Virus record (IMG/VR): IMGVR_UViG_3300005805_003857
Span: 24,369 to 88,368 of that record
Reading direction: 5' to 3' (one strand)
Source: a virus
Lineage: Duplodnaviria; Caudoviricetes
Length of the DNA: 64,000 nt
Positions 1 to 64,000 of the stretch are shown here, in pieces. Within the stretch, counting starts at the first letter, position 1. Each line of letters opens with the position of its first letter. The translations under genes were made by a program, and so were the position numbers. The notes below the pieces were generated by a model. That model saw nothing but the letters and a program-made list of their open reading frames with translations, did not search any database and was not told where the DNA came from.

Positions 1-1
1 A

Positions 2-157
2 GATAAAGACGCAGACTTCCCAAGTCGAGGTGCATTAAACATTGATGCTGCCCGTAGAGACTTTGGATACGATCCTAAGGTAGATGTTGAAGAAGGCTTT
101 GAGAAATATTATGAGTGGCTTAGTACATCTAGTTACTGGCAGGATAAAATAAAATGA
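2..157 (+). CDS. C-terminal fragment of NAD-dependent epimerase/dehydratase (gene starts before window)
   Basis: Frame 2 reads DKDADFPSRGALNIDAARRDFGYDPKVDVEEGFEKYYEW..., a typical extended-SDR C-terminus; lies upstream of a DegT aminotransferase. Confidence 0.7.
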   Translation, partial: DKDADFPSRGALNIDAARRDFGYDPKVDVEEGFEKYYEWLSTSSYWQDKIK

Positions 158-363
158 ATGAACTAGCAACTGCATTAAAAACACATGACTGGACTCTAGA
201 TGGATATAAATCTAGAGTAATAGTAGATAAGTTGATGAAAGAAAATCCTGAACAATCAACAGTGTTATGGGAACAATATTGCCCGTGGTCAGTTACTAAC
301 GGCGGCTATATAGAATGGGCAAAAAATGAAAATCACTCACTTCGGTCTAGCAAGGCAATATAA
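154..363 (+). CDS. hypothetical protein (69 aa)
   Basis: ATGA overlap with the upstream stop; operon context. Confidence 0.6.
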   Translation: MNELATALKTHDWTLDGYKSRVIVDKLMKENPEQSTVLWEQYCPWSVTNGGYIEWAKNENHSLRSSKAI

Positions 364-1387
364 GAATATCGGGGAAGAGTTGCTAGATGCAACTCACCGT
401 GCTTTAAAAGACGGACAACTTGTAGGTGGACATTACACTCGTTCGTTTGAAGAATGGTTAAAACACCGCACTAAAACAAAGTATGCTGTCACAGTTCATA
501 GTGGTACACAAGCATTAGAGATTATTGCAAGATATAAGAAAAAGAAACACTTAGAGACATTTAAAAATACTCCCAAAATTCTAATCCCCAATCTAACTTA
601 TCCGGCAACATTGAATTCAATATTAAGTGCAGGGTGGGATGTTGAATTAGTTGACACTGATAAGAATGGTATAATGAATCATGAACCTAGAGTAGGCGGC
701 ATATATGACTGTGTGATGGGCTTTGCTGGTCGTAGACCCTGGCCTGATGTAAGATATGAAGACCGTCACGGTGTAATAGTTGACGGTGCCCAACATTGGT
801 TAGAGGCTGGTGGCAATGTTGGTAGTGGTATGTCAATTAGCTTTGACCCTACAAAGAATCTACCTAGTTCAGGTAACGGTGGTGCTATTGTTACGAATGA
901 CGAACAACTATACTTGTTTGCCGCAACATATAGAGATAACAATAAACCGGCGTTTCATGATGTAGGAACTAACAGTAAGATGAGTGAACAAGATTGTGCT
1001 CAGATATTAGTTAGAGCAAAGTATATAGATGAGTGGCAAAAACGTAGAAGTGAAATAGCAAAGTATTGGTGTGATGAGTTCAGAGACTTACCATTGACTT
1101 GCTTATCTGATACAACGGATCCTCACGCACATCAAAAGTTTGTAATGTACTTACCTGATCGCAATAGCTTACATACTCATTTACTAACTGATGGCATTGA
1201 TAGTAAAGTTCATTATAATTATGTATTGGGGGACCTGCCCACAGCAAAAAATTTATCAAAGCCAGATTTACTAAGTACTAGCGTAATGTTAAGTAGGGGA
1301 GTATTAAGCTTACCAATGTATCCGGAACTAACTGATGAAGAAGTGGACTATATTTCGGATAAAGTAAAATTATTTTTTGATAAATAA
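326..1387 (+). CDS. DegT/DnrJ/EryC1/StrS PLP-dependent sugar aminotransferase
   Basis: SGTQAL, VDGAQ, SFDPTKNL (PLP lysine), GTNSKMSE and LSLPMYPELT motifs. Confidence 0.95.
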   Translation: MKITHFGLARQYKNIGEELLDATHRALKDGQLVGGHYTRSFEEWLKHRTKTKYAVTVHSGTQALEIIARYKKKKHLETFKNTPKILIPNLTYPATLNSILSAGWDVELVDTDKNGIMNHEPRVGGIYDCVMGFAGRRPWPDVRYEDRHGVIVDGAQHWLEAGGNVGSGMSISFDPTKNLPSSGNGGAIVTNDEQLYLFAATYRDNNKPAFHDVGTNSKMSEQDCAQILVRAKYIDEWQKRRSEIAKYWCDEFRDLPLTCLSDTTDPHAHQKFVMYLPDRNSLHTHLLTDGIDSKVHYNYVLGDLPTAKNLSKPDLLSTSVMLSRGVLSLPMYPELTDEEVDYISDKVKLFFDK

Positions 1388-1895
1388 CTTTATGTGGATA
1401 CTATCAATATTACCAGAAGCTGCAATACATATAATCTTTGGATTAGGTATTTTGGGCACAATCGCAGGATTCGTCCTAGGATTCATTCCTTTTGTTAAAA
1501 CCTATAAACTAGCAATACAAATAATTAGCTTACTTGTATTAGTTTTTGGTGTATATCTAGAGGGAGGTCTAGCTGACTATAAAGAGTGGGAACTCAGAGT
1601 CAAAGAGATGGAAGCTAAAGTTGCAAAAGCTGAAGCTGAATCTGCAAACAAGAATGTAGAAATACAGGACAAGATTGTAGAAAAGACTAAAGTTGTCCGT
1701 GAAAAAGGTCGTGACATTATCAAGTATGTTGATAAATGGAATACAAAAGAAATAATTAAAGAAGTAGAAGGTCCTGAGAGAATTAGGAGAGAAGAAGTTA
1801 TCAAGTACATTGAAAACTGCCCTGTACCTAAAGAATTCATAGATTTACACAATCAGGCCGCTGAGTTAAATAAGGCTGCGGAGGCAAAGAAATGA
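1377..1895 (+). CDS. inner-membrane spanin (Rz-like)
   Basis: N-terminal TM helices then a charged coiled coil; overlaps a downstream lipoprotein gene. Confidence 0.7.
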   Translation: MINNFMWILSILPEAAIHIIFGLGILGTIAGFVLGFIPFVKTYKLAIQIISLLVLVFGVYLEGGLADYKEWELRVKEMEAKVAKAEAESANKNVEIQDKIVEKTKVVREKGRDIIKYVDKWNTKEIIKEVEGPERIRREEVIKYIENCPVPKEFIDLHNQAAELNKAAEAKK

Positions 1896-2158
1896 AATAT
1901 CTATTAATTTCATTGTTGTTTATTGCAGGTTGTTCTACTACAGTTCCTGTCACTCAAAAGTTTCCTAATGCTACTTCTGAACTTATGAAGAAGTGTGAAG
2001 ACCTCAAGAAAATTGAGGGTAACACCGTGGCAATTACTGAGATGTTAAAAGTAATTGTTCATAACTATACATTGTATTGGGAATGCAGTGCTAAAGTAGA
2101 TGGATGGCAAGACTGGTATAATGCACAAAAGAAAATTTACGATAGTATCGCAAAATAG
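1892..2158 (+). CDS. outer-membrane spanin lipoprotein (Rz1-like)
   Basis: Signal peptide with lipobox IAGC, Pro/Cys-containing short body; ATGA overlap with i-spanin. Confidence 0.7.
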   Translation: MKYLLISLLFIAGCSTTVPVTQKFPNATSELMKKCEDLKKIEGNTVAITEMLKVIVHNYTLYWECSAKVDGWQDWYNAQKKIYDSIAK

Positions 2159-2243
2159 TAGCATATTATTAGTATTGTGTGCTATCATATAGCAACCTAA
2201 CAGTTGGCTTGATAATAGATAAATACTGTATCTAGGGATTTTT

Positions 2244-3080
2244 ATGACACAGCAAATCATTGATACAGGCGAAGTGCCAAACGACGGTACCGGTGACCCG
2301 TTACGCCAAGCCTTTGATAAGATTAACAACAATTTTGCAAACTTGTTTGCACTAGCCCCCACCGCTAGTGTTGAGTTGATTGACCCTAATCAATTCCCTG
2401 AAGGTGACTCAAACACTACTAGTTCAAGTTTCTCTGGCAATATTACTATTAATGCCAACAATATCTATTTAGGTTCACAGTTATCTACTATACAATCAGA
2501 TCCTACTGCGTCAATGTTAACATTTACGCAACCAATTGGACCTTACTATAATCAAGAATATATCAATGTAGGTGCTACACCAAACGACGGGACCGGTGAC
2601 CCACTACGCACTGCGTTTGAGAAGATTAACAATAACTTCAGTAACTTGTTCTATGTTGGAACTGTTACATCTAGCACTTACAGTATTGGACTAACACCTA
2701 ATCAAGTTATCTTTGAAACTTCTGCTAACATGTTTTCACAAGCAAGTTTTCAAATTAGATCCAGTGATACAGGAACCCCTGATAGCCAAGATATCACGAT
2801 TACTGCACAAATATCTAATGACAGTGCGAATGTAAAGTATACAGGTTACGGAACTACTTTCTTTGGTAATGCATTGACACGCTACAACATGGATGTATTT
2901 GATGGTAATGTTCGTCTAATGGTTAATCCTATAGTAGACCAAGTATTACTACACTTTATTTCTGCACAAATAACATTTATTGGTGATACTGAAAATGGTT
3001 TAAATATTGCATTAGATGGATATACTGATTCAGTGATGGATACTGAAGATGAATTTGAACTTACCACTGAAGCAAGTTAA
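2244..3080 (+). CDS. baseplate/fibre-associated virion protein with two T4 gp9/gp10-like N-terminal motifs
   Basis: IDTGEVPNDGTGDPLRQAFDKINNNF and INVGATPNDGTGDPLRTAFEKINNNF; late promoter ATAAATA at 2219. Confidence 0.75.
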   Translation: MTQQIIDTGEVPNDGTGDPLRQAFDKINNNFANLFALAPTASVELIDPNQFPEGDSNTTSSSFSGNITINANNIYLGSQLSTIQSDPTASMLTFTQPIGPYYNQEYINVGATPNDGTGDPLRTAFEKINNNFSNLFYVGTVTSSTYSIGLTPNQVIFETSANMFSQASFQIRSSDTGTPDSQDITITAQISNDSANVKYTGYGTTFFGNALTRYNMDVFDGNVRLMVNPIVDQVLLHFISAQITFIGDTENGLNIALDGYTDSVMDTEDEFELTTEAS

Positions 3081-3081
3081 T

Positions 3082-3486
3082 ATGAGAGCTAAAGAATTTA
3101 TTGTTGAACAAAAATTAGATGATGTGCATGATGGATTAGACATAGCAGATAAGTCACTTCCTAATACTTATATTATACCCTCATTACAAAATCAAGATTT
3201 TTATGAGTTATATAGATTTGGTGTAGCAATTGCAGCCGTAAGAGGTGAGAGTGGAATTAAAGACGGAGTCCAAAATGGCAATGAACCAGAGTTTAGAGCA
3301 TCTAGTAGTTGGGGTGAAAATCAAATTGTTAGTTCGATGGATTCTGGTGTAGGTGAATTAATTGATAAAGCATTGGCTAAAATAGGTAAGTCTGGTAAAA
3401 AATCAGTCAGTAGCCCTAGTAGTGATGAGATGGATGATACACTAACACAATCACCTGTAAGAGCCTTTAAAGGATATAAAAGATAA
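3082..3486 (+). CDS. putative internal head protein (CTS-like N-terminus MRAKEFIVE)
   Basis: ATG at 3082; N-terminus resembles the T4 IP capsid-targeting sequence; C-terminal motif shared with next gene. Confidence 0.55.
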   Translation: MRAKEFIVEQKLDDVHDGLDIADKSLPNTYIIPSLQNQDFYELYRFGVAIAAVRGESGIKDGVQNGNEPEFRASSSWGENQIVSSMDSGVGELIDKALAKIGKSGKKSVSSPSSDEMDDTLTQSPVRAFKGYKR

Positions 3487-3863
3487 TGAGAGCAAGTGAA
3501 TTTATATCCGAAGCTAGGGTTGGTAAAATATCTAAACAGCAACAACAATCTACCCGCGGTTTAAATATTTTTTCAAAGAAAATAGACAGCTATGATAGAC
3601 AATATGATTTAAATCGTTTAATGATGGCTGTAGCAAGTAGCGATGGAATAAACCCAATCAACATGCCTGCAGAAAGTTGGGTAGGTAAACACAACACTGC
3701 ACATCCTTACACTAAAGAAGAACAAGATATGCTTAAGTTAGCATATAAAGCTGCCGGTTTAGAATATATAGATGTAAATAATGGCGATATGGATAGTGAA
3801 GAACTATCTGATACAAATGCTCAAAGCATAGTTAAACCTTTCAAGGGTTACAAAAGAAAATAA
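3486..3863 (+). CDS. putative internal head protein, paralog of upstream gene (MRASEFISE)
   Basis: Same N-terminal pattern and C-terminal (R/K)(A/P)FKGYKR motif. Confidence 0.55.
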   Translation: MRASEFISEARVGKISKQQQQSTRGLNIFSKKIDSYDRQYDLNRLMMAVASSDGINPINMPAESWVGKHNTAHPYTKEEQDMLKLAYKAAGLEYIDVNNGDMDSEELSDTNAQSIVKPFKGYKRK

Positions 3864-3915
3864 TTTTACTGTCAGTTTTGAGAATAAGTAATTATATCAA
3901 ATTACAGGAATCTCA

Positions 3916-4605
3916 ATGATTGACATTAACAACACCCTCGACTTAATCAAATTAAAATTCTACAATGAATGGTTGTATACTGCTCATATCTATGATGAGG
4001 GCAATAGTCCGATGCATGAAAATCTCACTAAACAGGTTATTACAAAATACATAGATCCGCTAAATTTACCCAAAGATGCTAAAATCTTAGATTTGGGTTG
4101 TGGCCCTGGCTATTTCTTAGATGGAATGAAAGAGCGTGAATATACAAATGTTACCGGAGTTACATTAAGTCCTGGCGACATTCAAATCTGTGAAAGTAAG
4201 GGTCATAAAATTGCAAAATATGATTTGAGTTTTATCCCACAAAAAGACGGATATTTTGATGAAAGCGTTGACTTCATTTTCTTACGTCACGCATTAGAAC
4301 ATAGCCCATATCCTATCTTTAGTTTGATGGAATACAATCGTCTATTGAAACAAGGTGGCAAACTTTACATTGAAGTTCCTGCTCCCGATTGCGACCGTAG
4401 ACACGAATGGAATCTAAATCACTATAGCATTCTAGGACAAAATCAATTGGCAGCATTGATAACACGATGTGGTTTTAATATTGATGTGTTCAATAATCTA
4501 GAGTTTGATATTCAAGGTAAAAATGAGCAAGGTGAGGATTATGTAGCAAAAGAGAAGTTCTACTGTATTATGGTCACTAAAGCTAGACCATTGGATATTA
4601 AATAA
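3916..4605 (+). CDS. class I SAM-dependent methyltransferase
   Basis: ILDLGCGPG motif I; VDFIFLRHALEH; RLLKQGGKLYIEVP. Confidence 0.9.
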   Translation: MIDINNTLDLIKLKFYNEWLYTAHIYDEGNSPMHENLTKQVITKYIDPLNLPKDAKILDLGCGPGYFLDGMKEREYTNVTGVTLSPGDIQICESKGHKIAKYDLSFIPQKDGYFDESVDFIFLRHALEHSPYPIFSLMEYNRLLKQGGKLYIEVPAPDCDRRHEWNLNHYSILGQNQLAALITRCGFNIDVFNNLEFDIQGKNEQGEDYVAKEKFYCIMVTKARPLDIK

Positions 4606-4614
4606 ATTAAGATA

Positions 4615-4642
4615 AATACTCACTGAAAGTGAGTATTTTTTT
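4615..4642 (+). terminator. intrinsic terminator overlapping a late promoter (ATAAATA 4612-4618)
   Basis: aatactcac-tgaaa-gtgagtatt hairpin plus T-run. Confidence 0.7.
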
Positions 4643-6118
4643 ATGGCTACACCAGATCCAGCAAACGTTGCACCGTGGTATTTACGCAACATTAACCAAG
4701 CATTAGCACTAGACGAAACGTCCGGAAACGTCTATGTACGCACGGATGTACAGATTGCAAATGCCAATATTACAGTGGGTGATGTTGGTATTGTAAGTTT
4801 TGGTAATGTTGATATATCAGGTAATGCATTACCGATTACCGGTAACATTACGATTGATCCTGGCCAGACAATAGAAGTTACACAAGGAACTGATCCGTGG
4901 GTCGTATCAGGAAACGTCAATGCTACAATAACAGGTGGTAACTCAAATGTAGCAATCACTGGAACTAACCTAGATGCATTTGGACGTTTAAGAATAAGTG
5001 AACCCTATACATTGTTTGACAGCCAAAATCGTTACATTGACGGTGACCAATTTAGTAGTATCACTGCTACGGGTGGCAATGTAGTTTATGTTCAAAACGA
5101 AAGTTCATTTAATTTAAATGTTTCTTCCGCTAGTGGTAGTAGTGTAATTAGACAATCTAAGACAGTTCAAGCATATCAACCAGGCAAAAGTTTATTAACA
5201 ATGAACACATTTGCAATGGCTACTCTTAAAGCGAACCTAAGACAACGAGTTGGTTATTTTACAACTGACAATGGTGTTTATTTTGAAGCAGTAGGTACTA
5301 CACTTAATCTTGTTATTCGTAGTAGCACAACCGGAGTAGTAGTTGAAGAAAGAATTCCACAAGCTAATTGGAATGGAAATACCTTATTGTCCGGTATTGT
5401 GTTAGATCCGACATTGACACAAATATTTTGGTGTGACATTGAATGGTTGGGCGTAGGTAATGTTCGTGCAGGTTTTGTAATCAACGGTCAATTTATTGTA
5501 TGTCATACATTCCAACACGCTAATCAGCCTGGAAACACGACTGTTTATATGACAACTGCATCATTGAATCCAAGATATGAAATAACAAATACCGGTGCAA
5601 CAACTGGTAATAGCACAATGAAACAAATTTGTAGCACTGTTATCAGTGAAGGCGGCTATACACCAAGCACTACAATTGGATATGTTACTAACAATACAGT
5701 TCCTACAAGAGTAGGTTCGGCAAACACTGTAATCTCATTATGTTCAATAAGATTAAATCCTGCATACCCGGACGCGGTCGTGGTTCCTGCTCAACTTGAT
5801 TTGTTATCACTTGATGTTCGGTATGGTCAGTTTCAATTAATTGAAAACGCAACTATTGCAAATGCCTCATTTAGCAATGTGGCAGGATCAGTAGTTCAAA
5901 GTGCTATACACACTGATACTATAACAGACGGTAAAGTTGTTTATGCAGGATTATCTAGTAGCCGTGATGAAGTAGAAATTAGTGAAGATGTTAAGAAACG
6001 AATTCAATTATGGAGATATGCTAATGGTGCACCTAGTACACTAACACTTGCTGTAGCGTACACAGCTAGCAATGCAGATTTGTTGTGGAAAATGGGCTGG
6101 GAAGAACTTACTAATTAA
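4643..6118 (+). CDS. virion structural protein (beta-rich, uncharacterised)
   Basis: Late promoter; LDAFGRLRISEPYTLFDSQ motif recalled from large myophage structural proteins; T/S/G/N-rich. Confidence 0.6.
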   Translation: MATPDPANVAPWYLRNINQALALDETSGNVYVRTDVQIANANITVGDVGIVSFGNVDISGNALPITGNITIDPGQTIEVTQGTDPWVVSGNVNATITGGNSNVAITGTNLDAFGRLRISEPYTLFDSQNRYIDGDQFSSITATGGNVVYVQNESSFNLNVSSASGSSVIRQSKTVQAYQPGKSLLTMNTFAMATLKANLRQRVGYFTTDNGVYFEAVGTTLNLVIRSSTTGVVVEERIPQANWNGNTLLSGIVLDPTLTQIFWCDIEWLGVGNVRAGFVINGQFIVCHTFQHANQPGNTTVYMTTASLNPRYEITNTGATTGNSTMKQICSTVISEGGYTPSTTIGYVTNNTVPTRVGSANTVISLCSIRLNPAYPDAVVVPAQLDLLSLDVRYGQFQLIENATIANASFSNVAGSVVQSAIHTDTITDGKVVYAGLSSSRDEVEISEDVKKRIQLWRYANGAPSTLTLAVAYTASNADLLWKMGWEELTN

Positions 6119-6142
6119 GTTTTTGGCACATAAATACTCACT

Positions 6143-7690
6143 ATGAGTAACGCACCTTCACTAGTAAAAAATCCTTATACTAAAACAGTTTTCAAAACTG
6201 ATAAAGAACTACAGGATTTCATCAAATGCTGTGATCCAGATACAGGTTATCTATATTTTATGGATAACTTCTTTATGATTCAGCACCCTACTAAAGGTAG
6301 TATGGTCTATCATCCTTGGCCCTATCAAAAACGATTAATTGAAACATATCACAACTATCGTTACTCTATTAGCTTGATGCCTCGACAATCAGGTAAGTCA
6401 ACTTCAGCCGCAGGATACTTACTCTGGTACGCTATGTTTGTGCCAGACAGTACTATATTAGTTGCGGCACACAAATATACAGGTGCTCAGGAGATTATGC
6501 AACGTATTCGTTACGCATATGAAAACTGTCCCGATTACATTAAAGCAGGTGTTACCACATACAATAAAGGTTCATTAGACTTTGAGAATGGTAGCCGTAT
6601 TGTTAGTGCTACTACAACTGAAAACACAGGTCGTGGTATGTCTATCACACTATTATACCTAGATGAGTTCGCATTCGTTAGACCAAGTATCGCTAAAGAA
6701 TTCTGGACAGCTATTACTCCTACATTGTCAACTGGTGGTAAAGCAATTATCACAAGTACACCAAATAGTGATGAGGATCAATTTGCGTTCATCTGGAAAG
6801 GTGCTAACAAGACTGAAGATGATTTTGGTAACACTACTGAAGTAGGAGTTAACGGGTTCAGAGCGTATAGAGCACATTGGAGTGAACAGCCCGGTAGAGA
6901 TGATAAGTGGGCGGCTGAGATGAAGTCACAGCTTGGTGATGATCGTTTCAACCGAGAGATTGGTTGTGAGTTCATTATCGCTGACGAAACACTAATTAAT
7001 CCAAACACCTTAATTGCCATGGAAGGCATTGAACCTGTTAGTCGTATAGGACAAGTTCGTTGGTATGATAAGCCTACTAAAGGTAACTTATATTGTGTAG
7101 GGTTAGATCCAAGTCTTGGTACAGGTGGTGACCCAGCCGCTATTCAAATATTTGAAGCAAACACAACTAAACAGATAGGTGAATGGAAGCATAATAAAAC
7201 TGATATCCCGAGTCAAATTAAACTTTTGTCTCAGATTAACAAGTACATAGCTGAATGTACCGGCGAACCTAACAACATCTATTACAGTATTGAGTGTAAT
7301 GGAATCGGTGAGGCCGCTATCGTATCATTAAACGAATACGGAGAATCAGGTATCCCGGGAATCTTTATCAGTGAGACAGGTAAAGGTCGTAGAGGATTCA
7401 ATACGACAAATAAGAGTAAACTAGCAAGTTGTGCCAAGTTCAAAACGTTAGTTGAAAGCAAGAAAATGACCATAAATAGTCGTAGTCTTATCAGTGAATT
7501 GAAAGCGTTTGTAGCACACGGTGGCAGTTATGCGGCTAAAATTGGTGATACAGATGACTTGATTATGGCTAGCTTGTTAGTAACACGTATGCTACAGCAA
7601 TTAAGTGACTATCACTTTGATTTAGAGAATCAGATACGTGACCACGATGAATTTGTCGCCCCTTTACCGTTCTTTGCGGTCATGAGCTAA
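6143..7690 (+). CDS. terL: terminase large subunit (T4 gp17-like)
   Basis: Walker A PRQSGKS, Walker B LYLDEFAF, ITSTPN, nuclease GLDPSLG and DDLIMA motifs. Confidence 0.95.
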   Translation: MSNAPSLVKNPYTKTVFKTDKELQDFIKCCDPDTGYLYFMDNFFMIQHPTKGSMVYHPWPYQKRLIETYHNYRYSISLMPRQSGKSTSAAGYLLWYAMFVPDSTILVAAHKYTGAQEIMQRIRYAYENCPDYIKAGVTTYNKGSLDFENGSRIVSATTTENTGRGMSITLLYLDEFAFVRPSIAKEFWTAITPTLSTGGKAIITSTPNSDEDQFAFIWKGANKTEDDFGNTTEVGVNGFRAYRAHWSEQPGRDDKWAAEMKSQLGDDRFNREIGCEFIIADETLINPNTLIAMEGIEPVSRIGQVRWYDKPTKGNLYCVGLDPSLGTGGDPAAIQIFEANTTKQIGEWKHNKTDIPSQIKLLSQINKYIAECTGEPNNIYYSIECNGIGEAAIVSLNEYGESGIPGIFISETGKGRRGFNTTNKSKLASCAKFKTLVESKKMTINSRSLISELKAFVAHGGSYAAKIGDTDDLIMASLLVTRMLQQLSDYHFDLENQIRDHDEFVAPLPFFAVMS

Positions 7691-7712
7691 GAGGTAAAAG
7701 ATAAATACTATT

Positions 7713-9653
7713 ATGCCAAAAAATACAGAATCATTAAACCGCACCTTATTTGAGTTATTGCATAGCAAGGGCCTAGATCCTACTATGCTAGATACTTCAG
7801 GTAAGGAAATTCCAACACCAGAAGAAGCAGAAGTCTTTCAATTTAACTTTGTCAAAGACGGAGAAGACTATGGAACAGTCACTATTTCTATTGACGGTCT
7901 ACACAAGTTAACAATCTATTTTAGTGATGAGGTTGCTAATAGTGAGAAAGAAGAATCAGAGTCTGATGACGTATCTTGGTATAAGTTACTAAATCAATTG
8001 AAGAAGTTTTCACAAAAATATCAATTGAGTTTTGAATTACGTAATGTAAGCAACTTAAAGCACGACATGGCAAAGAGGGAATATATGAAGAAAAAAGAAT
8101 CAATCGCAGAAGGTTACTACCCAATGGGTAAAAAAGCAAGTTACAGTGATGCTGTACCTAGCGTAAAGATTGTGTTACAACATAGTCGCCAAATCGAAGA
8201 AGGTGAGCAACGTTATCGTAATGTTGAACGAATCTTCCTAGAGAATGAACAAGGTGAAAGATTCCTAGCACCAACTACAAGACCCGGCATTGCACGTGTA
8301 TATGCTAGACACATTGCAGAAGGTGGTAAGCCACATGATGATCGTTGGAATCATATTGGTAGCTTGTGTGAAGAATACAGTAAGATGGCAGGATTTGTTC
8401 GTGCTACTCGTAATGGGCAATTTACAGAATCAACACAGAAATTGATTGCTGAAGGTATTAATCATTATCAAGCATTGCGTGAGAGTTTAGGTAAACTAGC
8501 TGGTCATCGTGGTTACAATGCATACTTTGAAAGTTGGACTCCTCCATTAATGGAAGATGACAGCGACATGAGCAATATCAATGAATTGTTTGTACAAGAA
8601 ACAGTTGATCCACGTATTGAATCAGTAATGCCTATCTTATCTAAACTACAGAAGAAGATTTCTGAAATGTCAGAAGTTAATGAGTTGAGTGAGTGGGCAG
8701 ATAAGTTAATTGAAGGCGATGAAGATATTGAAGATAACGAAGCATCTGATGATATCGACAATGCCGAATCAGAGTTAACAGAAGAAGAAAGTCTAACAAG
8801 CAACAACCCACAAGGTGTACCTGAAGGCGTAGAAGAATTACCTCAAGATGCATTAGATTTAATTGATGAATATATTGCTAAGATTGAACCTGATGCAGAC
8901 CGTGACGAAATGATACAAAGTCTATTAAGAGGGACTATTCATTCGTCTGAGTTAGAATATGCGTTACAAGACGATTTAGATGAAGGCATACTAGACACGA
9001 TTAAGAGTGGTATCAAGAAAGTTGGCGGCAAGATACTAGATAAAATAGGTCACGGTAGTGACGAAGATTTATTAAGAGACTTAAAAGATAAAGCAGGAGT
9101 TCGCAATCCACAAAATGGTAAGCCAAGTATGGCATACAGTGACGTTGAGAAGCGTACTGATGAAGTTGACATGGGTCAAGCCGACAGTTCATTAAGAAAT
9201 GAACCAAAACAAGATAATGGTAAAATGGATCACTTCACTGCGTTAGGCAAAGCATCAAATAAAATGGGACACGACCATTATATGGATGTACCTGATGACA
9301 AACTTGAAGCACTTAGAGCAATGGTTAAGAGATTTAGAGCCGGTGAAGAAGTTGATGAAAGCGCACTACAAGCATACTTAGGCGACAAGAAGTATGGCAA
9401 AAAAGGTATGGATAAATTACGCAAAGCTGGACAAGAAGATGCTAGCGAAAAAACAATGCAAAACATTCGTGCTGAGTATAGTAGTAAAGAAGAACCTGTA
9501 ACAGAAGATGAATTTGCCGGTGACTATGCTACAGGCGAAGCAGGTCAATGGCGTAACAAAGGTCCTAAAGCTAATAAGCCAGCAACGATCGGTGACTTAG
9601 TTGGTGAAGGCCAAGAAGACCTAGATACTATCAAAAGATTGTTGAGAAGATAA
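7713..9653 (+). CDS. large acidic putative head-internal/scaffold protein
   Basis: Late promoter at 7701; D/E-rich C-terminal half with many hydrophobic-x-E motifs. Confidence 0.5.
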   Translation: MPKNTESLNRTLFELLHSKGLDPTMLDTSGKEIPTPEEAEVFQFNFVKDGEDYGTVTISIDGLHKLTIYFSDEVANSEKEESESDDVSWYKLLNQLKKFSQKYQLSFELRNVSNLKHDMAKREYMKKKESIAEGYYPMGKKASYSDAVPSVKIVLQHSRQIEEGEQRYRNVERIFLENEQGERFLAPTTRPGIARVYARHIAEGGKPHDDRWNHIGSLCEEYSKMAGFVRATRNGQFTESTQKLIAEGINHYQALRESLGKLAGHRGYNAYFESWTPPLMEDDSDMSNINELFVQETVDPRIESVMPILSKLQKKISEMSEVNELSEWADKLIEGDEDIEDNEASDDIDNAESELTEEESLTSNNPQGVPEGVEELPQDALDLIDEYIAKIEPDADRDEMIQSLLRGTIHSSELEYALQDDLDEGILDTIKSGIKKVGGKILDKIGHGSDEDLLRDLKDKAGVRNPQNGKPSMAYSDVEKRTDEVDMGQADSSLRNEPKQDNGKMDHFTALGKASNKMGHDHYMDVPDDKLEALRAMVKRFRAGEEVDESALQAYLGDKKYGKKGMDKLRKAGQEDASEKTMQNIRAEYSSKEEPVTEDEFAGDYATGEAGQWRNKGPKANKPATIGDLVGEGQEDLDTIKRLLRR

Positions 9654-10378
9654 TGCGTATTGATGAAGTTGTTCGTGTACAGAATCCAATGGGTGGTGAC
9701 TACAAGTCACAGCTTGATAGAGACCGTGCCGCTGCCGCAGTAAGAGCGCAACGCCAGGCAAATAGAGAAATTTCTAATCGAGGGCCGGCATCTGGAGCAA
9801 AGTCTGGTACTGATCCACAAGGTGGAATGTTCACTCCGGGAGCAGTCACTACTAAATCATACAACAATGCATTGACTAAACAGTTTGCAAGACCTGCAGG
9901 TCAAGGTAAAGGATTAGATATAATGGGCAATCCATTAAAGCAACCTGGACAGCGTAAGATTGAACCTGCAACACAACAACCACAGCAACCAACAACGGTT
10001 TCCACCACACCAAATTGGGTAGGTCAGAATACTAATATACCTGCAGTACAGCGTAAACAACAAGCACAACCACCGGTACAACAGCCTACCCAACAACCAA
10101 CAACGCAGCCTGCGGCAGAACCAACAGCGACTGCTGGAACCAGCGCACCCGCAACTGCACCTACCACTGTAGCGCAACCAACTCAGACAGTACCTAGTGA
10201 GCCAGTTAAGATTGGTGGACAAAAATTAAACCCAAATGATCCTGCTGATGCTAAGATGTTGCAAATGATTCAAAAGCAATTGCCACAAATGCCCACACCG
10301 CAGGTGGCTGCTGTAAAGCAAGTAGCAGACAAAACACTTGCTACACGCAGACGAAACAAGCCAAAGAAACGATTCTAA
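9653..10378 (+). CDS. hypothetical Q/P/T/A-rich low-complexity protein (MRIDEV N-terminus)
   Basis: Coupled to upstream gene; low-complexity centre and basic C-terminus. Confidence 0.6.
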   Translation: MRIDEVVRVQNPMGGDYKSQLDRDRAAAAVRAQRQANREISNRGPASGAKSGTDPQGGMFTPGAVTTKSYNNALTKQFARPAGQGKGLDIMGNPLKQPGQRKIEPATQQPQQPTTVSTTPNWVGQNTNIPAVQRKQQAQPPVQQPTQQPTTQPAAEPTATAGTSAPATAPTTVAQPTQTVPSEPVKIGGQKLNPNDPADAKMLQMIQKQLPQMPTPQVAAVKQVADKTLATRRRNKPKKRF

Positions 10379-10498
10379 AAAGGGTAAATAAACCGCATAA
10401 AAATATGCGGTTTCCCATATTCAACCAGCATAAATAGTAGTGTAGTTCGCGGAGGTCGAAATCCCAACTACTCTAATGCTTTCAAGGAGCAATCAGCA

Positions 10499-11071
10499 AT
10501 GATATTTAGTAGAAAAAATCCCCCGCCAGGATTTTATGTATATGCTTATCTCAGAGAAGACGGTACCCCTTACTATATAGGGAAAGGTAAAGATATTAGA
10601 GCCTGGCACACTACTCACGGAGTCAACCTACCTAAAGATAAGTCAAGAATTTTAGTAATCTCATATGGATTACTAGAACTATGGGCATTCGCATTAGAGC
10701 GAAGAATGATAAAATGGTATGGCAGAAAAGACAACAATACCGGCATACTAAGAAATAAAACAGATGGCGGCGAAGGTAGTTTGGGTACTGTAATAAATCC
10801 AATTGCTATTGCCAAACAAAAAGAAACTAAACGAATCAACAAATCTAATTCTAACACCCCTGCTTCAATCTTGAAGCGAGTTAAAGCTAAGAAGGTCAAT
10901 GGCACACTCAACAGCGATCCTGCAATTAAAGAAAAAATAAGGGCTACTAGATTAGCAAATGGATCAAATGCAAATACTCCTGAGTCTATTGCCAAACGAG
11001 TAGCAACAAGACGGGCAAATAAATTAGCAAAAGGGCTATCAAATAAATCAATTTTACCTAAACAGGCATAA
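10499..11071 (+). mobile_element. free-standing GIY-YIG-type homing endonuclease
   Basis: [29 protein letters not shown]; C-terminal NTPxSIxKR repeats; own late promoter at 10430. Confidence 0.85.
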
Positions 11072-11076
11072 ATACA

Positions 11077-11105
11077 TTGACGGAGAGGTTATTATTCGCT
11101 ATAAT
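11077..11105 (+). promoter_or_regulatory. sigma70-type promoter for SSB gene, with adjacent late promoter (11068-11074)
   Basis: TTGACG-17bp-TATAAT. Confidence 0.8.
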
Positions 11106-11185
11106 AGCTTCTGTGTTAGTCACTCGTGGTGAGTGGCGAATATTAAACCAGAGACCATCTCAATTTTATTAAAGGAAAATATATT

Positions 11186-12187
11186 ATGGCCAGCTTAAGC
11201 GAAATCCGTGCACGAATTGCTGCACAAGAAAACAAATCTCAAAACAAAAACTCTGCATCCCAAGGTGATGGTGCTACCTATCCGCATTGGAACATGGACG
11301 AAGGCACTACTGCTAGTATTCGTTTCTTGCCCGATGGTAACTCAAAGAACGATTTCTTCTGGGTTGAAAAACAAATTATCAAACTTCCATTCAATGGCGT
11401 TAAGGGTGATCCTAACGTTAAGCGTATTGAAGTACAAGTACCATGCGTAGAAATGTATGGTGATAACTGTCCTATCTTGGCAGAAGTTCGTCCTTGGTAT
11501 AAAGACGAATCATTGAAAGAAATGGCAAACAAGTATTGGAAGAAGCGTAGTTATCTATTTCAAGGTTTTGTTCGTCAGAACCCATTAGGCGATGACAAGA
11601 CACCTGCGAACCCTATTCGTAGATTCATCATCAGCCCACAAATCATTCCAATCGTTAAAGCTGGATTGATGGATCCAGAGATTGAAGAATTGCCAACAGA
11701 CTTCTTGCGTGGTCTTGATTTCAACATTAAGAAAACAAGCAAGGGTGGTTACGCAGATTACTCAACAAGTAACTGGGCACGTAAAGAATCTCCTCTCACT
11801 GAAGCAGAACAGGCCGCTGTCGAAGCACATGGTTTGTTTAACTTAGCTGACTTCTTGCCTAAGAAGCCCGGCGAAGCAGAATTGCGTATCATCAAGGAAA
11901 TGTTTGAAGCATCAGTTGATGGTCAACCGTTCGACAACGAACGTTGGGGCGCATACTATCGTCCTTGGGGACTAGAAGCACCAGCAGGTGCGACAGCGGA
12001 AAAACAATCAGCGCCAGCATCGGAAGCAAGCGCACCCGCAACAGCACCCGTAGCAGAAACTTCTACAGCACCTTGGGATGATGAAGCATCTACAACAGCA
12101 TCGGCTCCGATTGAAGTTCCAAAAGCAACTTCAACGGATAAGGCACAGGACATCCTAGCGATGATTCGTGCTAGACAAACTAAGTAA
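11186..12187 (+). CDS. gp32: single-stranded DNA-binding protein (T4 gp32-like)
   Basis: IRFLPDG, VPCVEMYGDNCPI, YWKKRSY, FNIKKTSKGGYADYSTS motifs; acidic/Ala-rich tail; upstream of uvsX. Confidence 0.9.
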   Translation: MASLSEIRARIAAQENKSQNKNSASQGDGATYPHWNMDEGTTASIRFLPDGNSKNDFFWVEKQIIKLPFNGVKGDPNVKRIEVQVPCVEMYGDNCPILAEVRPWYKDESLKEMANKYWKKRSYLFQGFVRQNPLGDDKTPANPIRRFIISPQIIPIVKAGLMDPEIEELPTDFLRGLDFNIKKTSKGGYADYSTSNWARKESPLTEAEQAAVEAHGLFNLADFLPKKPGEAELRIIKEMFEASVDGQPFDNERWGAYYRPWGLEAPAGATAEKQSAPASEASAPATAPVAETSTAPWDDEASTTASAPIEVPKATSTDKAQDILAMIRARQTK

Positions 12188-12231
12188 TACTTATTGGATA
12201 GGGAGCAATGCTCCCTTCCTTAGGAACCACG

Positions 12232-12462
12232 ATGACACTACCAGACGAACGCTACCGCGCCATTAAGCAAGGTAAAAAATTGTTGGAGGAACTATGCGAC
12301 CCAGGTCGTACACCCAGAGTGCCTAGCATCATTAGAGATAGAGCTAGAGGCGCACTAAGACATTTCCCTCAAGATTGGGAAATCGATTCAATGGCAGAAA
12401 AATGTCCAGACATGCTAGACAAGCAACCATTTAGCGTGTATACTAATGGTATGCACAAATAA
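12232..12462 (+). CDS. hypothetical protein (MTLPDERYRA...)
   Basis: ATG at 12232 after a hairpin (12200-12220); phage-like small ORF. Confidence 0.65.
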   Translation: MTLPDERYRAIKQGKKLLEELCDPGRTPRVPSIIRDRARGALRHFPQDWEIDSMAEKCPDMLDKQPFSVYTNGMHK

Positions 12463-12475
12463 CAAGGAGAATAAC

Positions 12476-12670
12476 ATGGCAAAAAAACTAAACAAACTAT
12501 CAAAAGTAAATGAATCATTTACAATCAATCGTTATGATAACGGCTACATGATTGAAGTCAGTGGAAGAGACAAAGAGAATGATTGGAAAAACTGCAAAGT
12601 TATGTGTGCTACTGAAGCAGAACTTTTTGAAGTAATCAAAGAAGCACTCAGCATGGAAGTGGATAATTAA
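12476..12670 (+). CDS. hypothetical protein
   Basis: AAGGAGA RBS before ATG at 12476. Confidence 0.7.
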   Translation: MAKKLNKLSKVNESFTINRYDNGYMIEVSGRDKENDWKNCKVMCATEAELFEVIKEALSMEVDN

Positions 12671-12671
12671 A

Positions 12672-13727
12672 ATGGGAAAACCCTTTGACATTAGTAAATT
12701 CCGCAAGGACATTACAAAAAGTATTGAAGGTCTATCAATAGGATTTAACGATCCAACTGATTGGATCTCAACAGGTAATTTCGCCCTCAATTATCTTATA
12801 TCCGGTGATTTTAATAAAGGCGTACCTCTTGGTAAAGTTACTGTCTTTGCCGGAGAATCAGGAGCAGGAAAAAGTTTCATCTGCTCAGGAAACCTTGTTA
12901 GACACGCACAACAACAAGGAATCTTTGTAGTCTTAGTTGACTCAGAGAATGCCCTTGACGAAGCATGGCTACACGCACTTGGTGTATCAACTGACGACAG
13001 TAAGTTACTTAAACTTAATATGGCTATGATTGACGAAGTAGGAAAAACTATTTCTATGTTCGTTAAGGATTACAAAGCACTACCAGAACAAGACAGACCA
13101 AAAGTATTGTTTGTTGTTGATAGTTTAGGTATGTTATTAACACCAACTGATGTTAATCAGTTTGAAGCAGGTGATATGAAAGGTGACATGGGTCGTAAGC
13201 CTAAAGCACTGACAGCACTTGTTCGTAACTGTGTTAACATGTTTGGTTCACTTGGCATCGGTCTAGTCGCTACTAATCACACATATGCTAGTCAAGATAT
13301 GTTTGATCCAGATGACAAAATCTCAGGTGGTCAAGGTTTCGTTTATGCAAGCTCTATTGTAGTTGCTATGAAGAAATTGAAACTTAAGGAAGATGAAGAT
13401 GGTAATAAGATTAGTGAAGTGCGAGGTATTCGTGCGGCATGTAAGATTATGAAAACTCGTTATGCAAAACCATTTGAATCAGTTCAAGTTAAGATTCCAT
13501 ATGACCAAGGAATGAGCCCATTCTCAGGTCTTACTGATTTGATTGAAGGCAAAGGTCTTTTGTCTAAAGAAGGTAATAGTCTTGTGTATACAACTAAAGA
13601 AGGTGAAATCATCAAAAAGTTCAGAAAAGGTTGGGAACGAAATGACGATAATTGTCTAGATGTTGTAATGAAAGAAATGATGGTGCCCGCGATCAATGCG
13701 ACCACGGAACAGCCCACAGAAAAATAA
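12672..13727 (+). CDS. uvsX: UvsX RecA-like recombinase
   Basis: Walker A GESGAGKS, DSENALD, VVDSLG, DMGRKPK, GGQGFVYASS. Confidence 0.95.
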   Translation: MGKPFDISKFRKDITKSIEGLSIGFNDPTDWISTGNFALNYLISGDFNKGVPLGKVTVFAGESGAGKSFICSGNLVRHAQQQGIFVVLVDSENALDEAWLHALGVSTDDSKLLKLNMAMIDEVGKTISMFVKDYKALPEQDRPKVLFVVDSLGMLLTPTDVNQFEAGDMKGDMGRKPKALTALVRNCVNMFGSLGIGLVATNHTYASQDMFDPDDKISGGQGFVYASSIVVAMKKLKLKEDEDGNKISEVRGIRAACKIMKTRYAKPFESVQVKIPYDQGMSPFSGLTDLIEGKGLLSKEGNSLVYTTKEGEIIKKFRKGWERNDDNCLDVVMKEMMVPAINATTEQPTEK

Positions 13728-13763
13728 CTATACGGATTCATAGCAGTTGGCATAAATAATATT

Positions 13764-14522
13764 ATGGAGACTGTTATGTATTACATATACGCAATGATAG
13801 ATATTAGAACTAACCTTCCTTTTTATATAGGAAAAGGAAAGATTAAAAATCAGAGACATTTGGATCACTTCAAAGAAACATTAGAAACAACTGATAATCG
13901 TCATAAATTTTTTAAGATTCAATCTTTAAAAGAGCAAGGCTATGAAATTCCCGTTTCAATTTTAGCTGACAATATTATTAACGAAAATGATGCGTATTCT
14001 ACTGAGGCAGATTATATTAAACAATACGGCCGCAAAAATATTGATGAAGGTGGAATTTTAACGAACATTTGTTCAGATAATAGACCACCTAATCATAAAG
14101 GAAAAAAACAAACTTTAGAACATACTACTAAGCGAGTCAATAGTTATGTAGATACATGCAAGAGAGTTGGCCGTAAACCTCACAGCGAAGCAACAAAAAA
14201 GAAAATAGCAAGACCCGGAAAGTCAAATCCATTTTACGGTAAACGTCATACTACCGAAAATAAACAAAAACATTCAGCGAGGATGGCAGGAAACAAGAAT
14301 AACATAAAAACTTATAGGTTTGTTTCGCCAAATGATGTTGAATATATGGTTGAAGGCTTTTATAATTTTTGTAATCTGAACAATTTAACTATACCTACAA
14401 TGGAGAAAATTTTGAGAAATAAAAAAATACCTACACGAGGCTCGTGTCAAGGATGGTTTGTAGAAAAAACTAAATCAACGATAAGTACTGTATCTAACAT
14501 AGGAGAGGATGATACAGTATGA
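13764..14522 (+). mobile_element. free-standing GIY-YIG homing endonuclease
   Basis: YYIYAMID...PFYIGKG, LTNIC, NUMOD3-like HSEATKKKI and NPFYGKRHT; late promoter at 13752. Confidence 0.85.
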
Positions 14523-14770
14523 GTTTAGATTTTGTTGCAGAAGTATGGGACGCATTGCGTTCTCATATTGATTTCAATGACCGCACTGACGCGGCCGATT
14601 CACTAGTCAATCTACTGATTGATAACAATTACGAAGCTGAAGATATCAAAGATGCCTTTAAGGGCGATAAAGAAATGCTAACTGCTCTTAAAGAGAATTT
14701 GGCACATCAAGATACTGAGGAATCGTATGAAGATTATGAAGAAGATGACCAAGACGAAGACTGGGATTAA
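14519..14770 (+). CDS. small acidic hypothetical protein
   Basis: Between uvsX and uvsY; D/E-rich tail. Confidence 0.7.
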   Translation: MSLDFVAEVWDALRSHIDFNDRTDAADSLVNLLIDNNYEAEDIKDAFKGDKEMLTALKENLAHQDTEESYEDYEEDDQDEDWD

Positions 14771-15229
14771 ATGAATTGGTATACACGCATCACCCAAAAT
14801 CTTGGTGTGATACCCGATTTCATAACTCACTATGAAGCCGAATTAATTTCGGCTAAACACGAAGTCAAGATATACGGGAATGTTGAAAAGAATATTGCCG
14901 CTATTCCCGGCGTAACTGAGCATCGTTTCAATCAACTACAAGAGATTGAAGCGGTGCTTAATTATCTCAACATCCAATTACGGAAAATTCGCCGAAAACA
15001 TTTTCAAAAATATTTAGAAGCGTATAATAGAGCATTGACAAGTCGTGATGCTGAAAAGTATGCTGAAGGTGAAGATGAAGTAATTGATATGGAAGTATTG
15101 ATTAATGAAATTGCACTATTACGCAATAGATGGCTTGGCATAATGAAGGCATTGGAATCAAAAAATTTCATGCTAGGACATATCGTGCGATTACGCACAA
15201 GTGGAATGGAAGATATTACAATTGGCTAA
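14771..15229 (+). CDS. uvsY: UvsY recombination mediator
   Basis: Helical; YLEAYNRALTSRDAEKY and KALESKNFMLGHIVRLRTSG match the UvsY pattern; near uvsX. Confidence 0.8.
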   Translation: MNWYTRITQNLGVIPDFITHYEAELISAKHEVKIYGNVEKNIAAIPGVTEHRFNQLQEIEAVLNYLNIQLRKIRRKHFQKYLEAYNRALTSRDAEKYAEGEDEVIDMEVLINEIALLRNRWLGIMKALESKNFMLGHIVRLRTSGMEDITIG

Positions 15230-16049
15230 TTACAACACAAACAAACAAGTTGCAAAAATGATTTATAACGGTTCACTCACATCTAATCAATGGTTACACC
15301 CTCCTACTATCTCAATAGGTGCTGCCGGATCAGCTGGATATAGTGCTCCAAGTATCAATCTAGGTAATTTTGAATTCAATTTCAGTGACGATGTTAAAAA
15401 ATACGAAGTCTATGAAATCAGTCAAGACCTTCTTGCACTAAGTGTGTGCTGGGCACGATATCGTAAGGCTAGAGATATCTCTGGTCCACAACCTACTATC
15501 ACTAAGCTATTAGATAGTGAATTGTTTAGGCTTGTGACCGAAGAGGATATCGCACACGCTAATGTTATCCGTGATTATTATAGTAAGAAAATCATGGTAC
15601 TGAAACTTAAGAATGAAGGCTTTACTGCTTTCCGTGAGGATTTGAACACATTCATTCATAGTGAAGGTAAGACATTTAAAGAAAGTATGCTACCATTGGC
15701 ATATCGTCTTCCTGAGTTTTATGAGTATGATGTTGAATTTGAAAAAATGGTATTTGAATACAACAGAGAAGTCAAACGAAATGATGATCCGCATGTAGTA
15801 ACTGTAAAACAATTGAAGTTTGTTAAAAAATTGTCAGTTAATAATAAGCGTCAGAAACGTAAAGAATATTGGTTCAGTGATAGACATAATAATCTTGTTA
15901 ATATTAATATAGATAATAGTAATCCATTATTGTCATTAATGGACATGACAGTTAATAAAAATGATATTACTATTAAAGGTAATTTTAGAAAAAGTTCCCG
16001 CGATGGAGCAGAATACCTAAAGGTTAGTAATAAGTTCTCATTTGTTTGA
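15201..16049 (+). CDS. hypothetical protein (start uncertain: TTG 15222 or ATG 15258)
   Basis: Long open frame with phage-like composition. Confidence 0.65.
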   Translation: MEWKILQLANYNTNKQVAKMIYNGSLTSNQWLHPPTISIGAAGSAGYSAPSINLGNFEFNFSDDVKKYEVYEISQDLLALSVCWARYRKARDISGPQPTITKLLDSELFRLVTEEDIAHANVIRDYYSKKIMVLKLKNEGFTAFREDLNTFIHSEGKTFKESMLPLAYRLPEFYEYDVEFEKMVFEYNREVKRNDDPHVVTVKQLKFVKKLSVNNKRQKRKEYWFSDRHNNLVNINIDNSNPLLSLMDMTVNKNDITIKGNFRKSSRDGAEYLKVSNKFSFV

Positions 16050-16061
16050 TTGATCCAAAAT

Positions 16062-16090
16062 TTGACAATAAATGGATTTGGCTATACAAT
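16062..16090 (+). promoter_or_regulatory. sigma70-type promoter, TTGACAATAAAT class
   Basis: TTGACA-17bp-TACAAT. Confidence 0.8.
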
Positions 16091-16120
16091 AGAGTCTTAT
16101 TCAGTCAAAAGGAGTTGTTC

Positions 16121-16333
16121 ATGGGTTACAAAGTTGTTGCAGACAAGTTTCAGATGGATGATATGCGTACCAAATATGGTCCTCGTCAGGGTCTAGAGGG
16201 CCCGTTCAATTTCTCTGGACGAGTGTTGTATTATGACAACAAAGAGGGTCAATACTATGATCCTAGGTCTGACTTTTATGTAGAGCAGGATGAAATGAAT
16301 CAAATTCATGCAAATTTGATAGCCAAAATTTGA
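16121..16333 (+). CDS. small hypothetical early protein
   Basis: AAGGAG RBS, ATG at 16121, own promoter. Confidence 0.75.
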   Translation: MGYKVVADKFQMDDMRTKYGPRQGLEGPFNFSGRVLYYDNKEGQYYDPRSDFYVEQDEMNQIHANLIAKI

Positions 16334-16358
16334 CAATAAATGGGCTTTCTGCTATAAT
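16330..16358 (+). promoter_or_regulatory. sigma70-type promoter, TTGACAATAAAT class
   Basis: TTGACA-17bp-TATAAT. Confidence 0.85.
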
Positions 16359-16391
16359 AGAATCTTAGACAGTTAAATAAAGGACTCGAAA

Positions 16392-16616
16392 ATGACCAAG
16401 CAATTCGTTCAAGTTAGCGCACAAAAAGACAGCAACAACTTTGCTCACTGTAGCAACCTGAGCCTCATGGCAAATGAGGGTCTGAATGCTGAACAAGCCC
16501 TGCGTAAATTGCTGGACATGGCTGATGAATACGCACTGAACGGTTACACAATCGATTGGATCCGTGAAGATTTTGACGCCGCTTACGAAGAAATGTACGG
16601 CGATTTGTTTGCCTAA
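16392..16616 (+). CDS. small hypothetical early protein
   Basis: AAGGA RBS, own promoter, host-like codon bias. Confidence 0.7.
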   Translation: MTKQFVQVSAQKDSNNFAHCSNLSLMANEGLNAEQALRKLLDMADEYALNGYTIDWIREDFDAAYEEMYGDLFA

Positions 16617-16618
16617 AT

Positions 16619-16647
16619 TTGACAATAAATGGGTATTGTGCTATAAT
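16619..16647 (+). promoter_or_regulatory. sigma70-type promoter, TTGACAATAAAT class
   Basis: TTGACA-17bp-TATAAT. Confidence 0.85.
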
Positions 16648-16679
16648 ATATTCTTAGACAGTCAAGTAAAGGAAACAAA

Positions 16680-17684
16680 ATGTCAAGCATCGTTCGTATC
16701 ACTTCAGGTTCTTATCGCAACGAATCTATCAAAGGTGAAGTGTTCACACTAGTTAAAGGTTATCAACTTGGAAGTAAAGGTGGTTTTGTGACAGTGAAAA
16801 ATGAAGGTCAGTTCCCCGGTCGTCCTGATCAAGTTCGTGTGAATGTTGACAATCAATCCATGATTGAATTTGTGTCAGGTCGTGATGCAGTAAAGGTTGA
16901 GACACCTAAGGAAACTGACGAAGAAGCAATGGATCGTATTGCTAGCCGTTTTGCAGTACTTGATGAAATGTCCGGCGCATGTATTGCAGGTAACATTCGT
17001 GCTATGATTGTTACAGGTCCTGCAGGCATAGGTAAGAGTCACGGTGTGACTACTCAAATGGAGAAGGCATCTATGTTTGACAAAATCTCAGGTAAGCGTC
17101 CTCGCTTCGAGATTGTCAAAGGCGCTATCAGTGGTATCGGTCTGTTCGCTACATTGTACAAATACAGTGACGCTAAAAACGTTCTGGTGTTTGATGACTG
17201 TGACGTTTGGGAAGATCAAGATGCATTGAACGTACTCAAGGGTGCGTTGGATTCTGGCAAGACCCGTCGCATTTCTTGGAACAAGGATAGCCGTCTGTTG
17301 CGTGACGAAGGTGTACCAAACACTTTTAACTTTAACGGTTCTATCATTTTCATCACCAACAAGACTTTTGACAGTAAGAAGGCTTCTAAGATTCAACCTC
17401 ACTTGGATGCTCTCCAGTCTCGTTGTCACTTTCTGGACTTGACTGTTGATAGTGAGCGTGACAAGATGCTCCGCATCAAGCAAGTTCACCGCGATGCCGA
17501 TGGTGGTCTGTTCAAAGACTATGATTTTACTCAGGAACAAACTGACGAAATTATGTCGTTCATTGAGACCAATCACAGCAAATTGCGTGAAGTGTCCTTG
17601 CGTATGTGTCTCAAGATTGCAGATTTGGTTAAGATTTCCGCTAACTGGCGTGAACTGGCTAAGGCAACTTGCATTAAAGGTTAA
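16680..17684 (+). CDS. AAA+ family ATPase of unknown function
   Basis: Walker A GPAGIGKS, Walker B LVFDDCD, sensor IIFITN, Arg finger ALQSRC. Confidence 0.85.
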   Translation: MSSIVRITSGSYRNESIKGEVFTLVKGYQLGSKGGFVTVKNEGQFPGRPDQVRVNVDNQSMIEFVSGRDAVKVETPKETDEEAMDRIASRFAVLDEMSGACIAGNIRAMIVTGPAGIGKSHGVTTQMEKASMFDKISGKRPRFEIVKGAISGIGLFATLYKYSDAKNVLVFDDCDVWEDQDALNVLKGALDSGKTRRISWNKDSRLLRDEGVPNTFNFNGSIIFITNKTFDSKKASKIQPHLDALQSRCHFLDLTVDSERDKMLRIKQVHRDADGGLFKDYDFTQEQTDEIMSFIETNHSKLREVSLRMCLKIADLVKISANWRELAKATCIKG

Positions 17685-17738
17685 CCCCTGCAGTGTGCGT
17701 AACGGCAATGTCAATAAGTCCGTTTCGATAAGGAAGAT

Positions 17739-17984
17739 ATGACAAACCCAACAGACTTGATTGACCGTGAACTTAATATTGATGACTTTGTGGTGTTTCA
17801 CAACAACATCTACCGAGTTAAATCATTTGGCAAAGTACATCCAAGTAGCGGTAAAGGTTCTGTAAGAATCATGTTGGTAAATCCTAGTCCAACAACTCGT
17901 CCTGTCATGAAATACAGCGGTGATTTATGTAAGCTAGACAATGGTGAAGTGTTGTTCTGGATGTTAAGGAAAGATTACAAATGA
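17739..17984 (+). CDS. hypothetical protein (SH3-like beta pattern)
   Basis: D.IDRELNIDDFVVF...YRVKSF pattern. Confidence 0.6.
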   Translation: MTNPTDLIDRELNIDDFVVFHNNIYRVKSFGKVHPSSGKGSVRIMLVNPSPTTRPVMKYSGDLCKLDNGEVLFWMLRKDYK

Positions 17985-18331
17985 AAGTTAAAACAGGTTT
18001 CTATTTCATTGGTTGGTTGATGAAAAGATTTTTCAAAACAGTATTCAGTCTCCCAATGAGCCTACATAGAAAATATATGGAGACGTACCAAGATAATCGT
18101 TGGATAGGATTTTTCGCCTGGATTATTACATCATCTATCGGAATTTTTATTGCAGGTGTGATCGGGGCAGTTATTGGTGATACAGATGCAGAGAGCATAA
18201 GTAATTTTATTATGATATGTTTTATCGGATGGGGTGTAGCAGTAATTTATTTTATCACATGCGTAATCCTAGATCAGTATGAAAAATTTGAGAATGAACG
18301 AATGGCAACTTGGCATACGTTAAAAGACTAA
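17981..18331 (+). CDS. hypothetical membrane protein (2 TM)
   Basis: Two hydrophobic stretches; ATGA coupling. Confidence 0.65.
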   Translation: MKVKTGFYFIGWLMKRFFKTVFSLPMSLHRKYMETYQDNRWIGFFAWIITSSIGIFIAGVIGAVIGDTDAESISNFIMICFIGWGVAVIYFITCVILDQYEKFENERMATWHTLKD

Positions 18332-18339
18332 CAAAAATT

Positions 18340-18366
18340 AGTAGTACTTTAGTACTACTTTTTTTT
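18340..18366 (+). terminator. intrinsic terminator
   Basis: agtagtac-ttta-gtactact plus T-run. Confidence 0.75.
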
Positions 18367-18368
18367 GG

Positions 18369-18397
18369 TTGACAATAAATCGGTTTGGATATATAAT
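18369..18397 (+). promoter_or_regulatory. sigma70-type promoter, TTGACAATAAAT class
   Basis: TTGACA-17bp-TATAAT. Confidence 0.85.
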
Positions 18398-18429
18398 ACA
18401 TGTATTGAATCAGAAAACGGAGTTGACAA

Positions 18430-18654
18430 ATGAACGAACGAATTAACGAACTTGTGTTAACGGCACGGCAACAAGCAACTTCCGATACAAAAGACGGTAG
18501 CAAACAGTTTGATCTAGACTTGTTTCATAAAAAGTTCGCCGAGTTGATTGTGCGGGAATGCATGTGGCAAGTGGTAAAAGACAATCAAGTGCCGCAAGAC
18601 ATTCAAGTCTTGATTGGTGGACGGTTTAAAGAACATTTTGGAGTCCAAGAATGA
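18430..18654 (+). CDS. small hypothetical protein, MNERI...FAELIVREC...EHFGV family
   Basis: Paralog of 47733..47984. Confidence 0.75.
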   Translation: MNERINELVLTARQQATSDTKDGSKQFDLDLFHKKFAELIVRECMWQVVKDNQVPQDIQVLIGGRFKEHFGVQE

Positions 18655-18896
18655 AAACAGTATATTTGGTTTGTAGCACAGTTGATCTTGGTTACCATGC
18701 CGAGTATGGTTACACATCAATTGAAAAGGCAGAAGCTAAGATGGCCGAATTGATTGCTATGGCTAAAGAACGATACATTAAGTCAGCTATGACGCCAACA
18801 CCTTATAACCTATTTCCTGTATACGAAAAGGTTGTCCAAAACGCTGATCGTTATCATGAGAAATATGAAATTGCCTCTGTGGAGATTGAAGAATGA
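18651..18896 (+). CDS. hypothetical protein
   Basis: ATGA-coupled small ORF. Confidence 0.65.
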   Translation: MKTVYLVCSTVDLGYHAEYGYTSIEKAEAKMAELIAMAKERYIKSAMTPTPYNLFPVYEKVVQNADRYHEKYEIASVEIEE

Positions 18897-19048
18897 ACCT
18901 ACGTGAAATGATGACTGAGCGAGTCCTGTTTGCCGTTGGTGAAGATGCCCTGGCTACAGAGTTCAACATTAGCCCGGACGAGATTGCCACACTGAGTGAT
19001 CTGGATTTCCTAGAACTGTTTGAACAAGTCACTGGATTTAATGGTTGA
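18893..19048 (+). CDS. small acidic hypothetical protein (51 aa, below the ORF-track cutoff)
   Basis: ATGA overlap; MNLREMMTERVLFAVGEDALATEF...GFNG*; followed by a terminator. Confidence 0.6.
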   Translation: MNLREMMTERVLFAVGEDALATEFNISPDEIATLSDLDFLELFEQVTGFNG

Positions 19049-19064
19049 CTTAATTACACAATTT

Positions 19065-19090
19065 AAAGGGGACTCAGGTCCCCTTTTTTT
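19065..19090 (+). terminator. intrinsic terminator
   Basis: aaaggggac-tcag-gtccccttt plus T-run. Confidence 0.8.
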
Positions 19091-19135
19091 GCCTATAAAT
19101 TTGCATTTTGTGTAGTGTCCTGTTATACTTAGTAG

Positions 19136-20143
19136 ATGGATTTCAAAACACTTAATGAGCTTGCAACATGGATGCTTAGTAATATTAGACTGAGCAGATA
19201 TGATGACCAATTCGTAAACAATCTTACCCTTTACATCACACAACATAATCGGATCACTAGTAATCAGGACCTTTTGTTCAGAAAGGTAGCAGGTAAATAT
19301 AAACGACAATTCTCTCAATTAAAAATTGAAGTAGACGAAGTACTGACTCGGTCTTGGGATGTTAACATAGTAGAAAGCATCCCTGAATATACAGGAGCGT
19401 CAATCAAAATAGAGAATGACAAACTGATTCTACAATCTCCTTTTAATAAAAACTTTTTAACAGCACTTAAAAAGAACCCTATCTATTCATTACAGTGGAT
19501 CAAAGATAGACGACAATATGAAGGTGAATATAGTCATACTAATTTAAAAGAATTGATGTACTTGACAGCAGACCACTATTCTATATTGAACTATTGCGAA
19601 AAGGTTACACAAATTATTGAGAGACTTAGCGTATATGAGAATGTTAAATACTGGGTGCCCACTTTAGTCTATAAGGGACATTACTACATTGCCGCATTGA
19701 ATGAACATTTGTATGAAGCAATTAAGGACATTGAAATAACAGACGATTTAAAAACAATAGCAACATTAGTTAAATATGGTATTGGTATCGACCAATCGGT
19801 CACAGATCATTTACTAGAGACAGAAATCCCTGCTAAGGTAAGACTTGCTATAAATTTTCAAGTTGAAATAGAATTGAGGGATACTCAATTAGCAATAGAA
19901 TGGTTAGAAGAATTTGGATGTGATGCAATTTGTGAACCTAAAGCGTTTTTAACTAATTCTAAATTAGATATACACAATACAAGTATCAATGTTTGCAAGA
20001 ATCCTAAAGACTTGAAAAACTATGAGAATAGTGTTATAGTGTATCAACGTGGTAATTTTTCATTAGTTAATGAAACGCCAATGAAGTTATTTAAAATAAT
20101 AAAATTTGTAAACTTGGAACCAATAGATTTAGGACCTAAATGA
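19136..20143 (+). CDS. hypothetical protein upstream of UvsW
   Basis: 335-aa ORF; promoter TTGCAT-17bp-TATACT at 19101-19129. Confidence 0.7.
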   Translation: MDFKTLNELATWMLSNIRLSRYDDQFVNNLTLYITQHNRITSNQDLLFRKVAGKYKRQFSQLKIEVDEVLTRSWDVNIVESIPEYTGASIKIENDKLILQSPFNKNFLTALKKNPIYSLQWIKDRRQYEGEYSHTNLKELMYLTADHYSILNYCEKVTQIIERLSVYENVKYWVPTLVYKGHYYIAALNEHLYEAIKDIEITDDLKTIATLVKYGIGIDQSVTDHLLETEIPAKVRLAINFQVEIELRDTQLAIEWLEEFGCDAICEPKAFLTNSKLDIHNTSINVCKNPKDLKNYENSVIVYQRGNFSLVNETPMKLFKIIKFVNLEPIDLGPK

Positions 20144-21618
20144 AAGAATGTAAAATAGAAATACGAGATGAAGTAAATTGCAAATTAATTGGTCTTGAGC
20201 TTGGAGATCGCAAGACATTGATGAAGATGTTTGAGTTTGAGGTTCCGGGCGCAAGATATCTTCCTGCAGTAAGGTTAGGTAGATGGAATGGTAAGAGTAG
20301 TTTCTTTGCACTAGGTGGTAGTACATATATCAACTTACTACCAGAGATATTGCCATTACTAGATCAGGCTGGTTATGATATTGAACTAGATGATACTAGA
20401 GATTATCAAACAACATTCACATTTACTGAAGTGTCCGAGGATACATTCAAGCACAAGAATTGGCCAGTAGGTCATCCAATGGCGGGACAACCTATCATAT
20501 TGCGTGACTATCAAATTGAGATTATCAATAACTATTTGAAGAACCCTCAGTCATTGCAAGAGATTGCTACAGGTGCAGGTAAGACATTAATCACCGCCGC
20601 ACTATCAAGTTGTGTAGAACAATATGGTCGTAGTATTGTTATTGTTCCTAACACTAGCCTGGTTACACAAACAGAAAAAGATTACATCAACTTGGGGTTA
20701 GATGTAGGTGTCTATTACGGTGGACGTAAAGAATACGACAAGACACATACAATTTGTACGTGGCAGAGCCTAGGTAATATGTTAAAAAACACTAAAGCAG
20801 GTGAAGCAGAAGTACCATTCCAAGACTTCATTGAGGGTGTTGTATGTGTTATTGTAGATGAAGTGCATCAAGCAAAAGCTGATGTTCTTAAATCATTATT
20901 GTCCGGTGTGATGAGTCGTATACCATTACGATGGGGGTTGACTGGAACTATCCCTAAAGCTAAACATGAATCAATGTCATTGACTGTAAGTTTAGGTCCT
21001 GTTATTAATCAATTGTCAGCAAGCACACTACAAGACATGGGTGTGTTATCACAATGTCACGTGAACATTGTTCAATTGCAAGATGGTATGGAGTTTACTA
21101 ACTATCAAAGCGAACTTAAATTCTTGACCAGTGATGAAAAACGAATGCAAAAAATTGCTGAGTTATCTAATACAGTTAAGAACAGTGGCAACACATTGAT
21201 CCTTGTAGATAGGATTGAAGCTGGACAACTATTGCATTTGAAACTAGAAGAACTAGGTGTGCCGGAAGAGAATGTAGTGTTCGTATCAGGCGGAACTAAA
21301 AGTACAACTAGAACTGAACACTATGATGACATTGCTACTGCTACAAACAAGATTATCATTGCTACATATGGTGTTGCGGCAGTTGGAATTAACATTCCCC
21401 GTATCTTTAATGTCATGTTACTTGAGCCGGGCAAGAGTTTTGTAAGAGTGATCCAATCAATAGGTCGTGGTATTCGTAAGGCAGAAGACAAAGATTTTGT
21501 ACAAATTTGGGATATTACTAGTTCATGCAAATTTGCAAAACGACATTTAACACAACGGAAAGCATTCTACAAAGAAGCTAACTACCCGTTTGACGTAGAA
21601 AAACTAAAGTATAAGTGA
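20140..21618 (+). CDS. uvsW: UvsW-like SF2 DNA helicase
   Basis: LRDYQ, ATGAGKT, IVDEVH, GLTGT, GINIPRI, QSIGRGIR. Confidence 0.92.
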   Translation: MKECKIEIRDEVNCKLIGLELGDRKTLMKMFEFEVPGARYLPAVRLGRWNGKSSFFALGGSTYINLLPEILPLLDQAGYDIELDDTRDYQTTFTFTEVSEDTFKHKNWPVGHPMAGQPIILRDYQIEIINNYLKNPQSLQEIATGAGKTLITAALSSCVEQYGRSIVIVPNTSLVTQTEKDYINLGLDVGVYYGGRKEYDKTHTICTWQSLGNMLKNTKAGEAEVPFQDFIEGVVCVIVDEVHQAKADVLKSLLSGVMSRIPLRWGLTGTIPKAKHESMSLTVSLGPVINQLSASTLQDMGVLSQCHVNIVQLQDGMEFTNYQSELKFLTSDEKRMQKIAELSNTVKNSGNTLILVDRIEAGQLLHLKLEELGVPEENVVFVSGGTKSTTRTEHYDDIATATNKIIIATYGVAAVGINIPRIFNVMLLEPGKSFVRVIQSIGRGIRKAEDKDFVQIWDITSSCKFAKRHLTQRKAFYKEANYPFDVEKLKYK

Positions 21619-21629
21619 TATAATACATT

Positions 21630-22130
21630 ATGCGTATATTAACCCTAGACAACGAATTCTATAACTTAGAAACACTTCCCGAAGAGATTGATGATCTTAG
21701 ATTCGCTATCTTAGATAACAGTAACCCAAGCAATGTAGATTATCATTATATCCCCTTGATCTTTTTAGAATCATTTAACAGCCCTGCACTTGTATTGAAG
21801 ATTGGCAACAGTACAATTAAGATGCCAATCGATTGGCAAATACTTATTGGTGAACAAGAGCATGGTGACTTAGAAACATTGCCTCTTACTAGTATCAATG
21901 ATAGAGGATTCAATGCATTTATTTTTAACCCGCTATCTTCATTTATGTTGGACTTTGCTCCAATTGAAATAGTAGACATTTACCATGATGTAACATGGTA
22001 TGCACCTAGATTGAAGAACGGACAATTCTTATGTGTCCCCATTGATGATGGTCCTTCTCCTAGATGTGCATATTTTGTAAAAGAAATTAGTCGCAATTGT
22101 GAAATTGTGGATGTTAGTCAGGCATTTTAA
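21630..22130 (+). CDS. hypothetical all-beta protein (possible degenerate Hint-like fold)
   Basis: Beta-strand spacing reminiscent of Hint domains; no catalytic Cys1 or terminal His-Asn. Confidence 0.55.
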   Translation: MRILTLDNEFYNLETLPEEIDDLRFAILDNSNPSNVDYHYIPLIFLESFNSPALVLKIGNSTIKMPIDWQILIGEQEHGDLETLPLTSINDRGFNAFIFNPLSSFMLDFAPIEIVDIYHDVTWYAPRLKNGQFLCVPIDDGPSPRCAYFVKEISRNCEIVDVSQAF

Positions 22131-22131
22131 T

Positions 22132-22362
22132 ATGAGTTGCAATCATCAAAGAGAAACCAGTCGTTGGGTAGAAGACGATGATTGGTACGAAAATTGTACT
22201 GCTACCGGGCATTGGGAATACGACTCCGTATCCACTACTGTAGACATCGACCTGCATCGTTATAAATGCACTCAATGCGGTGAAGTAATGTATTACTCAG
22301 GTCGTGCCAGACAATACTATGAAGAAGGTATCAAGAGCGACTGGATTACAGGATTAAATTAA
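22132..22362 (+). CDS. small Zn-ribbon-like hypothetical protein
   Basis: CNH ... CTQC. Confidence 0.6.
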   Translation: MSCNHQRETSRWVEDDDWYENCTATGHWEYDSVSTTVDIDLHRYKCTQCGEVMYYSGRARQYYEEGIKSDWITGLN

Positions 22363-22955
22363 TGGCAACGAAAAAGAATACTCCAACTGATGAAAAATTA
22401 GAGAAGCAAGACTTCCCGTTGTTTGATGCAATTGCGGCGTTAGACAGAAAAGATTATACTTTCTATGACAAGTTGCCAGCAGAGCAACAAAAGAAATTCA
22501 CATCATTCATGTTGGTTAGATACATGAGCTATATCAAAGGCTCAGGCGAGATTGCGGGTTACTATGCACGAAGTGTGGACTATCACGCTAACAAATATAT
22601 CTTTAATGAATATGTGCAGAAACATCCTAAACTACAATGGTTAATGTTATGTGCAAGTAGCCCGGGGTTGGGGAAACAATTTCATCCTTGGATCCCTCAG
22701 ATTAAAGAGAAGGTTAGTTTGTTAAAAGAACCTGCTCAACTGAAAGATGTAAAAGAGTATTATAAGAAAATCTATCCTAAAGCAGGTGATGATGACATTG
22801 ATGAAGTGTCAAAAGCATATGTAACAGAACAGAAAAAGAAATGTTATCTTGCTACTGTCTACCCAGAGATGAAGATAGCAGATATTGAAACACTAAGTCA
22901 AATGGTAACAGATGAAGAAATTGAGCAGTACGAAAGAGATAGAGGCAATCGGTAA
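22362..22955 (+). CDS. gp62: sliding-clamp loader small subunit (T4 gp62-like)
   Basis: FDAIAALDRK..FMLVRYMS..N..P.LQWLML..SPGLGKQFHPWI follows the gp62 pattern. Confidence 0.65.
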   Translation: MATKKNTPTDEKLEKQDFPLFDAIAALDRKDYTFYDKLPAEQQKKFTSFMLVRYMSYIKGSGEIAGYYARSVDYHANKYIFNEYVQKHPKLQWLMLCASSPGLGKQFHPWIPQIKEKVSLLKEPAQLKDVKEYYKKIYPKAGDDDIDEVSKAYVTEQKKKCYLATVYPEMKIADIETLSQMVTDEEIEQYERDRGNR

Positions 22956-23631
22956 GCCTAAATTTAAATGTGAGTTTTGCGCAGGTGAGTATTTGCGTGA
23001 ATCTACACTGCTCACCCACATGTGCGAATCTAAACGCAGATGGATGAATAAGGACCTACAAGGTAATCGTATTGCATATCAAGCCTTTGTTCAGTTTTAC
23101 AAAAAGAATAGTGCAAGTAAAAAGACAAAAACTAATGAAGAATTCATTAAGAGTCCATACTATACAGCGTTCGTAAAGTTTGGCAATCACTGTGTAGAGA
23201 TTAACGCATTGAATGTTAGCAGATATGCTGACTGGTTAGTTAAAAGTCAAATCAGAATTGACACATGGTGTACTGACACAAACTACACGAACTATCTACT
23301 TGAATACATTCGTACAGAAGATCCGTTAGATGCTATTCATCGTAGCATTGAAACAACAATATCATTAGCAGAAATTGAAAAGATTCAAAGCAGAGATTAT
23401 TTGCGATATGGCAATGTCAATAGAATCTGTTTAGAAATTACTAGAGGTAGAATCAGTCCCTGGATGTTGTTTCAAAGTGAGAGTGGTGTCAAGTTTGTAG
23501 AATCACTAGAGCAGGGACATGTCAAGATGGTGTTTGATTATATCGACCCTGAGAAGTGGGCATTAAAGTTTCATCGTGAACCAGAGAATGTAAAACAAGT
23601 CAAGGAATTACTAAATGCCGGCGGGTACTAA
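22912..23631 (+). CDS. hypothetical protein with N-terminal C2H2-like zinc finger
   Basis: FKCEFC-x12-HMC. Confidence 0.65.
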   Translation: MKKLSSTKEIEAIGKPKFKCEFCAGEYLRESTLLTHMCESKRRWMNKDLQGNRIAYQAFVQFYKKNSASKKTKTNEEFIKSPYYTAFVKFGNHCVEINALNVSRYADWLVKSQIRIDTWCTDTNYTNYLLEYIRTEDPLDAIHRSIETTISLAEIEKIQSRDYLRYGNVNRICLEITRGRISPWMLFQSESGVKFVESLEQGHVKMVFDYIDPEKWALKFHREPENVKQVKELLNAGGY

Positions 23632-23800
23632 GATTTGTATTCCTTGGACAAGGAATGATTGGAACATAGCATGTGCCTGGGCTATGGAACAATACGGTTT
23701 GCCTGATGAAAGATTTACTACCCGCCCCGGTCATGAAGGCATGTATTTCTATTTTAAGGATAAGCGTGACGCTGTTCATTTTGAATTAAGATGGGGTTAA
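23615..23800 (+). CDS. small protein, F-x4-DA-x2-F-x-LRW family (copy 1)
   Basis: FYFKDKRDAVHFELRWG. Confidence 0.7.
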   Translation: MPAGTKICIPWTRNDWNIACAWAMEQYGLPDERFTTRPGHEGMYFYFKDKRDAVHFELRWG

Positions 23801-23801
23801 A

Positions 23802-24011
23802 GTGCAACAAGTAACATTGTATATTGATGTTGACAACACACTAGATATAGTATCCGAGCTTAAACAAAAAGGATGGGTACAGGGCAAAGATTTTGATTTT
23901 GCATACCACCAAAGTAAATGGGACGAAATGATTGGGGAAATTCCTAAACAAACAGTTTTCACTTTTTATAATGATAGTAATGCAAGTTATTTTATGTTGA
24001 GGTGGGGATGA
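23802..24011 (+). CDS. small protein, LRW family (copy 2; GTG start)
   Basis: FTFYNDSNASYFMLRWG. Confidence 0.7.
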   Translation: MQQVTLYIDVDNTLDIVSELKQKGWVQGKDFDFAYHQSKWDEMIGEIPKQTVFTFYNDSNASYFMLRWG

Positions 24012-24220
24012 AGGATTTACCATACACTATAATTACTAAGAAACTTGGATATGCCGCAGAAAAGTGGTGTAATAATAATCTAGGAGAACGCTATTTTGCT
24101 ATAGACAGAAAGACAGGTAACTGGACGTGTTTTTATGCAAGTGACATAGATAGAAAAAGTTATCGCTGGCACTTTAGAAATGAAAAAGATGCTTTTTGGT
24201 TTTCACTGACATGGGCATGA
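24008..24220 (+). CDS. small protein, LRW family (copy 3)
   Basis: WHFRNEKDAFWFSLTWA. Confidence 0.7.
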   Translation: MKDLPYTIITKKLGYAAEKWCNNNLGERYFAIDRKTGNWTCFYASDIDRKSYRWHFRNEKDAFWFSLTWA

Positions 24221-24453
24221 GAGTTCAAAACTTTGACCAAAATCGTGGTTGGGAAGAAACTGATCCGGGTTGGTACGAACATCAGATACATGTTAGTATG
24301 AACATGACCGAAACATACGATGATATATTAGAATGGCTGTATAATAGAATAGACAACTGTGAACGCCATGCTAGATGGCGAATCAGTAGAGGGCTTATAC
24401 AACTTAAATTTAGGTATGAGCGTGATGTAATACTATGTAAACTAAGTTTTTAA
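24217..24453 (+). CDS. small protein, LRW family (copy 4, divergent)
   Basis: LKFRYERDVILCKLSF. Confidence 0.65.
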   Translation: MRVQNFDQNRGWEETDPGWYEHQIHVSMNMTETYDDILEWLYNRIDNCERHARWRISRGLIQLKFRYERDVILCKLSF

Positions 24454-24701
24454 TGAACATCGAACATGAGATGATGGAAAAATTAGCAGATGATATGGCA
24501 AAAGAAATTGATTATGACATGCTTGTTACCTTGTTAAATTGGACAAGAGTTGAACTACCGCCATTCGATAGTCGTTATCAAGCCGTTGATATTGCTGATT
24601 GGTGTACTGATAACTGTACAGATAAGTTTATGAACTTTGGTGTTAAGTTTGCTTTTGAGAAAAGTAAAGACGCTGAGTGGTTTATATTGAGGTGGAAATG
24701 A
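24453..24701 (+). CDS. small protein, LRW family (copy 5)
   Basis: FAFEKSKDAEWFILRWK. Confidence 0.7.
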   Translation: MNIEHEMMEKLADDMAKEIDYDMLVTLLNWTRVELPPFDSRYQAVDIADWCTDNCTDKFMNFGVKFAFEKSKDAEWFILRWK

Positions 24702-25126
24702 AAATGACTGACAATGAATTGATTGATTACACTATCAAGTTTGACAATGACCCAGTGAGAGTTAGACTTGCTACATACATGGATCGTCACCCAGGCTCTA
24801 TCCTAGATGACCTTGAACGAGCGGGTATGGACCCAATATACTGCAACTTTAGAGATAAAGACACTTGCAATGATTATCTTCCTGGTCAGTACATCACTCA
24901 CCTTGAAGGTGAAGTCAGTTACCTACAAGAACAATTAGATCAGGCACTAGGTGAAATTGAAGAAATGAAAACAATGAAGGTCAGTGAGTTGATTAGTCAA
25001 CTGCGACAAGAAGTTGTTACGGAAAAATATATGAGAGAAGCGGCAGAACGAAGTCGATATAAAGCGCAAGAAGACCGTGAAGAAATGAAGAACAAACTTG
25101 ACATGTGGGCAATATTGAACAGATAA
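24698..25126 (+). CDS. hypothetical coiled-coil protein
   Basis: Heptad-rich C-terminal half; ATGA coupling. Confidence 0.65.
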   Translation: MKMTDNELIDYTIKFDNDPVRVRLATYMDRHPGSILDDLERAGMDPIYCNFRDKDTCNDYLPGQYITHLEGEVSYLQEQLDQALGEIEEMKTMKVSELISQLRQEVVTEKYMREAAERSRYKAQEDREEMKNKLDMWAILNR

Positions 25127-25392
25127 TGGAATACTTTCATAGTGAAGGTGGCAACAATAAACCGTTTTTCATCTATAGATATAAAATTGATAGGGTATCT
25201 ACTGAGATGTACCTATGGGCAGTAGAATATCCTAGCAAAGGACCCTTTAGTAGATTTCATGTTATATGGAATGCAGTAGAGAAAAATCCATATGACATTA
25301 TTCAATTTGAATTGAAGGACGCTTACTTAGCATTCAAGTATGCGTTCGCAGGAGAGATATTGCAAGACATTACTATACAAGAATATCAGTAA
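25126..25392 (+). CDS. small protein, LRW-related (copy 6)
   Basis: IQFELKDAYLAFKYAF. Confidence 0.55.
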   Translation: MEYFHSEGGNNKPFFIYRYKIDRVSTEMYLWAVEYPSKGPFSRFHVIWNAVEKNPYDIIQFELKDAYLAFKYAFAGEILQDITIQEYQ

Positions 25393-25397
25393 AAGAT

Positions 25398-25616
25398 ATG
25401 GATTATACTATTATCACAGACGGGGCGGATTGTTATCCATGGATAGAAACATTTGTTATATGGCCTAGAAAAAGTATCAGTGGTGCACCTCTATTCTTTA
25501 CTAAAGCATACAAACGTAAAGTTTGGGTAATATGGGGAACTGGCTTTCACATGGAGCCTGAAACGCAATATGCAACACTATTTGATTTGCTAACACATGG
25601 CAACGATACCCAATAA
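25398..25616 (+). CDS. small hypothetical protein
   Basis: Trp-rich ORF in operon. Confidence 0.6.
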   Translation: MDYTIITDGADCYPWIETFVIWPRKSISGAPLFFTKAYKRKVWVIWGTGFHMEPETQYATLFDLLTHGNDTQ

Positions 25617-25872
25617 TATACAAGATTATGATGACGATGATCCTAAAATAGATTTTCGTAAAAGACGATGGAACTATTGGGCGGCATTAAAACTTGTGCG
25701 TAGAGAATATCAGGAACAAAACAAATATACAGAGTTTGATGCGTATGATTTTGAAGATTACCTTGAAGGTAAGTACGGAGTAAAGATGAACATTGTCGGT
25801 GGTAACATAACAGATGGTTATCAGATAGTAGACGAAAAGAAATACTTAATATTTTTATTGAAATTCCAATGA
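25597..25872 (+). CDS. small hypothetical protein (LRW-like tail IVDEKKYLIFLLKF)
   Basis: Operon coupling; similar C-terminal pattern. Confidence 0.6.
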   Translation: MATIPNNIQDYDDDDPKIDFRKRRWNYWAALKLVRREYQEQNKYTEFDAYDFEDYLEGKYGVKMNIVGGNITDGYQIVDEKKYLIFLLKFQ

Positions 25873-26219
25873 CCAACTCACCTTTTGAATTATATGCAAC
25901 TGATTTTGGCAATCATGTGGTACACTGGCCTACATTCAAAAATATCAGAGATGTAGATACTAGAATAAAACTACTAGATATTTTATTCGGGGAAGTACAA
26001 TGTTTTGAAGTAGGATTAGGTCTGTTGTTACAAGGCGGTGATCTTGATACATTGTGGATTAAATTTAGTGCTTGGGCACAAGATACTAATCATAGTTATA
26101 GTGAATATTTACAGGACATGTATGAGATTCGTGCTGTTGTGTTCCGAGACAAGACTGAAGCAATAAAGTTTCAAGACATACTAGAAAAGAAATACATATG
26201 GAAAATACTAAAGGCATAA
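25869..26219 (+). CDS. hypothetical protein
   Basis: ATGA coupling; VVFRDKTEAIKF near C-terminus. Confidence 0.6.
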   Translation: MTNSPFELYATDFGNHVVHWPTFKNIRDVDTRIKLLDILFGEVQCFEVGLGLLLQGGDLDTLWIKFSAWAQDTNHSYSEYLQDMYEIRAVVFRDKTEAIKFQDILEKKYIWKILKA

Positions 26220-26220
26220 T

Positions 26221-26772
26221 ATGGATGTAATGATTGATATCGAATCACTAGACACAACACCGGATTGTGTGATTCTTACTATTGGTGCAGTATTGTTTGA
26301 CCCTAAGGGTAGTGGCATTATCGATAAAATTGAGATTCGTCCTACAATTGAAGATCAAACAGAGATTTATAATCGAAGTATTAATGATGCAACAATGGAA
26401 TGGTGGGGCAAGCAATCACCTGAAGCAATTGAAGAAGCTATGGGTGACAGAGACCGTGTCTCTTTTGAAGAGGCAATGAATCAATTGTACAAGTTTTGTT
26501 GGAATCGTAGTAAAGGTGCGTGGAGTAACGGAGCAAGTTTTGACGTGGTAGTTATGGATCATGCTTGGAAACAACTTGGAAAAAACACACCTTGGAACTT
26601 CTGGGATATCAGAGACACCCGTACATTGTATGATATCACTGGTGTCAACCTAAAAGACGGCGGGCATGTAACAAGCCATAAGGCAGTAGAAGATGCTGAA
26701 CGCCAAGCAATCGTTGTACAACAAGGTTATGTGAAATTGATTAAAGCAGGATTGGTAACACCCGCAAGATGA
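26221..26772 (+). CDS. DEDD 3'-5' exonuclease (DUF5051/Rv2179c-like exoribonuclease family)
   Basis: VMIDIESL, ILTIGAV, WSNGASFD, RDTRT, HKAVEDA. Confidence 0.85.
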   Translation: MDVMIDIESLDTTPDCVILTIGAVLFDPKGSGIIDKIEIRPTIEDQTEIYNRSINDATMEWWGKQSPEAIEEAMGDRDRVSFEEAMNQLYKFCWNRSKGAWSNGASFDVVVMDHAWKQLGKNTPWNFWDIRDTRTLYDITGVNLKDGGHVTSHKAVEDAERQAIVVQQGYVKLIKAGLVTPAR

Positions 26773-27350
26773 GAATAGATTCAGATATTGACATTGACTT
26801 TGGTTCAAGGGATGAATTACTAAAGTTGATCCCTCATACACCTGCTTCAATGCGTAATGTCTCTCCTGTGCGTAGACACAATACAGGTGTTTATATAACA
26901 GACATTCCATATGATCCTGTCAATAACATGTCAGCACTTCATTATGAAGATGCAGAGAAGCGTGGATATTTCAAACTAGACTTATTGAATGTGCATGTAT
27001 ACTCTCAGGTTCGAGATGAACGGCACTTGATTGAGTTGATGCGTGAACCTGATTGGTCTAAGCTAAATGATAGAGAATTTGTTGAAAAACTGATTCACTT
27101 GGCAAATCATTATCAGAGTATTCAGAGGATGCCTGAACCTATTAATAGTATCCCTAGACTAGCAATGTTTTTAGCATTGATTCGTCCCGCCAAGAAGCAT
27201 TTAATTGGCAAGAGTTGGAGTGAAGTGAGTCAAACTATATGGAATAAAGAAGATGATGGATATTCTTTTAAGAAAGCCCATGCAATTGGTTATTCGCAAT
27301 TAGTTGCAGTGCATATGAATTTACTTACAACATCCGTTTTACCAGCGTAA
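26769..27350 (+). CDS. miniature DNA polymerase III alpha (DnaE)-like protein
   Basis: DIDIDF, RHNTGVYI, GYFKLDLLN, LAMFLALIRPA and YSFKKAHAIGY match DnaE motifs in order. Confidence 0.8.
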   Translation: MRIDSDIDIDFGSRDELLKLIPHTPASMRNVSPVRRHNTGVYITDIPYDPVNNMSALHYEDAEKRGYFKLDLLNVHVYSQVRDERHLIELMREPDWSKLNDREFVEKLIHLANHYQSIQRMPEPINSIPRLAMFLALIRPAKKHLIGKSWSEVSQTIWNKEDDGYSFKKAHAIGYSQLVAVHMNLLTTSVLPA

Positions 27351-27705
27351 TACTACGGCGTTTGGTCCTACGTTTATGTAGTTCACTTATACTACACGTA
27401 GGACCATGTATGACAGTCAAACTTTTATTGTTAAAAGTCCTTAAATAGGGCTTGAACATAATCCATTCTTCCTTTAAGAATAGATTGATGGGGACTAATC
27501 TATTACTTTCCCACCACCAAACATCCCCTAATTCTAAGAATTTCTCCTTAACTATAGGGTCAATTATAGCACCATAGTCATAGATTGTGGTGACTATATC
27601 ATCTCTATTCTGTACGATTCCAACATAATCTTGGTTGGCATATGAACATATAGTGATGAACGGGTGGTTTTCAGTTAGTTTCTGGAAGAATTCGTTTTGA
27701 ATCAT
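27325..27705 (-). CDS. hypothetical protein (MIQNEFFQKL...)
   Basis: Minus-strand late promoter near 27726-27732; basic C-terminus. Confidence 0.7.
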   Translation of the reverse strand: MIQNEFFQKLTENHPFITICSYANQDYVGIVQNRDDIVTTIYDYGAIIDPIVKEKFLELGDVWWWESNRLVPINLFLKEEWIMFKPYLRTFNNKSLTVIHGPTCSISELHKRRTKRRSITLVKRML

Positions 27706-27771
27706 TGTTATTGTATTGACCGAAATATTTATCATCGGGTTGCCTGGCAATATATTTTGATAAATATGTTT

Positions 27772-28560
27772 ATGTACTCAACTCAAGTATTCGTTTATAC
27801 GCAACGTCAAATCGTTATTCTTTTATCAGGAAATTCCCCTAGGAGTTATATGCCTCAGTATGCCAAGCCACTTACTCTACACAAAGGTGTAGACAATCAA
27901 ATTCAATTTCAGTTCCTTAATCAGGAACAGAAACCTGTCAATATCACGGGAAAAGAAATCTCTTGCAGAATATTAAATGCTACCGGGGTTACAGTTCTTA
28001 TTAGAAAAGCACTTACTATTCAATTAGGTGCAACAGGCATAGCCGCATTAATGTTAAACCCAGGAGAGCTAGAAGAAATTGAAGCACAAAAATGTTATTA
28101 CACATTAGAGATTCCAGTAGGCACATTTGATTACCCTGTATTCGTAGACCAAAATGCAGGTGGTCGTGGCGATATGAACATTGTTAATAGCATATTACCT
28201 AGCTTTGTTCCTAGTAATGAACTAACTATTCCCACTGGTCAAGCATATCCTAACCCAGATTGGTATTCAAACGACGGAGAATATATGCCTGATTCTAATT
28301 CGGTCGTATATTATACTAGTGTTTATACCACAAGCAACAATCCTACATTAACACTGCAAGCCACATATACTGACTTCTATGGTAATGTATTGATTGAAGG
28401 TTCTACTATTGGTAACACAGATTGGTATCCAATCAGTACAATATATAGTTATACTGAAATAACAGACACATTCCATTATAATGTAAATGGATATCACCCA
28501 TTCATCCGTGTGGGCTTTGTAAGCAATGCGGGCGCAGTAACCAATATATTGGCAAGATAA
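27772..28560 (+). CDS. putative virion structural protein (BppU/Ig-like N-terminal pattern)
   Basis: LTLHKGVDNQIQFQFLNQEQKPVNITG; late promoter at 27760. Confidence 0.55.
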   Translation: MYSTQVFVYTQRQIVILLSGNSPRSYMPQYAKPLTLHKGVDNQIQFQFLNQEQKPVNITGKEISCRILNATGVTVLIRKALTIQLGATGIAALMLNPGELEEIEAQKCYYTLEIPVGTFDYPVFVDQNAGGRGDMNIVNSILPSFVPSNELTIPTGQAYPNPDWYSNDGEYMPDSNSVVYYTSVYTTSNNPTLTLQATYTDFYGNVLIEGSTIGNTDWYPISTIYSYTEITDTFHYNVNGYHPFIRVGFVSNAGAVTNILAR

Positions 28561-28563
28561 GTA

Positions 28564-28592
28564 TTGACTGTGTGACACAATTGTGTTACACT
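28564..28592 (+). promoter_or_regulatory. sigma70-type promoter for primase/helicase with internal palindrome
   Basis: TTGACT-17bp-TACACT; gacacaattgtgtt dyad. Confidence 0.65.
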
Positions 28593-28598
28593 AACTAA

Positions 28599-29579
28599 AT
28601 GTTCGATATTCTGTCTATAATTCCAGGCAAGAAAAAACTCACTCAAGGCGGCTGGCAAAGCTTTAATGCTGTGTGCTGTAATCATCGTGGGCACAAGACC
28701 GACACCCGTAGTCGAGGTGGTGTGAAATTTGACGGACAAACTAATTGGTCATATCATTGTTTTAATTGCGGGTTCAAGTGTGGGTTTACATTAGGTAAGA
28801 GTTTATCAAAGAACACACGACAGTTACTGATATGGTCTGGAGTTGATGATACGCAAATTAGTAAGTGGAGTTTAGAAAGTTTACAACAAAAAGATATATT
28901 AGACTTTACACAACCTAAGAAGAAAGTTAAGATTAAGTTTGATGAACACAAATTGCCTGAAGATGCAGAACTACTTGATAAGAATAATCCACTACACAAA
29001 GTATATGTAGACTATTTACATGCTAGGGGTATAAGTAGTAGTGAATATCCTTTCATGGTCACTCCTAACGAATCAAGTCGCATGGGAAATCGCATCATCA
29101 TTCCTTATACATACAAAAACAAGATTGTCGGTCAAACAAGTAGATTCTTAGACAATAAGATTCCGAAATATATCAACGAACAACAACCTGGTTATGTATT
29201 TGGTTATGACTTTCAACAACCTAATCAAAGTGTTTGTATACTAGTCGAAGGCATCTTTGATGCACTGAGTCTAGGTGCTTGTGCGTTAACCCATAATACG
29301 ATTAATGACGAGCAAGCAGAACTACTATCACACCTTAACAGACAAATCATTTTCGTCCCCGACCGTGATAAAACAGGATTTGACTCCTGTGAGAGGGCAA
29401 TTCAATTAGGCTATAATGTCAGTCTCCCATATTGGGACAGTGACGTAAAAGATGTTAATGATGCCATTGTCAAATATGGTAGACTACCTACACTACTCAG
29501 TATATTACAGTCTGCTACAATGAGCAAAATTAAAATAGAAATACAAAGGAAGAAAATTGGTAAACAAAACGGATTCTAA
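28599..29579 (+). CDS. gp61: DNA primase (T4 gp61-like)
   Basis: Zn-binding C..C/H...CFNC; TOPRIM LVEGIFDA and VPDRDKTG. Confidence 0.9.
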   Translation: MFDILSIIPGKKKLTQGGWQSFNAVCCNHRGHKTDTRSRGGVKFDGQTNWSYHCFNCGFKCGFTLGKSLSKNTRQLLIWSGVDDTQISKWSLESLQQKDILDFTQPKKKVKIKFDEHKLPEDAELLDKNNPLHKVYVDYLHARGISSSEYPFMVTPNESSRMGNRIIIPYTYKNKIVGQTSRFLDNKIPKYINEQQPGYVFGYDFQQPNQSVCILVEGIFDALSLGACALTHNTINDEQAELLSHLNRQIIFVPDRDKTGFDSCERAIQLGYNVSLPYWDSDVKDVNDAIVKYGRLPTLLSILQSATMSKIKIEIQRKKIGKQNGF

Positions 29580-31017
29580 AAAGCAGATTGATTATACACC
29601 AGATGTACAAAAGCTTTTTTTAAGAATGATGATGACTAACGCTGAGTTATATACTCGGGTTATGAACATTATGAACAGTGAAAACTTTGACAAAAGCCTG
29701 CGTCCAGTAGCAGACATGTTCAAAGAACACACTGACAGATATAAAGTTTTGCCTGATGTAACTCAGGTTAAAGCAATGACAGGAGTAGAGATTGAACCTA
29801 TCCCTGACTTAAGTGAAGGGCACAATGAATGGTTCTTTGATGCATTTGAAGCATTTACTAAGCGACAAGAACTAGAACGGGCTATTCTCAAAGCCGCAGA
29901 CTTACTTGAGAAGGGTGACTTTAGTCCTGTTGAAAAACTAATCAAAGATGCAGTGCAGATTAGTCTACAGCGAGACATGGGTACTGATTACTTCTTTGAC
30001 CCTAAAGGTCGTATTAACAAATACTTCAATGCAGGCGGGCAAGTCTCGACAGGCTGGCCCCAGATGGATCGTATTTTATATGGTGGTATGAGTCGAGGTG
30101 AACTCAACATCTTTGCAGGTGGCTCGGGTTCAGGTAAGAGTCTTGTTATGATGAACATTGCATTGAACTGGTTACAAGCAGGGATGAGCGGAGTCTACAT
30201 CACACTTGAATTGAGTGAAGAATTAACAAGTTTGCGTACTGATGCTATGTTAACACAGATGGGTACAAAGTCAATTCGTAAAGACATTGATACAACCGAT
30301 CTTAAAGTTAAGATGGTAGGTAAGAAGTCTGGTAAGTATCGTGTTAAAGGATTGCCTGCACAAAGTAATGTGAATGATATTCGTGCTTACTTAAAAGAGG
30401 TACAAATACAAACAGGCATTAAGATTGACTTTGTGATGGTTGACTACTTAGACTTGGTTATGCCTGTCTCTGTTAAAGTTAATCCTAACGACCAGTTCAT
30501 TAAAGACAAGTATGTTGCTGAAGAATTGCGTAACTTAGCTAAAGAGATGGGTATCTTGTTAGTCACAGCTAGTCAGTTGAATCGTTCAGCCGTTGACGAA
30601 ATTGAATTTGACCATAGTCACATTGCAGGTGGTATCAGTAAGATTAATACAGCAGATAACGTGTTTGGTATTTTTACAAGTCGTAGTATGCGTGAGCGTG
30701 GTAAGTATCAGATTCAATGTATGAAGTCACGTAGTTCAACTGGTGTGGGCATGAAGATTGACTTAGACTATGACATTGAAACAATGCGTATTAGTGATAG
30801 TGATCCTGATGGATATGCGGATCAACAAGCAAAGTATCGTCCAGCACCTAGCCCGACTGACATTATGAATCAAGTAAAAGCACAATCTACACTAGTTTCT
30901 ACAGAACCTATCATTGACCAAGCTACGGGCGAAATAATAGAACCTCTGAATAAGAAGGTTGTAGTAGACGTTCAGGGTTCAAAACTCAAAAATTTACTCA
31001 ACAGTTTGAAGAAATAA
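29557..31017 (+). CDS. gp41: DnaB-like replicative helicase (T4 gp41-like)
   Basis: AGGSGSGKS, ITLEL, VMVDYLDL, TASQLNR, MKSR. Confidence 0.92.
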   Translation: MVNKTDSKKQIDYTPDVQKLFLRMMMTNAELYTRVMNIMNSENFDKSLRPVADMFKEHTDRYKVLPDVTQVKAMTGVEIEPIPDLSEGHNEWFFDAFEAFTKRQELERAILKAADLLEKGDFSPVEKLIKDAVQISLQRDMGTDYFFDPKGRINKYFNAGGQVSTGWPQMDRILYGGMSRGELNIFAGGSGSGKSLVMMNIALNWLQAGMSGVYITLELSEELTSLRTDAMLTQMGTKSIRKDIDTTDLKVKMVGKKSGKYRVKGLPAQSNVNDIRAYLKEVQIQTGIKIDFVMVDYLDLVMPVSVKVNPNDQFIKDKYVAEELRNLAKEMGILLVTASQLNRSAVDEIEFDHSHIAGGISKINTADNVFGIFTSRSMRERGKYQIQCMKSRSSTGVGMKIDLDYDIETMRISDSDPDGYADQQAKYRPAPSPTDIMNQVKAQSTLVSTEPIIDQATGEIIEPLNKKVVVDVQGSKLKNLLNSLKK

Positions 31018-31033
31018 GACTAAATACTATATC

Positions 31034-31288
31034 ATGCAAAAACAAACTCGCAGCCTTTTGGAAGAATTAGAGTCGATTGGCAATAACCGTGATACAAGTC
31101 ACATTATTGAGAGCCGTGGCCATAACATCATTACTAGCGCAATCAATTTGCTAGAAATGATTAATAAACACTATACACCAGAACAGGCCGAGATATTAGA
31201 GCGCAAGCTACTAAGTGCTATCAAAAGCAAGGATCAGAGTAGGTTTGCTAAGTCACTAAAAAAGAACAGTAAAAATGAGCCTATCTGA
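31034..31288 (+). CDS. small hypothetical protein
   Basis: CTAAATA late-promoter variant upstream; SLLEE N-terminal pattern. Confidence 0.65.
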   Translation: MQKQTRSLLEELESIGNNRDTSHIIESRGHNIITSAINLLEMINKHYTPEQAEILERKLLSAIKSKDQSRFAKSLKKNSKNEPI

Positions 31289-32420
31289 ATCCCTATCATC
31301 ACTCAAATCTAAAATTGAAAAACTATCGATTTTAGAAGGAAAAGGTCACCTTGACCATCCTGAGGATATGGTGTTTCTTGGTGGCAGTCAGGGTGCTACT
31401 CAAGCAATTAATGCTACAGTCGCTACTGCAAAGAATCCTAAGACAGTTACAATCAAGTGGGACGGTTATCCTGCATTAATATTTGGTCGTGGAACTAATG
31501 GCAAGTTCACTATTATGGACAAGCACATGTTCAACAAGAAAGATCAAACAGGACGCCAGGTATTCAGCCCTCAACAGTTTGTTGAATATGATCGTGCCCG
31601 TGGAGTAGATCGTTCAGGGTTGTATCAGATTATTGCAGACTTATGGCCTGGACTTGAAAAAGCAGATAACAGTAAAGGTTTTTATTGGGGTGACTTATTG
31701 TTCACCCAACCATTACAAGACCAAAACGGCATGTACAAGTTTAAAGCGAATCCTAATGGTATCGCATACACAGTAGACTCTGATAGTGAAATAGGTCAGT
31801 TGTTCAAGGGTAAGCAATCTGCTATTGTTGTACACCAGTTCATTCCTGCATCAGCACAAACTACTGATGAATCAGTACCATTAGACGGTGGTATAGGAGC
31901 ATTGAAGAATAATAGCAATGTAGCTATTGTTCCTGCTAAAATGCCTATCACTCCTAAACTAAAAGTAGATGCGGCATTAATCAAAAATGCACAGAGTGCG
32001 GTTAGCCAGCATGGAGCCGCAGTTGATAAGTTAATGAATACTGCACCGCAAGCTGCCAACACATTTCAAACATTATTTACTACATATATCAACAAACGTA
32101 TTGTTGCAGGTGATTTGAACAATTTAGTCGATGGATTCATGGAATACTTTAAAGCACGTCCTATGACTGACGCTATGCGAACTAAGTTGACACAGCACTT
32201 AGAAGCAAACAAAGAAGGTCTAGTTGGTGCATTTACTATCTGGGTAGCGTTATATCAAATGAAAATGAACTTAGTTGCACAACTAAACAAAGCCGCAGAA
32301 GCAAGTCCTGTCAAAGGCTATTTACAAGACGGTACACAAACCCAAGAGGGTTTTGTTGCTAACGGACTTAAATTTGTAGATAGAATGGGCTTTAGTCGCC
32401 AAAATCTAGCCGGAAGATAA
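31275..32420 (+). CDS. DUF6267-like protein with ligase-type nucleotidyltransferase motifs
   Basis: HLDHPED, TIKWDG, FYWGDLLF, QEGFVANGLKFVDR. Confidence 0.6.
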   Translation: MSLSESLSSLKSKIEKLSILEGKGHLDHPEDMVFLGGSQGATQAINATVATAKNPKTVTIKWDGYPALIFGRGTNGKFTIMDKHMFNKKDQTGRQVFSPQQFVEYDRARGVDRSGLYQIIADLWPGLEKADNSKGFYWGDLLFTQPLQDQNGMYKFKANPNGIAYTVDSDSEIGQLFKGKQSAIVVHQFIPASAQTTDESVPLDGGIGALKNNSNVAIVPAKMPITPKLKVDAALIKNAQSAVSQHGAAVDKLMNTAPQAANTFQTLFTTYINKRIVAGDLNNLVDGFMEYFKARPMTDAMRTKLTQHLEANKEGLVGAFTIWVALYQMKMNLVAQLNKAAEASPVKGYLQDGTQTQEGFVANGLKFVDRMGFSRQNLAGR

Positions 32421-32502
32421 GCCCAAAACCAACATTTTTTGTTGCCAGGCATAAATAATAGTATGAATCTATACGATTCAAACTTTTTAAAGGAATTTTA
32501 TT

Positions 32503-32925
32503 ATGGCAGGCTTTACAAGAACACACGGCGATGCACAACCAGTATTCGCAATGGACGTACAAAACGGTCCAGTAGCACCATCTACTGCGGCTAACGGCAC
32601 AACTACAAACTTTATCGGTCCAGCAATGGACTTCTTCGGTTTTGACCTAGGTGCTGCCCCTACAGATCAACTAGGCGTTGACGAGATGGTTGCACAAGTT
32701 ATGGTTTCAATCGAACAATTAGCTACAGTTATGATGTACTCTGTATCAGCTACAGCAAACGTCACAAACATGTCTGTTGCTGTTTATCCAGTTGGCGCAT
32801 ACACAGCGGCTGCACTACAAACACAAGTTCGTGCTTTAGGTACAGTTAACGGTTATGACCTAAGTGGTGCTACAGTAACAAACGTTGGTTTCCGTCTAGC
32901 TTCTACAGCTACAAGCGCAAGCTAA
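32503..32925 (+). CDS. abundant small virion protein (decoration-like)
   Basis: Late promoter at 32451, strong RBS, biased codons, A/T/G/V-rich, followed by a terminator. Confidence 0.55.
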   Translation: MAGFTRTHGDAQPVFAMDVQNGPVAPSTAANGTTTNFIGPAMDFFGFDLGAAPTDQLGVDEMVAQVMVSIEQLATVMMYSVSATANVTNMSVAVYPVGAYTAAALQTQVRALGTVNGYDLSGATVTNVGFRLASTATSAS

Positions 32926-32945
32926 TCAGAAGTTTAACTTCAAAG

Positions 32946-32975
32946 AAATCCGAGATTTATTCTCGGATTTTTTTT
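32946..32975 (+). terminator. intrinsic terminator
   Basis: aaatccgaga...tctcggattt plus T-run. Confidence 0.8.
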
Positions 32976-32991
32976 GCCTCTAAATACAGAT

Positions 32992-33450
32992 ATGAGTTTT
33001 AAAATAAGTTGCTACACATTATTTGATATCACCCAAACAGGTGTTATCAATCGTTCCAGACCAGGGGTAGAAGATGACCCTGAGTTATGGCTACACAAAA
33101 GAAATACACAGTGCAATTTTGACACAATCGTACAAGCAGTATCACTACGTTCACAACCTGAGGATATTACTACACCTAACTTAACAAAGATTAAGTTAAA
33201 TGATTTTGACAGTTTTGGTTTTCTGTTTGAAGAAGAAGATATTGAAATCAATTGCTGGATCTTTGATTTTACAGTACAACATGCTAGTGTATACAATGAT
33301 GGCATAACTGACTTGGGTTCATTGTATTCAGATTGCGACCAAGTACCCATGATAAAGACAAATACAGTATGGAACAAATTACCCGAATTTTTGGATAGCT
33401 CAGATGAACTTAGAAACATTTATTTTAAGGTGGTCGAAAATGATGAATGA
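32992..33450 (+). CDS. hypothetical protein
   Basis: ATG 32992 after CTAAATA. Confidence 0.65.
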   Translation: MSFKISCYTLFDITQTGVINRSRPGVEDDPELWLHKRNTQCNFDTIVQAVSLRSQPEDITTPNLTKIKLNDFDSFGFLFEEEDIEINCWIFDFTVQHASVYNDGITDLGSLYSDCDQVPMIKTNTVWNKLPEFLDSSDELRNIYFKVVENDE

Positions 33451-33925
33451 CATTGAATTAGAACGTAGATTCAATAGGATGATTGACTCCAGGGAACTGG
33501 ACGATTTACAGGATATTTCTATTTTTGAAACATCTAAAGATAATTATGTTGTATTTAAAAATTACAATGTCATAAAAAAAACTAAAACAGACGTAGATGT
33601 ATGTTTAATAAACGGTGATTTGGTTCATTCTTTTTCTAGTATGAGGAACGCAATTTGTTGGTGTATTTTTGACAAGCGTGGTAAATATGTGTTAGCTAAT
33701 AGAATCATCACCTTAGATAGAGGTATATCTAACGAAGAAGTGCAAATAAACATTCATAATAATTTGTTTAAAAAAGCAAAGAAAACAGACGATAAATTGA
33801 TATTCCTAGCTAAATTAAACGAAGATAAGTTTAGACGAAGCTCAATGTATCGTGAATTAGAGAGTTATGTAGGAGAATCTGACTACTGGCAACAGCATCA
33901 GTTCAGATTAAAAACCACACATTAA
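33440..33925 (+). CDS. hypothetical protein
   Basis: Overlaps upstream stop. Confidence 0.6.
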   Translation: MMNDIELERRFNRMIDSRELDDLQDISIFETSKDNYVVFKNYNVIKKTKTDVDVCLINGDLVHSFSSMRNAICWCIFDKRGKYVLANRIITLDRGISNEEVQINIHNNLFKKAKKTDDKLIFLAKLNEDKFRRSSMYRELESYVGESDYWQQHQFRLKTTH

Positions 33926-33971
33926 AGCCAAAAGTGATAAATACTTTATATTAGTCTTGGGACCCACAATT

Positions 33972-34688
33972 ATGAAATTAACAGATTTTGACAAACAACC
34001 AGTATACAGTGCTCAAAGAGCATTGAAAGAACACTATGGTACATCCATTGATGTTAGCAGAATGTCTTATGCACAAGTCCGCACTATGCTAAGTAAAGTT
34101 CGCGGTTTGATGAGTGAATCAAAAGCATCAAATAAATTTTACGAAAGCACAGGCAACGGTTCATACATGAAACTAGTTTTCATGGAACAAGCATTGAGCA
34201 AGCAGTTTGCTTACTTGAGCACACAACGTCCACGTATAGTTGTTGAAAACGAAGAAGTAGAAAAGTCACAGACTATTCTAGCCGCACAAGATATGGTTGA
34301 CTCTATCCAAAAGATGGTTGAGCAAGTCAGCGATATGATTGTTAAAGAACTACCTGCATTAGTTGATTCAGTTCAATCTGAAATTGGTGTTAACGAGAGT
34401 TCATCATTCAGTCAACAAGCTTCAGAAGCATTGACTTCATTGCAAGCCGCATTGACTCAAAGCCAAACTACAATGAAGTCTGCTGTTAACGGTATCACTG
34501 GTCAAGGTGATATGGGTGCATTTGACGCAGGTAGTGACGTTTCTGCTGATATTGGTGGTGATTTAGGTGGTGAGGAAGATTTCGGCATGGATGCTACTGA
34601 AGAACTACCGGACGGTGGTGAAGAAGATATCGATGTAGACATTGAAGAACCAGAAGATTTGGGTTCTGTTGGCCGCGCCAAGAGATAA
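33972..34688 (+). CDS. putative head core/scaffold-like coiled-coil protein
   Basis: Late promoter at 33937; MKLTDF start, coiled coil, acidic G/D/E tail. Confidence 0.5.
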   Translation: MKLTDFDKQPVYSAQRALKEHYGTSIDVSRMSYAQVRTMLSKVRGLMSESKASNKFYESTGNGSYMKLVFMEQALSKQFAYLSTQRPRIVVENEEVEKSQTILAAQDMVDSIQKMVEQVSDMIVKELPALVDSVQSEIGVNESSSFSQQASEALTSLQAALTQSQTTMKSAVNGITGQGDMGAFDAGSDVSADIGGDLGGEEDFGMDATEELPDGGEEDIDVDIEEPEDLGSVGRAKR

Positions 34689-34689
34689 T

Positions 34690-35010
34690 ATGAGACTCTT
34701 TGAGTTTGATACTAGTCCACTATTAGTTGGCTTGGTTGCAACGACCAGCCAACTAGTGAGTGAAATTGATTCTGGTAAAGTTAAACCAGATTGGACGGTT
34801 CCAGAACTCTTGCAATACTACAGAGATAATGATATCATTATTGATAAGTCAGATTTGTACAACATGATTAAAAACCCTCCTTTGAACAAATACATTACCA
34901 ACATACAAGCTGATAATGTAGTGTTTAAGGGTCAGACAGAAGGTGGGGAACAAGCTCCTGATGAAAATAAAAAAGTTGTACAACAAATGGCTAAGCAAGC
35001 AATGAAATGA
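34690..35010 (+). CDS. hypothetical protein (MRLFEF N-terminus)
   Basis: CTS-like start; late operon. Confidence 0.6.
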   Translation: MRLFEFDTSPLLVGLVATTSQLVSEIDSGKVKPDWTVPELLQYYRDNDIIIDKSDLYNMIKNPPLNKYITNIQADNVVFKGQTEGGEQAPDENKKVVQQMAKQAMK

Positions 35011-35327
35011 TAACACTAACAACAAAAGCAAGTAGCAAAGTACAACAGCAAATTCAAAAACGAGGCAAAGGTCTGGGGATTCGCATAGGTGTAAAAACTA
35101 CGGGTTGCTCGGGCTTAGCCTATGTACTAGAGTTTGTTGACGCACCTATCGAAGGTGATATCAAAGTTGATTGTGAAGGTAGTGTATTATTTGTAGATCC
35201 AAAAAGTAGTGCATATGTTCAGGGATTAGAAATTGATTTTGTCCGCAATGGACTGAATGAGGGTTTTGAATTTAAGAATCCCAATGAGCGTGACCGTTGT
35301 GGTTGCGGCGAGAGTTTCCGAATATAG
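35007..35327 (+). CDS. iscA: IscA/HesB iron-sulfur cluster assembly protein
   Basis: TGCSGLAY, VDPKS, NPN...CGCGESF. Confidence 0.95.
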   Translation: MITLTTKASSKVQQQIQKRGKGLGIRIGVKTTGCSGLAYVLEFVDAPIEGDIKVDCEGSVLFVDPKSSAYVQGLEIDFVRNGLNEGFEFKNPNERDRCGCGESFRI

Positions 35328-35355
35328 TTGACAATCGTACTATAATCAACTATAA

Positions 35356-36051
35356 TTGACTATAATGTACAATCCCACAAAATTCAATTATGTTCCCATG
35401 AGCCGTGTAGAGATAGACGGCAAACGCCGTTATGCTACACCTGATGGTGAGAAACTACCCAGTGTCACTACGATACTAGACTTTACCAAGTCAGAAGAAT
35501 CAAAACAAGCATTACAAAACTGGCGCAAGCGTGTTGGTGTTCAAAAAGCGCAAGAGATTACTACAGAAGCCGCAGGTCGTGGCACACGAATGCACAAGTG
35601 GCTAGAAGATTACATTAAGACTGGTGTACTCAATGAGCCCGGAAGCAATCCATATAGCATCCAAAGCCATAAAATGGCCCAGAACATTATCTATCAAGGT
35701 CTTAGCAAGTGTAATGAATACTGGGGCACAGAAGTTCCTTTGTATTTTCCAAAGATTTACGCAGGGACGACGGACTTAGTAGGAATACATGATAGCGATG
35801 AAGCTATCATGGATCACAAACAAACAAATAAGCCTAAAAAGCGTGAGTGGATCGATGATTACTTTGTTCAGTTAGCGGCTTATGCTAATGCACATAATGA
35901 ATTACACGGAACAAAGATACGCAAAGGTGTCATTTTTATGTGTTCTGCTGATAATCTATATCAGGAATTCATCTTAGAAGGCTCTGAATTCGACAAGTAT
36001 ACTGATATGTGGTTCAAAAGAGTCGAACAGTACTATACACAGTTCCTATAA
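35356..36051 (+). CDS. PD-(D/E)XK exonuclease
   Basis: PSVTTIL, RGTRMH, EVPLY, YAGTTDL, DHKQT, QLAAYA; promoter TTGACA(35328)-17bp-TATAAT. Confidence 0.85.
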   Translation: MTIMYNPTKFNYVPMSRVEIDGKRRYATPDGEKLPSVTTILDFTKSEESKQALQNWRKRVGVQKAQEITTEAAGRGTRMHKWLEDYIKTGVLNEPGSNPYSIQSHKMAQNIIYQGLSKCNEYWGTEVPLYFPKIYAGTTDLVGIHDSDEAIMDHKQTNKPKKREWIDDYFVQLAAYANAHNELHGTKIRKGVIFMCSADNLYQEFILEGSEFDKYTDMWFKRVEQYYTQFL

Positions 36052-36094
36052 CAAAAATTGATAAATAAATGTAAATCTGTAAAGAATTACACTT

Positions 36095-36790
36095 ATGGTC
36101 ATATATAAAACAATCAATCAAATTAATGGTAAATGGTACATTGGTAAAGACGCCAGCAACCGCTCTTACTATCTAGGATCAGGAAAAGCATTAAGAAATG
36201 CTTTGAAAAAGTACGGGAAACAAAACTTTATAAAAGTTATCCTCGAAGAATGCACTGATCTTATCCATCTATCTATCCGTGAAAAACACTGGATAAGCAT
36301 TACCTCGGCTACCACTAATTCTATGAGTTACAATATTGCACCAGGCGGTGAAGGTGGTAATCGCAATGGCTTCATTGATTATACAAAAATAGATTATAGT
36401 AATCATAAAATGACTGGTGCTATTAATTGGTTCAACTCACTTAATGAAACCGAGAAAAAAGAATTTCATGCTACACAGGCTTTAACAAGATGTAAAGGCT
36501 GGTATGTTAGTACAGTGGATGACCCCACGGAGACGTATGTGCTTAATATTGCTCAGTGGTGTAAAGATAATAACGTAGACCCTTCAACAGTTTCAAACTT
36601 GACGAATCCTAGTCATGTATTATTTCAAAAACAAGTTAAAGGATGGAGATTTAGAAAAGAAGGACAGGCCCGATTATCCAAATATGTGAATAAACAAAAA
36701 ATTGGTCATCCCAATGTAGCGTGTAAGGGTAAATCATGGAAAATTGTCAATGGTATACGAGTTTGGTTTAATAAGGAGACTGTACTATGA
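36095..36790 (+). mobile_element. free-standing GIY-YIG (Seg-like) homing endonuclease
   Basis: IYKTINQINGKWYIGK...YLGSG, REKHWI, YNIAPGGEGG; late promoter at 36061. Confidence 0.9.
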
Positions 36791-39162
36791 GTATTATCCA
36801 GATCAGTAAGATACAACAACGTTCTGGTAATCTAGTAGACCTACCACAACTTGACGAAGCGCAATTCGGCTGGGCATCAGATGCCAAACGACTGTTCATC
36901 GGTAAGACTACTCCCAATGAAAACATTGAAGTATTAACTTCTTATTCTAACATTAGTTTTAGCCAAATTGATGGATCGGACGGGGGCAATTTTAATATTG
37001 CAAATGCTACGAACGGTCAAGTGTTGACATATGTTGATACAACCAACACATGGGAAAACTGGCCTAGTACTACTATTCTCACTGCTAATGCTAACTTCAA
37101 ACTTGATTTAGGCGATGTTGGCAATATCAAAATGGATGGCGGGGCAACCGGCTACATTTTAGAAACCGATGGTGTAGGCAATGTAGCTTGGACTAGCAAA
37201 GGTACATTAAGAACTGTAATTACAGCCTTATCAAATGCTACCCCGGTAATTATGACAGTAGCAAATACCACTCCATATACTAATGGTTTGCCAGTTACTA
37301 TTAGCGGCGCTAATGCTGCCAATGCAAATACAATTGTCAATGGTCAAACTTTTTATGTAAAAGTTGCAGTTGATTTCCCTACATCAGGAAATGCCGAATT
37401 ATATACGACTCAGGATTTAGCAAATGCAAATGCTGTAGTAGGTACAAATTTAGGTACATATACTGCCAACTCAGGGATCGCTACTGCACTTATTAGCGGT
37501 AGTGGCATATCTAATGCAGGTGGTTCTGTAAATACAATTCAATTTAATAATTCTGGTGTATTAAATGGTTCTGCTAATTTTACAATAACAAGCGGTAACC
37601 TTGTTACATTAACAGGTAACTTTAGTGCAAGCAATATAGCAGGTGGAAATTTAGTAACTGCTAATTTTATAACGGGAAGATTAACAACAGCCGCACAACC
37701 TAACATTACAAGTACTGGTACTCTTGCGGGCTTAGTTGTTGCAGGTAATATTACTCCTAGTGCAAACATAACATATAATTTAGGTAATAACACAAATCGT
37801 TTTAATGATTTGTACCTGTCTAATAGTACAATATACATTGGTGCTCAAACAATTAGTGCTAACACCTCATCAGTTATTGTATCAGGAAATCTTGTTGCTA
37901 ATATGATAGGAAATGTTTCTGGAAATGCAACAACAGCAGGTACCGTAATAACTGCGGCACAGCCAAACATTACAAGTACAGGTACACTTGTATCACTATC
38001 TGTATCAGGGAATGCAAATATTGGCAACATTGGTACAGCTGGGTTAATTACAGCAACAGGTAATATCGGTGGCGGCAACATTAACACTGGTGGGTTGATT
38101 ACAGCAACAGGTAACATCACTGGTGCAAACATTATTACTGGTGGGTTGATTACAGCAACAGGTAACATCACTGGTGCAAACATTATTACTGGTGGTTTAA
38201 TTACAGCTACTGGTAATGCTAATGTAGGTAATTTAGGTACAGGTGGATTAATTACAGCAACAGGTAACATCACTGGTGCAAACATTATTACTGGTGGTTT
38301 AATTACAGCTACTGGAAACTTAAATGCAGGTAACATTATTACCGCTGGTGTAGTAAGTGCGACAGGCAATGGTACATTTGGTAATGTGTCTGTTACAGGT
38401 ATATTTGCATCAACATTGAGTGCAACAGCTAACGCAAACGTAGGTAACTTGGGTACAGCAGGATTAATTGTTGCAACAGGTAATATCACCGGTGGCAACT
38501 TAACAACTAGTGGCGTAGTATCTGCTACATTGTATGTGGGCTCAGGTGCAAACTTAACCAACATTGCCGGCGCTAATGTAAGTGGTGAAGTTACATTTGC
38601 AACAACTGCAAACGCAGTGGCAGGCGCTAATGTGTCAGGCACCGTAACACAAGCAACAACTGTGATGGGTGCTACTCAAAATAATATCACTACGTTAGGT
38701 GCGTTAACTACATTAAGCACTGGTGCAAATACAACATTAGGTAACATCACTGGCAATTGGCAATTGACAACAGGCTCACGCTTAAATGCAACATACGCTG
38801 ACTTAGCAGAATACTATGAAGCTGACGCTCAGTTTGAGCCCGGCACAGTATTAGAGTTTGGTGGTGATAAAGAAGTTACATTAGCACAAGACGGAACAGC
38901 AAGAGTTGCAGGCGTAGTTTCAACTGATCCAGCATATGCAATGAATACAAATTGTCCTGGTATTGCAGTAGCAATAGCACTGCAAGGTCGTGTGCCAACT
39001 AAGGTACGTGGTACAGTGCGTAAGGGAGACATGATGGTTAGTGCAGGCAACGGCTATGCAAGACCGTGGAACAACCCACAAATGGGAACAGTTATCGGCA
39101 AAGCACTAGAAAACTTTGACGGAATCGAAGGCGTAATTGAAGTCGCCGTTGGAAGATTATAA
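36787..39162 (+). CDS. tail fibre/spike with Mtd_N-like N-terminus, GN-rich repeats and a C-terminal autocleaving-chaperone-like domain
   Basis: QISKIQQRSG..DLPQLDEAQFGWASDAKRLFIG; [17 protein letters not shown] repeats; YADLAEYYEAD..PGTVL...GRVPTKV..GKALE. Confidence 0.8.
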   Translation: MSIIQISKIQQRSGNLVDLPQLDEAQFGWASDAKRLFIGKTTPNENIEVLTSYSNISFSQIDGSDGGNFNIANATNGQVLTYVDTTNTWENWPSTTILTANANFKLDLGDVGNIKMDGGATGYILETDGVGNVAWTSKGTLRTVITALSNATPVIMTVANTTPYTNGLPVTISGANAANANTIVNGQTFYVKVAVDFPTSGNAELYTTQDLANANAVVGTNLGTYTANSGIATALISGSGISNAGGSVNTIQFNNSGVLNGSANFTITSGNLVTLTGNFSASNIAGGNLVTANFITGRLTTAAQPNITSTGTLAGLVVAGNITPSANITYNLGNNTNRFNDLYLSNSTIYIGAQTISANTSSVIVSGNLVANMIGNVSGNATTAGTVITAAQPNITSTGTLVSLSVSGNANIGNIGTAGLITATGNIGGGNINTGGLITATGNITGANIITGGLITATGNITGANIITGGLITATGNANVGNLGTGGLITATGNITGANIITGGLITATGNLNAGNIITAGVVSATGNGTFGNVSVTGIFASTLSATANANVGNLGTAGLIVATGNITGGNLTTSGVVSATLYVGSGANLTNIAGANVSGEVTFATTANAVAGANVSGTVTQATTVMGATQNNITTLGALTTLSTGANTTLGNITGNWQLTTGSRLNATYADLAEYYEADAQFEPGTVLEFGGDKEVTLAQDGTARVAGVVSTDPAYAMNTNCPGIAVAIALQGRVPTKVRGTVRKGDMMVSAGNGYARPWNNPQMGTVIGKALENFDGIEGVIEVAVGRL
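38047..38352 (+). repeat. six tandem 51-bp (17-aa) coding repeats
   Basis: Units start at 38047, 38098, 38149, 38200, 38251 and 38302. Confidence 0.9.
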
Positions 39163-39175
39163 TTAGGAAAACAAA

Positions 39176-39700
39176 ATGGCATCATACGTATATACAGGTA
39201 ATGCAGTATCACAGCAATCAGCTAATATTGCTACGGACAAGATTAGAATAGCAACTACTGGTGTAGCTATACACGCTGTAACAGGTTATCCTAGAGTAGC
39301 GGGTACCGGTACAGCAACGGCAGCGACTAACAGTGCAACAGTTACTGGAGTTGGAACAGTGTTTAATACTCAACTTGAAGTGGGTGGTTGGATAGGCAAT
39401 ACAACTGGAACAACAGTTGGAATCATATCAAGTATTGCTAACGCTACTAGTTTAACGCTTACTGCTAATGCAGGTGTAGCACTATCAAATGTTGCATACA
39501 CTTATAATAATGCAGGTGTTCCTTATGCAATTGCTACACAAAACTCAGAGATTTATTCTGCACAAGATGTTTTTAATAGCGTATACTGTGGTCAAGGCAA
39601 TGTGGTAGCATTCATTACTACTGGATCAAATGCAAGTGCAGGTACAGAGTTTAGTATCAGTGAACTTGGCATGCCTCACGCTGTTACAGGCACTGAATAA
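39176..39700 (+). CDS. virion structural protein (beta-rich)
   Basis: T/A/G/N-rich; within fibre cluster. Confidence 0.6.
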   Translation: MASYVYTGNAVSQQSANIATDKIRIATTGVAIHAVTGYPRVAGTGTATAATNSATVTGVGTVFNTQLEVGGWIGNTTGTTVGIISSIANATSLTLTANAGVALSNVAYTYNNAGVPYAIATQNSEIYSAQDVFNSVYCGQGNVVAFITTGSNASAGTEFSISELGMPHAVTGTE

Positions 39701-39806
39701 TTATTCTTTTAAATGATAAATATATTTACATAGCACAATACGGTGCTTCGTAATGATAACTCATTAACGGCGGTTAGAACCCGCAACCCATATTAGGAGA
39801 AATCAA

Positions 39807-41177
39807 ATGGGACGTCCTCTAAAAATCGCAAAGGCTCAAGCAGTCTTAACAATCACAGATACAACAGCGGCAACAGGTGCTGTTACCGTGACTGAAAGTC
39901 TAACAACAACTGGCGTTATCGCAGGTATGCCGTTCGTAGTAGCTAGTACAGTTGGTGGTATATCAGCCGCAACAACATACTATATTTTAACAGTTATTGA
40001 CGCAAATAACTTTACAGTTTCCGCTACTGACTTAAGTGCAAATACAACACGTACAGCAGTTACATTGACTGATACGACTGGTCAATCAGTATTGGCTTCG
40101 GTTGGTGTAGTTGATGCATACTTCAACAACCCACTAGGTGGCGCAGGTTTCCCTGCAACTAACGCTAACACATATGGTGTAGTTGGTGGTAACACATCAA
40201 TTGTTGGTTCACAGGTTCTACCACGTGTTGCTATTGGTATTTCTGGTACAGGTAATATTTACTCAAGTGATGCTAGCGCATTAGTATACGGTGCTGGTAC
40301 AGACTTTGCTAATACACTTTCTACTGGTTCTGCAATTCAAGCAGTTGATGCATATGGTACAACTACTAACTTAGGATTTGCTACAGCTACATTTGGTTAT
40401 GTATCAGTTGCAGTTGCCAATACAGTTGTTTCTGGCAACGTTATTGGTACAACAGGTAACGCATTGACATTGGCAGTTAATCAACCAGTGTCATTCAGTG
40501 CTAACTTAGGTACGTTAGTTACAGGCACAACATACTTTGTTAATTCAACTCCTAACGCAGCCGCATTCACTGTTTCTGCTTCATTAGGTGGTGCACCAAA
40601 AGTTATGACTGCCGCAACAGGTACACCTGATGCATTGCAAGATAGCATTACATTGGGAGCAAACGCATTAGCTACAATTGGTGGTTTAGGTCAGAATTAT
40701 GTTTATGCTAATGATGAAGCTGGTTTCATTGTACGTCAAAAAGGTAAAACAAAGTATTTGGTAACAGGTGGTACAACTGGTTTAACAGCACAATGTTTTA
40801 CTGCAAATGTAGCTAATACAGCACTGACACCAAATACAATGAACATCTTGTCTACTGATGCAGCCTCTGCTACAGCATATGTTTCAAGTGTTAATGATTA
40901 CAACAGTGAAATCTTCCCAACGCAAGTTGATGCCGCTTCATTAAGTGTAGGCACATTGTATACAATTTACTCTACTGGTACAACAGATTGGACGGCATGT
41001 GGTTCAGCATCTAATATGACAGGTGTTACATTCCTTGCTACAGCCGCAGGTACTGGTACAGGTACTGCTGTTGTTAATAGTGTTAACCCTGATGTTATTG
41101 CTACATTCAACACAGCATACGCCGCTAATACATATGACGGTCAACCTAACCCAATCGTGGTTATTGCTAGTGCTTAA
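39807..41177 (+). CDS. virion structural protein (MGRPLKIAK...)
   Basis: Late promoter at 39716, strong RBS, two internal repeats ending TTYY/F...FTVSA. Confidence 0.65.
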   Translation: MGRPLKIAKAQAVLTITDTTAATGAVTVTESLTTTGVIAGMPFVVASTVGGISAATTYYILTVIDANNFTVSATDLSANTTRTAVTLTDTTGQSVLASVGVVDAYFNNPLGGAGFPATNANTYGVVGGNTSIVGSQVLPRVAIGISGTGNIYSSDASALVYGAGTDFANTLSTGSAIQAVDAYGTTTNLGFATATFGYVSVAVANTVVSGNVIGTTGNALTLAVNQPVSFSANLGTLVTGTTYFVNSTPNAAAFTVSASLGGAPKVMTAATGTPDALQDSITLGANALATIGGLGQNYVYANDEAGFIVRQKGKTKYLVTGGTTGLTAQCFTANVANTALTPNTMNILSTDAASATAYVSSVNDYNSEIFPTQVDAASLSVGTLYTIYSTGTTDWTACGSASNMTGVTFLATAAGTGTGTAVVNSVNPDVIATFNTAYAANTYDGQPNPIVVIASA

Positions 41178-41179
41178 TC

Positions 41180-41497
41180 ATGACAACAGGTAGAACTATT
41201 CAAATGCCTGCTCAGACTACTAAAACTGAAATCGCTGTACTTCAAGTTCAATTTAAAAACATTGAACAAGATGTCAGCGAAATCAAGACTAGTCTTAAGG
41301 ATATGCATGAATGCCTTGATCGTAACGCACATGAAACAAGAGATATGTTGAAAGAAATGCGTGAGGAAGATACTAAGGCTCATAAAGAACTAGGGTCAAA
41401 AATTTCTGCTTTAGAGAAGTGGAGATGGATGATGATGGGAGCCGGTATAGTTTTAGGATCACTGGGATTCGATATGATAGCAAAGCTATTAAAATGA
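41180..41497 (+). CDS. coiled-coil protein with C-terminal TM (holin/XhlA-like)
   Basis: Heptad N-terminus, WRWMMMGAGIVLGSLG. Confidence 0.55.
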   Translation: MTTGRTIQMPAQTTKTEIAVLQVQFKNIEQDVSEIKTSLKDMHECLDRNAHETRDMLKEMREEDTKAHKELGSKISALEKWRWMMMGAGIVLGSLGFDMIAKLLK

Positions 41498-41523
41498 AAA
41501 AAGCGACTTAGGTCGCTTTTTTT
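41497..41523. terminator. bidirectional terminator between convergent genes
   Basis: A-run, gcgac-ttag-gtcgc, T-run. Confidence 0.8.
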
Positions 41524-41924
41524 GTGAGTATATTTAATTTCTCTTGTACAACATCAAAGTTCACAGTGTTAAATAAACCTGGATGCAATGGTTTGGGATA
41601 TTGATTATCACCTACCCATGCATACCCACAATGTTCTTCATTCAATACAGGAGTGAACTCTTTATCAACTTCACAAAAGAATGTATGATATGTGAATGTG
41701 TGATTTACAAATTTCTGTATAGGAACTAGTTTAGCTTTTTTTGGGAAATACCCAATTTCTTCCATACACTCACGTTCAACACCTTCCATAAGTGTTTCAT
41801 CATTTTCTACTTTGCCACCAGGAATACCCCAGTTACCTGGATTCTTGTTGTCTGTTCTCAATAGATAAAGATAGCGTTGTGTTCTTTTGCTATAGAAGAA
41901 AACGCCTGCACTAGTGTTGCTCAT
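41508..41924 (-). CDS. Nudix hydrolase
   Basis: Nudix box GGKVENDETLMEGVERECMEEIG. Confidence 0.92.
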   Translation of the reverse strand: MSNTSAGVFFYSKRTQRYLYLLRTDNKNPGNWGIPGGKVENDETLMEGVERECMEEIGYFPKKAKLVPIQKFVNHTFTYHTFFCEVDKEFTPVLNEEHCGYAWVGDNQYPKPLHPGLFNTVNFDVVQEKLNILTKKAT

Positions 41925-41943
41925 ACTATGATTTATCACAGCA

Positions 41944-43317
41944 TTAGATGACGATAGAATAATCCCCTTGACCATAAAAGCCTTCATAACTCTTCATCCA
42001 AACACCATCGGGTGTGTAACGATACTGGATGCTTGTAGTTAAGTTAGTTACATACTCAACTGTAGTAGATACTTGACTGTCAAAACTGACATACCATGAA
42101 GCAGAGCTAGCATCATATTCTACAATGTCATTTGCATTTGCAATTAAGTCTCCCCACGCAATAGTTGGGCTACCTGCACTACCTACTGATTCTACTAATA
42201 GATATCTTACACCATTGACAGGTCCGGGTAATCCTGCATTAGGTCCTGATACCAATGGATTCACGACACTATTAACAGGACTTAGTGTATTCTGTGGCAA
42301 TGTGTCTGTGTCAATATCGTAAATCAACAATCTATCATCAGTTGGATCTGGTACAATCGTACCCACAATGTCAGTATTCATGTAGGGATTCTGTAACCAT
42401 ATCTGCGATATACCCGGTCTGATAGTACCATATACGTTTAATAAACTTGTCCAATACAGACTTGTATCAGGTGGTTCAGGGTAATTCAAATCAATATTGC
42501 TCACAAAGTTATTATTGTCTGCCGGCAATAATTGAAGTCTATTACCCATTAGTAAGACTTTATATCCATATGGTGTAATCTTCTGACGAGTTCCTAATAA
42601 TAAATCATCGTTTTGGATATCTTGTAAGGCTGTACCTTTGAAAATACTTGCAATAACTTTTTCGATAACACCCATCTTTTTAAGTTTTGCGGCATTACTT
42701 AACCAGATAGGCATGTAAAATTTCCAACTCATTACATCGATGGGGTTTGCAGTACCTTGAGGTATTGTTCTGCTACTAAATGTTAAACCATCTTGATATA
42801 CAACACTTAAGCTAGTCCAATCAATGAAGTTATCAGTAGATTGAATTTCCATTGATGGGTTAAACAAGGTGCCTAACTGTTCAATCAATTCTAATTTTTG
42901 TTGATAGTTCGTAGTCCAGAAGTCTACTGTAATTCGTAATGTGTATGGTACAGGCATTAGTCTTTCAACTGTAAATGCTTGCCCTTGAACACTTTCATAT
43001 TGCCCTGTTTCAGTGTTGAATGTTCTTTGACGTACATTAATTTTATCTACATATGTAGGATCTTGTGTACGTCTTTGGTCATATTCTAATCCACTGATAT
43101 AGTATGTAATTAGAGGTGCACTTGGTAAGTTACTTGCACTGTTGTTAGCAATGATTGTACTTGCTTGTCTACTACTGTCACCGTACATGATAGGTACACG
43201 CACAAGAATCTCATTTCCTGCAGGGTCTTTACCTCTAGTTACTTCCCAGTAACTAAAGATTTTTGCAAACTGAATTAAAAATCTGCGTATCTGATTGTCG
43301 TAAAAAAATTGTGCCAT
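41944..43317 (-). CDS. gp15: tail terminator/sheath stabiliser (T4 gp15-like) with C-terminal extension
   Basis: FYDNQIRRFLIQF, VPIMYG, PVPYTLRI...ELIEQ...F.P. Confidence 0.8.
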   Translation of the reverse strand: MAQFFYDNQIRRFLIQFAKIFSYWEVTRGKDPAGNEILVRVPIMYGDSSRQASTIIANNSASNLPSAPLITYYISGLEYDQRRTQDPTYVDKINVRQRTFNTETGQYESVQGQAFTVERLMPVPYTLRITVDFWTTNYQQKLELIEQLGTLFNPSMEIQSTDNFIDWTSLSVVYQDGLTFSSRTIPQGTANPIDVMSWKFYMPIWLSNAAKLKKMGVIEKVIASIFKGTALQDIQNDDLLLGTRQKITPYGYKVLLMGNRLQLLPADNNNFVSNIDLNYPEPPDTSLYWTSLLNVYGTIRPGISQIWLQNPYMNTDIVGTIVPDPTDDRLLIYDIDTDTLPQNTLSPVNSVVNPLVSGPNAGLPGPVNGVRYLLVESVGSAGSPTIAWGDLIANANDIVEYDASSASWYVSFDSQVSTTVEYVTNLTTSIQYRYTPDGVWMKSYEGFYGQGDYSIVI

Positions 43318-43320
43318 GTG

Positions 43321-45075
43321 TTATGCTACCGGTGGTAAGGGATCAGGGGCAATACTCAATATAGTTGATAGTGCTTGTTTCTGCGGAACTACTGCTCCCG
43401 ACGTTGTTACTGTAACGTTGCTGTTATTTATGAAGCTTGCTGTTTGTGTCTTATCGTCATCAATCAATCCAGTATCTGTACGTACATTCTCACTAATTCT
43501 AACCCATAACTGACCATCCCAACGATATAGTAGTTGCGGCAAGTAATCAATACGTAAGAAGTAATCTCCAACTTGTGGATTCTGTGGGAAACTAATGCCT
43601 GCACCTGTTGGAAATCCATTTGGTGCTTGCCCATCGCCTGACAAGTAGCTTGTTGTATAACCAAAGCTTCTTGGACTGCTACGTGCGATGAATTGGAATC
43701 TAGGATCACAGTCTGCTCTAAAGTCCATTACCGGTGTTATTTCGTCAGTAAATCCTGGTGCCACAGGATTTTGGTCAGCAGTTGAGTATGTATTGTCAGC
43801 AGTACCATATGGTCCTGTAATAGTCATCATACTATCAATAGTCAATACCATTTCTGCTTGTACTGAACCAGAGCCACCGTCTGTCATTGGCGCCGCAAAA
43901 CTCATTACAGACAATAACATTGTCTGATTAGTAGGTACAGGAGTAGGAGTATTAATAACGTTGCCCGGTACAGGAGCAGATGGAATTCCAGGGAACGCTA
44001 CATCTAAAATGTTATCTTTAATGAATGCAATTGTTGCAGCCGGTATGCGTAGATAAGGACTGTCGTTAACATACGCTGTACTAGTAAAAATTTCTACTAC
44101 TGGATTAGGTGCTCCAGTACTTGCCGCACTTGTAACCACGTTAACAGGTGGAGCCGGTTGATTGTTTTTACCAGATAGAACACCATTAGAACTGTATTCA
44201 CCATATGTCGGGACAATATATAAGTTGCTATTTTCATATCCTGATTTAGGTAGTAAACGTTTTGCTTCTTCAAGATTAGCATTATTAATCGCAATATTCC
44301 TATTATAAGTACCAAGAATATCTTTAAGATTTTGTTCTTCAGTTAATCTCCAATATGTTGTATTAGGTGGATTAGTACCTGCAGGAACATCGGCAATAGA
44401 AATATAATTCTTATCACCATAACTAATAATATATCCTTCTGGATATGGTTTAGTTATATCCCATACTCCGAGATAATTATCTTGATTAATAGGCTCTTGT
44501 AATATCTGACTAAATTCTTCACTATCAACTAATGGTTCACATTTAATGCGCCACATGTGCGGGAACCAAGTTTGGCTGAAACCTTCACTCGCATAATTGG
44601 CGTCAGTGATTTGCATAAATCGTTTCAATGCAACTGGGATAGTTTCTTTCAATGGATTATAATCTAGTAAGTGAGGTAATTCTAATACATCACCTACCAT
44701 TAGTTTCCGACCAACAATATCAATCATATCGTTATAATGAACGGTAATGAATAGTATATCATTGTTTAAGAATAAACCAAACTGACTTAAATCAAAGTCT
44801 AAATTCTGTACATTATAGTGACCGCGCAAACGATAAATGTTTGGGTCATATGTTCTATCTCTATTCTCTAGAAATAATAAATCCTGAATATTAACAGGAC
44901 TCATTGTTTCATATTGAGGTTGAGTATAATCAATACTAGGACCTTGATCTGTGGGACCTAAATACTTGTGAATGTATAAATCCGTGCCGCCAACACGCAA
45001 TTCTTCCGATATAGTTCTATCAAAGAAACGATAATCCGATGATTTCTCTGGTCTATAGAGGCTTAGTTTTGGCAT
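43321..45075 (-). CDS. neck/head-closure protein (gp14-like N-terminus, extended)
   Basis: GTDLYIHKYLG, FGLFLNND...H, GDVLELP; directly upstream of the gp15-like gene. Confidence 0.6.
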   Translation of the reverse strand: MPKLSLYRPEKSSDYRFFDRTISEELRVGGTDLYIHKYLGPTDQGPSIDYTQPQYETMSPVNIQDLLFLENRDRTYDPNIYRLRGHYNVQNLDFDLSQFGLFLNNDILFITVHYNDMIDIVGRKLMVGDVLELPHLLDYNPLKETIPVALKRFMQITDANYASEGFSQTWFPHMWRIKCEPLVDSEEFSQILQEPINQDNYLGVWDITKPYPEGYIISYGDKNYISIADVPAGTNPPNTTYWRLTEEQNLKDILGTYNRNIAINNANLEEAKRLLPKSGYENSNLYIVPTYGEYSSNGVLSGKNNQPAPPVNVVTSAASTGAPNPVVEIFTSTAYVNDSPYLRIPAATIAFIKDNILDVAFPGIPSAPVPGNVINTPTPVPTNQTMLLSVMSFAAPMTDGGSGSVQAEMVLTIDSMMTITGPYGTADNTYSTADQNPVAPGFTDEITPVMDFRADCDPRFQFIARSSPRSFGYTTSYLSGDGQAPNGFPTGAGISFPQNPQVGDYFLRIDYLPQLLYRWDGQLWVRISENVRTDTGLIDDDKTQTASFINNSNVTVTTSGAVVPQKQALSTILSIAPDPLPPVA

Positions 45076-45728
45076 AATTTTTCCTCTAGTAGTTTCCATC
45101 CACGAGCGTGTTTAGTTTTGCCTTTTACTAGGCGTCTGACGCTCCACTCAGGAATATTATAAGTCATATAGAAGTCATATCTAGTCATATTGATTTTTTC
45201 ACCATTGCTCATATTTTCCCAAGTATATATTGTGCGGTCAAATGTGACGTTATTCTTTCCAGTCATTTTGGAACTTTGTTGTCTTCTATAAGCATCACTT
45301 CTCAGTGGATGATTGACTCCCAAAGATAATTGATATTCTTTTCTTTCTTGTCTGTGTTTCTCTGATTTTGATGGGTTATTTTCTCCCCTCCATTTATCTC
45401 TATGTTCCTTGCGTTTGGCTGGGTGTTTGTCTCCTAGTGATAACTGATAATGCCTCGCCAATTCGGCGACTGTGCCAACACCGGAATTCATTCGAATAGC
45501 CATAAAATAACAAGCGCCCCAGTCTTTTTGTGAGTAATGTATAGAGTAATGATCTTTGATTGATACTGCCACTAGATTGGATGGATTATTATTTATATCA
45601 TCACCGTCGATGTGGTGGATATCAAATCGTCTACCATCCTCATCAAACGGGATGGGACCAAAGTTATCTTCGTAAATTTTTCTATAATTTACTTTGGTTC
45701 TCTGTTTTTTTATTTTGTGATATGACAT
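45063..45728 (-). mobile_element. free-standing HNH homing endonuclease
   Basis: FDIHHIDGDDINNNPSNL...DHYSIH; minus-strand late promoter at 45736-45742. Confidence 0.85.
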
Positions 45729-45770
45729 AGTATAGTATTTATCGCAATGCCCTATGCTTGAATCCTACGG

Positions 45771-45799
45771 TTGACAATAAATATGGGTTATGCTATAAT
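45771..45799 (+). promoter_or_regulatory. sigma70-type promoter, TTGACAATAAAT class
   Basis: TTGACA-17bp-TATAAT. Confidence 0.85.
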
Positions 45800-45826
45800 A
45801 GCTAAATCAATACAAAGGAGTGCCTA

Positions 45827-46993
45827 ATGGCAACACGTAAACGCAATTCAGAAGACCACAGTCAAGTTAAAGCATTGAACCCGAGAAACCCTGACACGCA
45901 ATATATGGGTAGTGAGCCTTTGTTCGTATTACAACCCGATCCTAGTATGCGTTTTACGGCACTTTCTAACGCATTCACTTGGTACAACTGTTTCTATGGC
46001 AAAAAAGATGCTAAAGAACTCATGTGCCAATACTTAGAACTGTCCGATCGTACATTCGAAGCAAAGAATATGCGTAAGGTCGCAGACAATGAATTCATTA
46101 ATACATATGGCTGGCTCGCACGTATGAAGTTACGAGGTCTTGAACTTAATGAAAGTGAAAACACTAAGTTTGAGAATGAAGTCTCCCGACTACTGAAAGC
46201 ACTTCATAAACCCGAAGTTGTAGAAACTTCTAGTGAGGTAGTTGAAGTTTCTACCCGTCCTAACATTCAAGATATTTTGCGTGAAAAGGCAAAAGATGCC
46301 GCCGGTGAATTGGAAGCGGTATTCGATGAATTTGTTACTGAGGGAAAAACAAAGTCAAAGACAATGGATCTTGTTTCTAAATTCAATGTTATGCCACAGC
46401 ACATCGGTTTAATTGCTGACATTTGGAAACGCAAGCAAACAGAATTTGCCGATCTACAAGAAGGCAAAGACAAACAATTAGTTGAGGGCTATAGTCACCT
46501 CACAAAGATTCAGATTCGAAATATTGTCAAATTTATTGAACAAGTGTTGACTGATTTGAATGCATACATTTCAGTTAAGAAAGCAAGCAAGGCTCCTCGT
46601 CAACGTAAGGCTGTGCCCGTTGAAAAGATTGTGGCACGTTTGAAATATCTCAAAACATTTAAAGATGTTACCGCAAAACTTGACTTGGTGTCTATCAGTC
46701 CTGTAAAACTTCATGGTGCAAGTGAAGCATGGATTTATGATAGCGCAAAGCGCAAACTACATCATTACATTGCTGATGATTATTCAAAAACATTTACTGT
46801 AAAAGGTAATACACTATTGGGCTTTGATACTACAAAGTCTGAAGTAAAAACTCTGCGTAAGCCGGGTGAACAAATTAAAGAAGTTATGGGAAGCAAGCCT
46901 GCGGCTCGTAAGTACTTTAACGATATTAAAGCAGTTGCAACAACACCTAATGGCCGGTTCAATGAATCAATGATTATCCTGCGATGCTTTTAA
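45827..46993 (+). CDS. early hypothetical protein (388 aa)
   Basis: AAGGAG RBS, own sigma70 promoter, basic C-terminal domain. Confidence 0.75.
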   Translation: MATRKRNSEDHSQVKALNPRNPDTQYMGSEPLFVLQPDPSMRFTALSNAFTWYNCFYGKKDAKELMCQYLELSDRTFEAKNMRKVADNEFINTYGWLARMKLRGLELNESENTKFENEVSRLLKALHKPEVVETSSEVVEVSTRPNIQDILREKAKDAAGELEAVFDEFVTEGKTKSKTMDLVSKFNVMPQHIGLIADIWKRKQTEFADLQEGKDKQLVEGYSHLTKIQIRNIVKFIEQVLTDLNAYISVKKASKAPRQRKAVPVEKIVARLKYLKTFKDVTAKLDLVSISPVKLHGASEAWIYDSAKRKLHHYIADDYSKTFTVKGNTLLGFDTTKSEVKTLRKPGEQIKEVMGSKPAARKYFNDIKAVATTPNGRFNESMIILRCF

Positions 46994-47677
46994 TTTGAGA
47001 GGCCCTCTGGGTCCTCTCATCTTAGCTAAAGATTCTTCACTGTGTTTGAACTTACCCTTCATCGGTGACGGGCCTCGCTTAGGACTGATTCGTTTCTCTT
47101 TGAGAGGACCCCTTGGTCCTCTCATTTTAGCTTTGTGTTCTTCTGATAAGGTTTTACCTAGTTTAGATTCACTAATTTTTTTACACCATTCATCATCAAA
47201 TACTCTTCCGGTTAATTTTTCGCTGAGTAGCTTTTTACTTTCTTCACTATGCTTTCTACCCTTGTTCAGTTGTTTACCAAAGTGTCCATTTTTAGAACCA
47301 GCGCAACCGGGGTGCCCGACCGGGGCACCATCAATTCCATTTTCTTCAATTAAGTTAGCCCAATGAACCGAGTTTACAATGTTATTGTCTCTTGAAAATT
47401 TTAAGGTAAATAGAGTACATTCATCTAGTGTTTGAAATTCCCAAACTTTTAGAGTTCTGACATGCTCAGTGCCGTGTTGTTTGATATGTCGTTGCCAATG
47501 TTTCCCAGACCCATGGTATCTGCGAACATTGCGAGTTGTTTTACCAAAATATTTCAATTTGGTTTTCGTGTGAATCTTGATATACAAGTAAATAGTTATG
47601 CTGGTGCTCCTTTTCAAAATGATAGCATTAGAGTCCCTGGGTTTGTGGAGAACCTCGAGGGACATTTTTGTTGACAC
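46967..47677 (-). mobile_element. free-standing GIY-YIG-type homing endonuclease with NUMOD3 repeats (probable true start ATA at 47599)
   Basis: IYLYIKIH...KYFGKT...YHGSG..W, WANLIEENG, KHSEES and KMRGPRGPLK repeats. Confidence 0.8.
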
Positions 47678-47699
47678 AATCTATTAATTGTGCTATACT
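47671..47699 (+). promoter_or_regulatory. sigma70-type promoter
   Basis: TTGACA-17bp-TATACT. Confidence 0.75.
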
Positions 47700-47732
47700 T
47701 ATTTATCTAAACATGATTATTTTTAAGGCTTT

Positions 47733-47984
47733 ATGAACGAACGAATTAAACAACTTGCTGAACAGGCTAAAAAACATGCTCTTGATGCTATGATTAAAAT
47801 CGCAGATAAAGAACAAGCATTGAAAGTGTATTCAGAATCGTATGATACCGAGTTCGCCGAGTTGATTGTCAGGGAATGTGTTGCTATTTGTGAAGACACT
47901 GACGGTGAGCATATTGCTGATGCCAGATGGGGTAGACGGTGTTGTGCTTTAGAGATTCGAGAACATTTCGGAGTTGAAGAATGA
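47733..47984 (+). CDS. small hypothetical protein, MNERI family
   Basis: Paralog of 18430..18654. Confidence 0.75.
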   Translation: MNERIKQLAEQAKKHALDAMIKIADKEQALKVYSESYDTEFAELIVRECVAICEDTDGEHIADARWGRRCCALEIREHFGVEE

Positions 47985-47999
47985 ACAAAAGGAAAAAGA

Positions 48000-48437
48000 A
48001 TGAGCAATATTGATTTAAACAAATACAAACAATTCGTAGAGGCTGTAACAAGCCACGCAAGCAATGACTTGACTACATTTATGAATCGCCTTGATGAGCT
48101 AGACGCTAACTTTGATTCTACTGTATGTACGCACGGACCTGATATCAATGTCCCGTTGCTTATCACAGCATGTTTCGGTTTGGCGGCAGAGAGTGGTGAA
48201 TTCATTGAAGTGCCCAAGAAGATCATCTTCCAAGGCAAACCTCTTGATGACGCCACAGTCTTTCACATGAAACGTGAACTCGGTGACGTTATGTGGTATT
48301 GGATTAATGCATGTCGTGCATTAAATCTTGACCCCAACGAAGTTATTGACGAAAACATCCGTAAACTTGAATCACGCTATCCCGGTGGTTCGTTCGATGC
48401 TCACTACTCAGAGAATCGCAAAGAAGGCGATATCTAA
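48000..48437 (+). CDS. mazG: MazG-like nucleotide pyrophosphohydrolase
   Basis: GLAAESGEFIE..KK and ELGDVMWY; N..KLESRYP. Confidence 0.9.
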   Translation: MSNIDLNKYKQFVEAVTSHASNDLTTFMNRLDELDANFDSTVCTHGPDINVPLLITACFGLAAESGEFIEVPKKIIFQGKPLDDATVFHMKRELGDVMWYWINACRALNLDPNEVIDENIRKLESRYPGGSFDAHYSENRKEGDI

Positions 48438-48438
48438 T

Positions 48439-48663
48439 ATGAAACTCTGGAGTGAAAAAACTAATCTATATTTGTTTACTCCAGAGGAGTATGAACAACT
48501 ACCGTACGGTTTTGAACTAACTTGCATCAACGGAACTACAAAAAAGAAAGATGTTGATAGAGTTGACGGTGATACAAGATTTGGTCATATAGCGTTTGGT
48601 GTTAAAGATCCATGGAATCACCCACTCAAAGACTTGTTTCTAGTCTTTAAACTGAAACAGTAA
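48439..48663 (+). CDS. small hypothetical protein
   Basis: ATG at 48439 one base after the mazG stop. Confidence 0.6.
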   Translation: MKLWSEKTNLYLFTPEEYEQLPYGFELTCINGTTKKKDVDRVDGDTRFGHIAFGVKDPWNHPLKDLFLVFKLKQ

Positions 48664-48664
48664 T

Positions 48665-49075
48665 TTGTAGGGCTTCGGCCCTACAACCAATTATTGGTCT
48701 ATAGGTTCCGCTACCTAGAAATGCGGCGAAATCCCGTCCTCATCGTGCAGTGACGGTAGATGTGTGACCAACACAGATTTATGGGACTACCCTAGGATGC
48801 TTTAAACGTCTGTCCTCTGCACAGAAACGTTTCCCATATCTTAACAGTTGAAGTTGCCGGGTCATGGTAATAGCGATAGAGGGCCCGGACTGGTTGGACT
48901 ACCTGATGAATAATGTCCTACAATACCAGTGAACATGGCAAAGTCCCGTTAAGGGTTTATGAGACATAGACAATCCTCCATAGTAATCGTTGAATTCATC
49001 ATCGCCTATGGTTCCTCAAGAATGTTTTTTGGCTTGTAGATTTATATCTACTCGCCATTGCCTAAGAATATCTTA
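48665..49075 (+). ncRNA. candidate structured non-coding RNA of unknown family
   Basis: About 410 nt without an ORF, GC-richer, at least 8 helices including a C(UUCG)G loop and nested stems. Confidence 0.5.
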
Positions 49076-49115
49076 AACACATTAACCAGATAAATATAAG
49101 ATACAGGTAACCAAT

Positions 49116-49916
49116 ATGACTATTCCAATTATAACGCCAAACATACTTTCTACTCCCAACGGCATGGTGCTATCGGAGTTGAAGCAAGCCCTATTCGACA
49201 ACATACGATATCGTTTGGGTGACGGTATTATTGACTTAGAATTAGACCCGCAACATTATGAAGCGGCATATAACTATACAATAAAAACTTATCGTCAAAG
49301 AGCGCAGAATTCTACTGCGGAAGCATACGTGTTAATGACTACCATTAAGAACGTTGACACATATACATTACCTCAAGAATTTATCAATGTTAGATGTTTG
49401 TACAGACGTTCAGTTGGTCTAGAAACAGGACCGGGCTCTAGCAGTTTTGACCCATTCAGTAGTGCTATCCTAAACACTTACCTTTTAAACTATAACAATG
49501 CAGGTGGTATGGCAACATATGACTTTTATGCAGGTTATGTTGAATTAGCCGCACGTATGTTTGGCGGCTACGTAGTCTATACTTTCGATCCGGTTACCAA
49601 AGTATTGCGTATTGTACGTGATCCTAAAGCAACAGGTGAACGTATCCTTGTATGGGCAGATGTACAACGTACAGAAGAAGTATTGTTACAAGACCCAGGT
49701 GCAGGTGTTTGGATAGGTGATTTTATATATGCCGTATTAAAGGGAATTATTGGTGAGGCACGTGAGAAGTTTGGAACGATTGCTGGACCAGGTGGTGGAA
49801 CAACGTTGAATGGAACCGCTATGAAGGCAGAGTCTAAAGCACTACAAGAAGCCCTGATTGATGAATTGAAACGCTACATAGATGGATCACAGCCCTTAAC
49901 ATGGGTCCAAGGCTGA
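49116..49916 (+). CDS. gp13: neck protein (T4 gp13-like)
   Basis: LKQALFDNIRYRLG...ELD..HY, GEAREKF..IAGP.GG.TLNG; late promoter at 49090. Confidence 0.8.
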   Translation: MTIPIITPNILSTPNGMVLSELKQALFDNIRYRLGDGIIDLELDPQHYEAAYNYTIKTYRQRAQNSTAEAYVLMTTIKNVDTYTLPQEFINVRCLYRRSVGLETGPGSSSFDPFSSAILNTYLLNYNNAGGMATYDFYAGYVELAARMFGGYVVYTFDPVTKVLRIVRDPKATGERILVWADVQRTEEVLLQDPGAGVWIGDFIYAVLKGIIGEAREKFGTIAGPGGGTTLNGTAMKAESKALQEALIDELKRYIDGSQPLTWVQG

Positions 49917-49929
49917 TTCTTACTTGGAT

Positions 49930-50049
49930 ATTGGGCATTGGACTAATTTAAGATTGATTCCAAAAATAGAAAATTCAAGTAAGGGTGCTAAATGTCACAA
50001 AACGATAGAAGAATTATTTGAGGACTATAATAGGGAAAATTCTAATTGA
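49930..50049 (+). pseudogene. C-terminal remnant of an HNH endonuclease
   Basis: Start-less frame IGHWTNLRLIPKIENSSKGAKC..TIEELFEDY*. Confidence 0.6.
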
Positions 50050-50094
50050 CTTCACATCACTCCTGTAGTATAATAAGTACTACAGGAGTTTTTT

Positions 50095-50727
50095 ATGATT
50101 ATTGGAGTAACCGGCTTAATTGGGTCAGGCAAAGATACTATTGCTGACTATCTTTGTACATTTCATGGATTCAAACGAATGAGTTACGCATCTTCACTCA
50201 AAGACGCAGTAGCCAGTGTATTTGGTTGGAACAGAGAATATCTAGAGGGTTCTACTACATCAAGTAGAGCCTGGCGTGAGCAACGTGATGAATGGTGGAG
50301 TGAACGTTTGGGTATGACCATTACGCCTAGATGGGTTTTACAATATTGGGGTACAGAAGTATGCCGCAATAATTTCCATACTGATATTTGGGTCGCAAGT
50401 GTTGAAAACAAACTACGGCAAACTAATGAGAACATTGTAATTACTGACTGTCGTTTTGCTAATGAGGTTCAAGCACTTAAGAACGTGGGTGCTATTACTA
50501 TGCGAGTTAATCGAGGTGAACTTCCTATCTGGTATAATTCAGCAGTAGACTATGCAAATGAACCTGAAGGCAGTGAACAGTGGTTGAAAGCTAAAGTAGA
50601 ATTAGCAAACTATAGTGTCCATGCTAGTGAATATTCTAGTGTAGGTTTATTGTATGACTATTATATTGATAACAATGGTACAGTTACTGAGTTACACAAG
50701 CAAGTCAACTCAGTAGTCAACTTCTAA
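50095..50727 (+). CDS. deoxynucleoside monophosphate kinase (T4 gp1-like)
   Basis: GLIGSGKDT, LKDAV, PRWVLQYWGTE, ITDCRFANE; promoter TTGACT(50046)-17bp-TATAAT. Confidence 0.9.
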   Translation: MIIGVTGLIGSGKDTIADYLCTFHGFKRMSYASSLKDAVASVFGWNREYLEGSTTSSRAWREQRDEWWSERLGMTITPRWVLQYWGTEVCRNNFHTDIWVASVENKLRQTNENIVITDCRFANEVQALKNVGAITMRVNRGELPIWYNSAVDYANEPEGSEQWLKAKVELANYSVHASEYSSVGLLYDYYIDNNGTVTELHKQVNSVVNF

Positions 50728-51057
50728 ATCTCCCCTCTTCCAAGTAACTTCTTTCTTTTTAACTACCTCAACACAGTTAAGACATATAGTTCGTAAATTA
50801 GTTAATTTACAGTTATCTAAATCACCGTCAATGTGAAATACCGTTAACTGTGTAGGGAACACACTATGAAAGCCACATAAATCACATGTGGCTTTTTTCT
50901 TATATCCTGCATTTTTCCATCTAGGCGTTCTAGCTTTTAGTTTCTTTTTCTTTCTACCGCATTCGTCACATCCACTACGGTAATGTGTAACACCTTCACG
51001 GATATAATTCACAGCACAGTGATTTTTTCCGCATGAATTACATATAGGTCTTAGCAT
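50710..51057 (-). CDS. small Zn-binding HNH-like protein
   Basis: CxxC pairs; VFHIDGDLDN...NLRTICLNC. Confidence 0.7.
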   Translation of the reverse strand: MLRPICNSCGKNHCAVNYIREGVTHYRSGCDECGRKKKKLKARTPRWKNAGYKKKATCDLCGFHSVFPTQLTVFHIDGDLDNCKLTNLRTICLNCVEVVKKKEVTWKRGDLEVDY

Positions 51058-51176
51058 ACAGTATTTAGTTGGAACCTTCGAAGGCACGGTAATACCGTCT
51101 TTTTTTAATTTTCTACTAAATAATAGTATGCATTTTAGGTAGTAAACCTCAGAATTTTACATAAAGGAAAAACAAA

Positions 51177-54100
51177 ATGGCATTAACATCTCCAGGCGTA
51201 GAAGTAACGATCACAGACCAAAGTCAGTATCTTCCAGCCCCAACAAATTCAGTCCCTCTAGTTCTAATAGCAACTGCTCAAAACAAAGCAAATGCTACTA
51301 ATACAGGTATTGCAGCGGCAACTACGGCCGCTAACGCAAATAAATTATATCAAGTAACAAGTCAGCGTGATTTAGTAAGCTTATATGGTAATCCGTTCTT
51401 CTACACAACGACAAATGGTACACCAATTCAAGGTTATGAACTCAACGAATACGGCTTGCTAGCGGCATATTCATTACTAGGTGTAACTAATCGTTGCTAC
51501 GTTTTACGTTGTGATATTAATTTAGCTAGCTTGGTTGGCCAAACAAGTCGTCCAACTGGTGCACCCGAAGACGGATCTTATTGGTTAGATAGCACAACTT
51601 CAACATGGGGTATATATGTATTCAACCAGACTACTGGTCAATTCACATTACAAACTCCTATCGTTATAACTGATCCGGCATCATTATCGAGTGGTGTACC
51701 TTTGAATAGTATTGGTAGCATTGGTAATTATGCCATCAACGCAATACAATCAACTACTTCACCAACTGATCCTTCTGGTAAAACATTCTTTTATAAGACA
51801 ACAGATAATTTTTGGGTTACATTAGGCGGAGGTGCATGGAGAAGCGATATACCTACTGTTCAGGGCTCTATTTCTAATCCAACAATAGTTACATCAAGTA
51901 CTTTTACAATAAATGTAAGTGGTCTATATACAGCAACATTAACTGTAACTGGTACAACGGTTGCCGATGTAGCGACGGCAATTAATGATTTAGACACCCC
52001 AACTGTAACTGCTAGGGTAGTTAGTGGTAAATTACAAATTTTATCAAATCAACTACCTACATCCGTAATACGGTACGTTCAACTTACTGATGGTACCAAC
52101 ACACCATTAGCAGATTGCGGTATTGCTGACGGTACATATAATCAGCCTGCAGTATTTTACGGTACATCTGCTCAGATGCCATTATGGACTAGTAGTCAGA
52201 CAACACCAAGACCCACTGGTTCTGTATGGATTAAAATTGGTACTGCTGGTAATGGTTTATATCCTAGTGTTTCTCGATACAGTACTGCTACTGCTAGTTG
52301 GATAGCAAAAAATATAACTCAGGCTAATTCTGATTGGGCAGAAATTGCGGCAATCGATTCAACCGGTGGTCAAGCAATTCCTGCAGGTACAATTTATGGT
52401 CAATATAATTTTACTGGAAACTCAACAACTGCCCCTTATTATCTATGGGAACGCATTGCAACTGGACCTACTGTGGTAACATGTGAAAATACAGCACCTA
52501 TATTTACCGCAGGTGGAGACCTTAAGGCATCAGTAAGCGTTCCGGGAAGTAGTTCAATGTCCTCTAGTTACACAATAACGCTAGGAGCTGGTGCAGATGC
52601 AGTTGATTTTGTAACAGCATGGTCAGCGGCTGGCATACCAAATACACTAGCTAGTGTGGCCACTGATGGTGCAATTACATTAACACATACCCAGGGTGGT
52701 GTTATACTTTTAGGTGATATAGTATCAAATGTAAGTAGTGGTATTATTGCTGAAATGGGATTAACAATAGGAACAACTACTGGTGTTAAATACGGACCAT
52801 CACACCTATATAGTTGGTCTAATATAGCCTGTACAGGCGGTACTGGTACAGGGGCTACATTTAATATTCAGGCTAGCTACGGTGTATATTTCTTAAATGG
52901 TACTGGTATTTTTACAGGTGGTACAGGTTATTCGGTAGGAGATGTTCTTACTATTGCTGGAACATTATTAAACGGTACTAGTGCAAATAACTTGACACTA
53001 GTAGTCACTGAAGTCAGTGGCTCAGGTGCTGTAACAGGTATAGCGTATCAGTCCGGTACACCAATACAAACGTTTAGCACCCAATTAAGCAACTGGGTAG
53101 AGTTTACTTATACAAGTAATGAAGGTGCACCAGTAGCAATACCTACTAATAACACGAACTGGTTCTACTCTGTCACTAATCAAGTAGATATTATGGTTCA
53201 AAAAGGTGGTGCATGGGTAGGTTATGGTACTACTGCATATGACATTAACGGAAACCCGGCAGCGACTGGTGGAAATACCACTGATCCAAATGGTCCTATC
53301 ATTTCAGCCACAGCACCAGTATTACAAAGTGACGGCACTGCTCTATCATACGGTGACTTATGGATTGATACAAGCAATTTAGAAGTATATCCAGTAATCT
53401 ATCGTTGGGAAGCAGTTAGTGGAATAGATCAATGGGTTCTAATTAACACTACTGACCAAGTAAGTCAAGACGGTATTGTATTCCAAGACGCTCGTTGGGG
53501 CCCAAATGGTTCGATAAACCCAGTTAATGATCCTATCCCAACAATCAAGTCAATGTTAACAAGTAACTATGTTGACTTAGACGCACCGGTTGCAACACTA
53601 TACCCACAAGGTATGTTGTTATTCAACACACGCCGTTCGGGATATAATATCAAACAATTTAGAACAAATTATTTTACAAGTGCGAAATATCCTAACGCAG
53701 GAGCATACAATCCGGCTGCCCCGACTAACATTGCTAACTTACCTCAATTCAGTTATACATGGGTATCAGTAAGTGGTAACAATGCAGATGGCGTAGCATA
53801 CATGGGCAGAAATGCACAACGTGCTATGGTTGTACAAGCATTACGTGCTTCTATCGACACTAACACTGCAATACGTGATGAAGATAACTACTTCAACTTG
53901 ATGGCTACTCCTAACTATCCAGAACTACAACCTAACATGGTTGTATTGAATGCGGATCGTGGTGAGACAGCTTATATTATTGGTGATACCCCATTAGGTC
54001 TTGCTGATAGTGCCACTGACATTCAGGCATGGGCTAACAACGATGCAGGTGCTGTATCTACCGGTGAAGCTGGTTTAGTTACACGTAATACTTACTTAGG

Positions 54101-54749
54101 TCTATTCTATCCAAGTGGTATTGCTAATGACTTGTCAGGTAACGAAGTTGTTGTTCCAGCATCACATATGATGTTGCGTACATTCTTGCGTAATGATACT
54201 GTTGCTTATCCTTGGTTAGCACCAGCTGGTACTCGCCGTGGTAACATTGACAATGCATTAAACATTGGTTATTTGGATCGTACAACAGGTGAGTTCCAGC
54301 CAATCAAGACACGTATTGGTATCCGTGATGTACTATACATCAACCAAATTAACCCAATGGTATTCTTCACTGGAGTTGGCTTGTTGAACTATGGTAACAA
54401 GAATAGTTTCAACTCACAAAGTGCATTAGACAGAATCAATGTTGCACGACTAGTTAACTATGTACGCCGTCAGTTAACGATTGCGGCTCGTCCGTTCGTA
54501 TTCGAACCTAACGATCAATTAACACGCAACGAGATTTCAGGTGTTGTACAAACATTGTTAGTTGACTTGGTTGCTAAACGTGGTCTATATGATTACTTGG
54601 TTGTTTGTGACGAAAGTAACAATACACCAGCTCGTATAGATAGAAACGAATTGTGGATTGATGTTGCAATTGAGCCAGTCAAGGCTGCTGAATTCATCTA
54701 CATCCCGGTTCGTGTTCTAAACACAGGTGAGATATCAGGTACAGTGTAA
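51177..54749 (+). CDS. gp18: contractile tail sheath protein (gp18-like) with large insertions
   Basis: LTSPGVEV, WLAPAGTRRG, INVARL, FVFEPND, VVCDESNNTP..IDRNEL. Confidence 0.95.
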   Translation: MALTSPGVEVTITDQSQYLPAPTNSVPLVLIATAQNKANATNTGIAAATTAANANKLYQVTSQRDLVSLYGNPFFYTTTNGTPIQGYELNEYGLLAAYSLLGVTNRCYVLRCDINLASLVGQTSRPTGAPEDGSYWLDSTTSTWGIYVFNQTTGQFTLQTPIVITDPASLSSGVPLNSIGSIGNYAINAIQSTTSPTDPSGKTFFYKTTDNFWVTLGGGAWRSDIPTVQGSISNPTIVTSSTFTINVSGLYTATLTVTGTTVADVATAINDLDTPTVTARVVSGKLQILSNQLPTSVIRYVQLTDGTNTPLADCGIADGTYNQPAVFYGTSAQMPLWTSSQTTPRPTGSVWIKIGTAGNGLYPSVSRYSTATASWIAKNITQANSDWAEIAAIDSTGGQAIPAGTIYGQYNFTGNSTTAPYYLWERIATGPTVVTCENTAPIFTAGGDLKASVSVPGSSSMSSSYTITLGAGADAVDFVTAWSAAGIPNTLASVATDGAITLTHTQGGVILLGDIVSNVSSGIIAEMGLTIGTTTGVKYGPSHLYSWSNIACTGGTGTGATFNIQASYGVYFLNGTGIFTGGTGYSVGDVLTIAGTLLNGTSANNLTLVVTEVSGSGAVTGIAYQSGTPIQTFSTQLSNWVEFTYTSNEGAPVAIPTNNTNWFYSVTNQVDIMVQKGGAWVGYGTTAYDINGNPAATGGNTTDPNGPIISATAPVLQSDGTALSYGDLWIDTSNLEVYPVIYRWEAVSGIDQWVLINTTDQVSQDGIVFQDARWGPNGSINPVNDPIPTIKSMLTSNYVDLDAPVATLYPQGMLLFNTRRSGYNIKQFRTNYFTSAKYPNAGAYNPAAPTNIANLPQFSYTWVSVSGNNADGVAYMGRNAQRAMVVQALRASIDTNTAIRDEDNYFNLMATPNYPELQPNMVVLNADRGETAYIIGDTPLGLADSATDIQAWANNDAGAVSTGEAGLVTRNTYLGLFYPSGIANDLSGNEVVVPASHMMLRTFLRNDTVAYPWLAPAGTRRGNIDNALNIGYLDRTTGEFQPIKTRIGIRDVLYINQINPMVFFTGVGLLNYGNKNSFNSQSALDRINVARLVNYVRRQLTIAARPFVFEPNDQLTRNEISGVVQTLLVDLVAKRGLYDYLVVCDESNNTPARIDRNELWIDVAIEPVKAAEFIYIPVRVLNTGEISGTV

Positions 54750-54773
54750 TAGATACCCCGAAAGGGGTATCTA
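54750..54773 (+). terminator. hairpin after sheath gene (terminator or mRNA stabiliser)
   Basis: tagatacccc-gaaa-ggggtatcta perfect stem. Confidence 0.7.
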
Positions 54774-54808
54774 TATTAAAGATAAATAAGTATACAGGAG
54801 ATTAAAAA

Positions 54809-55444
54809 ATGGCAACAGCCTCTCAATCATTATTCAACATGACCGTAGCTAGCGATAACGCTGGTGGTAACCAAGGCTTGTTGATGCCCAAATTGCAATA
54901 CCGTTTCAGAGTTAACTTTCTGAATTTTGGTATTGGTCAGACTATTGAATTAACTAAACAAGTTGTAGATATTACACGTCCACAAGTTAGTTTTGGTGAA
55001 ATCACAATACCAGTCTACAACTCAACATTGTATCTTGCTGGCCGTCACGAATGGCAAGCATTAACAGTTAACGTTAGAGATGACGCATTAGGTCAAGTAT
55101 CTAAGTTAGTTGGACAGCAATTACAGAAACAATTAGACTTTGTTGAGCAGGCATCTGCGGCAACTGGTCAAGACTATAAGTTTCAAACAAACATTGAAAT
55201 CTTAGACGGTGGCAATGGTACAGCGGCACCAGTAGTACTAGAAACTTGGGAATGCTATGGTTGCTTCTTGCAACAAGCAAACTACAACAACTTGAACTAC
55301 GGTACAAACGAAGTAGTACAAATTGCTATGACAATCAGATTTGATAACGCAGTTCAATCACCATTGAGTTCTGGTGTTGGTACAAACATCGGTCGTGTAT
55401 TAGGTGGTTCTATTGTTACTGGTATCGGTTCTGGCCAAGCGTAA
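54809..55444 (+). CDS. gp19: tail tube protein (gp19-like)
   Basis: PKLQYRFRV..., follows sheath, late promoter at 54782. Confidence 0.85.
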   Translation: MATASQSLFNMTVASDNAGGNQGLLMPKLQYRFRVNFLNFGIGQTIELTKQVVDITRPQVSFGEITIPVYNSTLYLAGRHEWQALTVNVRDDALGQVSKLVGQQLQKQLDFVEQASAATGQDYKFQTNIEILDGGNGTAAPVVLETWECYGCFLQQANYNNLNYGTNEVVQIAMTIRFDNAVQSPLSSGVGTNIGRVLGGSIVTGIGSGQA

Positions 55445-55465
55445 TATTAACATTTAGGTTATTAC

Positions 55466-56701
55466 ATGAGTGGATTTTTTCAAAATCTTTTAACTGATGC
55501 TGCCGCAGGATTTTTCGGCAACGATTATGTAAGAGATTACACTCATGCCGCAAAAACTTTTAGGGCTAACTCTTACCAATATGCTCCTAAATTCAAGTTC
55601 TTATTTCACGTATACTTTGAAATCAACCCTGCTGTATACTCTAAAGGTATATCGCAGGGTTCCAATTTTGGCTTGGCTGTAAAGACAATTGACTTGCCTA
55701 AGTACACCATTGATACAGCTACGTTAAATCAATATAATCGCAAGCGACTAGTACAAACCAAAATAAAATATCAACCTATTAGTATTGTTTTCCATGATGA
55801 CAACGGTAACTTAATAAATGATATGTGGTATAACTATTATACATATTATTTCAAAGATGCAGACAAGCCAGTGCTATCAAGTGCAGGCAGACAAACAACT
55901 AATGGAAATAATACCGGATCAGTTAATTACAATAGAAGAAACTTATATGATGGTGATATTGCAGGCGACGCAGATTGGGGCTACATCGGTGAAACTAGTC
56001 AACAATCGGGAACTACTAGTCAATCAAATCAAGGTATAAGTAAGATTCCTTTCTTTAAGAGTATTCAAATCTTTGGAATGAACCAACATAACTTCATTCA
56101 ATATACATTAATTAATCCTGTCATTACTGCATTCAACCATGATACATATGATTATGCACAAGGTAACGGTACAATGTCAAATACAATGACCATTGATTAT
56201 GAAACAGTAAAGTATGCTGAAGGTGCAATAGACGGTCAAGCACCAAGTAATATCGTTACTGGATTTGGTCTTGAAACTAACTATGATAAAACTACTAGTC
56301 CTATCAATAGACCTGGTGCTAATGCTAGCATATTAGGTCAAGGTGGTTTAATTGGTGCAGCCGGCGGATTCATCAATGACTTATCAAATAATAATATATT
56401 AGGTGCTGTTCGCACAGCCGGCACAGCATATAACACATTTAAAAATAAGAATTTAAAGCAAATTGCAACACAGGATTTAAACAGTCTATTGATAAATGCA
56501 ACACAACAACAATTGCCAGGCGCAGTAAGAACTAATTCATATTACCCTGGATATGGTACAAGTCCAAACAATACAGCAGGAGCACCTACTTTAGGATTAA
56601 GAGCCCCTGCACAAATAACCTCATCAGGCACAACAACAGGTACAGGAATTAATACCGCTGTCTCAAACGCTGGTGCACAAACTACACCCGGTGGTCGATA
56701 A
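55466..56701 (+). CDS. tube-initiator/baseplate hub protein (gp48/gp54-like)
   Basis: Tube-like motif VKTIDLPK...NQYNRKR...KIKYQPISIVFHDD. Confidence 0.65.
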   Translation: MSGFFQNLLTDAAAGFFGNDYVRDYTHAAKTFRANSYQYAPKFKFLFHVYFEINPAVYSKGISQGSNFGLAVKTIDLPKYTIDTATLNQYNRKRLVQTKIKYQPISIVFHDDNGNLINDMWYNYYTYYFKDADKPVLSSAGRQTTNGNNTGSVNYNRRNLYDGDIAGDADWGYIGETSQQSGTTSQSNQGISKIPFFKSIQIFGMNQHNFIQYTLINPVITAFNHDTYDYAQGNGTMSNTMTIDYETVKYAEGAIDGQAPSNIVTGFGLETNYDKTTSPINRPGANASILGQGGLIGAAGGFINDLSNNNILGAVRTAGTAYNTFKNKNLKQIATQDLNSLLINATQQQLPGAVRTNSYYPGYGTSPNNTAGAPTLGLRAPAQITSSGTTTGTGINTAVSNAGAQTTPGGR

Positions 56702-56728
56702 TAGTATAAATACTCTACGGAGATTTAT

Positions 56729-57088
56729 ATGGCACAAATTATTGATTCACGCACAAACATAGACCAAACAGTTAAGATTTTTGATGAATTCTATTCATTT
56801 GATTTAATTGTTAATGCTAGTGAGTATGATATTGTATATTCATACTTTAAGAGCACCTGTGACAATATACAGATAGCAGGTAACTTCACAGTTTTTTTGT
56901 TTAGAATAGCACAAGAAACACAAATCTCCGTACTAGACTTATTAACTTATATTCAAGGTAAATCAAAACTTGAAACTAATACAGTCATTGCTTATTATTT
57001 GAATAGCTTTAAATCTAAAACGTCAATATATGGTTTTGGTACAGTACCGCAACCCAATCAAGCAGTTGCTAGAAACATTGTGACGTAA
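56729..57088 (+). CDS. hypothetical late protein
   Basis: Exact TATAAATA at 56705-56712. Confidence 0.65.
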   Translation: MAQIIDSRTNIDQTVKIFDEFYSFDLIVNASEYDIVYSYFKSTCDNIQIAGNFTVFLFRIAQETQISVLDLLTYIQGKSKLETNTVIAYYLNSFKSKTSIYGFGTVPQPNQAVARNIVT

Positions 57089-57522
57089 TGGCTAAGTACG
57101 CACAAGGGACATTTGCTCCTAAGAATCCTCAGAAATATGTAGGTAAACATCAACCTAGATATCGTAGTGGCTGGGAACTTACATTTATGAATTTCTGTGA
57201 TAACAACAATAGCGTGTTATATTGGGCTAGTGAAGCTATATCAGTTCCCTATCGTAATCCATTTACAGGACAAGCAAAGAATTACATTCCTGACTTCTTT
57301 GTAGTTTATCAAAATAAGTTTGGTAAACAGATAGCAGAAGTTGTAGAAATTAAACCTAAGAAGCAAAGTCTTATTGAAAGCAAAGTCGCTAATGCCAAAG
57401 ACAGAATGGTTGTAGCAATTAATCACGCAAAGTGGGCTAGTGCCATAGCTTACTGTAAAACTCAAGGATATACTTTTCGTGTGTTGACGGAGGACGATTT
57501 GTTCAGGAACGGAAAACGGTAA
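57088..57522 (+). CDS. gp4: head completion nuclease (T4 gp4/TnsA-like)
   Basis: YRSGWE..FM.FCD, WASE..VPY, YIPDF, VEIKP. Confidence 0.9.
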   Translation: MAKYAQGTFAPKNPQKYVGKHQPRYRSGWELTFMNFCDNNNSVLYWASEAISVPYRNPFTGQAKNYIPDFFVVYQNKFGKQIAEVVEIKPKKQSLIESKVANAKDRMVVAINHAKWASAIAYCKTQGYTFRVLTEDDLFRNGKR

Positions 57523-57546
57523 ACCATGCAAAGTGATAAATAAAGC

Positions 57547-58218
57547 ATGTATATAAAAAACAAATATTACTCGCTATATTTTAAGATCATTGAAAATTCT
57601 AAAAATAGAATTCTACCAAAAGAAGTTAAAAAAGAGACACATCATATATTGCCTAGATCACTAGGAGGTACGGATGATCCTTACAATCTTGCTCAGTTGA
57701 CCTTAAAGGAACACTGGATCTGTCACAGATTGTTAGTTAAGTTTTTAGATGATAAGTCTCATATTAGAAAGATGTATAATGCTTTATACATGATGGCCGT
57801 AAAAGACTATCGAACTGTAAACGCAAGAATATATGAGCAAATAAAAAATAATGTTGAACCTTGGAACAAAAATATTAAGGGTTACAAAGGAACACCTTGT
57901 TCTGACAAAACTAAAGAATATTTTAGAAATATATACAAAGATAAACCTAGATCAGAATCTGCCAAACAGGCCATGAGAGAAGGATGGGATAGGTTGAAAA
58001 AAGAAGGTTATACTCCTTGGAATAAGGGACAAACAGGGGTCCAAAAGAAAGAAGGGATCTCTTGTATTTTTATTTCACCAGATAATGAATCATTTAAATA
58101 CTCTACATTCAAAGAAGGGTGTGAACAACATGGATTATCTCGAAGTGTAATGTGTAGAATAAAAAATACTGAAAAAACACATAAAGGTTGGAAAGCAACC
58201 ACATCCAAGGAGAACTAA
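57547..58218 (+). mobile_element. free-standing HNH homing endonuclease
   Basis: ETHHILPRSLGGTDDPYNLAQLT.KEH..CH.LL; PWNKG repeats; late promoter at 57536. Confidence 0.9.
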
Positions 58219-58219
58219 A

Positions 58220-58705
58220 ATTACAAAAAAATTACAAGAACTTTTTGAAATGCCACTATCTGAAGATGAGATGGGACTTACCGTTCCTATTCCAGAGGGC
58301 GCTCAAGAAATAACAACAGAAGCACTTAATACATTAGAGAAGATTGAAAACGCATTGCCACAAGTTCGTGGATTAGAAGTTGCTGATAACGAAATGGATG
58401 AATTAGCGAGTATGGCAACCAACAGTTACAAAGACTTGATGGATTTAGGTATGCAAGTTGATAGTCGTTTTGCTAGTGAGATATTCAATAGTGCTAGTAG
58501 TATGCTAGGACATGCTATTACAGCAAAGACAGCTAAGATTAACAAGAAATTAAAAATGCTTGATTTACAGCTTAAAAAAGCTGGTTTAGATCAAAAAATT
58601 GCAGGGAAAAATGAAGAAATTGAAGCTACCCCTCTAGGTGAAGGTAAGAGTTTAGACCGTAATGACCTGCTTAAGATGTTGGCTACTAAAACAGACAATA
58701 AATGA
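58220..58705 (+). CDS. probable terminase small subunit (gp16-like); likely ATT start at 58220, first ATG at 58250
   Basis: EMDELA..A..SYKDLMDLG...SRFASEIF helical pattern like gp16; AAGGAG 7 nt before ATT. Confidence 0.55.
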   Translation: MTKKLQELFEMPLSEDEMGLTVPIPEGAQEITTEALNTLEKIENALPQVRGLEVADNEMDELASMATNSYKDLMDLGMQVDSRFASEIFNSASSMLGHAITAKTAKINKKLKMLDLQLKKAGLDQKIAGKNEEIEATPLGEGKSLDRNDLLKMLATKTDNK

Positions 58706-58730
58706 TAAATACAGAATACAGGAATAAGAA

Positions 58731-59354
58731 ATGAAAAGTCTAAAACGATATATCATGGAAAGTGTACATACTTACAACTACACTATCAAAATTGCAGGAG
58801 ATGTTGATAAAAACTTTATCGACTTGTTTAAGTATAACTTAAATAAGTTTGATCCAGTTAAAATTGGCGAGCCTACTAGCACACCAATACAAAAAGATCC
58901 ATATGGATTTCCTAATTTAAGTAATCAAAGTGTTACTATCATTAAAGCAGAATTTCGCTATCCAGCGACTGAGCCAATGATTCAACAGATTGCTCAATTG
59001 TTAGGTTATCAAGTTGATATGGTTCGTGTTGTTTCGTCTAACTTTGATGACAGCATCAATAGTGAGGCAGCAGGTTATGCTAATGAAATAGATCATACTC
59101 CATTACTATTACATCCTGAACTAGAAGAACAGCCTGGTGCCAAAGAAGCAAGCAAAAACTACGGTGATTCATATTTGAAGTCTATTCAAGCACAAGCAAA
59201 AGATTCTAAAATTGATATACCGTATGATGCTAAGAAGACTCCTGATGCGTTTGATCCGTTCAAACCAAACTTGGATAATGATCCAAGAGGAATTAAGAGC
59301 CCAATGAGTACAATCAAACGCCCCGCAAAGCCTGCAACTGGCGCAAGTAAATAA
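58731..59354 (+). CDS. putative internal head protein (MKSLKRYIME|S)
   Basis: CTS-like N-terminus; late promoter at 58705. Confidence 0.55.
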   Translation: MKSLKRYIMESVHTYNYTIKIAGDVDKNFIDLFKYNLNKFDPVKIGEPTSTPIQKDPYGFPNLSNQSVTIIKAEFRYPATEPMIQQIAQLLGYQVDMVRVVSSNFDDSINSEAAGYANEIDHTPLLLHPELEEQPGAKEASKNYGDSYLKSIQAQAKDSKIDIPYDAKKTPDAFDPFKPNLDNDPRGIKSPMSTIKRPAKPATGASK

Positions 59355-59369
59355 TTAAAGGAACATAAA

Positions 59370-62324
59370 ATGGATTTCAAAAGTTTATTATCACAACTAG
59401 ACCAGTTGACTGAAGCAACAGAAAAAACTAAGACTGGTATCAAGCATACTGCTGAACCGGGTGGCTATGGTCGCAAAGACGATGAGGATGAAGAAGGCAA
59501 TAAAGTAAAAGATACTAGTGCTGAGAAGAAAGGTCGTGGTCGTCCTAAGAAAGCTACATCTACATCAGGTGAAGATAAGAAATATGACTTCAGTGCATTT
59601 GGTGTTACCAAAGGCAAAGATGTTAAGCTACCAAAGCATGATAAAAAGAAAACTACTAAACATAGTTTGAAAGAATATCTTGACCAATTAGAAAGTGCAT
59701 TAAACGAAGCTGAACAGATTCAAATCAAGCCAGCAAGTCAAATGCCTAAGAAGCCAGGAGAAACATCACAGACTCAGCCGGGTCAACCACAACAAGTTCA
59801 AGGTCAAGCACAGCAGAACACACAAGTTATTGCTCAAGGTGACAAGACATTGGGTACAGTTAACAATCCACAACTAGCACAACAGATTAAACAATCTATT
59901 GGCAAAGGTGAAATGACTTTAAATCCTGACCAACAAATGAAAGAAGGATCCGGATACGATGGTTCAGAGCCATTGGATCTCAGCAAGAATCCTTCTGTAA
60001 ACGATGTGTTCAAACGTGCTTTGTACATCTATGATTACGAAGGCTACGGCAACGACATGGACTACAGCGAAGATGATGCTATTGACCAGTATGTTGCACA
60101 AAAGTTTGGTCAGGATGTATTGAATAAATTAACCAATGCAAGAAATCAAAGTTATTTTGGTAGAGATGATGGTAAAGGGCCGGGCGGTGGTGGTAGAACT
60201 AGCAATCTAGGAACATCTAGTGCCCCGGGTGGTAACTTCCGCACAACAAAGGCTGGGGTAATGAACAAGCAAGATGCTAAGACCATGAAAGGTCAAGTAT
60301 CAAACAGACTAGGACGTCACCCTGAACCAAATCTGCCAGAAGGTGATATCGGTAAGCATAACAATGCTACTACAGGCTTTGATGCATTAGTTCGTAAACT
60401 AACACCTAAATATGGTAAAGAAGCCGCAACAAAAATTGCCGGCTCACAAATGAAGAAAATCAAAGAGGCAGATCAGCCTCCACGTGATGCATTAGCAAGC
60501 CCGTTAACATTTGAAGCTAAGAAGCCAGATGCAAACAAGAATGGTATCCCTGACTACGCAGAAGATGGTAAGGGTAAAAACGATTTGAAGAAAAAGAAAG
60601 TTAAAGAAGATATGGATTCAGAATCAAATACTGACAAAAAGAAATGCCCACCAATGTCACATATTAAAAAAATGTGTCAGGACGGAAAGTCTGTAGCAGA
60701 AATTTGCAAAATGCATCCTGATTGCGATCAGAAAGAACTAAAACAAATGGTGGCCGATTGCAAAAAGAAAATGGTTAAAGAAGGTATGAACACAAGATTA
60801 AAAGCGGCTCGTCATGCCGGTAAATCACATGCATTGGGAAAACAAGGTTACAACTGCTCATACGATGATATGGAAGAATCAAGACACTATCACGAAGGCT
60901 TCAAAGAAGGTCTAGATGAGTGCTATGGTCAAATGCCAATTCAAGGTTATGTTGGTGAAGTAGAAGGTTCTATGCCAGCCGCAACAGTACCAGGTATGGC
61001 TTCACAAGAACAACATGGTGGTATGGATGAGGGCAATGCTTTCACAGCCGCATTGAAGCGCACACCAACTGGTGGTAAGTTCAGTGTTGGTGGTGATACA
61101 TATACGGACCGTAGTTCAATTGAAGAAAGCCCATTCGCTTTTGAAGCATTGGACAAACAATTAAATGCTTTGCTAGAATCTAAAGAAGATGTAGCTGAAG
61201 GCATGACTGTTTCTATCAGTAAAGGTCAACAAGGTGCTCCTGATTCGGTAAGTGTATCAGCACAAGACGGCGAAGCCGATCAATTACTATCAATAATCAA
61301 ATCAGCAGGTCTAGGCTTGTTTGGTGGTGATGAACAAAATGGTTACGGTGCTCCGCAAGGTGGACAACCACAGCACGGTGGTTTAGATGTTGTCGGTGAC
61401 CATGATGGTATGATGGCATTGATTAAGAAAGTTACAGGCGGTGAAGCTAGTAACGGTGATTATGCTGACGAAGAAGGTCATGGCGACGAGCACGGACATG
61501 AAGGTACATGTGAGTCATGCGGTGGCATGATGGAAGCTGGTCATGCATGCGGTGAAGGTCAACAAATGGTTGATGAAGTTGAATCAGAAGACCAAATGAC
61601 TTATCAAATGGCTGAAGACAATCCCCCAGACAGTGGTGCTGACAATACAGATGCGGCAATTGCTGATACTGCACAAGCCAATCAAGCAGCCGCTGAGTAC
61701 AACCCAAGAAATGATGTTGACGAAGGCGCAGGCGGACCAGAAGCTAGTGAAGAACCAGTTGAAAAATTAACTCCTGACGAAGAAGACCAATCTGACGAAG
61801 AAGGTGAAGAAGAAGAATCTGCTGAAGAAGATAAAGCTGACAAAGAATCAATGTCAGAGTCAATGTTTGTTAATCTTTATAAGAAATTAACATTAATCTC
61901 AGAAGAATCTACTAGCGAGAAAGATGACAAAGCTGAAAAAGCCGCAAAGAAAGTCGCTAAAGATATCGAATATGATGAAGATCATAAGGGTAAAGATGAC
62001 GACAAGGCAGAAGAAGCTGGTAAGAAAGTCAAAAAAGACATTGAGTATGATGACAAGAAAGACAAGAAGAAGATAGACGAGTGGGCCAATGATGCAGGTC
62101 CAGGTAAATCTGCTTCAGATACAGCATTCGAAACTGATATTGACTTTATGATGAATGTTATCAGTGGTGGTTTGAACAAGCGTAAGCAAACTGGTCAGAC
62201 AACTATTCCTGTTATTGCAGGACAAAATAGAACAACATCACGCAATACAACTGATATCAATGAATCAAAGTATTCTAGCGATGATGCAGTAGCTCAATGG
62301 AAGAAACTAGCAGGCCTAAAGTAA
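59370..62324 (+). CDS. large modular acidic/basic putative prohead-core or internal protein
   Basis: About 20 hydrophobic-x-E sites separating modules; ends QWKKLAGLK. Confidence 0.55.
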   Translation: MDFKSLLSQLDQLTEATEKTKTGIKHTAEPGGYGRKDDEDEEGNKVKDTSAEKKGRGRPKKATSTSGEDKKYDFSAFGVTKGKDVKLPKHDKKKTTKHSLKEYLDQLESALNEAEQIQIKPASQMPKKPGETSQTQPGQPQQVQGQAQQNTQVIAQGDKTLGTVNNPQLAQQIKQSIGKGEMTLNPDQQMKEGSGYDGSEPLDLSKNPSVNDVFKRALYIYDYEGYGNDMDYSEDDAIDQYVAQKFGQDVLNKLTNARNQSYFGRDDGKGPGGGGRTSNLGTSSAPGGNFRTTKAGVMNKQDAKTMKGQVSNRLGRHPEPNLPEGDIGKHNNATTGFDALVRKLTPKYGKEAATKIAGSQMKKIKEADQPPRDALASPLTFEAKKPDANKNGIPDYAEDGKGKNDLKKKKVKEDMDSESNTDKKKCPPMSHIKKMCQDGKSVAEICKMHPDCDQKELKQMVADCKKKMVKEGMNTRLKAARHAGKSHALGKQGYNCSYDDMEESRHYHEGFKEGLDECYGQMPIQGYVGEVEGSMPAATVPGMASQEQHGGMDEGNAFTAALKRTPTGGKFSVGGDTYTDRSSIEESPFAFEALDKQLNALLESKEDVAEGMTVSISKGQQGAPDSVSVSAQDGEADQLLSIIKSAGLGLFGGDEQNGYGAPQGGQPQHGGLDVVGDHDGMMALIKKVTGGEASNGDYADEEGHGDEHGHEGTCESCGGMMEAGHACGEGQQMVDEVESEDQMTYQMAEDNPPDSGADNTDAAIADTAQANQAAAEYNPRNDVDEGAGGPEASEEPVEKLTPDEEDQSDEEGEEEESAEEDKADKESMSESMFVNLYKKLTLISEESTSEKDDKAEKAAKKVAKDIEYDEDHKGKDDDKAEEAGKKVKKDIEYDDKKDKKKIDEWANDAGPGKSASDTAFETDIDFMMNVISGGLNKRKQTGQTTIPVIAGQNRTTSRNTTDINESKYSSDDAVAQWKKLAGLK

Positions 62325-62336
62325 TTAGTTCTGTTC

Positions 62337-62368
62337 AAAAGTACCCGGCACTAGTCGGGTATTTTTTT
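62337..62368 (+). terminator. intrinsic terminator
   Basis: tacccgg...tcgggta plus T-run. Confidence 0.75.
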
Positions 62369-62402
62369 GGGTATGTGTTTAATTGAAAACGATAAATACT
62401 AG

Positions 62403-62996
62403 ATGACTTCTGTATTAAATTTTTATGTATACGCTTACCTTCGTGACGATGGTAGTCCTTATTATATTGGTAAGGGTAAAGGAAATCGCGCCTACACTAA
62501 AGGCAAGGGCGAGATAGGTAAACCCATCGACCAAACAAAAATAGTTATTTTAGAACAAGGATTAACCGAAGTTGATGCCTTCACATTGGAGAAACAAATA
62601 ATTAGTCAGTACGGACGTAAAGATAACAATACTGGAATCCTTCGTAACAAAACTGACGGTGGTGAGGGACCCGGCGGTATAAAACAATCACCGGAAGTTA
62701 TTGCCCAACGAGTAAAGTCATCTAAGGGAAAAGCAATGGGTATGACAGGAAAGAAACATAGACCAGAATCAAATGAAAAAAGACGGACATCAATGCTAGG
62801 TAAAAATATCGGACCACATACGATTGAACATCGTATTGCTAGTGGACTACCTAAACGAGGAATGAAATATAAATCACAATATATTCTTACCTGTCCGCAC
62901 TGCAATAAATCAGGTGGTAGTGCAAATATGAAAAGATATCATATGGACAATTGTAAACAAATAGAAAGACAGGCTATCCAATGCAACAAAATATAG
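62403..62996 (+). mobile_element. free-standing GIY-YIG-type homing endonuclease, related to 10499..11071
   Basis: [29 protein letters not shown], terminal CPHC...HMDNC; late promoter at 62392. Confidence 0.85.
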
Positions 62997-64000
62997 ATTT
63001 CGGAGCGTTTCCTGACGATCCATCGGCCGATGCGATAAGATCCGCATTCCAAAAAGTACAAGAAAATTTTAACGAAGTGTACTCTGGTATTACCAGTGCA
63101 TCAGTATCTTCAGTTAATAGATCAGTAGGTGCAGGTATTACTGTTAATGCACCTACTGGAAACGTTGTTGTTACCGCAAATATTGCGAACGTTACAGTAT
63201 CCTCACCTAATTTACAGTTTGGTACTAGCTTAGGAGTATTAGCTAGTTCTACGGTCTATACATCATCTACTCAAACATTATACATTGTTGTACCTAATAC
63301 GTTTTCTATAGGCAACATAGTATTATCAGGTAATGCAAATATCAGTGGAAATCTATCAATAGGTGGTAATGTTAGCTTAGGAAATATAATAGCTAACTAC
63401 TTTATTGGGTCAGGTAATAACTTAAGTAATATACAAGGTGCGAATGTAAGCGGTATAGTTCCTAGTGCAACGACTGCTATTACCGTAACAAGTAACGCAC
63501 AACCAAATATTACAAGTTTGGGTACATTAACTAGTTTATCAGTAACCGGTAATATTGTATCAGGTAATGCTAACTTAGGAAATTCTGCAACTGCTAATTA
63601 TTTCATTGGTAGTGGTAACAACTTAAGTAATATACAATCCGCAAATATAACTGGCACTGTCGCAAATGCAAACTATGCTGCATATGCCGGAGATGTAGTG
63701 AACGCATCACAGTCAAATATTACAAGTTTAGGTACATTGACAAGTGTATCTGTATCAGGCAATGCAAACATTGGAAATATTGGCACAGGTATAATAACAG
63801 CAACCGGTAACATTACTGGTGCTAATTTAATAACAGGTGGTACATTAAGTGTCACTGGTAATGCCAATGTAGGCAATATTGGTGCTATTGGCGTATATGC
63901 AACAACATTGAGTGCAACGGGTAATGCAAATGTAGGTAATATTGGTGCTATTGGCGTATATGCAACAACATTGAGTGCAACGGGTAATGCAAATGTTGGT
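62981..64000 (+). CDS. long tail-fibre/baseplate protein, N-terminal part (runs off window; absent from ORF track)
   Basis: [34 protein letters not shown] (gp9/gp10-like start), [11 protein letters not shown] and GNANVGN repeats, no stop codon. Confidence 0.85.
63857..64000 (+). repeat. 63-bp (21-aa) tandem coding repeat
   Basis: aacaacattgagtgcaacggg at 63901 and 63964. Confidence 0.85.

Follow-up and report, generated by a model that had tools for sequence, protein, structure and literature searches.

The DNA analysed here, referred to as the window, is the final 64 kb (64,000 nucleotides) of an 88-kb IMG/VR record, IMGVR_UViG_3300005805_003857, the completeness of which is about 21%. The phage is a jumbo myophage, of whose genome the record covers only a part. 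Other products encoded in the window include a tail sheath and a T4 gp15-like protein, and the genome fits a group 2.2 jumbo myophage with a T4-type replisome and a family-B polymerase, the latter having been seen in relatives. The two genes of main concern encode a 3'-5' exonuclease and a 193-aa protein (Table 1). They are joined by an ATGA overlap, in which the ATG of the 193-aa ORF occupies positions 26769-26771 and the TGA of the exonuclease ORF positions 26770-26772. Both ORFs, their overlap and the five DnaE motifs that an earlier note had read in the 193-aa product are all present, the motifs being in the order described there.

Table 1. Genes at and around the exonuclease and the 193-aa ORF (window coordinates)
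Feature	Position	Strand	Matches
UvsW-like superfamily-2 helicase	20140..21618	+	PF04851, PF00271, PF00270
DEDDh 3'-5' exonuclease, Rv2179c-like family, 183 aa	26221..26772	+	PF16473 E 4.5e-34; phrog_255 E 2e-41
Probable C-terminal unit of split minimal DNA polymerase III alpha, 193 aa	26769..27350	+	phrog_11778 E 3.9e-58
Small convergent ORF, <=141 aa	27325..27750	-	phrog_11637 E 3e-29
Neighbour ORF labelled 'virion structural protein' in RaK2, Phosso and Atu_ph07	27697..28560	+	phrog_1084 E 1.2e-10
T4 gp61-type DNA primase (Toprim)	28599..29579	+	PF13155 E 4e-5; phrog_47 E 1.2e-36
DnaB-like / T4 gp41-type replicative helicase	29557..31017	+	PF03796 E 7.6e-19; phrog_19 E 4.4e-67

The primase gene starts 1.25 kb downstream of the 193-aa ORF and is followed by the helicase gene, in good agreement with the T4-type replication setting, and the distance of about 1.2 kb, given in the earlier note. 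The UvsW-like helicase on the other side has the same placement relative to the 193-aa homologs in PAC2 and RaK2 (annotated there as UvsW) and in a contig (L020) of the uncultured clade to which the window belongs. It is part of a conserved replication/recombination block upstream of the 193-aa ORF. In all lineages examined, the homologs of this ORF keep their place beside primase, helicase and UvsW. Such a placement is compatible with an accessory role in DNA synthesis, although by itself it is weak evidence for that role, because the whole block is syntenic across these phages.

The small ORF on the reverse strand overlaps the 3' end of the 193-aa ORF with its own 3' end. It had no Pfam match and no Atlas lead. 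A reverse-strand equivalent lies 3' of the 193-aa homologs in Phosso, PAC2, RaK2 and Atu_ph07, as well as in contigs of the clade, and the ORF is a conserved neighbour across all lineages examined. The next ORF, likewise a conserved neighbour, probably starts later than the TTG at position 27697, because its homologs are 229-236 aa long.

Homology of the 193-aa protein to DnaE

The motifs of the 193-aa product are DIDIDF (residues 6-11), RHNTGVYI (36-43), GYFKLDLLN (66-74), LAMFLALIRPA (131-141) and YSFKKAHAIGY (165-175). The last of them is a finger motif, and the protein stops 18 residues past it. The key residues are those of DxDxD (D6/D8/D10), HxxG (H37/G40), KxD (K69/D71), RP (R139/P140) and Y-x-F-K-K-x-H (165-171). 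The likeness to DnaE and PolC extends to the DxD and KxD metal ligands of a Pol-beta-like palm and to the finger motifs RP(G/A) and Y-G/x-F-N/K-K-S-H. D8, D10 and D71 would be the three catalytic aspartates.

The profile phrog_11778 ('DNA polymerase', 197 positions) matches the protein from end to end, residues 5-189 being aligned with profile positions 7-194. The much longer DnaE profile phrog_405 (1190 positions) gives a weak match, at positions 581-635 and 777-809. No match to the 193-aa protein was found in Pfam, and a phmmer search with this single sequence found nothing among the PDB sequences. DnaE was reached by the family profile only. This profile was made from 80 diverse homologs, 31-54% identical to the query, and it matched nine distinct DnaE sequences in the PDB with E values from 7.8e-6 to 2.2e-4 and no other proteins, the next match being noise at 0.45. 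In the resulting alignment, residues 55-140 correspond to residues 539-641 of E. coli alpha, from KxD through RPG, and residues 151-180 to residues 739-769, the region of the YGFNKSH motif. These profile matches indicate that the 193-aa protein is homologous to DnaE and that the likeness of the motifs goes beyond chance.

The alignment of the 80 family members shows D6, D8, K69, D71 and P140 in every sequence, H37 and H171 in 79 sequences, and D10, G40 and R139 in 78. The claim of the earlier note that the protein is derived from DnaE and retains all three catalytic aspartates is thus borne out, D8 and D71 being conserved in 80/80 and D10 in 78/80 members. The homologs are also of conserved length, as had been suggested, ranging from 179 to 231 aa with a median of 196. 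The family comprises at least 7,957 clusters at 90% identity, the listed members of which are 189-203 aa long, and 393 clusters at 50% identity, with full-length members of about 180-230 aa. As these numbers show, the family is very common in metagenomes. The nearest homolog from an isolate, that of Sinorhizobium phage Phosso, is at most 47% identical to the 193-aa protein.

Pairwise comparison of the 193-aa protein with its clade relatives gave a median dN/dS of 0.10. The protein is under purifying selection. The notion that it is a decaying piece, or pseudogene, of a horizontally acquired dnaE draws on its small size and on nothing else. It has practically no chance of being correct and was rejected, as it had been in the earlier note: the catalytic residues are invariant, dN/dS is about 0.10, the point at which DnaE is split (see below) is fixed, and the clusters at both levels of identity (at least 7,957 and 393) are of matching length.

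The N-terminal partner and the position of the split

A split minimal Pol III alpha has been described in group 2.2 jumbo phages as two proteins, an N-terminal NTP-binding unit and a C-terminal unit that binds Mg2+ and the template (Iyer et al. 2021, Viruses 13:63, PMC7824862, section 3.4.1). We call these the N-unit and the C-unit. The '190-aa mini-DnaE' proteins, such as the one in the window, represent this one published family of half-enzymes. A literature search found no paper with experimental work on any member of the family. Many GenBank records already name one or both units 'DNA polymerase III alpha'.

The DnaE profile is split over two small ORFs in the complete genomes of Phosso and of PAC2, a PA5oct-like Pseudomonas phage. 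The N-unit ORFs (169-177 aa) cover positions 362-436 of the DnaE profile, with E values of 1.9e-10 and 2.4e-8, and match PF07733 with E values of 5e-12 and 4e-9. The C-unit homologs cover positions of about 580-678 and 776-809. The positions of phrog_405 beyond 809 were unmatched in every genome searched.

The N-unit, of about 170 aa, bears a GRGS motif, and its C-terminal part reads '...GVGRGSS...EFL(N/K)'. Some 60 non-redundant N-unit ORFs from IMG/VR share this end, each of them terminating within a few residues of ...EFLK (in most cases with 0-3 residues added), and the C-units start 3-8 residues ahead of DxDxD. Since the N-units end at ...EFLK and the C-units start before DxDxD, the sequences point to a single fixed split point and leave no room for an intein. 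As judged from these termini, the break is at one fixed point inside the palm, between the GS nucleotide-binding helix and the first metal-binding strand.

In cyanobacteria, DnaE is encoded as dnaE-n and dnaE-c, the products of which are joined by intein protein trans-splicing. The phage pair resembles the cyanobacterial pair in that a C-family catalytic subunit is derived from two genes lying far apart. The phage pair, however, has no intein, is split inside the palm and is miniaturised. An origin of the phage proteins as an intein-split polymerase was rejected, as the ends of the N-units, the starts of the C-units and the linker of the natural fusions, only about 11 residues long, leave no intein halves.

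The two units occur together in the same jumbo-phage lineages. A tblastn search gave 96 phage records for the C-unit and 121 for the N-unit. Sorted by host genus, the numbers of records are identical for the two units in Escherichia (34 and 34), Erwinia (8 and 8), Salmonella (8 and 8), Xanthomonas (4 and 4), Yersinia (4 and 4) and Agrobacterium (2 and 2). Part of the surplus N-unit records, for example that of a Staphylococcus phage with a weak E value, look like phages with an ordinary DnaE. The N-unit and C-unit genes are 34-224 kb apart in the phage records.

The distance is constant in the window's clade: each of the four large IMG/VR contigs that reach far enough has the N-unit on the strand of the C-unit, about 44 kb downstream of it. 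One of the four is a 524-kb contig that is 100% complete; a fifth contig ends before the N-unit position. Searches of the window's own 88-kb record for the N-unit and for PF07733 were empty, because the record ends before the expected position: the N-unit is expected to start at about 70.5 kb in window coordinates and the record ends at 64.0 kb, about 6.5 kb short. We infer the presence of the N-unit in this phage from its clade relatives.

The earlier note had considered that the missing DnaE domains might be encoded elsewhere, as an ordinary split gene. This turned out to be so, in partial contradiction of the note's own reading, for about 100 residues of the palm, but not for PHP, thumb and OB. 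Likewise, of the functions that the note had proposed for a stripped-down nucleotidyltransferase, that of a split-polymerase subunit stands. The protein is not a complete nucleotidyltransferase, the GRGS half being encoded in a gene about 44 kb away in the clade relatives.

Family-B polymerase ORFs, which the earlier note had proposed to look for elsewhere in the genome, are present in Phosso, in PAC2 and in the complete genome of the clade (G001), two of them in the clade genome. PolB (PF00136) was not found in the window's own record, which is a fragment of about 21% completeness. The PHP domain (PF02811) was found in 0/5 complete related genomes, and the control search detected PHP in 14/14 genomes. 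The presence of family B and the absence of PHP agree with the 2021 paper (PMC7824862). The 193-aa protein is further like the C-unit described there in family (phrog_11778), size, motifs and place beside primase and helicase, in the N-unit partner found in its clade relatives and in the co-occurrence with a family-B polymerase. Nothing essential differs, except that the present copy belongs to an uncultured clade, in which an exonuclease usually adjoins the gene. The family is therefore already known, having been described from sequence in 2021, and this locus adds minor detail only: one and the same split point in the entire family, a rare lineage of fused proteins with a confident fold match to DnaE, the constant distance of about 44 kb between the two units in the clade, and the adjacency of the exonuclease in one clade only.

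Fused homologs, predicted fold and probable function

A natural fusion of the two units is found in the 375-aa protein P0176. The C-unit occupies residues 190-372, the stretch from residue 6 to 179 matches the N-unit of Phosso with an E value of 2e-24, and a PF07733 match (E 4.8e-16) spans the junction into DFDID. Two further fused clusters, from other samples, are 376 aa long and 78-81% identical to P0176; the family search found no fusions beyond these three clusters (375-376 aa). The fusion of N- and C-units is genuine but restricted to one small lineage.

The fold of the fused protein was predicted with AF2 from an alignment of the fusions, the nearest N-units and diverse C-units, in which the N-terminal part was backed by six sequences. 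The model has a mean pLDDT of 83.3 and a pTM of 0.80, with most of residues 71-375 above 90. In a Foldseek search of the PDB the top 17 matches, with E values from 1.8e-7 to 1.7e-3, are all DnaE or PolC, after which the E value rises to about 2. VIA-align gave Z scores of 14-20.7 against DnaE and PolC, compared to 2.8 for the next family. Residues 75-375 of the model align with residues 291-830 of Thermus aquaticus (Taq) alpha over 288 residues, at 3.0 Å. This evidence comes from a fused homolog, the C-terminal part of which is 40% identical to the window's protein.

A stretch of about 540 residues in Taq alpha is thus covered by about 300 residues of the model, and the alignment does not go past residue 830. 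On the domain map of E. coli alpha the parts missing here would presumably correspond to the thumb and a large part of the fingers. Judging from the model, the enzyme formed by the two units appears to be without a thumb and most of the fingers, and its capacity for templated, processive synthesis is uncertain. The lack of PHP, thumb, OB and clamp-binding parts, to which the earlier note had drawn attention, is in accord with the absence of PHP from all five genomes, with the limit at residue 830 and with the unmatched part of phrog_405 beyond position 809. Compared to DnaE and PolC, which are single polypeptides of 1100-1400 aa, the phage enzyme would have about 365 aa in two polypeptides, and the 193-aa protein alone is without a complete palm because the half with GRGS is a separate protein. 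Furthermore, the phage pair has no PHP, apparently lacks the beta-clamp motif, the HhH and OB domains and the tau-binding tail, and coexists with a family-B replicase.

When the C-unit was modelled alone, the mean pLDDT was 62.8 and residues 1-73, which bear the aspartates, were disordered (pLDDT <50); the alignment was shallow, its sequences being at least 73% identical. Foldseek returned noise only for this model, with no fold match. The palm fold that the earlier note expected to be predicted was therefore obtained for the fused homolog but not for the C-unit by itself. The disorder of the lone C-unit is suggestive of half a palm that needs its partner, although the contrast between the two models is confounded by the deeper alignment available for the fusion.

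These observations bear on the possibility that the 193-aa protein suffices by itself as a miniature polymerase or transferase, with no need of any other part derived from DnaE. It does have the three catalytic aspartates, and its length is conserved (179-231 aa, median 196). A stand-alone enzyme is very improbable nevertheless, and was rejected, in view of the co-occurrence of the N-unit throughout, the natural fusions of the two units, the location of the GRGS-bearing half of the palm in the N-unit and the disorder of the lone model over the aspartate-bearing residues 1-73.

We consider it very probable that the 193-aa ORF encodes the C-terminal unit of a two-gene minimal Pol III alpha, the partners of which would assemble into an accessory polymerase. 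The C-unit would supply the metal-binding strands (DxDxD and KxD) of a Pol-beta-like nucleotidyltransferase palm and, in addition, a much reduced fingers/template-binding helical module. The N-unit, of about 170 aa, would supply the remainder of the palm, including the GRGS motif that binds the nucleotide phosphates, and in DnaE numbering it ends exactly where the C-unit ORF begins. The two units would come together non-covalently, with no intein involved, to form one active site, where two-metal nucleotidyl transfer would proceed via D8, D10 and D71. The reconstituted pair may be a small, probably non-processive DNA polymerase that acts beside the family-B replicase and the T4-type primase-helicase, its accessory synthesis being possibly that of repair, gap filling or the synthesis of one strand. 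A role of this kind was already proposed by Iyer et al. (PMC7824862).

The assembled pair could instead be a nucleotidyltransferase with a role other than that of a templated DNA polymerase, such as untemplated tailing, the synthesis or extension of short primers, or a nucleotide-based counter-defence. This would be in keeping with the reduction of about 540 residues of DnaE to about 300 modelled ones, with the apparent loss of the thumb, most of the fingers, the clamp-binding part and OB, with the absence of PHP, and with genomes that already have one or two family-B polymerases. The structural matches below DnaE and PolC are transferases of the Pol-beta fold (Rel, Cid1), at noise level. Nevertheless, hardly any variation is seen in the finger motifs RP and Y-x-F-K-K-S-H, the counterparts of which in published DnaE structures are located in the fingers, close to the incoming nucleotide and the template. 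The gene, moreover, keeps its place beside primase, helicase and UvsW in all lineages. Such a different role is unlikely.

No smaller relative of the bacterial replicase is known than the split minimal Pol III, which has been put forward as a model for the ancestral state of that replicase. The family is an attractive target for biochemistry.

The upstream exonuclease

The gene upstream of the C-unit encodes a DEDD exonuclease, as the earlier note had recognized from the sequence. Its product is like the Rv2179c-like DEDDh exonucleases over the full length of the family profile: residues 2-167 match positions 2-174 of the 177 positions of PF16473 with 118.1 bits, against a cut-off of 27, and the Exo I, II and III motifs are readable. 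It differs from that family in its linkage to a mini Pol III, which is seen in this clade only; the member after which PF16473 is named is an exoribonuclease. The dN/dS value of the exonuclease is about 0.05.

The clade was surveyed at 80 IMG/VR loci with C-units that are 70-99% identical, 77 of which could be evaluated. The exonuclease gene adjoins the C-unit in 64 of the 77 loci, is separated from it by an insert of 340-1608 bp in 12, and is absent within 3 kb of it in one. One of the inserts is a 254-aa ORF without a Pfam match. The neighbourhood of the C-unit was also examined in four isolate genomes, those of Phosso, PAC2, RaK2 and Atu_ph07, and no exonuclease was found upstream of it. 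PF16473 is absent from the entire genomes of PAC2 and Atu_ph07, both of which carry both polymerase halves, and the PF16473 gene is far from the C-unit in Phosso (107 kb) and in RaK2 (41 kb). The exonuclease family was found in 670 phage records, the best 60 of which are from small phages and include none of the C-unit-bearing records. No exonuclease adjoins the N-unit in the loci examined.

The adjacency of the exonuclease is a gene order limited to one clade and not a conserved partnership. The evidence does not support a coupling to a proofreader as a property of the split Pol III system, and the pairing that the earlier note had proposed did not hold beyond the 64 of 77 clade loci, the exonuclease being absent or 41-107 kb away in the four isolates. 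The synteny that the note expected of the homologs is therefore kept for primase, helicase and UvsW in all lineages, but for the exonuclease in the clade only.

Within the clade, the exonuclease might be a dedicated, epsilon-like subunit for proofreading or trimming, which would make the system a minimal proofreading polymerase of three proteins. In bacterial Pol III, proofreading is carried out by a separate DEDDh subunit, and this counts in favor of such an arrangement, as do the ATGA overlap of the genes, their adjoining in 64 of 77 loci over a range of 70-99% C-unit identity, the full-length PF16473 match and the dN/dS of about 0.05. Against it stand PAC2 and Atu_ph07, which have both halves and no PF16473, the distances of 107 and 41 kb in Phosso and RaK2, the inserts of 340-1608 bp that 12 loci of the clade tolerate, and the 670 phage records, the best 60 of which are from small phages outside the C-unit-bearing set. 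The Pfam name of PF16473 is, furthermore, that of an exoribonuclease, and there is no exonuclease beside the N-unit. A dedicated subunit of this kind is improbable. That the overlapping DEDDh exonuclease is a true third subunit in this uncultured clade, so that the N-unit, the C-unit and the exonuclease form the smallest known proofreading C-family polymerase, of about 550 aa in three proteins, has only a slim chance; if true, the three proteins would be a working model of the primordial Pol III core.

Surroundings of the C-unit

The 3' end of the C-unit, the C-terminal half of the split minimal Pol III alpha (mini Pol III), is overlapped by about 26 nt by a convergent ORF, for which Pfam and Atlas searches gave no lead. 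The place of this ORF beside the C-unit is conserved in the isolate phages Phosso, PAC2, RaK2 and Atu_ph07, as well as in the clade contigs. The ORF may be linked to mini Pol III, or may simply belong to a syntenic core block.

At the other end of the C-unit, 12 of the 77 clade loci carry an insert of 340-1608 bp exactly between the Rv2179c-like exonuclease gene and the C-unit (L020 and 11 others, given as L107-L113, L121, L139, L141, L144, L153 and L171). One insert is a 254-aa ORF, in which a Pfam scan found no match. The pattern suggests that accessory or mobile genes insert repeatedly at this junction.

Several of the small ORFs upstream of the exonuclease/C-unit pair have similar C-terminal ends, with the motif F-x-F-x3-(K/R)-D-A-x-(W/Y)-F-x-L-(R/T)-W. 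Aligned with one another, they have no more than a loosely common architecture, with 15-25% identity and one invariant Trp; the run may be a diverged paralog array.

Features of the window and of related loci
Feature	Position	Strand	Remark
Tandem small ORFs, 69-95 aa	window 23802-25872	+	starts/stops overlapping
Convergent ORF, <=141 aa	window 27325-27750	-	phrog_11637
DUF6267 protein	window 31275-32420	+	E 2.8e-38
231-aa ORF	window 35356-36051	+	adjoins 36095-36790
231-aa ORF	window 36095-36790	+	adjoins 35356-36051
Tail-sheath protein, 1190 aa	window 51177-54749	+	PF17482 at C-terminus
Insert between exonuclease and C-unit	L020:5247-6011
N-unit downstream neighbours	L182:1486-2736; L003:1195-2576; L004:1219-2410
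G001 family-B polymerase ORF	about 19.7-21.1 kb	+
G001 family-B polymerase ORF	about 508.8-510.2 kb	-

The N-unit neighbourhood and family-B polymerases

The N-unit, the separately encoded partner of the C-unit, has conserved downstream neighbours of its own in three distant lineages. The first is a protein whose length is about 113-153 aa and whose N-terminal motif is shared, and it is followed by an ORF of 108-125 aa that, judged by eye from its sequence, looks like a GroES-like candidate.

The complete 524-kb clade genome G001 (IMGVR_UViG_3300027749_002876) contains two family-B DNA polymerase ORFs of 1117 and 917 aa, positioned on opposite strands close to opposite contig ends.

Genes downstream of the helicase

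The DUF6267 gene lies directly downstream of the DnaB-like helicase gene, an order repeated in clade contigs L018, L020 and L021. Nuclease matches below threshold (PD-(D/E)XK, E 0.0015; SegE-like GIY-YIG, E 0.0008) were obtained for the two neighbouring 231-aa ORFs, which may be homing-endonuclease-type genes. The tail-sheath protein is unusually long, and its match to the sheath C-terminal domain is confined to roughly the final 100 residues.

Follow-up and report, generated by a model that had tools for sequence, protein, structure and literature searches.

Large, intricately folded RNAs without an assigned job are rare, and each one that was decoded, like RNase P, the group I and II introns, and HEARO (the guide RNA of IscB), has opened a field. 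Among the phage-borne examples, GOLLD and ROOL are roughly 580–800 nt long and typically located near tRNA genes. In phage T4, the genes e, soc, and I-TevI possess RBS-sequestering hairpins that contain the late promoter; through this device, read-through from early transcription leaves the gene silent, and transcripts made late leave it open. Furthermore, the T4 tRNA cluster and the small stable RNAs (species 1 and 2) are processed from early/middle transcripts. For GOLLD and ROOL, cryo-EM is reported to have shown intermolecular long-range pairings (bioRxiv 10.1101/2024.12.08.627333). Here, we describe a phage RNA that bears some likeness to GOLLD and ROOL and to these T4 elements, and for which a literature search retrieved no earlier description.

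The RNA lies in a 64-kb window (the whole stretch of 64,000 nt that was analyzed) of an 88-kb fragment from an uncultured freshwater phage (completeness 21%, CheckV), and the genes in the window most closely resemble those of T4-like cyanophages. Positions 48664–49115 form a gap of 452 nt free of ORFs, which a sequence-only reading had singled out as the longest such gap and as GC-richer than its flanks. Both observations were confirmed: the runner-up spans 178 nt, and GC content is 0.436 in the gap vs. 0.39 in the flanks. The longest stop-free frame in the gap comprises at most 41 codons, and a comparison of chance ORFs across homologues revealed no conserved ORF inside the RNA element. The locus is organized as follows:

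48000–48437, plus strand: mazG, upstream of the RNA
48439–48663, plus strand: 74-aa ORF (phrog_34791), between mazG and the RNA
48665–48686, plus strand: window-specific C(UUCG)G hairpin, 3′ of the upstream ORF stop and outside the RNA family
48690–49071, plus strand: conserved RNA core of ~382 nt, delimited by sequence conservation in alignments A1, A2, and A3 and by nhmmer
49089–49096, plus strand: T4-type late-promoter motif GATAAATA, between the RNA and the neck gene
49105–49110, plus strand: Shine-Dalgarno sequence AGGTAA of the neck gene, upstream of its start
49116–49916, plus strand: neck/head–tail adaptor gene (phrog_211), downstream of the RNA

Several features of the wider neighborhood were recorded on the way. 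Two minus-strand ORFs (46967–47677 and 50710–51087) interrupt the otherwise plus-strand block and, by eye, resemble free-standing homing endonucleases (GIY-YIG-like with repeated basic modules; HNH/Cys-rich), and genes similar to these two ORFs flank the RNA in the loci L152 and L141. For the 83-aa ORF at 47733–47984, metagenome relatives carry replacements of 80–95 nt at 47755–47851 and 47880–47960; judged by its sequence, this is a modular, hypervariable small gene. A freshwater-2 RNA motif (RF02980; 56.5 bits, gathering score 49.9) was identified on the minus strand of the locus in a related phage contig (L100:9274–9351), upstream of the mazG region, and this match ends in AAGGAGAAAACAAAUG.

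Homologues were collected with the neck protein as bait. Among the 80 closest IMG/VR loci, 12 carry a copy of the RNA at the same site (78–91% identical), and in most of the RNA-less loci, mazG and the neck gene are direct neighbors, ~45 nt apart. Searching with an invariant 17-mer yielded 83 viral contigs, essentially all with the complete element. A further 18 viral and 52 metagenome loci were retrieved with a second, independent probe, which was degenerate and taken from a different loop. The family totals more than 100 loci, with nhmmer matches that cover the entire profile, and the DNA runs containing the sequence stem from lake, freshwater, wetland, and “soil” metagenomes. The GTDB species genomes gave 59 exact matches to the 17-mer, all of them due to chance and none with the element; no prophage or host copy was thus found among these genomes.

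The structure was evaluated on an alignment of 66 distinct sequences (A3; all pair counts rest on MAFFT alignments), using a model that was built by hand and distributes 88 pairs over 15 named helices, including four pseudoknot helices. Pairing under this model amounts to 91.8%, a level that none of 500 column shuffles attains (78.9%), and falls to 34–45% if partners are slid by 1–3 columns. Covariation among homologues, which had been suggested as a check for mazG-to-neck regions, was found in abundance: 68 of the 88 pairs display changes on both sides (806 cells vs. 235 expected), and mutual-information analysis recovered three long-range pseudoknots without prior assumptions. Paired cells hold 232 G–U as compared to 105 A–C combinations, a surplus that assigns the RNA to the plus strand, like the neighboring genes. 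The region is also more stable than shuffled controls, yet only mildly so (z = −2.2) and equally on either strand, and folding energy by itself is therefore weak evidence. The earlier proposal of a novel, densely structured plus-strand ncRNA is thus well supported by the covariation in 66 homologues, the G–U surplus, the missing ORF, and the missing Rfam match. We consider the covariation, as read from the aligned homologues, decisive for the reality of a structured RNA; the alignments show a widespread family of ~380 nt whose predicted compact fold is kept by compensatory evolution, and it is virtually certain that positions 48690–49071 (plus strand) represent a real and novel structured RNA family. 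From 5′ to 3′, the fold comprises a 5′ domain (the b/c pseudoknot, hairpins d and e, and pseudoknot A), junction f/g/h, the two long hairpins i and j, junction m/n/o, and hairpin p, as listed here together with the long-range pairings:

48694–99 with 48766–71 (span 48694–48771), plus strand: pseudoknot A, formed with the loop of hairpin e (helices 1–2; 93% and 80% paired)
48703–06/48713–16 (helix b) and 48708–11/48723–26 (helix c), plus strand: H-type pseudoknot b/c (helices 3 and 4; 87% and 81% paired)
48734–38/48752–56, plus strand: hairpin d (99.4% paired; changes from GC to CG and from UA to AU)
48761–64/48772–75, plus strand: hairpin e (GUG/CAC to GCG/CGC to GAUG/CAUC; indels make the column counts noisy)
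48780–48838, plus strand: three-way junction f/g/h (helices 8–11)
48805–08/48828–31 plus 48810–13/48821–24, plus strand: hairpin h, inside the first junction
48857–63/48882–88, plus strand: hairpin i (99.8% paired; covariation in 6 of 7 pairs, which take as many as 5 pair types)
48872–75 with 49053–57, plus strand: pseudoknot C, between the loop of hairpin i and the stretch directly 3′ of hairpin p (UA:34/AU:29, CG:60/UA:6; 97–100% paired)
48889–93/48926–30 (outer) and 48894–99/48915–20 (inner), plus strand: hairpin j (helices 15–17)
48904–11 with 48994–49001, plus strand: pseudoknot B, between the loop of hairpin j and a joining strand further downstream (98.3% paired; UA:34/CG:30, GC:52/AU:11)
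48939–48992, plus strand: second three-way junction m/n/o (helices 19–22)
48939–43/48988–92, plus strand: helix m, enclosing hairpins n and o
48945–47/48953–55, plus strand: hairpin n, inside helix m
48958–61/48979–82 plus 48963–64/48977–78, plus strand: hairpin o, with a conserved C-rich loop ending in CCUCC
49036–41/49046–51 with extension 49031–33/49054–56, plus strand: hairpin p (helices 23–24; counts blurred by 5′-strand indels)

The pair types in pseudoknot A include GC:45/AU:18, GC:47/AU:12, and UA:48/CG:6; this helix replaced a CAAC/GUUG pairing suggested by RNAalifold. Two-sided changes apply to three of four pairs in helix b and to all four in helix c. The first junction is closed by helix f (48780–86/48832–38; 97% paired), in which 7 of 7 pairs covary, and contains the short and variable hairpin g (48790–96), which is vestigial in the window and 3–6 bp long in divergent members. 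The 18-nt loop of hairpin i is near-invariant, and every pair covaries in the inner helix of hairpin j (93% paired). In pseudoknot B, the two 8-mers of locus L150 are wholly different and still fully complementary. The loop consensus of hairpin o was drawn from the probe-independent set, and two copies of a CCU(C)AAGAAU motif flank hairpin p. Position 49054 covaries with 49033 in hairpin p and with 48874 in the loop of hairpin i, and all three are altered in the same two lineages (mutual information and inspection by eye), which could reflect a base triple or alternative pairings or conformations.

Eight of the helices that had been read by eye hold by compensatory changes. This applies to taggt/accta, ccgtc/gacgg, tgtgt/acaca, and gtagat/atctac, to atggg/cccat with the enclosed aaacgt/acgttt and ctgt/acag, to ccgggtc/ggcccgg, and to actggt/accagt with the enclosed ggac/gtcc. 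Three others, i.e., accaa/ttggt, ccatag/ctatgg, and gggact/agtccc, had to be abandoned, with 56.6% pairing vs. 54.9% in shuffles and covariation no better than in slid controls; the last of them had been proposed as a long-range switch and lacks covariation as well. Neither the four pseudoknot helices nor helices c, m, and n had been noticed in the eye-read inventory. In the window, the C(UUCG)G hairpin (48665–86) is present as described; however, it is missing from all of the 12 closest homologues and thus not part of the family, and its loop no longer serves as an argument for the strand. Other loci often carry non-homologous hairpins or canonical intrinsic terminators at this position. In one relative (X9 contig), the stop of mazG is fused to the start of the RNA via a canonical terminator-like hairpin (AAAACGGGCC...GCCCGTTTT) and the 74-aa ORF is missing (window 48438–48691); judged by this joint, the RNA begins close to 48691.

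We then compared the RNA to known families. At the gathering threshold, Rfam 15 gave 0 matches in the 64-kb window, and with permissive filters nothing exceeded gathering in the RNA region or in L238 and L161. This test covers GOLLD, ROOL, HEARO, OLE, raiA, pRNA, RNase P, tmRNA, group I/II introns, and small ribozymes, and the covariance-model check proposed in the sequence-only reading therefore ended without a known family reaching threshold. No tRNA, tmRNA, RNase P, or group I/II intron had been recognized by eye either, in agreement with ARAGORN, which detected no tRNA or tmRNA in the window, and with the gathering scores. The motifs AAAGUCC and GAUGAAU are presumably similar to RNase P motifs, from which an RNase P candidacy arose; it was rejected as no model match was obtained at E up to 10. 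A group I intron was likewise rejected, because the element is intergenic in every locus, the genes beside it are whole whether or not it is present, RF00028 does not match at E up to 10, and the P7-like gggacu/agtccc lacks covariation. For a guide-RNA scaffold (omega RNA/HEARO type) or a retron msr–msd, an adjacent nuclease (IscB, TnpB) or reverse transcriptase is missing, the neighbors being mazG, small ORFs, the neck gene, dNMP kinase, and DUF5710.

The closest sub-threshold hit was to Polynucleobacter-1 (RF01718), with 21.5 bits and an E-value of 0.025 at 48703–48838 as compared to a gathering score of 37 bits. The two RNAs share an occurrence in freshwater metagenomes, a possibly phage-borne nature, and a local ACUAYCC ... 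GGAYGC resemblance. However, no match was obtained in L238 and L161 (E up to 10) or in nine loci (E up to 1), and the context differs: Polynucleobacter-1 is reported downstream of GOS11034/PSSM2_218-like genes (Weinberg 2010, PMC2864571), and here mazG, small ORFs, or DUF5710 are located upstream. PSSM2_218 is annotated as NAD synthetase, and mazG corresponds to PSSM2_188. Membership was rejected on these grounds.

By description, the RNA falls into the class of “ornate” large phage RNAs of the GOLLD/ROOL kind, being longer than 300 nt, noncoding, phage-borne, and built of covarying helices and pseudoknots. Like GOLLD (RF01998) and ROOL (RF03087), it has a length of several hundred nt and many helices and pseudoknots, is carried by phages, and is optional and without a linked protein. 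It differs from both in that neither sequence nor structure matches, in its length of ~380 nt, in its fixed position at the junction of early and late modules, and in the lack of a tRNA in the window. By analogy, its long-range pairings could be intermolecular as well. The stable RNAs of T4 are similar in that they lack a dedicated promoter and are optional among relatives, and excision from polycistronic transcripts, as proposed here by analogy, would be a further common trait; this RNA is much larger, however, and has no tRNA-like domain. Finally, the phi29 pRNA (RF00044) is a structured phage RNA tied to portal and packaging, and the RNA described here adjoins neck or terminase–portal modules. 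There is no match between the two, though, and since close relatives can do without the RNA, it does not count as a part essential for assembly.

In the T4-like lineage, gene order is conserved and comprises a 388-aa gene, mazG, 0–2 small variable ORFs, the RNA, the neck gene, and dNMP kinase. The neck-gene tree requires at least 10 switches between presence and absence of the RNA. A second backbone became apparent from 17 of the 52 metagenome matches, which lack mazG and the neck gene. Here, a DUF5710 (or other small) gene precedes the RNA, which is followed by small ORFs, TerL, HNH, portal, and major head protein genes, all on one strand. With presence in 6 of 27 loci, the RNA is optional there too, and ATAAATA motifs are found ahead of the next gene. 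In L325–L349, (G/T)ATAAATA lies upstream of a d6-family gene, ~20–25 nt before gene starts, and these second-backbone phages (TerL phrog_2, portal phrog_145) may use T4-type late promoters despite different morphogenesis genes. The RNA is co-oriented with its neighbors in every case in both backbones, and no protein family beside it is common to the two. The small ORF family c5 was considered as a partner, as all 12 RNA-bearing loci in the first set have it, but it is absent from the window and most other RNA-bearing loci. Being optional in two backbones without a common neighboring protein, the RNA is a self-contained, portable module with no linked protein gene. Its site is the junction between replication/nucleotide metabolism and morphogenesis, just 5′ of the first ATAAATA motif of the morphogenesis module.

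This position relative to the late promoter bears on function. In 46 of 46 RNA-bearing loci, (G)ATAAATA is located between the RNA and the neck gene, 20–33 nt before the start codon, and the late neck mRNA therefore does not have this RNA as its leader. A cis-acting leader or riboswitch of the neck gene was rejected for this reason, and also because the spacer varies from 37 to 371 nt and other genes are located downstream in the second backbone. In RNA-less loci (L001:1826–1872, L020:2956–3003, and 39 others), the ~45-nt spacer between mazG and neck forms a strong hairpin, with the late promoter in the 5′ arm and loop, the Shine-Dalgarno sequence in the 3′ arm, and arms that covary among lineages. 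This is the same device as the RBS-sequestering hairpins of T4. Those are local and 15–20 bp long, whereas the RNA described here has 380 nt and multiple pseudoknots, lies upstream of the promoter, and shows no clear Shine-Dalgarno pairing. Hairpin energy reaches −20.9 kcal/mol in L001 (z = −7) and −13.8 in L020; the remnant in the window (49083–49112) has decayed to −0.4 kcal/mol. On the modeled read-through RNA of RNA-less loci, the median unpaired probability of the Shine-Dalgarno sequence is 0.01. The maintenance of a covarying hairpin at this site indicates that read-through is real.

Minimum free energies were computed on the 58 nt before the neck start codon. The median is −15.8 kcal/mol without the RNA (n = 41; 93% at −8 or below) vs. 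−5.7 kcal/mol with it (n = 58; 17%; Mann–Whitney p = 8e-15). Among 8 phylogenetically independent pairs, the hairpin changes opposite to the RNA in ~7 and in parallel with it in none (p = 0.016). L152 possesses both RNA and hairpin, and RNA-bearing loci with longer spacers retain a weaker hairpin. The second backbone, where the RNA is not adjacent to the gene, reveals no such contrast (p = 0.8, n = 6 vs. 19). In the T4-like lineage, presence of the RNA thus goes along with loss of the Shine-Dalgarno hairpin of the neck gene, and the RNA seems to replace the small hairpin that silences this gene. Hitch-hiking could also produce the link, if RNA and hairpin-less promoter region move as one cassette. 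Sequestration of the Shine-Dalgarno sequence by the RNA itself was rejected, given that nested folding of RNA-bearing read-through RNA leaves it 0.40 unpaired (partial occlusion) and that the conserved GCCUAAG tail can pair with it only weakly, over 4–6 bp and in some loci.

Evidence on expression comes from one metatranscriptome run with a 194-nt contig (depth 12, 98% identity) wholly inside the RNA (48718–48906) and no mazG or neck cover; such contigs show neither ends nor strand, DNA carry-over is possible, and uncovered parts of the stretch count as no evidence. With regard to the transcript check suggested in the sequence-only reading, this contig, from a library that may hold DNA, provides a weak hint that the RNA outlasts the flanking mRNAs. 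A further metatranscriptome run, X20, probably consists of DNA. Consensus scans for an own promoter or terminator of the RNA performed no better than on shuffles. Canonical intrinsic terminators are located directly 5′ of the RNA in several relatives; with efficient termination at these sites, the RNA would depend on a promoter of its own, and the scans revealed no conserved one. An antisense target of the hairpin o loop was not found either, as no site with ≤3 mismatches to the 17-nt complement exists elsewhere in the window.

The account we tentatively prefer, as possible but short of probable, combines these observations. The RNA, lacking its own promoter, would form the tail of the early/middle mazG transcript, made via a leaky terminator in some relatives, and would then be cut out as a stable, globular species in the manner of the T4 tRNAs and small stable RNAs. 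Excision, or the fold acting as a block, would disconnect the neck cistron from early transcripts, such that the Shine-Dalgarno hairpin becomes dispensable and decays. The released RNA would then have a target in trans, either a host factor or a factor that the phage encodes at another site, and would act on it via the near-invariant loops of hairpins i and o. For this trans role, the likeliest kind would be an accessory one, host takeover or anti-defence. A 380-nt RNA with four pseudoknots far exceeds the needs of uncoupling, which counts against uncoupling as its main function.

The same excess bears on the next reading, in which the RNA is a purely cis-acting boundary element, i.e., an insulator, roadblock, terminator, or protector of early-transcript 3′ ends, that plays the part of the small hairpin in RNA-less phages and does nothing in trans. 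The anticorrelation with the Shine-Dalgarno-sequestering hairpin speaks for it, as do the constant position and orientation at the early–late module junction in two backbones and the lack of a partner protein gene. However, a hairpin of 15–20 bp suffices in 85% of relatives, and this reading offers no explanation for an RNA of such size with four pseudoknots and near-invariant loops. Moreover, the RNA has no terminator-like 3′ end, the Shine-Dalgarno sequence stays ~40% accessible on read-through RNA (nested folding), and L152 keeps both elements. We regard this reading as unlikely.

Somewhat less likely still is a free-standing RNA gene that acts exclusively in trans, as a decoy, a scaffold, or a ROOL/GOLLD-like, RNA-only homo-oligomer in which some of the “pseudoknots” are intermolecular, with hairpin loss as a by-product of cassette insertion. 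Against it, no conserved promoter was found; furthermore, the hairpin-less state persists in diverged RNA-bearing lineages, while compensatory change keeps the hairpin in all RNA-less ones. It would account for an RNA that is optional, portable, and partner-less and for the hairpins or terminators that flank it in many loci, and covariation assigns the long-range pairings neither as intra- nor as intermolecular.

A new large ribozyme, which would self-cleave or process the transcript at the operon boundary and thereby release or destabilize the late cistron on early transcripts, like a natural insulator ribozyme, appears doubtful, more so than the trans-only gene. A globular fold with several pseudoknots, in which nucleotides of junctions and loops are invariant, would suit a catalyst, as would the intercistronic position, the dispensable hairpin, and the metatranscriptome contig confined to the element. 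Against this stand the missing similarity to Rfam ribozyme families (E up to 10), the lack of an inferable cleavage site, and the length of known self-cleavers for such a purpose, which is below 200 nt. The intergenic position, the GC content above that of the flanks, and the module junction might suggest that the stretch works at the DNA level, as a replication origin, packaging site, or recombination hot spot, or that it is a decayed gene; this reading is effectively refuted by compensatory changes that keep Watson–Crick and G–U pairs on one strand, by the lack of repeats or iterons by eye in sequence and alignments, and by the lack of a conserved frame.

A bolder version, which we also deem unlikely, joins several of these elements: the RNA would belong to a new class, large and either catalytic or self-assembling, which phages use as a portable operon-boundary module that cuts or blocks early read-through ahead of the late morphogenesis genes, in place of the T4 hairpin, and whose released particle acts in trans against the host.

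New here are an optional RNA in two backbones, the lack of a protein gene traveling with it, and the anticorrelation with the hairpin, which is the first experimental handle on the role of the RNA. The family is abundant in lake and wetland viromes and moves between phage backbones. If the ribozyme or an RNA-only assembly proved true, it would be a new natural RNA machine, and a compact insulator part for synthetic operons might be possible.
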